From positions 124,126,001-124,190,000 of the forward strand of contig NW_024704742.1 of assembly GCF_018977255.1 (NCBI RefSeq): a stretch of DNA of 64,000 bases. The letters run 5' to 3'. This DNA comes from Callorhinchus milii. Its lineage: Eukaryota. The translations under genes and the position numbers were made by a program. Of this stretch, positions 1 through 64,000 are shown one piece after another (positions within the stretch are counted from its first letter, which is position 1; every line of letters begins with the position of its first letter). The notes under the pieces were generated by a model. It made no database searches and was not told the origin of the DNA. It saw nothing but the letters and a program-made list of their open reading frames with translations.

Positions 1-645
1 TAGTGGTGATAAGATCAGTGAGACAGATTTGTTATTGAAAATAGTTCATAATCCTAGAAATAATTTAGCAATCTGAGAGAGTTACATTTACCAGGTGCTC
101 CTGGAAAAGGGAAATTGGCAGGTACTGTCATGCCACAATCTGTAGGCTGCTGTTGTGTAGCCAATGTTCCTCGATGAGCAGAATGGTCTCTGGCACTTGG
201 GACAATGAATTTTTCAATATTCAAAACAAGAAATGTAATCAGCGACTCCTGATAGTAACTGAGCAGGTGTCACAATATCCCGCGGGAACTCCACTTTGGT
301 GGTAGATCTTATCAGAGCAGAGCTCCTTGGGTCGGCATGATGTACCCCCAATTACCACGCAGATTTGATATTAGCAAATATGTGTCGCTGTTTGAAACTT
401 CTTTGTGAACATAATTATTTAAATCCCATTGATATCAAAAGATACTTATCTAAAATAAGTTTCGTACTCATGTTTCATTCTGTGTCAAATATATTTGCCT
501 TGAACTTAAAATAAGCCAGAGAGCCCTGGTAAAAAAATTATGCAATGTAAATTTTATCCAGTAAAATCTTACAAATGGTGCTTCGATCTGAAATTTGAAA
601 TTATTCTCTTCTATCAGATAGAAGTTGGGGATATTTTACAAAACT

Positions 646-727
646 CTGTTCTACAAACAAAACGTGCGTTTTTACTCTTCAGTATACTGTTCTACAAACA
701 AAACGTGCGTTTTTACTCTTCAGTATA
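646..727. repeat. Perfect tandem duplication, 2 x 41 bp
   Basis: ctgttctacaaacaaaacgtgcgtttttactcttcagtata occurs twice. Confidence 0.95.
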
Positions 728-1509
728 CGTTGTTTTTGTCTTGCTCCTGTTGCACTTTTGTATGTATGCAATCAAGTTCATTTTCCATAAGGGATGGTTT
801 TTAACTATATTTTACACAAAATATTTCTTAAACATATTTGCCGAATGAATCAATCTCCTCTGTAATTAAATTATTTTTAGCCTCTAGTTTCTATCCAAAC
901 CAAAGGGGGAAAAAAACACCCTGGAATATCCTGGTTCTTCCATCTGCTGGGCACAGATAGTGAGAAACAGACAAAGGTAAACTACAACATTTAAATAAGA
1001 CCTATTTCAGAAATGACTTTTCTAGAAGTGGCTCTCTGTATTTCTTTAATGAGTCTAATTTTTTTATAGATTAACAGGATACAGAAGTAACTTATGCCAA
1101 ACAGCAGGTGGTAGGGAATTCTAATGAGATTTCTTTACAATGGGAATTCTGACAAAATTCCAAAATACCACAAATAAGGCCCTAAGATAAATGTACACCC
1201 AATAACCCAAATTCAGATCCCAAGGTTGTTCCCAAGGTCCCAAGGTTGTTCCTGTATAATGATTAAAAAATTGTTACATTTGATATAACGACTTTCATGT
1301 CAGAAGGATTTCTCAAAGTCCTTCACAGGATTTACTGTAAAGTTAAGTGATTGTATATAGGAGTAGGAGTACATACATATGTTACACTATAATTGTTAAC
1401 CTGGGGAAAAGAGCCAGTGAAAAGTGATTATTTTAACTTCTAAAATGAAGTGTGTAAAATTTGACAGTGTGTAAACAGAACAGAGTAACTGAGTGGCATT
1501 GTCCCTGCA

Positions 1510-2342
1510 AAGGGATACAGATAGCCTAGGTGAGTGGGCAAGAAGGTGGCAGACGGAGTATAACATGGGGAAGTGTGAAGTTATTCACCTAGGTAGTAAA
1601 AAACAGAAAAGCAGATTATATTCTAGATGGGGAGAGACTAGGTGTTAGTGTTCAGAGGGATTTGGGTGTCCTTGTACATCAGTCACAAAAAGTTAGTATG
1701 CAGGTACAGCAAGTAACCAGGAAGGCGAATTGCATGTTGGCGTTCGTTGCAAAAGGGTTAGAATACAAGAGTAGGGAAGTCTTGCTGTAACTGTATAGGG
1801 CCTTGGTGAGACCCCACCTGGAGTATTGTGTGCAGTTCTGATCTCCTTATTTAGGAAAGGACATACTCACCTTAGAGGGGGTGCAGCGTAGATTCACTAG
1901 GTTAGTCCCTGGGATGAGGAGGTTGACCTTTGAGGATAGGTTGAGTAAATTAGGCTTATATTCTCTAGAATATAGAAGAATTAGGGGTGATCTTATAGAA
2001 ACATATAAAATTCTTATGGGGCTTGACAGAGTAGACAGTGTGAGACTGTTTCCCCTAGTAGGAGAATCTAGAACTAGGGGTCTTAAGATTGAGGGTCAGC
2101 CCTTTCAAACAGAGTTGAGGAAACACTCCTTCACTCAGAGGGTAGTGAATTTATGGAATTTATGGCTGTGAATGAGATTGATAGATTTCTAAAGGATAGA
2201 GGGATTAAGGGATATGGGGATAAGGCGGGCAGATGTTAGGTTAGAAGATCAACCACGATCTTAGTGAATGGCGAGGCAGGCTCGAGGGGCTGAATGGGCT
2301 ACTCCTACTCCTTATTCCTATGTTCCTATGTTTCTATGTTCC
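1510..2342 (+). mobile_element. CR1 LINE, 5'-truncated 3' end
   Basis: Decayed ORF2 tail (QRRFTRLVPGM...LYSLEYRRIRGDLIETYKI) and a (TTCCTATG)n 3' microsatellite; closely similar to the copy at 39.5 kb. Confidence 0.92.
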
Positions 2343-4460
2343 ATTCACTGTGATCTAACATCATAATCTTTCTTTATTTTACTGGTGAACCATTGCTGTG
2401 TTAGAAACAAAATAATACAAGTAAAATCAAGGACAATTCTACAATTTACTCGACTTTGAGACAATAAAGATGTCAAGATACTAGCTGGATATTGAAAAGC
2501 AGAGAGTAGTGCCCCCAGGACTGTGTAAATTTAAGACAGTGGTCTTAAGGCTAACACCATGAGAATTTTGGGCCTCCGTTCAAATTATTCATTTCCAAAA
2601 TCCCACGATGGTTATTAATGGACAAGCTGTTGTGTTCCTTTTAGGCCATCTGCAATTCATCAGTTTAGGGAGATGGGAACCAGCACTAAATTGGGAAGGA
2701 TTTCTGTATCCAACCACATATAGCACTGTAATACTGTATATGCATGAGTTAGAATTAATTTAATAAAATAGAGTAATTCAGCCTGGGAAGAGGGAGCCAG
2801 TTTTACTCAGATGAATTTCATCATCTTTAACTCCCACTTGCATCTACGCATTTGAGATACTGCAATTTTACAGCACTATGTACCAAGTAATCTACATAAT
2901 AATCCTGATATTTGGTTATTATGAGCTATAACCATGAATTATTTCGAAGTAATTTAACCATATGTTATGACCTCAACAATGAAACATTTTATCCAGTCCT
3001 AACTATAAATCAATATGTAATTATATGTTTGACTACAGTGTTAGACTTAGACCTCAGTGAAATGGGCTTGAAAACAATGCTCTACTGCAAAATTGTATGA
3101 GGAGGGATGAAGACTTTATTGTTGTGAGGTATCTCTGATAGCTTAAACACTGTGCCAAGGTAGCTTATCCCAGTCAGTACAACAGTAGAAATACTACAAG
3201 TGATTGAGGTAGGTGGAAAAAATCATTCAGAGTTCCTGCTAGTTACTATACAGTAAGTACTTCTGGAAAAGAGCAGTTTTATGGCCATCAAACAACAATG
3301 GATTTGGACTTGCCTGTGTTTCTTCACACTCCCCCTTTCCTTCCCCTTCCCATGGTTGAATAGTCTGCAGACTCTAACTGCTGAGACTCATATGTGAAGA
3401 AAGGCCAGGTGTTGAGGTACTAAAAACGCTGTCAAATCATAACCCAACAAAAGTAAACAATCTCATGACTGGAAGGTATAAATTTTGAGAAAATGTTTTT
3501 CTGTCACCTCTTTCTTTTACTGTATTAATGTATCAGAACCTCAAAAAATAGAAACTTACATTTATGTAGCCTCTTCATGTCTCAGAGTGCTTCATAGAGA
3601 TGGTCAGACACCGAGCAAGAAAAGAGTGTGGGGAAGGAAGGGAGGTGGGAGGTGACCATAAGAGCGGTTAAAGAGGTAGGTTTATAGGTGGGATTTAAAG
3701 ACACATAAGGGTGGCCGATGAAACAGAGTGGTAGAGAGTGAATATTTCAGGGAGAAGCATAGTTGATGAACATGCTCCATATTGAAGGGAGGCGCTTGTC
3801 AATAACTAGCTTTTATGAGTAAGGAAAAGTAAGGAAACAGTGGATTTCAAAACAAAGACAGACAAAATTATTCACAGAATTTTTGCTAAACTGCTTTCTG
3901 AAGAATCTAAAAGGCCTTTTCAATATTACAGGATTATCGTGGCCGGAAATAGTGTTCTTTTCTTAAATCCAGTTTTATATTCACGTCCAAAGATATTCGA
4001 TTTATGAATCATAAAAGAATAAAACGCTGATTTGAGCTTTTAAGCATCATATTTCGGTCACCACATGCTCACATCTTGGCACAATTTAATCCGAATGGCT
4101 GAATCTCTCTCATCCTTTCCAGACATCTGTTACTTTTTATGCTCAACAGGAAACAGCTGATTCATATAGTTCTGTCACTTTCAACCCCACCATGCTTGTT
4201 TTTCTTCTCTTTCCTTCATACAGCTGAAATTAAAATTGTTTCAGATATTTCCTGTCCAGAACAATTCTTCTCACTTGGGCTGTTTCAGCCCACTGCAAGC
4301 TAAAGGCCAAGGCTGAAACCAAATCCTAAACTGAGTGGTTTCCAGATGAACGGGCTTCTTCTAGGAACTGTGAAGGATTTTCTCTATTATTGTTGCACTA
4401 GATAACCGTCAGTGGAAACATACCAGAGAAGAAATGAAGATGATGAATGATGGATGTCTG

Positions 4461-4838
4461 TCAGCCTGGCTCAGTTGGCAGCACTCTCGCCTCTGAGTCA
4501 GAAGGTTGTAGGTTTGATCCCCATGTCGGGACATATATAGTCTCCTGACTCCCCAGAACAGTGCTGAGGGTGTACTGCATTGTTGGAAGTGCCATCTTTC
4601 AGATGAGACATTAAACTACCTGTTCAGGTGGATGTTAAAGATCCTGTGGCAGTCTTCAAAATAACAAGGGAGTCCTTGCCAACAATTCCCCCAAATAAAA
4701 TTGTTTGTTCACTTCATTGATGTTTGTGGGGCATTGTTGTGTGTAAATTAGCTGCTGCTTTCACCTAGGACATATACAGTCACTCCTGTTTGAGTCGTCA
4801 AAGTGAAAGGTGCTATATCAAATATAAGGGTTATTATA
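4461..4838 (+). mobile_element. Older Deu-domain SINE (SacSINE1-like)
   Basis: tRNA-like head ggctcagttggcagcactctcgcctctgagtcagaaggttgtaggtt, then gtgccatctttcagatgagacattaaac, tcaggtggatgttaaagatcc and the Deu core. Confidence 0.82.
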
Positions 4839-6290
4839 TTTGTTAGACAACGAATGATCACAGCAGTCTCAAACACTAAACCAACCTGTAATGTAGTAAC
4901 GTATGGTGATATGAAAACAGCATCTTTTCAGAGTGTATTTTGGCAACGTTACAATTATAACATCAGCTTGTATTTAGAAGAACATTTCAAATCACTTTGC
5001 AAATGCAATGGCAAATGTAATTGAGTATCATGAAAGAGAAACTTTTTTAGGAGGTTTTTGAAATCAGGGATAGCAGCAGCAAAGCAAAGCATTTTTGGAA
5101 GTGACAGGGGATAGCTGAAGGCTGGATCCCTGATGCAAAATGGGGACTAACCATTAGCTCAGTTTTGGAAGAATGGAAAGGTGGAAAGAATGGATTTAAA
5201 CGCAAGGGAAGAATCTTAAACTCTTGAATAATAATGTTACCCATTTAAGAAATGATCGAATCCAATCCAATTGCCACATAAATGAAGGAAGAATAAAAGA
5301 GAACTACATGGGCAGACAATTCCACAAATTCTTTAGACAAAATCTCATTTTGTACCACTAAGGCGGGACTCATATAAAACTGTTAGATTAAATGAGAAAG
5401 AAAAATTACTGTGGGCAAGAGAGAAATACAGAAAAAAGAACTGATCAACATATACAAAAAATGTTTCCTCCAAAGAACAAAAAGAATTCTAATAATATAA
5501 GAATAATCCTTGCAGTGGTGTAGTATCTTGTCACATTGTCAAGACATTTCAAAATGCTCTACAGGAGATTACTGTGAAGTGAAGTGGAGAAACATAGGAA
5601 CATAGGAACAGGAGTAGGCCATTCAGCCCTTCGAGCCTGTTCTGCCGCTTAATTAGATCACGGATGATCTGTATCTCAACTAATCCTTTCAATTCAAATT
5701 TCCTGCTTTGTCCCCATATCCCTTAATAACCTAACCTACCATGTAGGAAAATATGGCAGCCAAGTTGTGCAATGTCTTACACACAGCCATGAAGTGAATG
5801 ACCAATTGTATGTGGGGTTTGTTGGCTAGGAAATCAGAAGAAACTTCCTTTTATTTTGAATAGTATCACACGATTTGTAATGTTGACTTGAACAGGGACG
5901 TCTTCCTGACGTGAAAGGTGCTCTACAAATGTAATTTGTTGTTGTTAACATCTGATCTGAAGGACAGCCTCCCACCCCCTGCACTGGACTGGACTATTAG
6001 CCCAAATATTGCCTTCAAGAAGGACTAAACGTGACTCTATGGAAGTTTGCATGTTTAACATCTCAGTGTCTGTGCAAGAGTACTGTTTCAAGAAACATAG
6101 TAACGAGAATAGGGCCGTTGTGTCTTTGAGCCTGTTCCACCATTTTATTAGATCATGGCACTTCCTTAATAGTATCCCCAGCTGTTGAATTTCTGCTCTT
6201 TGACGCTACATACAGATTCTCACCCAAGCAAACAAGAAACCTGTGTTTTATTGAAAGTACAGTATATGTGACTAGATATATATTAGCAAA

Positions 6291-6474
6291 CAGTGGTGGA
6301 CTGGCTCCCTGAAACGACTCTCTGGATTGTCGGGTTCAGCTTAAAACAACTGCGCATTTAAAAACTTTGTTGGGACTTAAATAAAACTTCTGAACTAGGC
6401 TCTATGGGTGGTAAGCATTGGGAGACAATCATGAGGACACCCAGGAAATTTCTCATGTAGCCAGTACGCCCCTG
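6291..6474. mobile_element. hAT-type MITE
   Basis: Terminal inverted repeats CAGTGGTGGACTGGCT and revcomp CAGGGGCGTACTGGCT (13/16); 8-bp flanks ttagcaaa and ttaccata (6/8) fit a decayed target-site duplication. Confidence 0.65.
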
Positions 6475-6536
6475 TTACCATATCACTTTAGATACGTATA
6501 CTATGTAATTCTGATGTATGAATTCTTTGTGTCCAC

Positions 6537-7050
6537 TTTTTTTTTGGTCAGCCAGGTGTCTGACACATGCAGGAGCTTATCACCATGCTTAACAGTAGCC
6601 AAACCAAACTGAGAGTTTGATTCATCCCACCTACACATGGAAATTCCAGAGATGTTTATGGAGTGACACAATCTGCTTACCTAATTGCAGAGAGTATTAG
6701 TCACAGGTTGGCAAGAGCTAAGGCTTTGGATTACCAGAGTTTGTTTTGGGGTTCTGCTGGAGTCTAACCTGCCAAAAACTATATAGTTGTCTGGCAAGCT
6801 TTTCCACTGTTTGTCCATGTAGCACTACCCTCTCCGTTAGGGCTTTGGCTTGCCGGGTTAACAGGAGCTGTGTGGGAAGAACCCCAGTGACTGGTCAGCC
6901 CTTCCAAGTCCTGCTGATGTGCACTCATCAGCAATGCCCTGAGTACTACAGACACATCTGGCTCAGGAACTGAACTAATGAGATCGACACAGGGGTTGGC
7001 TTGATTCTGACATTCCATTGCCAAACATGTCACCCAAAAGAGGATAGGGG
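6537..7050 (-). mobile_element. 3' end of the RTE-like LINE
   Basis: Starts tttttttttggtcagccaggtgtctgacacatgc (A-tail on the minus strand); colinear with 44628-45210. Confidence 0.85.
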
Positions 7051-10000
7051 CACAGGCAGAAATGTAGTTATGTGATGATAATTGTGTGATTGAATTAACT
7101 CACACTTGAATCCAGTACCTCTGAATAGAACTTAAGGACTCGTGGACGGGAGCCATACAGTATTTGGTCACGAATCATGCTGGTTTATGAAGCATCAGGA
7201 CCTGGAATTGCACCACAATCCTTCACACAGCAAGTTCCTGAGCTGTTATAGGGAAAATGTCAATGAAAAGCAAAACATGGAGAATAGAGAGGAAGTCTTG
7301 TGTTGTGGTCAATTACAGAAAACCAACAGCACCCTCCCTCTCCCAATTACAGATAGATCAAAAGAGATAGAAAGGAACATTTTTTAAAAAAAACATTTTT
7401 GATTAAAAATGTTAAAATTCAATGCTTTTGAAATTGAAAGGTGTTCTCAAAATGTAATTCTCACATCATGAGTTAATGTTTTTCAGCATCGGATTATCAA
7501 TGGGATTAAGACTTTTTCTAATTTACTGTATTTAGGAATTTAAGATGATCCATGAATGTTCTCTTTACAAGTGCTTCTCTGATTTTTTTTTACTGAACAT
7601 GATTTATTAATGCATTGGATGTAATTTGTAATATTCCTTAAATTTGAAATGGGATCGGGTGGATGTCTCAAAGCGTTTCACAGGATTTCCTGTAATTATA
7701 TTTTGTAGGCGAAGATGACAACCAATTTGCACACAGCAATGTCCCATAACCAACAACAACAACAAAATGACATTTGTATAGCGCCTTTCACGTAGGAAGG
7801 ATGTCCCAAATCACTGAACAATCAGTACTTTGGACGTGACCTGGGGGTGAGATCGGGGAGGATGGAAGGCAGAGGGGAAGGAGGGTGATCGAAGGCATAG
7901 TTAAAGAGGAAGGTCTTGAGACGGGTCTTGAGTGAGGCAAGGGCGAGGCGGAGGGACTGCGGGATGGAGTTCCAGAGGGTGCAGGCAGAGTGGTGAAATG
8001 AATGATCAATTTTACTTCCAACATTGTTTTAAGTGTCAACCTTGACTGGCCAAGGCCCCAGCATGGGGACTTTATAATCAACAAGAAAATATAATGTTAA
8101 AGAATCAAACAAACAAACAACATCTTAAATGTCTTACAACACCTGAAGTATCAGTGGCCCTGATAAAATCACCTTGTTCACAGGTCCTTTTTGCTTGTCA
8201 GTCTGTAGGTTGTCAGCTGTTAACTCAGAAATTGTCTCTCACTCTCCTTGGATCATCTCTTAAATAATAATAATCCTTACCTTTGGTATAGCGCCTTTCA
8301 TGTGAGGAGGATGTCCCAAAGTGCTTCACAAGGTATACAATAGCTCTAAAGGTGTAGTGTACAGGAGGTAAGGTACAGTAACTGTGTGTTTTATAGACAT
8401 ACAATCTCTTGCACATTCCTATTTCAGGCTGGTGTTGTATTCCAACCCAACCATTGTCACAAATTAAGATATTACTGCAAAATTCATAAGAGATCCAAAC
8501 AATAATGTTTATTAAATAATGCCAAATAATCTGTTAGGAACAGTAAGAAGCCATTCAGTCTATCAAGTCTGTTCCATTAATTTATTAGCTCTTGGCCAAT
8601 AGGCATTTCCCTGGCTATTTCTCCATGCTGATTAATACCATAACTGGATACCCTAAGTATCTATCTATCTCCCTTTTAAGCATCCCAATTGGTTTTCCCT
8701 CTGCTCCTGGGGCAATATGTTCCACATTTTCACAACGTTTTATACAAAGAAGTGTTTGCTAATCACATTTCACAGCTCAAATGTGGATCCCACCACTTGG
8801 CTTGTCAATTCGCTTCAGCTGTTTGAATACTATTTTTCATATCAACTAACAGAAAGCCGAGTAGTCAAAGATAATAAATTAAAATATTAAATTTGTGGTA
8901 TTTCTTAGCACATTACTTAATAAGAACTGTGTAACTATCACATTTCTAAAATATTGAATATGCAAAATGAGTGGCAAAACAATCAATTTCATGAAGGGTT
9001 AAAAACTATTTGTACTGGCTCCCTTAAACTTGAATTGATACCATTTAAACCTCCCTTACACAATCTATAAGCTCAGAATGTTGAGATATTTGCATCCCTC
9101 ACTGATGTATGGATAACATACAGTAGTCAGCAAAATTCAACCAAAAATTTCATTTCTGCATGAGATCATATTTAAACAAATCTTTTAGGTATAGTTCATT
9201 GTGCAAAGGAATATCTTTAGATGAGAGAATAGAATCTTGAATGAGATAAATAATTCAGGACTTTTTTGAGTTATGCAACAACATTCACATATTTCTAGTG
9301 AACATTGCATCAGATGTATTGCAAAACTATGAAAACTTGCCTGCATGTCAATTTGAGAAATACTATGTTTGAAGAGGGTCAGTCTTCTGATTGCTTGACA
9401 AACATATTCTTATTCATTTGCAAATGCACGATACAATGAACTAAAAAACATTAAAATGTGCATCTCTTAAGTACACCTCTGATTTACCTGTTGTTCACCT
9501 GTAGAGTGAAAAAAATCCTTGCATTTGGTAGAATACATTAAATAGCTCATAGTGCTTCACGGAGGTTTCTGTAAATTGTAGAGACAATGTATTTGAAGGC
9601 ATACGAGGTAGCTAATTGCATAAATCAATATCCCAACAAACAGCCATGAAATGAATGACTATTTGTTTATCTCAGGGATTATTTGCCAGAACACCCTTCT
9701 CTTTCAAATAGAGCCACAAGAGCTTTAATGTTCATCTGAACAGGCAGGTGGAATCTCAGTTTAACATCTCATGTGTAGGACAGCTCTACCCGTAGCACTG
9801 CAGTGCTGTGTGAACCTAAACTTTGAGCTCAACGTCCCAACAATGGGGCAAGAGCCCCTAACTTTCACTGAGAGACATGCTGTCACCTGGATTCAGTTGT
9901 CAATCATTGAAATCCATCCAGTCATTGTCTATATAATGCCAAATCCAAAGATTTGTTTCTGGCAATTGATGACTATAGTTACAAGATTCTGCTGGACTGA

Positions 10001-10194
10001 GTGTTTTCAGTGTTTGGGTCTGCAAATCCAGAGAGGAAGATACTTGTCAGGGTCTGTTCATCTAATGTAGGCAAAGTATCTAAATGGGCTTTTGAAACTG
10101 GCTGTTAGTTCAAAGATAAATGTCATCAATGGAGATCTTTTGGTGTATATACTATACTTGAAGGAACATTTAAAGGCACCTTGGGTCAAAAATA

Positions 10195-10505
10195 TAATAA
10201 TAATAATCCTTGCATTTGATATACTGCTTTTCATATCTTCTAGATGTCTCAATGCGCTTCACAGAACATATTGTAAAGTGAATTGACTCTATATTTGTGG
10301 GTGAAACATGGCAGCCAATTGCGCACAGCAGTGTCCCACAAACAGTTGTGGATTGAGTGACCAAATTATTATTGTTTCTTTTTCTTGAGGGATTATTATC
10401 AGGCATGTGGAGTAAGGAACTTGTCCAAGGTTTCGCCCTGCCGGTAATCGAACCCAGGTCTCTCTCTTGCGAGGCGAGTGTTCCAACCACTGAGATACCG
10501 GACTC
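10195..10505 (-). mobile_element. tRNA-headed SINE with Deu-like core and L2-like (ATT)n tail, full length
   Basis: A box (TCTCAGTGG), B box (GGTTCGATTACC), core tgtttgtgggacactgctgtgcgcaattggctgcc, and tail atatcaaatgcaaggattattatt. Confidence 0.88.
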
Positions 10506-12059
10506 AATGTGATACCACGTTATCACGTGATTAAAGTGGTAATGTTTCAGAATATACAGCAACTCAATAGCATTGGCATTTGGTAAACGTGGAGACATGT
10601 CTTAGCCTAAAAAAAGAATTTTCAAGTGTATGAAATGTAGCTGTAGCTACACAACTTTCAAACTCGGCCGTAAATAATCCAGCCACTTGTTACCATGCTA
10701 CAATGATGTTTAATATCAATGTACAGTCAAATCACTTTACAGTATATTCTGTGAAGCGCTTTGCGACGTTTCAACAACATGATAAAGTGCTATATCAAAT
10801 GCAAGGATTATGATTACTTATTATTTACCCATACAGTTGAAGAATACACTGCTGTAAAATGAATTGGTGGTTCTGGATTAAGGAGGATTTTGTTTTACCT
10901 GCCAAACAAATAACCCTTTCACTTTCCCAGCACTAACATATAAGCAAATTTCACTATGCAGTCAAGCACAAAACACCATTGTGATTAAATGATGGATGAC
11001 GTTTCTCCCCATCCCAGCCAGATCAGTGTCTGTCACATGTTTTCTTTATAAAGGCGCTGTACCTTGGAAACCACATCTAATGGTTGCTACAGCACACTGC
11101 TCCATAAACAATAGGAAGTGTGCCTTCAGAGCTGGTACTTTCCTAGCTCAATTTATTACAATAATAATAATTCTTGCATTTGCATTGTCACGTCACTGAG
11201 ATGTCTTAAAGCGCTTCACAGAATTTGCTGTAAATTTTAGCGCCTGAATTTTCTAGGCAATCATGACACCCAGTTTGCACACAGCAATGTCCCACAAGCA
11301 GCCATGAAAAGAATGACCGATTTGTTTCTGGGGGATTGTTGGTTAAGAGACTGAGAGTATTCCCCTTCGCTTTTTGATTAGTGCCATGGGATCTTTAATG
11401 ACACGCAACTTTGGTTTAATGTCTTATCCCTAAGGACAGATTATGCAGCAACTTTCTATTCCCAATTAAATTAGGTGCTTAAAGCACAACACAACTGATA
11501 ATTCTGATTGCCTGGATAGAAAATACTAGCACAGGAACCAAGTGAATACAAACTTTTTTTGTGAAAAAACGCTGCCATCTCATTGGCAGAAGTATTTGGT
11601 ACAACCCTCTGGTTTGTGTTGGGACAGCAAATACAAAATAAACATTACAGACAAAACAGGAAAAGAAAGACAAACTTTAGGAAAAGCACAATCTGTTTTA
11701 GGTTGGCCCCTAAATAAACTTGAAGGAAATCATTCTGTGTAACATAGAAACAAGAGTAGACTACACAGCCCCTCGAGCCTGTTCTGGCATTTTATAAAAT
11801 CATGGCTGATCTGTACCTCAAGTCCAGTTACATGCCCTTGTATTTTCCAACAAATACAATGTTTGGGATTTCAAAGCCTCAGAATAAAATAGCTGAAGTT
11901 GCTGAGGAGTGTGAAAAGTGGTTGAATGGTATCACAAGACTAACACCATTAAATGTAATACACTAAAAGAACTAAAAAGAAAGGTCTATAAAGAAACGAC
12001 AAGTATGGAGCTGTGGACCCAGGAAATATCTAGTGAAGGTCAAACCCATGCTTGTCGGA

Positions 12060-12673
12060 TGTCAAATGACCAACTAGTGACTATCCTCCTTGGGGGTAGG
12101 TGGGGGGGAAGTATGTGGGATTCCCTTAGAGCTGAATTGGCTCCAAGGTGACATGCCTACCAATGGAATGTGTGAGTCAAGACAGGCCTCTTTGGCGGCC
12201 TCAGTTGTCCTGTTCTTGAGCCAAGTGGGTCTGCAGTACTCAAGGCACTGGCTCATCAGCAGGACCTGGAAGGGCAGACCATTACTGGGGGGCAGGGCGT
12301 CATCCCACTCAGGTCCTGTTAACCCTGCAAGCCAAAGCCCTAGTAGGGAGGGTGGTCCAAGTTGGACAAGCAGCAGGAAAGCTTGCCAGACAGCAAGTTA
12401 TGCAGTTTTAGCTGGTTATAATCCAATAGTGCCCCAATGCACACTCTGGGGTCCCCAAGCCTTTCCTCTTGCCATCCTATGCCTAATACTTTCCGGAATT
12501 AGGTAAGCAGGATACTTCCATCCAGGGAGAGAGTACGCATTCCATTCCAACAATCTATCTCTGGGATTTCCATGTATAGGTGGGATGCATGAAAATCTTA
12601 GCTTGGTTTGGATATTCCTAAGCATGGTGATGGTGTTTACACATGTGTGGGATACCCGGCTGACCAAAAAAAA
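12060..12673 (+). mobile_element. 3' end of the RTE-like LINE
   Basis: caactagtgactatcctcct...gaaagcttgccagacagc...gatacccggctgaccaaaaaaaaa. Confidence 0.85.
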
Positions 12674-12846
12674 ATAGCTGCAATGCCAGTGACTTTAACA
12701 TTTAACATTGTAAGGGACTGTCACAAACTCTGACCCCAGAGTGTGGATTAGGTCCACTCAACTATCTTGCTCAGTTCAGACACCTGCAGGGATGATATCA
12801 ACACTGCAGAGAAATCACAGTTCTGGTCTAAATTCAAGGCTGCTTT

Positions 12847-14000
12847 ACAACAACAACAAACAACAAAATTACGTTTCTATAGCATCTTTCACATCGGGAG
12901 GACATCCAAGGCTACTGGACAGTCAGAATTTTGGACCTGAGCTGGGTGTCGGGATTGGGGAGGGTGGAGGGCAGGGGGGAAGTAGGGTGATCGAAAGTAC
13001 GGTTGAAGAGAAGGGTCTTGAGATGGGTCTTGAAGGAGGCAAGGGAGGGGACGAGATGGAGGGACTGAGTTCCAGAGGGTGGGTGCAGAGTGGCAGAAGG
13101 CCTGGCCCGTTCACCAATAGTGGGGCGAGTGAGGTGGGGACGTGAAGCAGGCTAGAGCCTGATGAGCGGAGTGAGCAGAATGGTAGGGGGTTAGGAGGTC
13201 GCAGAAGTAAGGGGGAGCAAGACCGTGGAGGGCTTTGAAGGTGAGGATGCAGGATCTTGAACTGTATCCTCTGTGTGATGGGAAGTCAATGGAGTCAGGA
13301 GAAGATGGGGGTGATAGGGTCACGTAGCCTGGTGCGGGAGACCACACGGGCTGCAGAGATTTGGATGGTCTGCAGCCTATGGAGGGAGGAGTTGGGGAGC
13401 CGACAAGCAAGGAGTTTGCCTAGTCAAGCCTCGATATAATGAAGGCGTGTATGAGGGTTCCGGTGGCCTACGGTGTGAGACAGTGGCAGAGCCGGGCGAT
13501 GTTGTGGAGGTGGGGAAGGCAGAGCGGGTCATGGCACAGATGTGGGGTAGATAGGATAGTTGAGGGTCAAACAAAGCACCAAGGTTCCGGCTTAATAAGA
13601 TGGAGTGTGCAACCATGGATGGTGATGCTGTCAGCGCCTAAGGTGAGGAGCCGCTGACAGGAGCCAATCAGGAAAGCCTCGGTCTTGTTGACGTTCAGCT
13701 GAAGAAAGTTAGCTCTCATCCAAGGATTGATGTCTGACAAATATTCTGTCAGGACAGCAGTGGTCCTGGAGTCAAGGGTGGAGGCAGAGAGGTACAGTTG
13801 GGTGTCATTCGCATACATGTGGAAGTTAACCCCATGTCTGTGGATGTTGTCACCAAGGGGAAACATATATATATTGAAGAGGAGGGGACCAAAGACAGAG
13901 CCCTGAGGAACGCTGCACAAGATGGTGCAGGGGCTAGAGGAGAAATTGTTTGTGGAGATGAAATGGAGGCGGTGTAGGAGGTACGATCTGAACCAGTCAA
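12847..14000 (-). mobile_element. L2 LINE, 5'-truncated, decayed RT
   Basis: VPQGSVFGPLLFNIYMFPLG...HMYANDTQLYLS...NFLQLNVNKTE, RNLGALFD, ILTFKALHGLAPPY, and a (TTG)n tail at 12847. Confidence 0.92.
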
Positions 14001-14479
14001 AGACAGAGCTGTGAAGGTCTTAATTATGAAGACACAATCGGTTGGTGGTTTTACACTGGATTTTAATTAATAGTCCACAGACAATTACAGAGATGGTAGA
14101 TTTTACAGGAACAAAATCATATCTAGCTAGATCTAGGTGATAATTATCAGAACAAAACTATTTTATAACATTAAACAAGACTAACACAATGTGAACTTGT
14201 TTTGTGACACATTACTAGAAATATATTATTTATAATCCAAAAAGTTTAAACACGAAACAAAGATAAGGATCTCAAAATTCCAATTAGCAAACATTTTGTG
14301 CTGGTGGAGATATTCCGGGGAAGGCACACACCTAGGAACATTCAGTAAGAAGGAACGATATACAGCATAGCCTTGTAATGGAAGGGTTCCACTGACAGGG
14401 TAGTTAAGGAGCTGAACAAGGCTTCGAACTTAGCAGCCACCCAAGTGGGAGCAGCTAGTGTTAAAGTTCGACAAAACTG

Positions 14480-14523
14480 CCACAACATTACACAAGCTTT
14501 CATGGGGTCAATAATATTTTATT
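14480..14523 (-). terminator. Polyadenylation signal with downstream GU-rich element
   Basis: AATAAA at 14523-14518, a CA about 16 nt downstream (14503-14502), then TTGTGTAATGTTGTGG at 14495-14480. Confidence 0.55.
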
Positions 14524-15111
14524 ACATTTCATGCCAGACGACAGCAGCTCCTAACCACAAAATGTACTGGGCTTTTCCACCAGTTGAAAACAACAAAAAT
14601 AAAAAATATTAGCACATCGATAAAACTTGCACGCATAAATATTATTTAATGCGTATATAAAACTATTCAAAATATAGGTATATTCACAGGATGGCAATAA
14701 AAACATTGTACCATCACTATTCTTTGCGACTACAATATACCAAGTGAAGATGTTATATGAACAGTGACAGATATATAAACATTCCCCAACATGTGACCAA
14801 AAAAACTTTAACAATGGAAATAACGGTAGGTGAATGACAATTGGTGCAAACATAATACAACATAGTTAAAATACAGTAATTCTTTGAAATTGAAGTCCAT
14901 TTTCACCAACAAATGTTGATTAAAGATGTTGTAGACACAATTTGATTTTCCAGCGTCATAAAGTAACATGTATCTGTCTGCAGTTGAACTGTGAAGACGT
15001 TGTAATATAAATAGACGTGACTGTAGCCATGGGGTGGTGGGGTTCACTTGAGGTCATTTACATTCTTTGTAAGCTTCAAATTGTAGGCAGGATCATATCT
15101 GGGAAGACGAT
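14502..15111 (-). ncRNA. Candidate terminal exon (lncRNA or micropeptide mRNA)
   Basis: Acceptor ctcttatcAG at 15113-15112, then repeat-free, 3'UTR-like U-rich sequence ending in AATAAA and a GU-rich element. Only short ORFs. Confidence 0.5.
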
Positions 15112-15788
15112 CTGATAAGAGGTTGTTTAACATCAGGCCAAGCAGAACTGACTTGTGTGGAGGTTCAATGTATTTCTGTCTATGAGCTCAAAAAGAATGT
15201 TTTAGTTAAAGGAAGATCTTCCCCATTGCAACCTCTTTCCAAACAAATACATTCAATCCTACTATTAAAATTCTGTATGTCTGCATCAGCCTTTAGTATG
15301 ATTGTGCCAACTCTAAACAGCTGTAACAGGCTTAAAGCTGGCAAAACAACAGAATAAACAGAGCTAATGTACAGTTCTCCATAAATCAAACATTAATGAG
15401 ATTCCAAGTAGGATCTTTACGGTGCAAACAGAAATTTTTAACACTGGGTCAAAAAGTCCTACAGAATTTTGCAAGGTTTTAGCATGGATTACATTATTTT
15501 ACTCTCCAAATTCCATCATTAACTCTACAAATTTTTGGCCAGATTTTCCCTTATAGTTCATTGCTTTATACATTTGATATGTGTAAAGATATCAATGTGT
15601 AATTTCTACATTCAACAACAAAGTATAATATTTAGTGTCCCAGAGCACTTGTGATTCAACCCACATATGATTCGTTCCCCAGCCAAAAGCATGACTGAGC
15701 TGTTAGAAAACCTATGCCTGAGGAGATGGAAGAAAATCAAAACATTCAGAAGAATAAAATAGATTGGAATCTTTTCCTCTCAAAGAAC

Positions 15789-15972
15789 CAATGCATCCAG
15801 AAAGAGTTGTGTCCAATCCATACACCAACTGACAGGTCATCAGAGGCAACAGCGGAACGGAATAAAGAGATATTAGTCAATGCATCCAGAAAGAGTTGTG
15901 TCCAATCCATACACCAACTGACAGGTCATCAGAGGCAACAGCGGAACGGAATAAAGAGATATTAGTCAATGC
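15789..15972. repeat. Perfect tandem duplication, 2 x 89 bp, with CAATGC microhomology
   Basis: Units 15789-15877 and 15878-15966, followed by a third caatgc. Confidence 0.95.
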
Positions 15973-15990
15973 TATCAGTTCTGCTCTCAC

Positions 15991-16040
15991 CTTGAGTCAG
16001 CAGCAGACAGGGAGTGCTCAACGTCTCAGGGAGCAAAAAT
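15991..16040 (-). ncRNA. Candidate 50-nt non-coding first exon of an unidentified transcript
   Basis: Runs from the predicted Inr to a strong donor AAG|GTGAGA (GT at 15990-15989); contains no ATG. Confidence 0.5.
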
Positions 16041-16142
16041 GTCTTGAATCCAGTGCAGACTCCTTTATACCAGGTGCAAACAGCAAAATAACATAGCATC
16101 GTAGTGAGCAAGTCAGCTGGGTACATTGGCTCTTTTGTTTAC
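16036..16142 (-). promoter_or_regulatory. Candidate Pol II core promoter (CCAAT, TATA, Inr)
   Basis: On the minus strand: AGCCAAT (CCAAT at 16129-16125), TATAAAGG at 16069-16062, and Inr-like C|ATTTT with +1 A at 16040, 29 nt from the first T of TATA. Also a forkhead TGTTTAC at 16136-16142 and E-boxes at 16071-16076 and 16114-16119. Confidence 0.6.
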
Positions 16143-17475
16143 ATGTTGAATGCGCTCAACCATCACCCAACCGACACACACCATCACAATATTTCTGTTC
16201 TGCTGGTAGGGTTAGAAAGAGGGTATTTGGTCATTAAGCATAGCTCTCTCCCCATTAAATACTTAATTTAATCCAAAATGTCCTGCTCTTCCCCTTCTTA
16301 CTCATTTATAAAGTCTCTCCTTGAATACTTAACTGTTATCGGATTTAAAATCAAAGACATTTTATTTTTTATGTTGTTTAATAAAAAGCTAATGGCAGAT
16401 AGTGGATTTAAACCTCTAATGTAACAATGGAAGAGTTGAATTAGATCAAGCTGTGAGCACAGAAGCCATCTGGATATAACCAGAGAAAGGATGCTGAGCA
16501 ATAAAGGGCAGGAAGCATCGGAAGAGAGCAAGAGGGCTGTCTGTCCAGGGAGAGAAGTCCAGGTTAAAATCAAGAAAATGTTTAAACGTTTAGGTATCAT
16601 CCAGATTCTGTGTGTCCTCTGCAGCTGTGTCCAGCCTGTGGAACACTGAGTATGTTATTCTTAAATGAAAGGTGTGTTTACCCTTAGCTCTTCAGAGGGA
16701 ACTTTAAAACAAGGTTTATTTTTCTTAGTTGCTGCAGTGCACTTAGAGCTCAGCTGTTACTGCCTCTCTCCGGTTCAGTCTGGCCTATCACATCTGTCCC
16801 ATGGGCAACCTGTGAAGTAGAGCCACCAGGCTATGTGTGAACTGTTAGCTGTTTTACTTGTACTTTGTTGTACATCTTTTGTATGTGACTGACTGCATGT
16901 TTTATCACGCTGTGCTTTAGTGTAAACTAGCTGTGAGTAACAAATGACTTATAAAGTATTTAATAGTACTTATTATTTATTGAACCATTCCCTTGCCGTG
17001 CCAATGTTTTCCAGACTACTTTTTAGACTGCATTTGACTTTTGTGAGTTCACAGGAAAAAACACAGGAAACGTTGTTTGAAAGAATACTCGAAGGAAGAC
17101 TCGCAAAGCATTATACAGTATTCTGCAAACATTTAAATGGTCCTTTTACATAGGAACCTAGAGATTTACCAGACTGGAAAAAGAACACTGTGGTCTGTCT
17201 AGCCAGTTCCCAAAACAATTTTAAAAATTCTATACTACGCTCTTGCTGTTAATTTGATTTCTTTGACAAATAGTTTTCTAATCCAATTTTGAGTTTGATG
17301 CCCCACTTCCTCCCTGTATAGTTTATTCCACATATTTACCGTACTCGTGTAAATTAATTACAGTTAAATGGTCTACTCATCTTCCCTCTTCCAAGTTGGT
17401 GGAGTTCCATGTTCTGTTTTGCAGGTCCTTGTGAAAAACAAACCCCAGTGTTTTAGATATATACAGAATTGAACG

Positions 17476-17810
17476 GCTGGCTCAGTTGGTAGAACTCTCG
17501 CCTCTGAGTCAGAAGGCTCTGGCTTCAAACCTGATATTGGGATTACGCAGTGTAAGATGACACTTCAATACAGTCCTGGTTGTGTGCTACATTGTTGGAG
17601 GTGCCGTCCTTCAGATGAGAAGTTAAACCAAGGCCTCATCTGCCTGTTGTAGGTGGACATTAAAGATCTCAAGTCACTACTGTAATTGAAAAGAGAAAGG
17701 AGTTTCTCAAACTGTCCTGCCCAACATTCACCCAAACAAAATGGGTCAGTCAGTTCATGGCTGCTTGTGGTGCATAGCTGTGTGTAAATTGTCTGCCACA
17801 TTCTTCTATA
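17476..17810 (+). mobile_element. Older Deu-domain SINE (SacSINE1-like)
   Basis: Same head and core as the copy at 4461. Further copies at about 5740-6000(-), 9590-9895(-), 11160-11430(-), 35425-35725(+), 39190-39405(-), 58380-58615(-) and 63800-64000(-). Confidence 0.82.
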
Positions 17811-18766
17811 AAACACACAACTCTCATTTATATAGCACCCTTCACACAGGGAAGTGCTTCAGACAGACACACATTCACACTTCACAATATATCCTTTATT
17901 CTTGCGACATCCTCATAATGTGAAAGGCGCTGTGCCAAATGTAAGGATTATTATTGTTGAGTTTACAGTGTAAACCAAACTGCTCTGCTATATGAGCTGC
18001 ACGATCACAGGTAATAGGCACTGATCCTCTGCTTTAAGGGATCACAGGTTAGTCAGTATCCAGAACCTCTAAGTCATTTCAGAGCAGCTCACTCCTCTGA
18101 AGTTAACCAGACTAAAGTCTTTTATTTCATTATTTTACTGCGCAGTACAGCTTAGCAAATTAAATGATAAACAGATGTGCAGCATTCCACATCTATCTTC
18201 AGTGATACAGATGGTCTCCTCTATTGAATTCTATTGGCAGGACTCCCATCCCTATGGTGTACTGAGGGAGACTAGATTTGTCTTTGAGGCAGTTTTTATA
18301 ATTTTGACGATTATGTCCTTTTCAGAAGACACTCGGAATAGACTAATCAATGATCACCCCAGTATATGGAACAGCTGTTTGGGGATCACAAATTGAAACA
18401 TCTAATTCAATCAAACACTTTTCCCCCCTAAAAAACTGACAAACATTTGAAGGGTTAAGCTCTGAACTGATTCTTGCAAGGTTTCCGTACAGTGTTCCTT
18501 TCTCGGCAATGGTTGATCTATAGCAAATTTTTAACAAAAAAATACTGTGATCTGAGCACCCAGATAATAGTGGTGTACAATACAATAAAAAGTTACATTT
18601 GTATAGCGTCTCTCACGTCGGGAGGACATCCCAAAGCACTGGACAGCAAGGGATTTGGATTTGGATTGAGCAGGTGGGGGAGAGGGTTGGGGTAAGGTAG
18701 GGTGGAGGGCAGGGAGGGTAGCCGAAGGCACGGTCAAAGAGGAGAGTCTTGAGACGTGCCTTGTGC

Positions 18767-18974
18767 AAGTGGTGCAGTTGTACTAGGGCCCACAAGGTTA
18801 TGGGGGCCCACGATGTTATGGGCCCAATCCATTGGTGGCTGAACGACATGTGCTATCTCATGCATGTGCTTCGCCAGGGAGGGAGAGAGAGAGCCTGAGG
18901 AGATGGAGATGGTAAAGGAATGCAAAATATTAGAATCTTGCACCAGGGCCCCCAAGGGTCTTGTTACACCACTG
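18767..18974. mobile_element. Probable hAT-type MITE
   Basis: Ends agtggtgcag and gttacaccactg, with repeated subterminal gggccc motifs; no TSD seen. Confidence 0.45.
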
Positions 18975-19539
18975 CCAGATAATTGTAATTCTCCACAGCA
19001 CAGCGTGCAGCCCTTCATTTCAGTCCTGCTCTGTGACTTGCTCATCATACCCCAGGCAAAATCTTGTGCCATTCATCTATTGCTCTGGGACTCACTGAAA
19101 AAAGCTCCCACAAAAAAAACATTCTAAACATTAATTTAAACTGTCAGTATAAATGAGCATGCCTTGTAAAATCAATCAAACTCAGGAATGAACAAGGTTT
19201 TTTTTTGTTAGCTGGGTATCTGACACATGCAGAAACCCATCACCATGCTCAAGAGTATCCAAACCAAACTGAGAATTCCATGCATCCGACCTACACGTGT
19301 GAATTCCAGAGATAAATTGTTAATTTATTTTACTTAAACATGGTTTTGTAGAAATTGTAGAGTTAAATCATTATTTAACAGATGGGATTCCTCCAATGAA
19401 GCCCTACTTATGAGAGTCAGTGCTATGGCCAAGTTTACAACTGGGCCCAACGCCTATGATGTACTGAGGGTAATAAGATTTGATTTCAAGGCCACATTTA
19501 CTTTTTGCCAAATTTCTCCCACTCTCTTTTGAAAGTGCT

Positions 19540-19850
19540 GACTTGTTGGGTTCCATTAGCCTCTGTGGTAGCTTGGCCAAGTAACCATTCTTCATGTGTA
19601 ATATTATCGGTGAGATCAAACTAAATCTTCTCATGCCAACATACACAAATACGCCCGTGAGCAAGAATCACTGAACAATAATCAGTCAGGAACCAGGAAC
19701 ATTTCAAATGATTGCCCCAACTACTGGCCCAGCCAAGATTAGCTAATTCAGCACAGACTGCAGAAAGAGCAAGTGAAACCTTTTGACCTGTATGAATGTG
19801 CTACAGCAGGCAGTGGCTCACTCAACCATCGGAGGAGCACCCAGAAGTAC
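19540..19850 (-). mobile_element. Highly decayed ancient SINE-like repeat
   Basis: The motifs gtctgtgctgaattagctaatct and acacatgaagaatggttacttgg recur in decayed form at about 3130-3430(+), 34960-35030(+) and 54515-54600(-). Family not determined. Confidence 0.45.
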
Positions 19851-20144
19851 AGTAGTATGTTACACATGAAACAAGGTTTTTTTTTAACACAATTTTTTAT
19901 TTTCATCCATAGAATATACAGTCAATTCACTTTACAGTATATTCTGTGAAGCGCTTTGAGACATCTCGAAGATGTGATAAGGCCCTATATCAAATGCAAG
20001 GATTATTATGTTAATCAGATTCACAGTATCATAACTTGCATATTTCAGTAGCCTGCAATACCTTTACATTCCCTTACATCAACGCTCAAGATTTTAGTTG
20101 TCTCCTCATTCCTCAAACTTGATCCCATTTCTGTAAATTTCTTT

Positions 20145-20919
20145 CACCAACTAGTGACTATCCTCCTCCTTCGGGGGGAGGTAAACAGAGTCTACCTGGA
20201 GCTGAATCGGCTCCAAGGTGACATGTTTGGCAACAGAATGTCGGAATTGAATCAGGATTCTGTGGCAGTTTCATTAGTCCAGTTCCTGAGCCAGGCAGGT
20301 CCACAGTAATCCAGGGCACTACTGACAACAGCACAACCAGCCTGGCTCATCGGCAGGACTTGGAAAGGCAGACCGGTCACTGGGGCCAGGGAGTCATCCC
20401 ACTCAGCTCCTGTTTACTCTGCAAGCCAAAGCTCTAATGGATAGGGTGGTCCAACTGGGCAACCAGCGGGAAAGCTTGCCAGACAGCGAGATCAATGGCA
20501 AGCTATACGGGTTTAAATGCAAATTGTTGTTATTTTAACTGGTTAGACTCCAGCAGTTACCCCAATGCACACCCTGGGGCTCCCCAAGCTCTTGCTATCC
20601 AGTGCCTATTAGATAAGCAAGAAGCATCCCTCTAGGGAGGCAGGGGCATTCCATTCCAATAAATATTTCTGGAATTTCCATGTGTAGGTGGGATACATGG
20701 AATTCAGGTTTGGATACTCTTAAGAATGGCAAAGGGTTTCTGCATGAATTGGATAGGTACTTGAAAGAAAAGATTTGCAGGTCTATGGGGCAAGCGCGGG
20801 TGAGTAGGACTAGTTGGATAGCTCTTTCAAAAGAGCCAGCACAGGCACGATGGCTGAATAGTTTCCTCCTGTGCTGTAAGATTCTATGATGTGTCAGACA
20901 CCCAGCTGACTAAAAAAAA
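20145..20919 (+). mobile_element. 3' end of the RTE-like LINE, with a nested CR1 tail
   Basis: Same sequence as the 12060 copy; ends gtcagacacccagctgactaaaaaaaa. Confidence 0.85.
20730..20889 (+). mobile_element. CR1-type 3' end nested in the RTE-like repeat
   Basis: Ends in gagccagcacaggcacgatggctgaatagtttcctcctgtgctgtaagattctatg. Similar short CR1 tails lie at about 5590-5735(-), 11742-11830(-), 25150-25270(+), 26880-26980(-) and 27970-28075(+). Confidence 0.75.
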
Positions 20920-21020
20920 GGTTCCTTTCTTATTTATCTATATATTACATGACTGTTTGCATTTTCAATGCCCTCAATTTTTTGGGGGGAAATACGACTT
21001 CCTCTTTTTTATATACCTAC

Positions 21021-21163
21021 CTTCTCCCCTTCCCCTTTTCTTGGTCTCTTGCAACACATGCTACAACCGCAGACAAGAAAGCTGCTCCACATCATGTTGT
21101 CACCAGCTGCTGGAGTGCAGGAGGGAGCCCGAAGGGATTCTTCCTTGGATTTGTTCTTCTCTC
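21021..21163 (-). other. Candidate 143-nt internal exon with a Cys-rich micro-ORF start
   Basis: Acceptor ccttacAG at 21165-21164 and donor AAG|GTAGGT at 21020. An ATG at 21095 (A at -3) opens MMWSSFLVCGCSMCCKRPRKGEGEK up to the donor. Confidence 0.35.
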
Positions 21164-22202
21164 CTGTAAGGTAGCCTTTGGCTCAGCAATTTCCCACAAA
21201 AGCATGATTGAGATATAGGGTGTCTGGCGGCAATCACAGTTACTGTATGGAGGCAAAAATTGGGGCTCCATTTTGTTACCTTTGCAACTCCATGCAATTG
21301 GTTAAACATTCCTTCAACCTTAGCTTTTTGCCATTCCATCCATTCTGTAAATTCAGTGTTCTCTAGCACAGGAGACCTGGAGAAAAAAGGCAAATGCTGG
21401 AATGTGTTATTTTCTGTTTTCAACATTATATTCACAGTAGATTATCATAAGTATAATAGTAAAGTATAATCAGGAAGATGCTTGACCTCCACATGAGGGA
21501 GAGGGGAATAGAAGTGTATGGGAGGGAGTAAGGAGTGAGTGGAGACTTGTGTGGAATATAAAAACTGGCACAGACTGGTTGGCCCGAGATGCCTATTTCC
21601 ATGCTGCACATTCTTTGTAGATATATTCATGATATTGTTAGATATAGATAATACCTAAATGAATCAATATGCCCAGCAAGCAAGCAGTTTTTGCTATCTT
21701 TTCTACAGTTACTGTAAAGTGAATTGACTACATTTTGTGGGCGAAACGTGGCAGCCAATTGCACACAGAAGTGTCCCACAAACAGTCATGGATTGAGTGA
21801 CCAAATTATTATTACTTATTTATTTTTATCCATTGAGTATCCATTGAGCAAGGGAAGCAGTCGATGTGGTAGTATTGCAGATTGTTGCAGAGGAAGACTC
21901 AATGCAACACATTGCATTTATGTACTGAGTCACTGAGGCAACCTCAGAGTGAATGATTCAGTCTAAATCCATAGCTTGTCACTGCCCATATCGCAACGGA
22001 CACTTCCTTTGTACTCAGCTATAATCCAAATGTCGATAAACCTTCAACTGATCTGGGACAAGCGGCTCTTAGATCTTACCCACATTTTGCAAGATATTCA
22101 AGAAAGAGTGAAAACACAGAACCTGCAAATCCATTAAAAAAATGGAGATAAGGAAGAAATACAAGCATGGGGTAGTTTCATTGTAGTTTCTCAGGAAATT
22201 AC

Positions 22203-22330
22203 CTCAAGTCCGTCCTGTTTCTGTGAAGTGACTTATTGGGTTCTCCCTGGTACAATCTACTTCCTGCCTATCGTTCAACACAAATTTTTTGAGAATACAT
22301 TCTTGCTGTGAACACTTCCTGCTTGGCAAT
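22203..22330 (-). promoter_or_regulatory. ETS-motif cluster followed by a splice donor (possible alternative first exon or enhancer)
   Basis: CAGGAAGT at 22321-22314 and 22266-22259; donor GAG|GTAATT at 22202. Confidence 0.25.
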
Positions 22331-23164
22331 CACCCTTTGCGGGAGCCCGCAGCCTGCACACCAGTGCCCCTGCCAGAACCTCACGCTTGATGAGGAACCA
22401 TTAAATATCTGTTTTAAAATGATCAGAATGTGCCTGTGAGATTTGACTTGGGGAGGGGGAGAGGAAGTGGAGGGTCATCTCAATTCATAAGCATGTGTTC
22501 ATTTTGTTTCATATTCTTAAAATGTATACATTAAATGTTAAAACAAGCAGAATGATCTGTGACATATATACAGTACATACGTAATGCAAGCTTTGTGCTG
22601 GAAGGAGGCTGCAGCAAATGGTTCTTGATTTGCTACAACACAGATCTAAGTATAATAGCAGTAGTAAAAGCTTTATTACCCAACACAATTTAAACAAACT
22701 ATCTACATAATCTAAACTATACACAGCAATGGAAATTGCCTAACAAGTCAAACAATCTGCAACACTCATTTATAATTGGAATTTAATAACATTGATAATC
22801 TAATCCTATTTAGCGAACCCGGATAATCCTGTTTGGATGGGGGTACGAGGAAGGAGTTACAGCATAATGTAAGTGGCTTTACCTTCAACTGTACTGCTAT
22901 TTGCATGGCTCCCTCTTTCTTGGTCTCTGAGATCCACTGTACCATGCAAGCGTCCTACTTTTACCTTGGCCAATGACTTCAAGCTCAGATCACTAGTTAC
23001 TTCCTCCACCATCCTGTTGTTATATGTAACAGTAATAAAAATCCTGTAATAATCTCATAATCCTTACATTTGATTTAGTGTCTATAATGACAAAATGTTT
23101 CAAAGCACTTCATTGATAAATGCTTTTACGTGTCGTTATTGTGTATTTGTTGGCAAATACACCG

Positions 23165-23632
23165 GGCCGGGCGGGGGACATAGAGCAGGCCAGAGCCTGC
23201 TGAGAGGAGAGAGCAGGCAGGTTGATATGGGGTTAACAAGTCACTGAGGGCCTTAAAGGCGAGGCTGAGGATTTTGAACTTTATCCTCTGAGAGATGGGG
23301 AGCCAGTGGATCCAGGCGAGGGTGGGTGTGATGGGATCACAGAGCCTGGTACGGGAGAGGCCGTGGCTGCAGAGTTCTGGATGATCTACAGTTTATGGAG
23401 AAAAGAGTTGGGAAAGCCGACAAGCAGGGAGTTGGTGTAGTCAAGCCTAGATCTGATGAACTCGTGAATGAGGGTTTCGGGGGCCTGCGGTGTAAGACAG
23501 TGGCGGAGCCGGGTAATGTTGGGGGGGTGGGGGGAGGGAGGAAGGCAGAGTGAAAGCAGGGGGGGATGGTACAGATGTGGGGGAGAAAGGACAGTTGAGG
23601 GTCAAACAAAACGCCAAGGTTCCTGACCGGAT
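23165..23632 (-). mobile_element. L2 LINE fragment
   Basis: VRNLGVLFDPQLSF motif; colinear with the 13-kb copy. Confidence 0.85.
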
Positions 23633-24820
23633 GAGAAGATAAAAAATAGAGTCTTACCCTCAATAAAAGAAAACACTAATACTGTAGGGTTATGACACCA
23701 CAAATACTGATAAGAACATAGAAATATTTTCATCAATCAAAACATAGACTCTAGCTGGAAGCACAGTGGCTATGGTCTGTATAAACAAAGGAATAAATCT
23801 GCCTGAAGCATTACTATAATAATAATAATCCTTGCATTTGATATAGCGCCTTTTCACATCGTCGAGATCTCAAAGCGCTTCACAAAATATACTGTGAAGT
23901 GAATCACCACAGACTACATTTTGTTGTCTGTCATGAATCAGAAACTCTGTTTGCGAACTTTTGAAGCAGACAAGAAAGTGGACAAGACCAGGCTGGCACT
24001 AGTTAAAAGACTGATTCTGAATGCCTTTGAAGCAGTGTGGATTTGAAGTGGGTTCAGTAGCTATATTGTTCCCAGCCTATGTTCTGTGCTGCAAAGTGAA
24101 CTGTAACAGGAACCAGTAGAGAAACTGATCTTATCTTGCTGTTTGCTGAGATTGTTTCTGCACTAAAAGCTGCAAACTATTGATAGCATTGTATTATTTC
24201 TGTATGGAAAACACAGCTTATCCAACCACAGGCAATCACAATTATTTTGTAAATCATTGGTAGCCCCTTAATACAAGTACCAATTAATTATTTGACCTGC
24301 ACGTTTTGGTAGAAAAGGCAATTACAAACTTACAATTGAAATTGCAAAATTAATCAAAAGTTTTCTTGAAAAATTGCATATCAACACAAATATAAATAGT
24401 TCAGGATTGTGCCATTCGCCTTCCTGAGAGGTGTATGATGTTTTAAATGGATTTAAGAAACTAAACTCAGAACAATACTTTAGGTTGCACAACACAATAA
24501 AACAAAACAGCATAGGTTTAGCATTGAAAGGGCAATTTCAGGTCAGACACAAAAAAATATAACTTTACCCAGAGGGCAATTTATGATTAAAAGATTGTCT
24601 GTGAGATTGGTTGAGGCCAGGACCCATTTAAAAAACAACTTGACACTGATAGGAATGAGTCGGGTGGATATTCTGAAACAAAGAGATCAATTGGACCTCC
24701 TTTATCCAAACCAATCTAGTGATCCTGTGAGAAACATGACACAAAGACTCAGTCTCTATATACAATGTGGTTGAAGCAGAAAGTATCACTGTTTTGAAGA
24801 CCAAACACATGAGAGAGAGA

Positions 24821-25138
24821 TAATAATAATAATCCTTGCATTTGATTTAGTGCTTTTCATGCTTTCAAGACGTCTCAAAGTACTTCACAGAATATACTGT
24901 AAAGTGAATTGACTGTATATTTGTGGGGGAACCGTGGCAGCCAATTGCACACCGCAGTCTCCCACTTACAGTCGTGGATTGAGTGACCAATTTATTATTT
25001 TTTTTCTGTTGTTTGTTTTCTTGAGGGCTCATTATCAGGCATGTGGAGTACGGAAACTTGCCCAAGGTTCCACCCTGCGGGGAATCAAATCCAGGTCTCT
25101 TGCTTGCGAGGCGCATGCTCAAACCGCTGAGCTCTCCT
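24821..25138 (-). mobile_element. Same SINE family, full length
   Basis: Colinear with 10195-10505 over head, core and tail. Confidence 0.88.
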
Positions 25139-25592
25139 AATAGAGGAGTACAGGAGAGGGGAATAGGAGGTGTGGCAAGCTCATGTGGAATATAAACACT
25201 GGCATGAACTACGGTATTTGGGCTGAATGCCTTGCTTCTGTGCCATATCATTTCACATATAATTCTATGTACATTAGGATTCACAAAAAGCATCACCAAA
25301 CATTGCAAACAAAACTTTCTACAGAGTCCAAAAGCAATTTTTTCTTGTTTAATCAAGCTTGCATTTGACTATGTTACATTTTAATAACTTTATGCATAAT
25401 TTGTGCTCCCTAAATGTCAAATCAGTTACAAAGTTTGAAATATCCTTGAAATGGCAATAGAATTTTAATTATTAACATTTTTTCTTTCTCCAGTAAAAAA
25501 AACTAAGAACATATTGTAAAGCGTAATAATTAAGACACCAGGGAGTATTCCTTTACAGAGGGCAATCAACAGCTGAAATGAGTTACCAGGAA

Positions 25593-26122
25593 TTTTTTGG
25601 TCAGCCGAGTGGCACATGGAGACAGCTATCACCATGTTTAATAAGAGTGTTGAAACCACATTGAGCATTCCACATATGTATACCACCATGGAAATGTACC
25701 TATGTCTAGAATGGAATGTGTTCCCCAGAGGCTGCACCCACTTCCCTAATTGCAGATAGTATTAGGCATAGGTTAGTAATAGCCAACTCCTGAAGGTGCA
25801 CTGGAGTCCCACTTAATCAGCTAAAACAATATACCTTTCCATTGAGAGCAATCTGGCAAGTTTCCTGCTGCTTCTCCAGTTGAGGCCATCTTGCCCATTA
25901 GGACTTCGACATGCACGACTAACAGGAGTCAAGTGGGAAGAATCTCTGCTCCCAGTCTAGCCCTCCAAGACCTGCCGACAAGCTAAGCTTTGAGTATCCT
26001 GGAATACTGTAGACCTGCCTGATTCAGGAAGCAGACTCAATTCAAACATTCTGTTCCCAAGCACACCACCTTGGAACCAGTTCAGTTCCAAGGAGATCCT
26101 GCTTACATCTCCTCCAAGGAGC
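25593..26122 (-). mobile_element. 3' end of the RTE-like LINE
   Basis: ttttttggtcagccgagtggcacatg... and a decayed LLGG..LELNWFQG translation. Confidence 0.8.
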
Positions 26123-28401
26123 CTAGAACCATAGAAATTTACCGCACAGAAGGTCACTTGGCCTATCATCTTTGTCTCGGTTCATTTAAAGAGCAATCCT
26201 TTCAGTTCCATTTACTTCCCTTTTCCCCTTACCCCTATGGTTTACGACAGGGAATTCAAGAAGTGTGGTTAAGGCCAGGGCAGTGAAGTAATTTAAGAAA
26301 CAGCTGGGCGGTTAAGAGTTGGTTTACTGGGTCTTCTTCATCTGAACTTAGCTTGGGATCAGTAATCTGTCAAATATTGCGTTATTGTGGCCTAAATAAA
26401 TGTGATAATCTTCTATCTATATTATGATACACACAAAAAAATCCTACATTGGTAAATGTGACAATTTAAAAAAATATCTTAGCTGCTGTAAAAGACAACT
26501 GGAAGGACAACGGTTGGCAGACTTTATACATTGTTGCACGAGCTCTATCAAATTCCATTCACACCAAGGTGTCGATGATGAGACTAGTGTGATTGCAGAA
26601 ATACTGCTGCAAACAAAACACAGTGTTAGAATTGATTCTCAGCATCTCTTCTCTTCCCCAGACCACCCCCCTTCTCAAGCCCCACCCCCACACACACATA
26701 TTCACACACACACACGCAAATCAAATAGTTCTTTGAAGTTCATAAACTTCAAGTTCAAAGAAAAAAAAGACTACCATTTTTGAATTGTTTAACAAAGTTC
26801 AAAAGGTGAAAAACAGGATATTGGAAACACTTAGCTGTGTATGTGTGTGAGAGAGAGGAAGAGAGTAGGGAAGAAAGAATCCTAGAATCTTACAGCACAG
26901 AAGGAGGCCATTTGGCCCATCGTGCCTGTGCTGGCACTTTGTCCCACTACCCGATCTTACCCCATAGCCCTGCAAAATTTTTTTGCACAGAACAACATTT
27001 CTGACAGCTGGTTTGCAGAGAGGAATTGCTTGTTCCAATTAGAATTTGCATTTGAAACCGCATTTTAACATTTTTAAAATAACGTGTATTGTATTTTAAT
27101 GTGATTTTATTCATTTTACTTAAACCTTTATATTCTGTGCTATATATTACATATTACCTTTGATTAAACTATAATTGGAAAATAAAATGAGTGAGATAGC
27201 TGACATTTTCATCTCCTTTATACAAGCCTGAGAAACAAAATCTTGTTTTGCAAACTGTCTGTGCCAGCCCAGTCTGGGATTGTCTTTGGACCTGTAGAAA
27301 ACCTTTGGACCCCAACAGGCTTGTGAGAAGTGATACTGAGCATAACTGATATTTGTATTTGCTTTGGCAGTAATATGGGCTACAGAGGGCATTCGATTAA
27401 TCTGAAACCTGACAAAGCTATATGATTGTGACAGTTTAATGAAAAATCCATAACAAAGTAAACAGAAGCCAAGACTCATGAACTCGCATTGAGATCAGAT
27501 ATTTTGTCTTGATTGTAAAGCAAAACGTTCATCTCATAAACCAAACAGAAATATCAATACCATATAAAACAACTTACATATATATATATATATATATAGG
27601 ACCATAGGTAAGCACAGTGGTAATGTCTAAAAGTGCTTTATAGTGAGTGTTGGGTACCAAACAGGGAAGTTGGAGAAAATATCATAGAGATTGGATTCAT
27701 GGAGATAACTCAGAATACAGTCAGCTAATTGTCTGGATTATCAGAACAATTTATTAATCTATTCAAGGAACCAGAAACCTAGCCTTCAAATCGATATGGA
27801 CCCAGCTTTATTCCCATTTCAAACCTGCAGTTTAAATTGTGATGAAATTTTAAACATACTAACTCACGTTACATAAATGAATATAATAGAATCCCATGGT
27901 TGCAGAATCTATTCATATATGAAGGGTGAGATAGTGTTGTTAGATTAAACAGACAGTCAATGGGAAGGAACAGATTAAGGGATTGTGAAAGTGGTATTAG
28001 CACTCATGATTTTATAAAATGGGGGAGCAGGTTTGATGGGCAGAATGGCCTACTTTTGATTCTATGTCCCATGTTGAGAGCTCCACACACAATTACTGCA
28101 CAGATCAAGAGAACCTTGGCAGTCATGCTGTGAGCATTACAGAGCAGAAAGCAGGTTTGGTGGATGGAAATCAAAACTAGAACACATTGCAGTGAGAAAC
28201 CATATCATTGACTGGGAGAGTGCTGTTCAACACAAGCAAAGAGATTCAATTGGATGTTCCATGATTCTGGGATCAGGAAATGAAACATTGATCAGCGATA
28301 ACATTTGTAATACCAGAACAATTAGTCTTTTTCTACAAGAAAAATAAACATATCAGGAGAAAGGAGACAGAAATTGATAAGGATCAAAAAATCAGTGAAA
28401 C

Positions 28402-28870
28402 TTTTTTTAGTCAGCCAGGTGTCTGACATATACAGAAACCCATCACTATGCTTAAGCGTATCTAGACTTAGATTTGCATGTATGTCTGCCATCTACATAT
28501 GGAAATCTTCCTGTGTCTGGAATGAAAGGTGCACTTTCTCCCTGGAGAGACACACCCTGCTTACCTAATTCCAGAGTAATAAGTGCAGTTTGGTGAGAGC
28601 CAAGGGTTGGGGATACCAGAGTATGTGTTGGGATACTGCTGCAATTTTAACCAGCTAAAATCACATAACTTATCATTGAGAGAACTGTCTGGCAAGCTTC
28701 CCGCTGCTTGATGAGCGAGGACCATACTTCTGGTTTGGGCTTTGCCTTGCAGGGGTTAACAGGAGCTGAGTGGGGATTAAACACTTTTCACAGTAACTGG
28801 TTTGCCCCTCCAAATACTACCAACAAGGCAGATTGGGCAGTCTGTCAGCAGCAGTGCCCTGGAATGTACC
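28402..28870 (-). mobile_element. 3' end of the RTE-like LINE
   Basis: tttttttagtcagccaggtgtctgacatatac...; a ~120-bp copy also lies at 19198-19318. Confidence 0.8.
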
Positions 28871-29754
28871 CTTTTCCCCCTGTAAGGACCTAATAACCCA
28901 AGAGTGATAGATAGAATGTGCTTTTCACATTTCTGTAATTGGTGTGACAGTGTGACAGGCAAGTCCATAGTAGAAACTTAATTCTGGATAACCATACACC
29001 ACACCCAAAGGTAGATGTCTTCTCAAATATTGTTTATTATAAATTTTAATGTTTAGATGTTTGTAATTTCAATCCAAGACTAAATTTTAATCTAAGGCCA
29101 AATACAAGTGATTTAGTGTGACCCAAAGGTTAATGTCTCAACCATTCACACATTGTGCTAATCTTCCGCAAGCTTTTTTTAAAAAAAACAGTGCATTCTA
29201 TTATTATTATTATTTGATATTATTTCCTGCTGGAGTTCACATTCCAGGATAGAATTCTGGACCACTTCAAAGTAACATGCAGCTAAATTCCTACATCCAA
29301 GTTTACCTCATCCTGTTTCCAGGCCATTTTAAATGTTCGATCTGAACCTAAGAATACACCATATCCTGCCTCTATGCTGCTGTATCTGTCAGGAACTGAA
29401 TAATAGGTGGACAGATGCACCACAGATGGATTCATTCATTGGTCAGACAGCACCAATATGAAACTTACATCAAATGTTACTCTAATACCTATGGATGGTC
29501 ATTTTATAACAGTTTACCATCAATTTGAATACATAGAGCTAGAAAAGTCGATAATCTGGCTATTTTAAATGAATTAACTTTAAGAAATGAAAAACACAGC
29601 AACAGCAATACTAGGGAGGTGCTACATGTTTAACTATTTCAGTTTACAAAAGGGAAACATGCAATATTTTGAAAAATGATTCACTTGTGCATACTTGGAG
29701 GTTTTTCCATTAAATATATATTTGTTCCAAAAATATCACTTCCCTTGATAAATG

Positions 29755-30125
29755 TACAACAACAACTTGAATTTACATTGCGCCCTCCACGCCGGACGGC
29801 GTCTCAGAGCGCTTCACAGTAATGGATCCCGGGGCCGCGCCAGGAGGAGGGGGAGGAAGGTGACCAAAGGCATGGTCGAAAAGAAAGGTCTTCAGCCGAG
29901 ACCTGAAAATAGGAAGAGAGGGCCGAGGTGAAGGGAGTGAGGAAGGGAGTTCCAGAGCCTCGGGGCATAGTGGCTGAAGGCACAGCTGCCGATGGAGGAG
30001 CAGAGAACTCGGCAGAGTGAAGGCAATGGGCACTGTTGTGAGGAGAGAGGTCAGAGTGGTAGGGGCGTACAGAGGAGTGGAGGAATTTAAAGACAAGGGT
30101 GAGGATCTTGAAATCGATCTTGAAG
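29755..30125 (-). mobile_element. L2 LINE 3' end
   Basis: FRSRLKTFLFD motif and a (TTG)n tail. Confidence 0.85.
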
Positions 30126-30424
30126 TACCATCAATAACCAGCAGCAGAATAGAAACCAGAAAGAAATAAACCTATTAGAAAACTTAACAGTTCTATTGAA
30201 GAACTTATTACAAGAAAAGTGAAGTTAGTTAGGCTTTTGTGGTATTAACCTGTGCATCAGCCACTTAAAGAACATAAGAATTTGTGAGGTGAAAGAAGAC
30301 CAAGGTCCATCCAGTTCGCTTTCCACCATCCTGGCAGTCGCTTGTCATGCATGTCCCTAAAGGTACATCTTCCCTTGATGCTTCAACAACTTTATCAATG
30401 AATTAATGAGACATAATTGAGAAG

Positions 30425-30665
30425 GAGAGCTTGATAAGAGTATTCACATTGGCTGATAACTGGCAAATGAAGTTTACTGCAGATAAATGCAAAGTACTAC
30501 ATGCATGATGCAAGAATGGGAAACACAAATAGTTCATGGATGGGATAGAACTTGCCAAGGGGTATCTAAAGAGATCTAGGCGTGTTAGCTGACTCACATC
30601 ACTCACTGTCAAAATAGTGTGAGGCACCAATAAACAATGCAGACAGGACGTGGGCTATACGGTGT
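30425..30665 (+). mobile_element. Old CR1 RT fragment
   Basis: Decayed WADNWQMKFTADKCKVLH motif. Confidence 0.6.
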
Positions 30666-33600
30666 TGCTAAATCAGTTGAGTTGAGGTCCCCAGACTTCG
30701 TACTCATACAATTCAAGACAGACGAATAGCCTGAAAAACTCATTCTCAAGCCTCATACTTGAAGAAGTGCTAGTTGGGTGAGGCATCATTGAACAACTGT
30801 TGCCTGCAGTAAAGAAAAAAAATGAGAGAAAGACAGGGAAAAAATAGGCAAGGGAAAACATAATAAAATCAGTCAATACTTCCACTACACAATCTATCCT
30901 GCTAGCATAAGAGGCTATATTTAACTATATGAGAACACAAGCAAGAGGATGCAAGTACATTGCAGCATTAATGATTTTGTTATTGTGATTTACAAAAAAT
31001 ATATACTATCACATAATCCAGAAAGGTTCAGTCTACACCAGGGTTCTCTGGTTGGCAGCAAGCCAAAAGCTGAGTAACATTCAATTTTTTCTGTCTGCAA
31101 GTCTGCTAAAAAATTAAGTGGGTGAGGACATTTATTTTTTTACTGGCGAAGCAATGTAAAGTATTGATTGCTTAACAGCAAATGCAATATGTCTCCTGAA
31201 CTCTCAGGCCTGGTACTACACAAATATGTTGAAGTAATACAATGGCAGATGAGACATTTAAGTCATCTTAGAAGGCAAAACAAAGCCTCTTAATTTGATA
31301 AGATGTTGTTTGCTCACCAATTATGGTGAAGATTTCCGAAAACAAATGTGTTCAGCTGTTTTCTGAACATCACAGTATAACATAAGTTGATTCAGAGCAA
31401 TACATATTTTTGTCATAAATCGTAACCCATTAGCCAAAGATTTATGTTTACCCACTTCAAGATGTCATTGATTTTTCATATAATAATGTAATAATCCCTT
31501 CAAAAAAATATAAAATAATTGGTTACTCAGTCCACGACTGTTTGTGGGACACTGCTGTGTGCAATTGGTGGCCATGTTTTGACCACAAAATATACAGTCA
31601 ATTCTCTTTACAGTATAGTCTGCAAAGTATTTTTAGATTTCTCAAAGACATGATAAGGCGATATATCAAATGCAAGGATTATTATTATTTGAATAAAAGT
31701 GCAATTTTTTGATAGTTAATATTAAGGGTAAGACACAACCATTAAAATAAATAAATCTAAATAATCCTGTTAATAAATCAGCCATTATAGAATGCTGTTC
31801 AGGCCATATTTTCATAAGAATCAAATAATAGCAACAATATGTTTTGGTACAAATTGTTTCTTGATATATTTCAAATGCAGCCCACACAATTTAACACTAT
31901 ATGAAAAATCTTGACACTTGGCCAACAACTAACACCCAATGATATTAATAACTCCACTGCTAGGGAACTGAAAGGAAATTATCTTAAAATTCTCAGCATT
32001 TACTTTCTAAATTACTTATATTAAAAACTTTTTAAATATTTTTCTTCCGGTGCCCTAGGGAAGGGTAACTGCTTCCATTGCTACAAGTGGCCCAGCATGT
32101 AAAAGGTACATCTCATTCCCTCCCACTTGCAAATACCTATCTGACAGCAACACAGATCAGGAACGTACGACTTGCATGTAAACATGAGCCTGTGCTGACA
32201 CAAACATTGAAGCACAAATGCGCTGCACCCTTGGGTCATCTGTTTAGAACTGAGTTTTCTTTCTTCCCCAAATCATTCCATTTATGACAACTTTACACAA
32301 ACTACAGTGCAGAAGTCCAACCGAGAATCATTGAAGCTCCAATCTTCAAAGCATAATTAAAATAGTTTGGGACACTACAGGCTGGATGAATTTCCAAAGC
32401 TCTTCTTTATGAACATTATGGCTGGGTATACAATAGCCTCACTGCAAAGAAGTGTGGAGCAAAACAAGTAACCCTTGGTGGTGAGTGCGTGTGATTATAT
32501 ATATATATTATATATATATGTGCTATAAAGGCATTTCAAGGAACCTTGGATTAATGCCATACAAAAGGCTTGAAACGAAAGACTTGTCACTGCAAACCTC
32601 CCTCAAAAACACCAGATGTAACAACACAGAGAGCAGTCAGGAGGATGGCAATAGTTGAAATTGTCCCAGCAGACACCACACAAGCCATAGTGTTATCGGA
32701 AAGTTAACCTAAAGAGCAAATAAATTATTCTTCCAAGACGTCACAAGACATCATCAGCACTTATCACATTACTAACAGCTGAATAAAAAATTGGTAGTAA
32801 AAGCTACAAATAATGCTAAATAGTTTTTAAAGTCAATTATGGTCTTATGTTGAATCTGCATGAGATTCCCATGTGACAACATGAATCAAGTTTTATTTTT
32901 AAATGTGGTTTTATTTCTCTAGGGGACTAGATCGATCGATACGTAAACAAGACAAATGTTAAAATGATTATTAAAAGTGGAGAAAAGAAATCAATGAGCC
33001 AAATGACTGGCTTCTGTGGTGTAAAAATATACAATTCTAATTTTCTACTTCCTGATATTATCTTTCACCCAAGCAGAGGCCTCAATCTTCTTCAGATGGA
33101 AGGAAAGAAAACTGAAGAGAAAATGATCTAGGGTGCTCTTGTGCATTTCCTAGCAGCTGGTTTCAGAGCAGAATTAGTAGAATCCAGAGCTGGCTGGTTC
33201 GCCTCTCAGTCATAGTGCAATGTCCCCAAGGAAGATAGGGATGGCGGGGAGTAAATCTTTTTAAAGCTCAATTGCAACAAATCAGGTATTCCACTCAGCT
33301 ACCCACATTCAAACGGTAGCCTGGTCATCTACTGCATTCTTTTGCAACGTTTCTTAAAAAAAATCTGGCAGTGTTGGGGCTAGAACTAAAATCCACATTA
33401 ATGTGTTACAATTTTAACAAAGCTAACTCAATGCTCTATCATCTTTCCTCAACTCCACCCATCTCTGAGCAAGTCAATTTGCAGAGCAATGTTTAAATAA
33501 TACATCAATGAGAATACCCAGTACTATTTTCTAGTTGCACACATTTACATTACAGCGAATACTGGCTAAGAGACTGTCTTAAAGGGCATGTGTTTTATAG

Positions 33601-36100
33601 GAGAGCATTTTCTGAGAAAAAATATCCAGTTCAATGAGATCGACCAAGCTAGCGAGTGGCACATATTTCTGAGAAATTTGATTCAAAAAATTGCAAGACA
33701 TTTGATTGAAAATTGCCAAATGGTATTAAATAATAAAGAGCATGTCCTTTAAATTACAGCAGGAAAATTACTGAAGTATAATTGTTGCCAGACATTGAAA
33801 GCATCATTCTATGGTGTGGCAGCAAACATTACACAAAAAAGAATGTGAAGGTTCAAGTACAGCTCTGGAATACAAGGCTTAAGGACAGAATAGTGGCCTC
33901 TACAGTCACATTATATTTGAAGCATTCTGTGCTGCCTTAAGTGCAAAGCATGATACAATAATGAGCAACAGAAGAATCGTATTGAGTATCAAATCAATAA
34001 ACAATGAAGAATGTTGCAGAATATTATAACTGTATACCCAATTACTGTATTGTAGTTTCCATAGCTCTGAATTAGCTGAACAAGTGATTGAAAGTAAATG
34101 AAATCTTGTTGTTGTTGTTGAAAGAGCAATGAGAACTTGTGGAGTTGAAAAGCAATGGCCAGACATCAATGATCTTGTGAACATTTGCAAACACGAGCAA
34201 TTAAAAACACGTTTTATACAACTAGACCTGTTGAGACAATGTATCTTCTTAATCTGTTAAACATTAGATACAGGACAATGGTCCAATGACTGACCTACTT
34301 GCCCTATTTGGTTTTATGTGAAAATAGCTTTTAAAATTATTTCCAAGCTTTTCACAGTTGCACCTGAGGCAGAAGAATTCCAACAAATAAGTGCACGTAA
34401 TCTTGTGCCTTGACAAGCTTCACAAAGATTTGCTATGGCCATTCTTTACAGAAAATACCCTCAAGCAATGAATGCTTTAAACAATGCTCCATTTAGAAGA
34501 CATTCTTCAATTTTAAAGCATTGCCAAGAAGTGTTGGCAAAAATAATTGTACTGTAATAGTTGAAGAAGCTAAACTGAAAAGAACAGAATGTATCTAACA
34601 TCAATATGCTTTAAAGGACATAGTCCCTCATGTTATTCTCCCTTCTCTTCTCGAATGACCAATTTCCGGATGCTTTATTCTTACATATTTAATAAGAGGA
34701 AAACCAAGTCAGTTGGCTAATGCTTTGTCAAAGTTCAAATCATGCAACACAAGAACTTGAGGGAGGAATGGGGGTTGGGGTGAGAGGACTACAAAACTTT
34801 GGAATCATGCTGGGAATATTCATTGTTTGCCACCTGTTTATTCCAAGTTCTGGAAGGTGGGAGAAACCTATGCCAGAATTAAATTCCACATTTTGAAAGT
34901 AGATTGGACACTTAGCTTTAAACTACCCCTCCATATACACTAGGAAGCTTTGATTTCTGGGTCTGTGCTGTATAGCTGATCTCAGCTAGTTTTGGTAGTG
35001 CTAGCACAATTGGCCTAATGCCCTCAATTTGGAAGAAATATATCGCTGTTGCCTCAGTTAATCTGGAAGAAAATACAGTATGATCAACAGGAAATAAAGC
35101 ATACATAAAATATCTTCCCCTGTTAAAAAGTATTTTTGTGGCTACAACTATTGAGAAATTTTCAATTGTGACATGAGCTAAGCCAGTACATTAGACAAGA
35201 TTCAGTTTAAGAATTGGAACATCTCCCAGATGAAGAAATGTCTTTTGGATTCAGAGCTCACCAATATTAATGCATGATTCTTCCTTGATTCAGTTTTAGG
35301 GAGCCTACATGTCCTCACCGTCCCTTAGCCCCCATCTTCAACTCCAGTGCCCCACCAGAATTGACAAGCCTGTTGGGACATCCTCCTCAAAGTGAAAGCA
35401 CTATACAAGTGTAAAATTCTATCTGTTATTTGGATGAGACGTTAAACTGAGGTCCTGTCTCCCTGTTCAGTTGGATGTTAAAGATCTCATTGACACTAAT
35501 CAAAAAGAGAAGGGAGTTTCTCCTTGTGTTCTGGGCAGCAATCTCCCAAATAAAATTGGTCAATCGATTCATGGCTATTTGTAGGACATTGTTGTGCTTC
35601 ACAAGCTGCCACATTTCACCCCAAAAATACAGTCAAACTGCCTTATAGTATATCATGCGCAGTGTTTTGAGGCATCTCAATGACATGATGAGGCGCTATA
35701 TCACATGCAAGGATTATTTATTTTATTGTAAGTCCCTTCTAGACTTTGTGCTTGTGAATGATCGCAAATAGAGTGCAAGCACACAACCAAATTTTAGTGT
35801 ACAACTATAGAAGGCCAAATTTCAGGATGCAAGGGCTGAGCTTAATAAAGGACTAGAAGACATTCTTCCCCCAAAAAATTACATGCAATAAACAGGCAAG
35901 AATTATACCTGGTAATTAGAGACCAGTTGGTTCGAGTGGTTATCCTCTTATGCTGGGTGAGGAAGTCAACTTGGATTGATAATTGCTGAGTTGAATCAGC
36001 TTCACATGCCAATGGTAAACAGCAAAGAAAGGCATGCCACATGCCAGTCATTATGGCTTCTACATTTTAAAGCAGGAATCTGGTACAGGCTGCGGCAATC

Positions 36101-36208
36101 AGTATCAGTCTGATGTAAGTAGCTATACAGTAATTACCATCTTATTGATATTGAAGTATCAGTCTGATGTAAGTAGCTATACAGTAATTACCATCTTATT
36201 GATATTGA
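36101..36208. repeat. Perfect tandem duplication, 2 x 54 bp
   Basis: agtatcagtctgatgtaagtagctatacagtaattaccatcttattgatattga occurs twice. Confidence 0.95.
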
Positions 36209-36379
36209 AGACATCTCAATTCAACATTGCAATAAAAAGAGCCATTGAATAAGTACTGCAATGTGTTGGGAAACTCACCTGACAATTCAAGGTACTAAGT
36301 TTTTAAAAGGGTCAGTATATTTGGGCAATATTTCCAAGTAAATGATAGCAATGTCTTTTATAGATGGAAGAAAAGGAAC

Positions 36380-38606
36380 ACCTGGATGTGTCATTTATAT
36401 TTCTGGACTGAAAGTTTCCATGTAGAAGCCCATGTATTGCAAGTCAAAGACAATTTTGTAATATTGTATAAACAGTGCTCAGTTATAAAAAGTTATAACC
36501 TCAAACTACTCAAACGAAGAAAGAAAATGACTACTCAATTCAATGTTATTTTTTTAATATATATATATTTACACAATGACATTCAAATGAAGTAGTTTTT
36601 CCTCTATGCAGATAGGTTTGTATAAGGAACACTTTCACAGAAAGTCTGACATGTTGAGAATCTTTTGGATGAATATTCAGTAATTTTATTTCATATTATC
36701 AAACAGTTGCAGTGAGAAACCATAATTTCAGGTAGTATGAAAAAGCTGTAAACAATTTTACATCTTTGTGGTTTCCCACAAATATCTCCATAAAGACACT
36801 TTTATGGCTATTTACGTTACTGCAAAAAAACTATTACATTTACTGACAGAGTCACTAAACAATGTGCAGTTGTTCCTTCTGCAGGTTAAAAAATAAATCA
36901 AGCCATTTGCTTTTTTAAAAAAAAAGAAAGTCAACAGTACTTTAATAATTGTGTAACCAATGCACAATATAAGACTTCTGCCAAATTAAATGTTTTATAT
37001 TTTAGTTAATCAAAAGGTCTTTATGGGCTGTGCAACTGAAGGTGTATGGTGTGCTACATTGAAAATCTTCTGTGGAAATGAAAGGTGAAAGTGGAAATCT
37101 TTGAAAAGGGAAAAAACATCACTTCTTTGGTCATTATTTAGTAGGGACTGCTATTGACAATAATTCCTTTTGTCAGTGACTGCATTCAAATGCTTCTCAC
37201 ACAAAGGATCATGTTAAACTCCCACAAGCAACACAATGTAATCGCGAGTATGCATAATTCATTGTCAGGGCATTTCTTACAGATTGGTGCTTTTCAGATG
37301 ATGATAGTGGTGTTCCAGGGTGGGGTGAGGAGTGGCAGGGAGAGAAAAAGACGACAATGCCAATAAATAAGTGTTGAATTTAGATACCTTATTTGTCAAA
37401 CATAGCCTTCAACTGTAGCTAGGCCACATTACACCAGGAATCAACTTTTTTTGGTGGGGGGGGAGGCTTTTCAGTCTATTTTCTTGGAAGCTGTAATCAT
37501 TAGAAAATGGAAATAAGAAAGGAGACAAGCGATTAAGATATTTTCCATTATGAATTTAAATTTGTATTGAAAGTTTCCTTTAGTACAAGGTCAGGCTCAA
37601 CAATTTTTGTTAACCCAAATTTGCAAAAATTACCAAAACAGTTGCTCCCATTACTTTATAACATTTCAGATTACATTTTTCAGGCGGTGGGGGGGGGGGG
37701 GAGAGAGAGGAAATACATCATCTTTCAGTCCTCATTTTGACAGAAGCCATCTAGAGGCTTTCATTAACAGTGGATATTGGATCCTAAACCTACAGATTGT
37801 TTCTACCTGTGCAACTGTGATATTTTGAAATAAATAATAGTATCTCCTACTTTCCTGAGAAAAATATAGTTCCATTAGTATTTCCTGTGATTACAGCCAG
37901 CACAGAGACATATGGACTTCTTTCTCCAGTAAGTCAAAGGTCAGGATCATTTTTCTTAACATCCTGATGCAATTCTGCAGAGGAAACTCACATTACAAGT
38001 GACACATCCCATTATTTCTTTAACACAAGCTTTTAATCAACTACAAAGGACAAACAGTGACTCAAAAGGCACATGAGTAACATAGCTGCTCTAGCTGGAG
38101 TCTGTAAACAAAGTTTGTCTTTGGGTTTTGATTGATTAGAGAACAGACCCAAAGTCTGTGCATTTCCTCAGCAGTTAGAACAGGCTTAGAATAGGCCAGG
38201 CCATATACAATACACAGTAAACCCATCTATCCTGCTTCAGGATCATTCCGAGGATTCCTGGGTTGAAGTAGTATACCCCAGGTAACTTCTTGTTAAATAA
38301 AGCAAAAAGGCAGATAGCATACACATACTATATTTTGCAAAACAAAGTTAGTATGGTAGTGTAAGCAAACAGTACATAATATTAGTAAACAACCTTTGTC
38401 CAGGCCCTCCCATACACAAATTTTGGAGTAAATTTGCCATGTAACAGTCGGTATTTTTTTAAAAAAAAACTGTACAACAGATTTTGATTGTGTTGGTAGG
38501 TTACCAAAAGTAGGAAGTCTGCATGATCTTGATCTGCTAAGGGCCTGGTGACCATCTGCATGTTTTGGATGTGAAAGGCCACAGTGTAAGGTCAAAGTCA
38601 CAGAGG
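36380..38606 (-). other. SNX18: Probable SNX18 3' UTR (end uncertain)
   Basis: Repeat-free, AU-rich sequence after the stop. Candidate poly(A) signals on the minus strand: AATAAA at 36690-36685, ATTAAA near 36555, and a TATAAA variant near 36395. Confidence 0.55.
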
Positions 38607-38860
38607 TTAGACTCCATCATACTTCTGCAAGGCCTCCTCTAACTTCTCAGTCACCTTCTGGTAAAACTGGATCTGTTGCTGAAGAAACTGTTGCATCTGT
38701 GCCTTGAAGTCCGAGACACGGATTTGATGAAAATGGTGAATCTCTGCCAATGTGGCAAATGAAATAGTGTCACAGCGTTCCCGGACCCCACCGGACTGAT
38801 TCAGTTCTATCTTGCCTTCTTCTACATGCCGTTGGCTCTCCTTTACTTTGGTCAGAGCAC
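38607..38860 (-). CDS. SNX18: Sorting nexin-18, coding exon 2 (C-terminal BAR helix)
   Basis: Acceptor tttgtggcAG at 38862-38861. The phase-1 join restores G-ALTKVKESQRHVEEGK...ISFATLAEIHHFHQIRV...KLEEALQKYDGV*, matching the SNX18 C-terminus, with TAA at 38609-38607. The exons total 1603+254 = 1857 nt, i.e. 618 aa. Confidence 0.96.
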
Positions 38861-39502
38861 CTGCCACAAATATAAAGCAGTCAGTTAGTCAGAAGAACTC
38901 ACATGGAGTACAAGTTGCTCACCAAAATCCAATTATTACTAAAGTGCCTATATATTAGGTATAATAATTCTTACATTGGATAAGTCTTTCACATTGAGAG
39001 GATGTCCCTAAGTGCTTCACAGGATTTTCTGTAAAGTGTTACGACTGTCAGCGATTTTATCAAAACTTAATTATGAAAGATTTGGGTTTATATTTATAAA
39101 GAAACTACTTGTTACAAATGGAAAGAATCATTTGGATAAAAATAGACCAAAATAAACTTCAACCCTTTGTTGATAGAATCTCTCTTCACTTTTTCAAACA
39201 GTGGAATATTTCACACCCATCTGAACAGGCAGACAGAACCTCAGTTTACCAACTCATCCAAAGGACGGCACCTCCAACAATGCAGCGCTCCCCCATCAAT
39301 GTATTGGAGTGTCAACCTAGTCTCGGAATTGAAAGACCGGCATGGGCCTTGAACCCACAAACCTTCTTACTTAAGAGGGAAAAGTTCTTTGAACTGAGCC
39401 AGGCTGAAAGTAGTGGCTAAACTGTGTTTGCAAGTGCAATTTTGCACTGAAAGACAGCTGCAGTGATCGGGACCCAACATCTACACCTTTATTTCCCTCT
39501 TA

Positions 39503-41552
39503 ACATAACATATAGGAGCAGGAGTAGGCCATTCGGCCCTTCGAGCCTGCCCCGCCATTCAATCATGGCTGATCTTCTAATCTAACTCCAGCTAATAACC
39601 TGACCCTGCCTTATCCCCATATCCCTTAATCCCTTTTGCAATAAGAAATCTATCTATCTCAGTCTTGAATATGTTCAAGGACTGAGCGTCAACAGCCCTT
39701 TGGGGTAGTGAGTTCCATACATTCACCACCCTTTGAGTGAAGAAGTTCTTCCTCAACTCAGTGCGAAAGGGCTGCCTCTGATTTTAAGGTTGTGACCCCT
39801 GGTTTTAGTTTCTCCAACCAGGGGAAACAATCTCCCACTATCTACTCTATCATGCCCTTTGATGATCTTATAGGTTTCTATAAGATCCCCTCTAATTCTT
39901 CTATATTCTAGAGAATATAGGCCCAAATTGGTCAGCCTATCCTCGTAACTCATCCCCTTCATCCCTGGCACTAACCTAGTAAATCTACGCTGCACCCTCT
40001 CCAAGGCAAGTACATCCTTCCTTAAATAAGGAGACCAAAACTGGACACAGTATTCCAGGTGTGGTCTCACCAGGGCCCTACACAGTTGCAGCAAGACTTC
40101 CCTACTCTTATACTCTAATCCTTTCATAATGAATGCTAACATACCGTTCGCCTTCCTAATTGCTGCTGCACCTGCAGACTAACTTTCTGTGATTGGTGTA
40201 CAAGGACACCCAAGTCCCTCTGGACGCTAACACATTCCAATCTCTCCCCTTCTAAAAAATAACCCGCTCTACTGTTTTTGCTACCTAGGTGGATGACTTC
40301 GCACTTCCCTACATTATACTTCATCTGCCACCTACCTGCCCAATCACCTAACCTATCTATGTCTCGCTGCATTTTTTTAATGTCATCCTCTGTGTTGACA
40401 CTTCCTCCTAGTTTTGTGTCATCCGCGAATTTAGATATATTAACTTTGATGTCCTCATCTAGATCGTTGGTAGATGGTAAATATCTGAGGTCCAAGGACT
40501 GATCCTTGTGGCACTCCACTAGTCACATCCCGCCAATCTGAAAAGGACCCATTTATCCCTACTCTTTGTTTCCTACCCATTAACCATTCCTCAATCCACG
40601 TTAATATGCTCCCCCCAATTCCATGGGCCCTTATTTTTTGGACTAATCTTTTATGCGGCACCTTATCGAATGCCTTCTGGAAGTCCAAATAGACCACATC
40701 CACTGATTCACCCTTATCTAGTTTACTGGAAATGTCCTCAAAAATCTCTATGAGATTTGTCAAACATGACTTCCCTTTTGTAAAGCCATGTTGACTTGGC
40801 CTAATTATATTGTGCTCCTCCAAATACTGCACTACCACATCCTTAATCAACGATTCTAAAATGTTTCCTATCACTGATGTGAGAATCACTGACCTGTAGT
40901 TCCCCATCTTTTCCTTTCCACCTTTTTTAAATAATGGTGTGACATTTGCAATCTTCCAATCCATGGGGACTGTTCCAGAATCCAAGGAATTTTGGAAGAT
41001 CAGACATAAGGCCTCCACTATCTCATAAGCTACCTCTTTTAAAACCCTGGAATGCAAGCCATCCGGACCAGGGGATTTTTCACCTTTTAGTGCTAACAGT
41101 TTCCCTAGCACCAATTCTCTACTCATGAAAATTTCCCTAAGTTGCTCCCTGTCCTTATCCCTTTGGTGCATCTCTATTGTTGGCAGACTTGTTGTGTCTT
41201 CTAATGTGAAGACAGATGCAAAGTACCCATTTAGGGACTCTGCCATGTCCTTGTCCCCCATTACAACTTCTCCCGTCGCTGACTGTAGTGGACCTACATT
41301 TACTCTCACTAGGCTATTCCTCTTAATATATTTGTAAAATCTTTTACAATCAGACTTAATGTTCCTAGCCTCATACTCCTTTTTCTTGCTCTTAATGAGT
41401 TTTTTAGTTTTATTTTGCTGGTTCCTAAAACTCTCCCAATCTTCAGATTTGCTGCTTTTCTTGGCAGTTTTATAAGCCTTTTCTTTTAATTTGACTCTTT
41501 CCCTAACTGCTCTAGTTAACTGCGGATGACCTCCCCGTCCTAACTCAATCAC
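39503..41552 (-). mobile_element. CR1 LINE, ~2-kb 5'-truncated copy with a frameshifted RT
   Basis: Three consecutive ORF pieces (41552-40455, 40519-40136, 40142-39753) carry KSPGPDG, QHGF..GKSC, YLDFQKAFDKVPH, VPQGSVLGP, FADDTKL and RPHLEYC; CR1 3' UTR follows. Confidence 0.95.
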
Positions 41553-42544
41553 CTACGTTTCCTTTACTCATACTACAGCAAGGCTCTAGCCTTTTTTTTG
41601 GAGGGCAAGTAAACAAATGTTTGGGTGTCTCCTCCTTTATCTAGCAATACATTTCAAGCACAAAGTTGGGGGATACTCAATAATTTTAAACCAGTTCCTT
41701 ATTTTCTGTAATGAAACAGCAAAGAATATTTCTTGTTGGCAATAAACTCCAGCACCAGTTGGCAGGACGGTCCAGCCAAGAAATTTAAGAAATAACCTTC
41801 CACTTTTGGTAAAGGGACTAATAAGCCACAAAATATTCAGAAACAGAAGATAAAAATATGCAGAGGCTTGGGAGGAAAAACAAGTTGCCAATTTATTTTT
41901 CCACGATAAAGCATCTTCCTGTTCCTCGAAATGTTCATTACTTTAAGCCTGGTCTACAAGAGGTTGTGCTAGTAAACACAGAAAGATTTTAATTAACACT
42001 CTACTGACATGGTTAACATTATGATCTAGTGACCCCCGCTCCTCCATCCCTCCATCCCCACGAAGATCATTCGACTAAATACCAGAGTAAATTCTCAGTA
42101 GTTTCCTCATGGACCCATGGGTGAAAATGAATTATCAGTCACTTTCACTTAAATGCACAGATTGCATCTCACACAGTGATCTGAATTGCAAAAAAATTTT
42201 TTTCTCTTGAAACCCCAAGAGCATTTGTTTATTCTAAAATGTTAAAATGCTCACATCAAGATGAAAACATTCTAATAATTGGCCTGAGATGATGATCTCA
42301 GTTTTCTCAGGAAAGTTATATATTTAATTATCACAGTTTGGATTCTGTTCTTGTGTTTTATCGGGAAGGAGTGGGGGTTAAAAACAAATGTAAAAATCCC
42401 TGCCACTCACTGCCCACAAAGTCTCATTCTTAAACAGACAGAATATGTATTTGACATCAGGGGAGGAGCGGGGTAGGCCATTGCAGACTATGTAGCCAGT
42501 CCCAAAGCTTAAAGAAAACATAAAAACACAGTAAAAAATAGAAG

Positions 42545-43662
42545 CCTATGGTATAAAAGGGACAGTGGCAGCATGGATCCAGAACTGGCTGGGAGACAGA
42601 AAGCAGAGAGGTGTGGTGAATGGCTGCTTTTCTGACTGGAGGGAAGTGTACAGTGGCATCCCCCAGGGATCGATATTAGGACCACTGCTCTTCTTAATAT
42701 ACATAAATGATCTGGACTTGGGTATAGCAAGTAGCATTTCCAAGTTTGCTGACGACACAAAGTTAGGTAGGGTGGTAAACAGTGAGAAGGATAGTAGCCA
42801 ACTGCAGGAAGACATAGACAGAATGGTAAAATGGGCAGACACATGGCAGATGAGTTTCAGTGTGGAGAAATGTGAGGTACCGCATTTTGGAAGAAAGAAT
42901 GAGGGGCAGCAATATAGGCTGGTAATACAATCTTAAGTGGGGGGTGAAGAGCAGAAAGACCTGGGGTTTCAGGTAAATGAATCCTTGAAGGTGGCAGGAT
43001 AGGTAGATAAAGCTGTAAAAAGGGCATATGGGATACTAGGCTTTATAAATAGGGGCCGAGAGTACAAGAGTCAGGAGGTTATGATTAACCTGTATAAAAC
43101 ACTGGTTAGGCCTCAGTTAGAATACTGCGCCCAGTTCTGGGCACCACACTATAGGAAGGATGTTAAGGCATTGGAAAGGGTGCAGAGGAGATTTACGAGG
43201 ATGGTACCAGGAATGAGGACCTTGATTATGAGGAAAGGCTACAGAGGTTAGGATTATCCTCATTGGAGCAGAGAAGGTTACGAGGAGACCTAATAGAGGT
43301 CTTCAAAATCATGAGGGGATTTGATAGGTTAAAAAGGGAAAAACTGTTTCCACTGGTGGGTGTGTCGGTGACTTGAGGTCACAGATTTAAAAAAGTTTCT
43401 AAAAGCAGAGGGGAGGCGAGAAGAAATTTTTTCACACAGCGAATTGTTCGAATCTGGAATGCATTGCCTGAAAGGGTGGTGGAGGCCGATTCGGTAACAA
43501 CTTTTAAAAACGCGGTGGATGGGTATTTGAGGAGCACGGGTTTGCAGGGTTATGGGGAAAGGGCTGGGGAGTTGGATTGACATTACATTGCTCTTTTCAA
43601 AGAGCCGGCATAGACTCGATGGGCCGAATGGCCTCTTTTTGTGCTGTACGATTCTTTGATTA
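42545..43662 (+). mobile_element. CR1 LINE, second subfamily, 5'-truncated
   Basis: WIQNWL..RKQR...GIPQGSILGPLLFLIYINDLD...FADDTKL, with a 3' end gatgggccgaatggcctcttttgtgctgtacgattctttgat. Confidence 0.93.
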
Positions 43663-44627
43663 TACGAAGGGCAATAGCACAAAAATGACCTGCAGGAATT
43701 TTCTCTTTATGTATATTGTCCACTTTTCCTGCTGAGCCAGAAATATTCCTCCTATCCTTTGCCTCTCTCCATTTAAAATGACTGATCGGTTTCCATTTAC
43801 TATGCTGAGTGCAGCAATTACTGCACGGTAACTACTGTACCAAGATGAAAAGGAAAGCTTTTAGAACAATCATGCTGCTCTTGCTTTCACATTTTACTGT
43901 ACTGGAACATTCTATTCTCATCTCGTTGTTGTTTACAATGCACAACTAGATTTGTATACCTAACATTGACAATAATAAAAATAGTTTTTCCTCATGGGAG
44001 CCATAACAATATTATGATCATTTGCAGTTTCCTTTTTATATAACTAGAATATAGTTTCTGCAAGCAGGCCATGTTCCCTAGGATATGGACAATGAACTTT
44101 TCAGAATTAGAACAACAACTGATATATGGATTTATATAGCGCCCTCCATGCCGGACGGCGTCTTAGCTTTTAGTGCATACATGACCTATGATTAGCAATT
44201 GAACCAATGAGCTGGACATCATCTATCAGATCAAATAGTCCCTGAAGGTAATCAATCATACAACAGAAGTTGGTAAATATTTCAAACAGAACTGAGATTT
44301 AATAGTAATTAGATTTATAGTAATTAACTTTACCAGATTAACTGAAGTTATAAAATAAAAATGATAGATTAAAACAATATTGAAAGTAAATGAAGAATTC
44401 AAATCCTTGCTTTTATGTTCTTAGTCCTTTTCAGTCATAATAAAGTTTAAAAGCAGTGCTTTTAAATGTGGATATACAATTTCGGAAGGCAAATCAGTTT
44501 TACACAGGTCAGGCTTGTAGAGCTACTCGATAGAGTTGCTTTTGCAGTGTCTTCACAAAGAGTAACTTGGGAAATATGAAAATATTGGCCTTTATCAGAT
44601 GGACAAGGTGGGGGAAAAATTTAAATA

Positions 44628-46980
44628 TCTTGGAACCGGATGCCTGATGTATATGGAAACTAGTCACCATGCTTAAGAGCATCAGAACCAAACAGATTTC
44701 CAAGTGTCCTATGCATACATGAAAATTCCAGAGATATTTATTGGAATAGAGCTCTATCCCTGGAGGGACACATCCTGCTTACGCAACTCCAGAAAGTATT
44801 ACACGCGGGATGGCAAGAGCCAAGGGTTGGGGACCCCAGAGTGTGCATGCTGGGGTCTAACCAGCTAAAACTACATAAACTTGCCACTGAGAGCACTGCC
44901 TGGCAAGCTTTCCCAATGCTTTGGCTTGCAGGGTAAACAGGAGCCGAGTGGGAAGAGTTCCTGTTTCCAGGGACTGTTCTGTCCTTCCAAATCCCGCCAA
45001 TGAGCCAGCATGGCTGTACTGTCATAGCAGTGCCCTGGAATACTGTAGACCCATCAGCAACTGGACTACCAAGACTGCCACAGAACCCTGGCTCAATTCT
45101 GACATCCCGCTTTTAAATATGTCACCTTGGAGCAAGTTCAGCTCTAAGGAAACCCCACTTACCTCTCCCAAGGAGGATAGGCACTTTGTCTATCATTCAG
45201 TAGTTGGCAGGTACCAGAAATTCCCTGCGAGCTACCTGAGGGGCAATACAGCTTAGCATGAAATGCATGATAGTATTGCCATCATCTTCCTACCTGTAGC
45301 TCAAACACACATCCCTTTCCATTGAGCGATCGTTCCTCCAGTTGGAGGTGCAACAACAACAACGAGATTACATTTGTATGGCGCCTTTCACGTCGGGAGG
45401 ACGTCTCAAGGCGCTGGGCAGAGTACAGCATTTCAGACTTGAGCTGGGGTCGGGGGGGGGGGGTCGGGGGTGGCCGATGGCATGGTTGAAGAGGAGGGTC
45501 TTGAAACAGGACTTGAAGGAGGATAAGGAGAGGGCAAGGCGGAGTGACTGGTGGAATGGAGTTTCAGAGGTTGGGGGCAGAGTGGCTGAAGGCTCTCCCG
45601 CCAATGGTGGGGCGGGGGACGTGGAGCAGGCCAGAGCTGGCTGAGCGGAGCTTTGGCAGCAGCTGCTTACCTCTGCAACAACAACAACAACAAGATTCCA
45701 TTTATAAAGCGCCTTTCACGTCAGGAGGACGTCCCAAGGCGCTGCACAGTTGGGTCATGACCCGAGCAGGGGGGAAATGGTCAGGGTGAGGGGAGGGAAG
45801 GGAGGGAGCGAGGAGGGGGGAAATGGTCAGGGTGAGGGGAGGGAAGGGAGGGAGCGAGGAGGGGGAAGAGAGTCGAGAGGGGAGCTGAAGGCACGGTCAA
45901 AGAGAAAGGTCTTGAGACCGGCCTTGAAGGAGGAAAGGGAGGAAGCAAGGCGAAGGCACTGGGGGATGGAGTTCCAGAGCCTGGGGGCTGAGAGGCTGTT
46001 GCAAACCAATCAAGGTGGATTCCAAGTGCTGGATATATAAACGCAAATTCACAAGCTCAGATTTCAGGTAACGCCTTCCAGCAGCTATCATCCCAAGCCT
46101 CAGAGTTTCCTCATCAGCTATCTGACCAGACATTCTGCCTCCAGCATAGCGAGAGGACCTTTACAGGACAACTTGCAACATGCCAGTTACCTTGATGTTC
46201 GAGGTCCAAGTCTAATGCTGATAGCAGTATTACTCAGCACCAGCTGCTTAATTCAGGTCCTCATGTGTGGGGCCTTGGTAAATAGACATGCCCGCTCTGA
46301 AGCCAACTCTACCTCAGTGGCAGGTCACTGTGTTTGCCACAAATCAACCTCATTGCTTGATCGTGGACTTTACAAATGGTACTGGAGGAAGTCCCTCTAC
46401 TGCATCCCTAGGATTTCAGATCCACAAGGAGGACTGTTTGCATACAGGTCTTAGTTATATGACGCAAACTTGACTTCCACTGGAACCCTGCTTTTCTTGA
46501 AGAGAGATGAGCACAAATAGAATGCCCCTCCCCCATTCTCTATGCAGTCCTTCAGGACTGTGTCCATGTTGAAATTGGTGTCCACCACAATCTCAGGTAC
46601 AGATAAGAATCAACAATTGGGACTGACAGCCCTTGTATCTTCCAATCAAAACCCTTGATGTCTTCTCTTGAGCCGTGCAAAATGACAATTCTGCACTTGG
46701 GGGCACCCACCAACATATCCCACTGGGTGGACCAGTGCTCATGATGGCGGGTACAGTGCAAAAGGTCCCCAGACGATTCCACCAGCAGCACAACATCTAT
46801 CGTCAGTAGACAGAAGCACCGTAATCCTGTTAGAAAGGCCTGGAACAGATACAATAAGTCCGCCCCTCAATGCTGTCCAACACATCATTGATGAATACGT
46901 TGAACAGGATAAGTGACAATAGGCAGACCTGCCTACACCCCCAACTTTCAAGAGGGATGGGCTCACTGTCGACCCTTACA
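44628..46980 (-). mobile_element. Degraded non-LTR retrotransposon (RTE/RTEX-like), from RT to 3' end, interrupted by two L2 tails
   Basis: Frameshifted minus-strand translation gives G(V)RQVCLLSLILFNVFINDVLD, VPGLSNRITVLLSTDD(VVLL)VESSGDL, WDMLVGAPKCRIV and VPIVDSYLYL. A Zn-knuckle-like NTIMHFMLSC....ARREFL lies near 45280-45220, followed by the ~600-bp terminal repeat. Confidence 0.75.
45350..46000 (-). mobile_element. Two tandem L2 3' ends (about 45350-45660 and 45676-46000) nested in the RTE-like LINE
   Basis: Each has FK..LKT.LF, the gacgtcctcc.gacgtgaaaggcgc tail and (TTG)n; the second contains a ~47-bp purine-rich tandem duplication. Confidence 0.88.
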
Positions 46981-49900
46981 TGATCTTAGAGGTAAAGATT
47001 ATGCAGTGTACTTTATGTGCAGTCAGTGTATTAAAAGGCATTTTGTAAGGGAACTTTACAAGATCCTAAGCCACATTTACCATACATGCACCAACCAAAA
47101 AATCTGGAATCTGATATTCCAGCATAAAGAACACAAGATAAACATTGCTTGCATTATCTGAATTTTCCTCATCAGAGACACATTGACAAATAGCTGTTGA
47201 GTTACTATAATACAACTATTGCATATATTCCATACTACAGGTTTACTTAAATTATAATCAAATCTGCCTCAACTGTAAATCCTACATACAGGAACAGGAG
47301 TATGCACTTCATCCAAACATGCTTGTTCCATTCTTTTATTAGTTCATGAGAATTCTAACTTTAATAATAAAATGCTTACATTTTATAGCACCTACACATA
47401 AAAATGCCTCAAAGCACTTCACAGGGAATTATTGTCAAATACAGTAACTATGTATCTCCATGCAAATATGGCAGCCAATTTGTGCAAAGCAAGGTCCCAA
47501 AAACAGTCATACAGTGAATGCCCAATTTTATTTGGGAGTTGATGGCCAGGACACGAGATAAGGCAATATATCAAATGCAACGATTATAATTTATTATTTA
47601 AGGACTGTCAAACTTGGGTATGGAACTAAAACACAAACAGTTAAACTGAGCCACAGTGCCATCTGCAATTATCCCTCTTGAAAGTACTTTACCATCAATG
47701 AGCCTAAATGGGGCTCAACCCCCACATCCAACTTTTCTCCAGTTTGGGCTAGGAATGTTGCGGCTAGAGAGGGGCGTGTAATGGGACGTGAAGTCAATGG
47801 AGTTTACCAGTCGATGAGTTGAGTGAGCGGGAGTTGGATCCAGTGCTGGGACACATGCACACACAATGCACATAAAAAGACACATCACACACTCTGCAGT
47901 CTTCAACAAAGTGCAGTCAGGATGTAAAAGGAGAATGCAGCTCAGCATAACCCAAGCACTCATTATCGCTGAAAAAGCAGCAAATCTACTAACACTATAT
48001 GTACTGTACTAACTGTATGTAAAACACAAACAAAATCATTCATGAAGCACAGCTACTTTCATTAAAAAATAATGTACAAAAAATCACTTCACTAAAGTTA
48101 GCCTGAAATATTTAATGCGTAAAGTGAACTATAATCTTAAGGAAAAATGTCTTTCACACACCTACATGATCACACATGGAATGCAAGTATTGCAATCTTT
48201 CCTCCATTCTTAAAAGCATAAATGATAAGTGCAGAGCTTTTTGCTCATGCTGACCACTGGAAAGGAACATAACATTAAACACTTACACATCTTTCTTTTA
48301 AATTTGAGAACTTTTCCTCCTATAGTTTTGAGAACTTTTTTTAAAATCTTTAATTCCAGTAGATATCTTCAAAGGAGAAGCCATTTGAAAGGATTCAACT
48401 AATGTCCAATTCATAACACAGATTCTCTTCTGCACTCAGTAGCTCTCTAATACCCTTAGTCCCTCGTGCTATGGAGTTCATTGCAATTATACTGCAGAGC
48501 GATTCTACAGCATTAGCACAACAAACATTGTTTAAAGTTTGTAATTTTAATTTTTAGAGTTCCTTTAATACCTCTACCTCCAAGAATAAGAGTTTACATT
48601 GTATTTGTTACTGGAAGCTCTGAAAAGTCCTCTTTAAGTGGGGGTTGCTGCCTCAGTTACCAGCCACTAAAGTTGAAGCAACTTCTGCTACAGTGCTAAA
48701 TAAATGCAGTCATGACAAGGTTTTACCAATAATGAGCTCCTTATTAAGTATTTATTCTGTCTTAAAGAACTGTTAAGATTTCAGCAGCGAACTGCCATCA
48801 AATATATTTTAAACGTACAAAGCGGTTCACTTAAGGTTATGCTTGTGAAAACTAGCTGTTGGAAGGGTTTTCAGCAGCAATGTAAACATAGTGCACTCCC
48901 CATTCATGTGATAAACAAGCTAGCACTATACCAAAGTGCATTCTAACAGCCTGGACTGTATCCTTAACTGTAGTGTAATGTATGGAAGTAATGACAAATT
49001 TTAACTTCTCAAGTCTCCCCCTATGCAAAATCAGTTGCCCATGAGTTTTCTTTGTCCAGGAGGTTCAAAATCGAATAGAATGATATTACAAATATAATTT
49101 ACATTTATATGTCAAAAAGTCATCTCAGAGAGCTCAAAACTACTGGCTTGGCACATGAGCTGGAGAAGGGAGCTAAAGGGGTGGGGAGGAGAAAGATGAC
49201 CGAAGGTGTAGTCAAAGAGGTGCGTCTTGAGATAGACCCTGAATGAAGGAAGGGAGGGAGTGAGCTGGAGGGACTGCGGGATGGAATACCAAGAGCGGGG
49301 CACAAAGGCTGAAAGCACTGGTGGGGCTGTTAAGGTGCAGACACAAAGCAGACTAGTGTTTGCTGAGTGAAGAGTGCAGGTCAGGTCAATAGGGTTGAAG
49401 GTAGGATGTGGTGAGACCAGGGAGGGATTTGAAAGTGAGAAGCTACTCTTGAATTTAAAGGAGCTAAGAAAGGATAGGGCTCGTGGATTCTGCCTCAGGA
49501 GAGGAGATTGGCTGGAGAGTTTGCAATTTTATTTCAGGTTTCACAGATAGATGTTCTGTTAAAAAAAACTCTTTTAATGCCTACTGGGCAGTCTATATTT
49601 TTTCAATGCTTTTCCAATTTAATCAAATTACCATAATATTCCTGAATATATAGACCTGAAGTAAGAGAGCCAGTTTCCCCACACATAATTAGACAGAGAA
49701 TATACAACAAAAAGCAATGAATTACATTTAAATAATACTTGCATTTGATATAGTGCCTAATCAATTCTTTGAGACATCTCAAAGAGCTTCACAAGATATT
49801 TTGTAAAGTGGATTGAATGTGTAATTTGTGGGTGAAACGCAAATTAATATCGCATGGGTAGTCTGATCTGAGAATTAGCAAATTATTTTAGAGCTAAGGC

Positions 49901-52525
49901 AAGATATAAATCATTTCCCAAAATTCCTTTTCTGATTCTGTAATTAAAGCTAAGTTTAATTACTTTGAGAACTAAACTAGTGCACAGATTGAGAGTGAAT
50001 TTAGTATGTCACTGTGAAATTGCCCCTTCACATCACCATCTGTTCTCAATTGTGATCTCATTCAGTACTTCTATTTCATGAAAGAGTCATCCCATGTCCT
50101 ATAAAAACTGAAGCCCCCCCCCCCCTTCCCCCGACAATAGGCTGTTTTTTGTTTGCCAAGTAAATGTGTAAATATGTTCTAGCCAAGAAACTACAGTATT
50201 TTGATTATTGAAAGACAAGTTTCAACCGATTTAACCCTGTTAAATACAGAAACACCTTAATATAAGGCCTTTAGGTTCAACTAACAAAACGGCACTCAAA
50301 GGTTTTGTTAATTTTCCCCATACAGGGTCTCATCTGCATAGTGTTGATTAAAATGAAAGAAAACATACTCATCTAAATACTGTATATGTGGGATAATTGG
50401 AGCCTCATCATGCTAAACATTCAACAACATATAGAACCGCAGGTCAATTATCTTAACTGGAAAGAACACAATGTGAGCATTTAGAAGATATTACATCAGC
50501 AATCTGACTCAGCAGCTTGCTTTCACAGCATCAGCTGATTTCAGCTGTGGCTCTCACACTCAATTGTGTAAGGCAAACTCAAAGTGTGCCATACAAAATG
50601 CACACATTGCTGATATTAGACATATTAGACTTTTTGCAATTGAGGTTAAGATTTGCAGGTAATGGGGAGCCGAATACTTCTCCACCTAAGAGTACGCAGT
50701 GTCAATATTATACGTCTAAATTCTAGTACAATGCAGACCAATGCAGGTTTCACATTTCCCCTACATTCTGCCCTTATAGCAAGCCTTAACCATAATTTCA
50801 AGAAAAGTATTGCCTACTATACAATTATGACTTTTTCCCCCCCATTTCCCACACCATTCATCCTTAGTACCACTGAAATTGTTTTGCCGTTGAACCGCAT
50901 TGGGTTGGCAGTCCAAACAACTAGTTTCACTTAACCCTCAGAGACAGAAAGTAATGAACTGCGTAATGTAGGAAAGTGAATGAAACTCCTGAAATTATCA
51001 TGCAAACAGGTAAATGCAGTGTTACAAATTACTGCACTGTAGCATAATTTGATCTCAGCGTTCAAACCATAAAAATATTTGTATTTAATATAGCTTCTTT
51101 GTTGAAACATCTCATCGAACCACTTACAACTCCCACTATTCCCTGTCTGAGACCTTCCAATCCTCCTTATAGTACTGAGACCATGCCAATTAAAGTCACC
51201 ATTTATTATCTGTCTGTGTTCAGAGTGTGCTGTCCCTCCTCAACATCTCTGCAACCTTGGGTCATCATTCCATAATCTTTTGTCATCTCTCTTCTTTGGC
51301 ACTGTTCTCTTACTGTTCTCAAGGTCTTCACTACACTACATTTCTTCCAACAGGTTTCCATCTGGTACTCACAGATCTTCTCCACCTGCTTCCTCCTAGT
51401 AACATCATCCACAACCATGGAGTCAATTTCAAAATGTTTGCAGATGCAATGTGTGCCTTAGTTACCTCATATTTGTTAGGCATTTCACAATGTTTTCACC
51501 CTATGTAGAACAAGTGCAGTATTGGCTCTTCAAATTATTTTGAAGTAGTGACTTATGTAATTAAATACAAGTTAATCTGCACTAACAACATCCTACAAAC
51601 AGCAGATATCATCTTGAATTATAAAATCAACTTCTAAAACAAAGGGAAAGTGCTAACAGTAGCATCACATGATTTTTTAAAAAAAAATCTATCTGGTTAA
51701 GTGAAATTAGCATCCATTGGAGTTAACAAAGAGTTAACTGCAACTGACCATGTGAGATGAACCAGATTTAAACCCAGATCAATGACATGAAAGCATACTC
51801 TAGGAAGTAATTACTACAAACAGTCCAACAATCACTTGCTTCCACAACAAATCAGACATCCAAAATCAACTTTGTGGAAGCTCTATTTTATGTGCATCAT
51901 AAGTATTAAAATAATTAAAGATAACCACATCAGTGTTTCACAATAATGATTACTGGAAATTTCACAACTAAGCTTCCTCTTAGATTCAAGTCAGTTTAGT
52001 TTCTCCTCCCCCATCCCCAAATTCAATGCAACCTGCTGACATCTAAATTTTATCTTTCATTTGTTACACTTTTTGGGCCGATTCTCAACTTCTGCCAAAA
52101 TACAATACAATTTACATGATGGAAAGAAATCTCAACACACTTTATCCTGCTACATCATACATTACTCGAGAGATACGTTACTGGCATGAAAGACCAGTTG
52201 ACAGCTTCTACAAAACTCATTCCAATCATCATAATCCATTCATAACGTATACAGCAAAAAACGAGAGAAGGCCATTGCCCAACAACCTACTTAATAATAA
52301 TTCTTGCATTTAATATAGCATTTTTGCATTTTTCACATCTTCGAGACATCTCAAAGCGCTTCACAGAATATATTGTAAAGTTAATTGACTGTATATTTGT
52401 GGGAGAAAATATCCTGGCGATGGATCATATTAAAGAAATGTCATCTCATCTCTAGACCAACTTGATGCATTTTACATTAAAAAAACCCTATAATTCCGCT
52501 CTCATTTTTCAAGTTAAATTGCTTG

Positions 52526-52593
52526 CTTGCATCAAACACATCTATGCCTCTAATCACTTTAATGACCAGAGGCATAGTTGTTTTAGATGCAAG
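52526..52593 (-). other. 68-nt intronic hairpin (pre-miRNA-like, or a MITE remnant)
   Basis: 31-bp stem with 28 of 31 positions paired on the minus strand (2 G-U), no bulges, and a 6-nt loop. Confidence 0.6.
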
Positions 52594-53404
52594 TCATGTC
52601 CCCCTTCAAACTTTAAATGATAACTTTTTCAGCTCTACAAACTGCAACACATAACCATGATAAATGTAATGTTGTTTCTTGACATATAGGAAGAGTGCAC
52701 ACAATGAGTTAATTAACACTTTAAAAAATGCAAATCTTACACCTTGAAACGTTTTTTGTATGAATATTCAAAAATATTTTAATAGTACTACACCATGACA
52801 AGATGATTTTGGTTAAGAAGCCAACACATTTTTAAATAATTTGCAATATAGTTTATAATTTCAACTGCAACACGAGATGCAATGGGGAGGGGGGGAAAAG
52901 GTACTATTGAATTGTAAAGCTTTTTAATGCCTAAACTGTACATCCCATATTAATAGGAATGTTGCCACTTCAAAAAATTGATTCTTAGTGGTTTAGTGAT
53001 GACCACAATAAAATTTTATTTTATTGACAAAAGTTATTAGGAAATGCTTTTTGAAAAACGGTAACTAGTGTGCGGAACAAACTATCAGCGCAGGTGATGG
53101 AACAAGGAACTGCAATATAAAAAGACTTAGAAAAAACTGGACAAGTTCCTAATTAAAATAATTTACTGGATCTTAAGATTAATTTTGATGAAGAAAGCCC
53201 TTCGACCCATTTGATCTTATTCTTCCAGAATATGACTCAAACGCCCTGGCCTCAAACCTTCCTGATCACCTGTTTCATTTATTAATTACCCTGTTCTGAA
53301 ATTGCCTTTTGCAACTCGAAAATAACATCCTCTTGTCCTCACTACCTTTTGTGCATCTAAAAGTATAAAACATCAGCTGATTTTTAAAATCCTTTTTAAA
53401 ATAT

Positions 53405-53757
53405 TAAAAATCCTTGTTTTCAAATCCCTTCATGCCCTGGCACCTGCCTACCTCTCCAACCTGCTTACCCCGCAACCTCCACTCGTCTGCTTTCTGATTT
53501 CCCTCGTGCCCTCCGGTTCCACCTTTGGTGGCCGTGCCTTCAGCCATTATGTCCCGAAACTCTGGCACACTCCTCCTCTATCCCTCCGCCTTGCGCCTTT
53601 CTTCCCCATCTTCAGGGCGTGCCTGAAGACCTTCCTATTCAACTGTACCTACGGTCACCACCCCCTTCCCCCTGCTTGGCGTCATGCTCCACCTCTCACG
53701 CACTCCTGGGCCCTACCCTGTGTGAGGGGCACTATATAAATGCAAGCTGTTGTTGAT
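53405..53757 (+). mobile_element. L2 LINE 3' end
   Basis: FKSLHALAPAYL..GGRAFSH..PKLW..LKTFLF and a ttgttg tail. Confidence 0.85.
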
Positions 53758-54784
53758 GAGATGTTTAAAAGGACACTAGGAAACATGGATGTGCAAATTA
53801 GATGGGATGGTTGCAATGGTCTGCTCATGTTTGAAACTGTTACGAGAGAAAAATAAATTGCAAGTGCTCACAGGATTGATAGTAAAATATATTTCTGCTG
53901 GATTTGAAATATTCAAAAAATCTTAATCTAAACAATGATTTATTTGTTGTGTGAAGTCATTACTCTACACTTTTTACACATAACTAAATGTTTTATCGAT
54001 GAGCACATTTTAAACCACCTCATAAATTGTTTTTAAAAATTATTTAGGTTTTATGAAGTTGTAATCATTCTGGATATAATCACTAATCTAACCATAAAGA
54101 CCATAATATTAATATATGAATTTTAAGCGTATACAGAGTCCAATTACGTAAAAATTAACTGATCCGTTCAGGGCTAGAATTAAAAATAGAATTTAAACAT
54201 GAACAAGGCTTTCAATTAACATGCCATTTGCTCAAATCCCCATTCCAATCATCTCTCCCTTTTCCTCTTCTCCAGATAGTGAGCTATGCTGGGATACACT
54301 GCACTCTAAAACCAGACTGCCCTTTGGCATCTCACCTAAGTAGCCTTTCTTCAGGAATGAGCTTAGCCAACAAACATCAATGTTCAATTGACCATGAGGA
54401 ATTGAGATCAATCCTGTTCTCTCTGGAATCCAGAGACAGAGGCCATGATTAGATATTTTGGAGTGAAACTTTGGCTAATTTTCTTCTACTAGTTCAAGGT
54501 CAAGACTTACAACACTGCCCATAGGATACAACTTGGAAGTCAGTTAACTCAGCACAGATCAGGTTCTTTCTATGGTTTAGCATCACATTATGATCCACTT
54601 TAACCAATGCCTTTATTCACTGCACCATTTGCAGAGACCCAATCCTTTAGATTTTAAGAATACAGAGCAATCAAATATATTTCCCAAACTGTGTTAAGTG
54701 TACAATACAGCTGCTTCAAAATACTTTTCTTTCCTGTCCACTACCATCAGCATTTTCCAGTGAACATAGTAAGCATCCTCAACA

Positions 54785-55033
54785 GAGTGAAACCTTGGGC
54801 AAGTTTCCTTACTCCACGCACCTGATAATAATCCCTCAAGAAAATAAAACAATAATAAATTGGTTACTTCAAAACCATAACTGTTTGTGGGACACTGCTG
54901 TAGGCAATTGTCTGCCACATTTCGCCCACAAATATACAGTCAATTCACTTTACAGTCTATTCTGTGAAGCTCTTTGAGACGTCTGGAAGACGTGAAAAGC
55001 GCTATATCAAATGCAAGGATTATTATTATTATT
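54785..55033 (+). mobile_element. Same SINE family, head truncated
   Basis: aaccttgggcaagtttccttactccacgcacctgataataatccctcaag...gcgctatatcaaatgcaaggattattatt. Shorter copies lie at about 10720-10825, 19910-20010, 21715-21815, 23815-23905, 31500-31690, 49730-49840 and 52293-52410. Confidence 0.88.
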
Positions 55034-55039
55034 TAGGTT

Positions 55040-55665
55040 AAACAAAACGCAAGATACTACAGATGCTGGAAATCTGAAACAAAAAACAGAAGTCGCTGGA
55101 AACACTCAACAGGTCAGGCAGCATCTGTGTAGAAAGGAAAGTGAGTCAAAGTTTTGAGTCCATGACCTTCGTCAGAACTGGGGCATGTTGGGAGGGAGAA
55201 GCTTTTAAGGGATAACAGAGAGGGAGAAGGGGGGAGGCAGGGCAAGGAAGACAAAGGAGAAAATGGGGTAGAGAACAGGGGATGATGGGTTAGAGGTGTT
55301 AATGAAGCAAAACAAAGGGAGAGAATGATTGTAACAAAATAGGCAGACCAGAGAGTGAAAAGGTGTATCTGGGGCCAAGATGATGCTCCCAGACACAGAA
55401 GAGAGGAAGGGGGAAGGTGAACTGTTATGGTCTGAAATTGCATCTCAATTAATATTGAGGCCAGAGGGCCTTGGGAAGTCCTCCCGACGTGAAAGGCACT
55501 CTATAAATACAATCTTGTGGTTGTTGTTGTTGTTGTTGTTGTTGTAAGATCCCTAGCAGATAAATGAGGTGCTGTTCCTCAAGCTTGCACTGTGGCTCAT
55601 TGGAACAGCGTAGGAGACCGTGGATGGAGAGGTCAGAGTGCGAGTGGGTGGAGAGTTGCAGTAGC
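55040..55665 (-). mobile_element. Penelope-like element 3' end, with an L2 tail inserted at about 55465-55545
   Basis: HSHSDLSIHGLL.C..E...KLEEQHLIYLLG matches the C-terminus of the Penelope GIY-YIG region; terminal repeat acagatgctgcctgacctgttgagtgtttccagc. Confidence 0.8.
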
Positions 55666-57569
55666 CAAGGCATTTAGGCTATCCAGCTCGAGTCAATTCA
55701 GACCAAATGTTCAAGTTTCCCTAATCTATTATTTATTCTATATGCACACAGACCTGCAGGGATTAATTCAGCATGACATTAAATTACTCAGAATAATGAC
55801 TGCTAAAAAGTACATTTATGTTTTGCTTCAGCACATGAGCAACAACCAAACATTTTTCTTAGCTACATGCAAGAAAGCTGATACATCTTTCTAATTAGGA
55901 TTCATGGTTGAGAATATATGTCACACCCTATCTTCCTCCAACCAGACTTCCTTTTTACATATCTCAAAACAAATATCTATATACAATAAGATTACAACAA
56001 CAAGATTATATTTGTATAACGCCTTTCACATCAGGAGGACGTCCCAAGGCGCTGGTCAGAGTACAGCATTTCAGACCCGAGCTGGGGTTGGCGGGTAAGG
56101 GAGGGGAAGGGGGGTGGCCGATGGCCAATGGCATATAATAAATGTAAAATGTTAATTTCTGCGCATCGGAACAAACAGTAAAACTTAGTTTGATCTTTTA
56201 TTCAGTGAAAATCATCTTTTCTTTCTTTAAGGAATCTTGCTGAGAAATAAATTCTGAGGAATTGTGGGATCAAATGCAAGTATTAGTATTATTATCAATG
56301 GATTTTTTAACATGGATTTGGCATTTCACATAGCAAGATAGATCTACACAAACTTTTTTTAAAAAAAGGAATTTTTAAAATTATTTTGGTGACTTTTTAA
56401 AAATGTTTTTAAAATAAAAATCTTTATACAGCATAACACTAAATCACTCAGAATAATGACTGCCAATGTACTGAGTTTCCATGAAAAACAGTTTATATTA
56501 TTCTATTGGCTATAAGAAAGTCACACCCTATTTTCCTCAAACCAGACTTCCTTTTTATGTATCTCAACACATCAGCAACCAAAACGAGGTTACTTTGGTT
56601 AATGCTATGCAATGTTTGATAAGATAATTTTAAAACTAACATTTCATCTTATAAACCTACCGCAATAGAGAAACAAAGAAATGATCTATTAGCAACATTA
56701 ATTTCACCATGACCCAACAATATTGCCCTATAATAACATGCCCATGCTTATTCACTCCTTTCATACTTCCCACCCTAACTTTTCAAATGAACTCACCAGT
56801 CTCTCTAGATCTACCATCTATAATATCTAGCTAATCTAAAACTCTGCCGTCCACATGCTTACCTACACCAAATTCCATACACCCATCACCCCCATCATTG
56901 CCAGACCCTACTGGATCCCCGTCTCCAAACAGATCAACTTCAACGTTGTCACTCTAACATATAAATCCCAGTACAGTAGCATTCCATATCTTTATAATCT
57001 TCTCCTCATCGTCTGCTCGTCCCCTCCTCAGCCTGTGTGAGCAAACCCAGACAAACTCAGAACTGATGCACATCCCTCGTCTCCCGCAAGCTACCATCAT
57101 TGGCCAAACCTTCAGCTACCGTGCACCTGAGCACTGAAACTCGTTGCCTCTACCCGTGTGTCTTACTCCTCCTCTATCCACCTTTAAATCCCTTCTAAAA
57201 TCACATCTACATTACAGCTGACCTTAAATTCACACAGCTCTTTTGGATTTAAGGCTTTCCAAAATTTACCTGAGATCTGAACATTTGGAAAGATCCTTGA
57301 AAAGGCAATGAATCTGAAGAAGAAATTTACTTCATTTTGGTCAAGATCATAAGTGAAGGAAACAAGAGACAATGCAAGTAAAGTAAATTAATGTGATTCG
57401 CCCCTGATTAAGCTTATGAGTTTATATACAAAGTTTTTTTTATAGCTCCCACACTAACAGCACAATTACACAAATGATTCTAAGTTGGTGTAGAGCAGTT
57501 TTCTCACTGTATCAACATAATATAGTAAACTCCTGATAACTCATCACTCCAAGGGAAAAGGGCTCCATG

Positions 57570-57828
57570 ACTAGTTATCCAGTAAACAAAAGGCAAAGTA
57601 CTGCAGATGCTGGAAGTCTGGTATAAACACAGAAGTCGCTAGGAACATGTAGCAGGTCAGGGAGCATCCATGGAGAGAGGAAAATTAGTTACTGTTTCAG
57701 GTCAATGATCTTTTGTCCGAACTAGTATAAAGGTAATTGACCTGAAACGTTAACTCATTTTCCTCTCTCCATGGATGCTGCCGGCTCTGCTGCGTGTTCC
57801 CAGTGACTTCTGTGTTTATACTAGTTAT
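57570..57828. mobile_element. Inverted pair of Penelope terminal repeats (hairpin element)
   Basis: Arms of ~86 bp at 57621-57706 and 57736-57821 are reverse complements and homologous to 55040-55180; flanked by direct ACTAGTTAT. Confidence 0.8.
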
Positions 57829-57877
57829 TATCCCGTGGCTAGTTAGGCATAGATCCTCCCAGGCCACAAGGAGGCAT

Positions 57878-58057
57878 TGTGACTGGTGCGAGTGCTTGGT
57901 AAAGATTGGGCACAGGTACTCAGATGCATCATAGATGCCTCTGGTCTATTGGAGGTCTGTGCCAGGACCTCCCACCCTAACCTGCCATGGCATTGTCCAA
58001 TAGACCTGAGGCTTCTGGGATGCATCTGAGCAAACACACCAACCACTACCAGTCACA
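57878..58057. repeat. Palindromic MITE-like element
   Basis: Inner arms 57919-57953 and 57996-58030 (31/35 complementary); outer arms tgtgactggt and accagtcaca. Confidence 0.7.
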
Positions 58058-59132
58058 GGATAGGGTGGGCGGCCTCTGTGATGCAAGACACCATCTTATA
58101 GGGCGAGTTATCCGAAGTAAGTACTTCCAAGAATTTCTAGAATATGACTGGCTACATCTTAAGCTGAGTGACAAGTGAAGCAAAGTCCCTTATTAATATT
58201 TTGCATGGGAAGTTGCCACGTTATTAACAGCATGATTAGTTAAGTGGTAGTGACAAGTTAAGCCAGGATCTTTTTAGGAGGTACCATATAATATTTGTAC
58301 CTGATATAATGACTAATTTTATGTCTCAAAATACTTCACAGGTAATCTCTGCCAAGTGTATTGATTGTGTTGCTATAATTGGTGATTGTCTCTTGAAGAG
58401 ACTTTGATCACCACCGTGAAGTGAATGACTTTTTATGTGTAGGATTGCCAGCCATCACACCTCAGAGAAATGTCTTTCACATTTGTCTATTTTCCTGGGA
58501 ACTACTCCAATACTGCAGTGAATTGTCAGCCTAGAGTATGAATTGGAAGACGCTATGTGGGGCTTGAATACACAACCTTCTGAACCAGAAGTGAAAGTTC
58601 TGCAAACTGAGCTGACACCCATATTTTGATATAAATATTTGTGTTTGGATTTTTGAATCCTAGAAGCAATAAAATATTGGGAAGCAATGGGAAGAGGTAG
58701 TGTCACAACATGCAAACTCCACTCTGGCTCCAGTACTAAGCAAGTTGTGAACTAAACTGTGAAAGGTCTCTGAGAACCACTTTTAGCTTTTGATGTAAAT
58801 CAAGAGCCAACAGGACAACTGGTTCTTCATTAGTATTAATTGGTAACTAATTGATTTGAGTTCTAATTGGTATTCAGAAATTGGTGAAAGGTAATCTGTA
58901 TTCATGTTACACTTCACTTGAGTTCAGTACACATTTGTACTGCAAGTCCAGCAGGTAATATTGTCAAAGCAGTATCAGCAGCATAAAAACATCATAACTG
59001 TACATCATAAATCACAACCTTAAACAAGTTTTAAATATTGTTCAGGAAGTCTATTGCATTTTTATCATTTAAGCAAATACGAGTACTTTTATATTTTTAA
59101 AAATTCTTCCTAAGATATTACTAAAGATTCTC

Positions 59133-59386
59133 AACTCTTCTGCCTCCACACTCTGGAACTCCATCCCACGGTCCCTTCGCCTCGCTTCCTCCCTCGCATC
59201 CTTCAAGGCCGGTCTCAAGACCCTTCTCTTCGACGTGCCTTTGGTCTCCCTCCCACCTCTCTGCCTTCCCTCACCCCTACACCACCCCTCCCCAATGCTC
59301 AGGCCCCAACATCTGACTGTTCAGCGCTTTGGGGTGTCCTCTCGACGTGAAAGGCGCGCTACAAATATAGTTTTGTTGTTGTTGTT
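59133..59386 (+). mobile_element. L2 LINE 3' end
   Basis: ctctggaactcc...ctcaagacccttctcttcgac...gacgtgaaaggcgc...(TTG)n. Similar fragments lie at about 7750-7995(-), 18585-18765(-), 49090-49500(-), 51200-51450(+), 55990-56125(-) and 56820-57200(+). Confidence 0.88.
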
Positions 59387-59996
59387 CTAGTCAAGCTCAA
59401 ACCAAACTTAAGTCACGAGTACTTGAAAATAATCTTCAATTGGTAACAACCTTAAACATTTAAATGTCATGCTTTTCCCTTACCCTTCCACCCACACATG
59501 AAGTGAACAAGTCATTACAAATACACCAGAGAATGCTTATTAACATTTAAGCAAGATAATGATAAACCATCCACATTAAGAATATATGCGCCCTAGACTC
59601 TTCATAATGAAATGGGAAAAGTAAAATTTCCACCCGACTTAAATATATTCAAATATATATTCAAGATTTGAATTCTGTTGTATACTTTCATCCATGATTT
59701 TCACCATATTCAACAAGTAGGAGATCTTTCATTATTTTAGCCACCTCTTGAAATGGACTACCAAAATACCTTTACTCTTAAAACTACAACACACTAATTC
59801 TAATAAATGAAATCTCCCAGTCAACTTTATATTCTGCAAAAGAACGACGTGCCCAATGGGTTTCCAATGAGTCATGAATCTAACGTGTAAAGCTTACAAA
59901 CCCTAATTGGAACAGATAGGATAGGATACACTTCGCTTAACCACGTGCAAATATTAATATGTCGAACGGGGGAGGGGGGGGGGAACGAACCAATAC

Positions 59997-61599
59997 CTTT
60001 CTGGACGTGGATAATATCGGGGAAATTGGCCAAGTGTCCCTGGTAAAGTGCTAATAAGTCCACGATTGGGTCCAGATCCTGTTTGGGTTGTTCTGCAAAA
60101 AGTTCACCTATGCCATCGTATGCGTCGCCGGTAAAAGCAATGGCACGGTTGAGTCCCACTGAAAAGGGCTGTTGATCCATCTCAAAAGCTTGACTGAGGA
60201 TGCGGAAAGAGGTACCGACTTTCTGAAACTCCTTCTTGAAGCCCCCCGCTTGCTTCCTCCCAAACTCGTTGGCGGTGTGGCTCATCTGGAAAACGCTCTC
60301 GTCCATCTTTTTCGTGAAGGTTTTGAAGCCGTCGATCTTGCTCTCCACCTCCTGCAGGTCCAGGGGGTTCGGGGGGTTGCTGAGCGTCAGGAAGAAGTTG
60401 GCGCCGACCATCTCGTCCTTCTCGGATTTCCTCTTGCCCTGTTTCCAAGCTTTCTCGTCGCTGCAGGTGAGGAAGTGCTGGAAGACGTCGCAGCGGGACA
60501 GCACCGGGTGGCTGGTCATGTGGCTCATCCACAAGATGAGACCCTTCTTCCTCTTGGAGATGAAGTCCTCCTCGAACCTGCCGGTGGCCTGCTTCTCGGG
60601 GATGTGCGGCACCGAGATGACGGGGAACTTCTCGACCAGCCGGGCGTACAGCCAGTCGAAGTGCTTGTACCTGCGGTTCACCTGGACCTGGGTGTGAGTG
60701 GGCAGCAGCTTGTAGGAGATGTAGCTCTTGATGCCTTTGAACTTGGTCTGCTTGGTGGGGTCGTCGATGGTGCAGGCGAAGGGGTACGGGTTCTCCTGCC
60801 ACTCGGGGCCGTGCGGACCCATCACCACGCAGATCTTGTCGCCGTCCTTCACGAAGCCCGACGCCTCGCCCAGGATGAAAGCCTCGCCGCCCGACTTGAC
60901 GAAGGTGGAGAAGCGGTTCAGGTTCCTGCCGACCGTGGACGTGCTCTTGGCCGTGGCCGAGCCCCTGGTGGCCCCGGTGCTCACTTTGTACCGGCCCGTC
61001 CCGTCGAAATCCGAGTAGCCGCCGCCGCCTCCTCCTCCTCCTCCGCCGCCGCCGCCGCGACCGGACAGCGGCTCGTCCGCCACCGTCGAGTTGTCATCCC
61101 AGTCGTCGTCCCAGTCATCGTCGTCTCCGCTGCCCGAAGCCTGTTGCAGACCCCCGCTCTCCCCCCCGCCCCCGCCCAGGCCGTGCACGGCGGCAGAGGA
61201 AGGGGAGAAAGTGGAGACGCCGGGGAGGGACGGCAGCGAGAAGCCGCTCTGCGGCCGGAGCACCACCGGCCCCGAGCCCGAGTCGTGGTCGCCGGGTACA
61301 TTGGCGTAGCGGGAGCTGGTGGGGAGGGGGGGGTCCCCGGGGCCGTGCGGCGGCGGCGGGGGCGGCGGCTGCTGCTGCTGCGGCGGCGGCGGCGGCTGTT
61401 GATGTTGTTGTTCCTGCTGCCGCAGGATCTGAACGTACGAGGCCGGGAAGAGGCCCCTCTCGCCCCGGCTGTTGACCCCCTCCAGCCAGCCCTCGATGTC
61501 GTGCTCGCTGTACACGGTCAGCACCTCGTTCTCCCGCACGGACACCTCCCCCACGTTCTCGCTCTGGAAGTCGTACAGAGCCCGAGCCTGGAGCGCCAT
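59997..61599 (-). CDS. SNX18: Sorting nexin-18, coding exon 1 (SH3, low-complexity region, PX, most of BAR)
   Basis: The ORF starts [27 protein letters not shown]...[22 protein letters not shown] (SNX18-type SH3, closer to SNX18 than SNX33/SNX9). It has an acidic [10 protein letters not shown] motif, a PX domain (RRYKHFDWL...[14 protein letters not shown]) and BAR sequence. Homology ends at HVQK-G, followed by the donor AAAG|GTATTG (GT at 59996-59995), phase 1. Confidence 0.97.
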
Positions 61600-62250
61600 C
61601 CCTGCCCTCCCTCCCGCCCCCCGGGCCCTGCCCTCCCGGCCCCCCGCCCCGGCCCTCCCGGCCCCGGAGCCTCCCGGCCCGCAGTGGCCGCGAACTGGAC
61701 CACTTGTTGTGCCGCCGCCTCCTCCTCCTCCTCCTCTCGCCCCGGTCTCGCTGTCTCTCTCCCGCTGCTGCCCCTTTCAGGTCCTCTCGGTGCTGCTCTT
61801 GTTTTTTTTTGTCTCTCTCTTCTCTCTCTCTTTCACTCACTCTCTCTCTCTCTCTCTCTCTGGCCGGACACCCCTCCCTCACTCACTCTCTCTCTCTCTC
61901 TCTGGCCGGACACCCCTCCCTCCTTCCCTCCTCGCACTCCCTCCCTCTCTCTCTCTCTGGGGGTGAGCGAGGGGTTTCGTTAACGGACTCCGCGCGCGCA
62001 CCGCTCGCTCACTCACTCACTCACACAGCGGGGGCCGAGCCCCGGAGCGCGAGCCGCGCCGCCGTCTGTCACTCACTCACTCACTCACTCAGCGCGAGAC
62101 ACACACACACATACAGCTCTCACACCACCACCACCAACCACTGGGTCTGTGCAGGAGAGCTCCCACACCGCACACTCAAGTGAGAGTCAGTGGGGGTTGG
62201 GGGTGGGGGTGTCGCCAGGCGCAACGCAACACAACCCCCTCCCCCTTGAA
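60100..62250. promoter_or_regulatory. CpG island covering the SNX18 promoter, 5' UTR and exon 1
   Basis: GC and CpG content rise abruptly (cgcgcgcg, gccgccgcc runs) against the CpG-poor, AT-rich rest of the window. Confidence 0.85.
61815..62110. repeat. (CT)n, (TCAC)n and (CA)n microsatellites plus a duplicated tggccggacacccctccctc unit in the SNX18 5' region
   Basis: Directly visible simple repeats; the 20-mer occurs at about 61861 and 61903. Confidence 0.85.
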
Positions 62251-64000
62251 CCGCCAACAACTTGCTGCTCTTTGCATCAACTGCTTTCTTTGCAGCTCTC
62301 CCCCTCTCTCCTCTCTTTTGCATCTTCCTTATACTACTTCTTCTCCTCCTCCATTCCTTCCCCTCTTCTGCGACTCTCAAGCTTTTCATCGCATAGCCCA
62401 CCCCCCCCTCGTTAGACACCTCACACTCCTCCTTTCCTTTGCATTTATTTCTCTCCCTCTCACATATGATTTGGTGATTGAATGAGACTCCTGTCCAAAC
62501 AGGAACTTTTGCACCTGGTGTCATTGGAAATTCTTAATATCCTAACTGATCTTGGTGGGGGTTTTTTTTTGTGGGGAGGGTGGGTGGGACGAGTGAATAT
62601 TTTTAGTTGCAAAAAAGAGATATTTATTAAAAAAAAACTCTTGCACCTTTGCTTTCGACCGCACCGTTGACAGGGCGTTGCTCTGTGAATGAAATCATTC
62701 CATTCCAGGTGCCCCGAGGGAACCACGCGAAGCAACTTCGTGAGAGCGGAATAATAAGTGTGGCATTTAACACCCAAGGCTAACACTTGATGTTATATAG
62801 GATATCAAAAATGCAAATGCAAGGATTATTATTAAAACGTGCTTGTGACTGGTCAGACCACGAGCAGTCAGTTCACCTTCTTGGCTATTGCAATTGATCC
62901 CAATGATTAGCGAGAATAACAATTCGACCTGAACTACTTTGCAACTCTGGATAGTTGAGAAAAAACAGCTGTAACCCCAGTAACTCACTGGCAGGAGCCA
63001 GTTTCCTTTCCATAAACAACTGAATAAATAGACTGTTTTTTGTCCTGTGCGCCAGACTCACTGATCTGATGAATAAATAATAAGGGAGACTTGATGGGGA
63101 CCAGTGCGATGTGATTTATATCTCTCCGATGCGTTAACTCGACAGGAAAGAAGTCACTAGTGAATTATAATTAGCACAACAAAGTGGGATATAGGTTGTA
63201 TCCCATGGCTCAATGTGTGTTATTTTTATACGATATGTGTTATTAATATACTATATGTTCGTTAAATGATTTAAGTGATACAAGTTGGATATGTTTTCAT
63301 TTTAGATGGAGCCAATTTTGATTTGGAAATGTCAGAATCATTTCCTTGACAAGATTGTGAAACTTTTTTTTCTCCAGTGCTCACTGTTGACAATTGTTGT
63401 CATCTCTAAAAAATCTAAATAAATACGTGTGGTACAAATATATTCTTTACGTTTTCCTTGCTTTTCCATCAAGTATTGAATGCCTGCATCCATTTTTGAG
63501 ATAACTCAGCAATGTGATAAGGCGCTATATTAAATGCAAGGATTATTCTTATTTGTCTCTCAAACTGAACTGGTGGCCTTTCAAGCATACTGTAATTCTG
63601 AAACTAGCAAACACACACATGACACACACAAGCACACATTCCTTCACTATATTCCATTCCACAACTGCCTGCCAACGGAAGATTTCTTACCACACAATGC
63701 CTAGAAGATGGGGCCTGAATGCAGTCAGAGTAACTAAAAATCCCTCAAATCTTTAAAAATGATCTTTATTAGATAAATAAAGTAGTGGGTGGATTTATAG
63801 ACAAGCACAGCAGCCAATTTGTGCACAACAATGTTCCACAAACAGTTGTGAAGTGAATGACCAATATTTTATCGGGAAAACTCATTTCTCATTTTGCATG
63901 TGATCTTTAACAACCACCCAAACAGACAGACAGGACCTCAATTTAACATTTCATCCAAAGGATGGCACCTTCATCAATGCAGTGCCTCTCGAATGTCAAC

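Follow-up and report, generated by a model that had tools for sequence, protein, structure and literature searches.

In the reading that we prefer, and to which we give an even chance, the locus proposed as a small two-exon gene at 14480-16142 of the window (the whole 64,000-nt stretch analysed here) is an ordinary, weakly expressed, transposon-containing non-coding RNA. A transposon supplied the downstream half of the locus together with its acceptor, reading-frame tail and poly(A) signal, and one contig is spliced upstream of it.

Precisely, an old cut-and-paste transposon would have inserted here, lost about 1 kb internally and decayed, and its remnant, an acceptor fused to the last codons, a 3′ untranslated part and a poly(A) signal, would amount to a ready-made terminal exon. 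A weak minus-strand Pol II RNA, beginning at or above 17490 from a promoter of its own or as read-through from the SNX18-like gene, would be spliced into an acceptor at 16199, in single-copy DNA. The 50-nt "first exon" of the earlier note would be the 3′ end of a 209-nt exon, which probably ends at the donor at 15990. From there the RNA may continue to the transposon acceptor (15099 being likelier than 15112) and end at the AATAAA, or it may end earlier. It would not code for protein, would be lineage-specific and probably has no selected function.

If this is true, the locus is one more transposon-fed non-coding RNA and matters little. The gains are a repeat family, old and apparently unclassified, with a probable fossil spliced gene, which should be masked in the genome, a testable candidate for a GG-AG or polymorphic donor, and a caution: what looks like a "complete gene architecture" may owe half of its parts to a repeat that went unrecognised.

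Origin of the proposed second exon

The approximately 610 nt ahead of the poly(A) signal had been described as repeat-free. A search of the genome (991.5 Mb) with 14480-15200 contradicted this, with at least 30 matches elsewhere at 65-87% identity (26 of 26 candidates were scored, and 30 is a lower bound). With sibling copies as queries we obtained at least 49 and at least 40 matches. The siblings reach past the window fragment on either side. Within the proposed intron, the 3′ half is the same element: 15110-15790 had 41 other matches, 39 of which begin at 15552-15518, and similarity to siblings continues on the other side to about 14309. One sibling matches 15424-15097 and, after 1 kb more, 15096-15030; the window copy is therefore internally deleted, with the joint at 15097/15096. 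We therefore describe the element as an internally deleted, old terminal-inverted-repeat element at 14309..15551 on the minus strand, with its 5′ terminus near 15551; its 3′ terminus was not found in the window copy.

The ends of the element repeat each other imperfectly in inverted orientation over about 40 bp, with a mean of 21.3 of 40 positions matching over 49 pairs and 31 of 40 in the best inverted pair, against 15.1 +/- 3.2 for shuffled and 13.6 for direct controls. Both termini were found in four of 14 ten-kb loci (a fifth had a weak 5′ score), and the copies having both ends were 2231-3413 bp long; loci at the window's own place, duplicate loci and alignments scoring under 40 were dropped before these counts. 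Dispersed copies with common ends and terminal inverted repeats are what a class II relic should have, and by these comparisons 15551-14309 is a decayed DNA transposon copy. Old copies of this repeat family, 2.2-3.4 kb long and with inverted termini and a fossil frame, lie at loci L031-L036, L066-L073 and many others. Two other origins were rejected: a processed-pseudogene family, as the siblings lack exon 1 and extend both ways, and a solo LTR, an idea prompted by an inverted pair of 7 nt, as the true inverted ends lie beyond that pair and direct repeats did not turn up.

The frames of the element were compared in 12 aligned copies, dropping columns with letters in fewer than seven of the 12 rows. 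The sense frame had no majority stop for 148 codons, against four to eight in each of the other five frames, and it ends where the window reads MILPTI*. This micro-ORF (15076..15096, minus strand) is thus the end of the element's fossil frame, namely its final six codons with the stop, the TGA being present in 10 of the 11 copies with letters there. The frame was probably spliced. Another frame, reading ...YNLKLTK..., had been tried as the element ORF and was discarded, a different one being open.

As regards the acceptor, the AG proposed by the earlier note does end at 15112 (15112..15113, minus strand), but the choice is doubtful: the pyrimidine tract before it scores 11 of 19 and AG is found there in three of the 10 siblings with letters, whereas for the CAG at 15099..15101 (minus strand) the tract scores 14 of 19 and AG is found in seven of the nine siblings with letters (both sibling counts were made by eye from the aligned rows). 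Because of this retention behind a pyrimidine tract, 15099 is probably the element's own splice acceptor. The AATAAA at 14518..14523 (minus strand) also comes from the element: of nine aligned copies, three have it exactly and six with a single differing letter. The acceptor region, MILPTI*, the 33-aa ORF discussed below and the AATAAA all lie inside the element copy, and the internal deletion brought the acceptor up to the last codons, with the 3′ untranslated part and the poly(A) signal following directly. The 3′ half of the "complete Pol II architecture" comes from a transposon and does not speak for a selected gene.

The window copy is no better preserved than its siblings when conservation is compared among paralogous repeat copies rather than orthologues: in the exon part it scored 0.68 against 0.674 for the siblings (range 0.62-0.72; eight of 18 higher), and in the intron part 0.614 against 0.627. 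It has diverged as much as they have, and therefore gives no sign of selection.

PIF/Harbinger elements are described as having inverted repeats of 25-50 bp (PMC9179366). On that description our element is alike in its inverted repeats of about 40 bp, in the remains of a gene that has a reading frame, a poly(A) signal and probably an intron, and in copies of 2.2-3.4 kb. It differs in that we detected neither a DDE transposase nor a Myb-like domain: Pfam gave 0 of 36 element fragments at the cut-off, and a profile search gave two weak matches, to a FLYWCH-repeat protein and a Gly/Thr-rich protein (E 1e-4 and 1e-3), which we judged spurious. A single-protein search of the genome gave eight matches, with a longest open frame of 105 aa and no intact copy; a protein atlas search gave no usable match, tblastn against the element gave no match to the frames of six of the 11 PF13359 loci, and there was no codon periodicity among the element copies. 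Absence of a transposase is expected for a decayed non-autonomous element. As regards a 3-bp target duplication, the flanks are often T-rich triplets, and none of the both-ended copies has a clean pair. Since neither kind of domain nor a clean duplication turned up, we left the family unclassified. Superfamilies besides PIF/Harbinger also have GG termini, and the element may belong to one of them. The family may already be named in Repbase or Dfam. Separately, two loci of the genome (L094, G000:C19, and L095, G000:C21) carry DDE_Tnp_4 frames that are intact and free of stops (419 and 371 aa), which are probably domesticated Harbinger genes.

Transposons supply 12.7% of the poly(A) sites in the lncRNAs of zebrafish and 29.9% of those in a human set, and DNA transposons are the main zebrafish source of lncRNA transposon sequence, according to figures given by Kapusta et al. 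(2013, PMC3636048). As transposons commonly supply lncRNA poly(A) sites, the locus would join the known transposon-fed lncRNAs. It is like the transposon-derived exons described in that paper in having unique upstream exon(s) beside a transposon with acceptor and poly(A) site ("PolyA+SPL") and in being lineage-specific; unlike them, the transposon exon is here a candidate, and the upstream splice was seen in one contig.

RNA contigs and the upstream splice

Eight of 12 sequencing runs, all carrying one organism label, contain part of the stretch, and the four presumed RNA runs contain 8-14% of the words. We compared contigs from X1, X2 and X3 (presumed RNA) and X5 (unlabelled, taken as DNA) over a 12-kb stretch.

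One contig from one probable RNA run is spliced. X2 record 11 (272 nt, depth 15.7, 0 other letters) joins 17386 to 16199, aligning as 17490-17386 plus 16199-16033, and its letters 168-272 give an upstream exon piece at 17386..17490 (minus strand, 0 other letters). The joint implies a 1186-nt intron at 16200..17385 (minus strand), with donor GAG/GGAAGA and acceptor CTAAC...CAGCAG. It is near-canonical, of GG-AG type with G replacing T at +2: a CTAAC resembling a branch site precedes a pyrimidine tract, and the donor agrees at six of eight positions; a random joint would be as splice-like with a probability of about 3e-5 to 8e-5, by a crude motif count. Judged by these splice signals, the RNA would be of the minus strand. 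Since the contig runs through the CCAAT, TATA and initiator motifs, the supposed promoter was exonic in this molecule. A candidate 209-nt internal exon, single-copy, would extend over 15991..16199 (minus strand): 16199-16033 is in the contig, and the remainder is suggested by the donor at 15990, of which the contig end at 16033 falls 42 nt short. We also considered whether the TATAAA might serve that end as a non-standard poly(A) signal and set the idea aside, the distance of 31 nt being marginal.

The claim of an unannotated lncRNA may therefore be right in kind, as a spliced minus-strand RNA has some support from this contig, but the molecule begins at or above 17490 and not at 16040. The contig could come from very few molecules. 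The X2 depth of the bin 16015-16415 derives from record 11 alone (6.54 computed against 6.52 listed). Depth was 0 for X2 and X3 in the bins 15213-16014 and for X3 in the bins 16015-17217, and 0.18 for X1 in 16015-16415; none of these stretches of missing cover was taken as evidence. X5 has an unbroken contig over 15943-17233.

Given the GG donor in the assembly and the 2-nt AG repeat at the joint, the X2 record may reflect a polymorphism or an error of assembly, a non-canonical site of a rare kind, template switching at the repeat, or a deletion allele carried by the animal sampled. In the account of U2-like non-canonical introns in PMC4176328, SNPs and template switching are given as sources of such joints, with a warning that SNPs produce false non-canonical sites; the X2 joint is alike in its consensus-like context and non-GT donor. 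Position 17384 is the single base that makes the donor GG and not GT, and may be a polymorphism or an assembly error.

The GG donor also bears on a second reading, less probable than our own and in our opinion doubtful, that the locus makes no stable transcript: the promoter motifs would be chance occurrences, the transposon's 3′ signals inert, and the contigs would come from stray pre-mRNA, from carried-over DNA or from a single molecule that is mis-spliced or an artefact. Such a view is helped by the neutral divergence of the element copy, by the frequency of such motif sets in shuffled sequence (44 of 300 windows, see below) and by low-depth contigs in both proposed introns (X1 15159-15273 and 15498-15705; X2 16543-16770) and over the acceptor, which the X1 contig 15022-15188 (depth 3.1, no strand) crosses unspliced. 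Contigs of X2 and X3 also extend beyond the proposed cleavage site, again with no strand; these and the unspliced contigs may be DNA carry-over. It fits poorly, however, with a joint whose acceptor side carries a branch-like CTAAC, a pyrimidine tract and CAG and whose donor agrees at six of eight positions, and with the depth of record 11, which exceeds that of the adjoining X2 pieces about threefold (15.7 against 4.9 and 6.0). The X2 and X3 contigs, which are from one study, stop at 14484 and 14483, and X5 continues past.

Promoter-like motifs and their chance rate

The ordered minus-strand motifs of the earlier note are all where it had put them, with correct spacing. Its positions and both of its micro-ORFs stood, while the repeat-free UTR and the statement that there are only micro-ORFs did not. 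The CCAAT lies at 16125..16129 and the TATAAAGG motif, TATAAA(GG) from 16069, at 16062..16069 (both minus strand and within the candidate 209-nt exon); the initiator is an A at 16040 in an imperfect context, and the TATA is likewise imperfect. The candidate donor GTGAGA at 15985..15990 (AAG/GTGAGA, minus strand) agrees at eight of eight consensus positions. The region 15900-16300 is single-copy (two matches, both within its own locus).

Core promoter, donor, acceptor and poly(A) motifs thus occur in the order of a TATA-driven two-exon gene, and how rare this is depends on the definition used. Among 200 dinucleotide-shuffled windows, a definition fitted to the site gave no match (0/200) and a medium one a match in 35%; with a loose one the window had 10 matches against a shuffle mean of 9.98. 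CCAAT, TATA, initiator and donor together had at least one match in 44 of 300 shuffled windows, so that a promoter-plus-donor set is expected in about one window in seven, and the same definition gave one match in 366,931 bases of control loci, from which the window's own place and duplicate loci had been removed beforehand. An AATAAA follows 300-2000 nt downstream of 477 of 610 arbitrary positions. In the preferred reading, the CCAAT and TATA would be exonic look-alikes.

A third reading keeps the promoter: it would be real in some tissue, its short first exon being captured by the acceptor and poly(A) signal of the transposon to give a two-exon lncRNA, and the upstream-spliced form would be a second isoform. 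We regard this as unlikely. For it speak the correct order and spacing in single-copy DNA, the perfect-consensus donor, the usable acceptor and AATAAA downstream, the 0/200 of the site-fitted definition and the fact that under the medium and strict definitions this is the sole such site in the window. The expected joint, 15991^15111, is absent from the 15 joints listed, and the 2262 others outside that list could include it. Against it, the one spliced contig observed traverses the promoter, the TATA and initiator are imperfect and the set is matched by chance in about one window in seven, and the X1 contig is unspliced across the acceptor. An upstream start in one sample may nevertheless be compatible with a TATA start in another tissue.

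Reading frames and neighbouring sequence

In the preferred reading the RNA is non-coding. The earlier note had allowed only micro-ORFs, overlooking a 100-aa ORF that starts with ATG (14551..14853, minus strand). This ORF is rich in Cys, Tyr, Phe and Ile, has no Pfam match, is preceded by eight upstream ATGs in the exon and is private to the window copy. An ORF of 100 aa was found in 27 of 3000 shuffles and in none of 18 siblings, where the longest was 55 aa; as several frames were inspected, this shuffle rate of 0.9% is not strong, and the ORF probably arose by chance. The 33-aa ORF at 14956..15057 (minus strand) lies in the element's 3′ untranslated part. Its start codon is private to the window copy, the ATG occurring in none of the 12 siblings with letters there, and ORFs of at least 33 aa were found in 2312 of 3000 shuffles. 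The micropeptide idea thus has no support, MILPTI* being the tail of a transposon frame, and we found neither coding constraint nor ORF conservation in the comparison with paralogous copies.

Upstream, the ATG at 16099 (A at -3, no G at +4) opens a frame that runs through to the donor, and both joined frames are open, with 59 aa through the acceptor at 15112 and 43 aa through that at 15099. It is preceded by three ATGs whose frames are short and by one other frame that is open. Neither the unspliced 45-aa frame from 16099 nor the 33-aa ORF had a Pfam match.

A young peptide-coding gene, translated from 16099 or from the 100-aa ORF at 14853, is in our judgement very improbable: the ATG at 16099 does lie within the exon covered by X2 with its joined frames open, and the 100-aa ORF is rare in shuffles and absent from siblings, but Pfam matches none of these frames, both starts stand behind other ATGs and the element copy shows no excess conservation. 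Its boldest form, to which we give hardly any credence, makes the dead transposon a natural gene trap, in which a new CCAAT/TATA or SNX18-like read-through over a genuine GG-AG intron would feed an acceptor that the deletion had put 2 nt from the last codons, and a chimeric peptide of 43 or 59 aa would be translated; in this slowly evolving cartilaginous fish we would then be looking at a gene in the act of being born. If true, this would be the sole case of interest to specialists in gene birth. Phospholamban and sarcolipin are TATA-driven two-exon micropeptide genes with a short non-coding first exon and the ORF in exon 2, and that ORF is conserved, single-copy and codes for a membrane helix. 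Here, in contrast, exon 2 is a repeat relic and the ORFs are private to the window copy.

The candidate is located in a 57-kb gap between two convergent genes. The SNX18-like gene is on the minus strand, with SH3, PX and BAR domains, and its last coding exon (38610..38859, PF10456) is 21 kb upstream of 17490. On the plus strand, a frame with cadherin-like repeats ends in QYWV, its stop being about 18.7 kb left of the window. This frame (L039 8115-10000 plus L038 1-1246, plus strand) has 687 codons and is the last large exon of a cadherin-like-repeat proteoglycan gene, which we take to be CSPG4B-like. Rfam gave 0 matches in 10000-40000 of the window, and a literature search by titles and abstract openings found nothing on the locus or the repeat.

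The spliced contig terminates just within a high-copy short repeat at 17477..17700 (plus strand), which had at least 39 other matches at 75-80% identity among 40 scored of 5316 candidates for this stretch, and which is presumably SINE-like, with tRNA-type A and B boxes spotted by eye. Inside the proposed intron is a perfect tandem duplication of 89 nt x 2.1 at 15789..15972, one of three such duplications in the window that are 100% identical (the others being 646-728, 41 nt, and 36101-36210, 54 nt) and that are either recent events or assembly artefacts. Within the intron of the SNX18-like gene we observed an inverted repeat at 57618-57824, with 96-nt arms that are 85% complementary and 15 nt between them, and reverse-transcriptase-like fragments on both strands at 39750-42950, which we assume to be LINE remnants.
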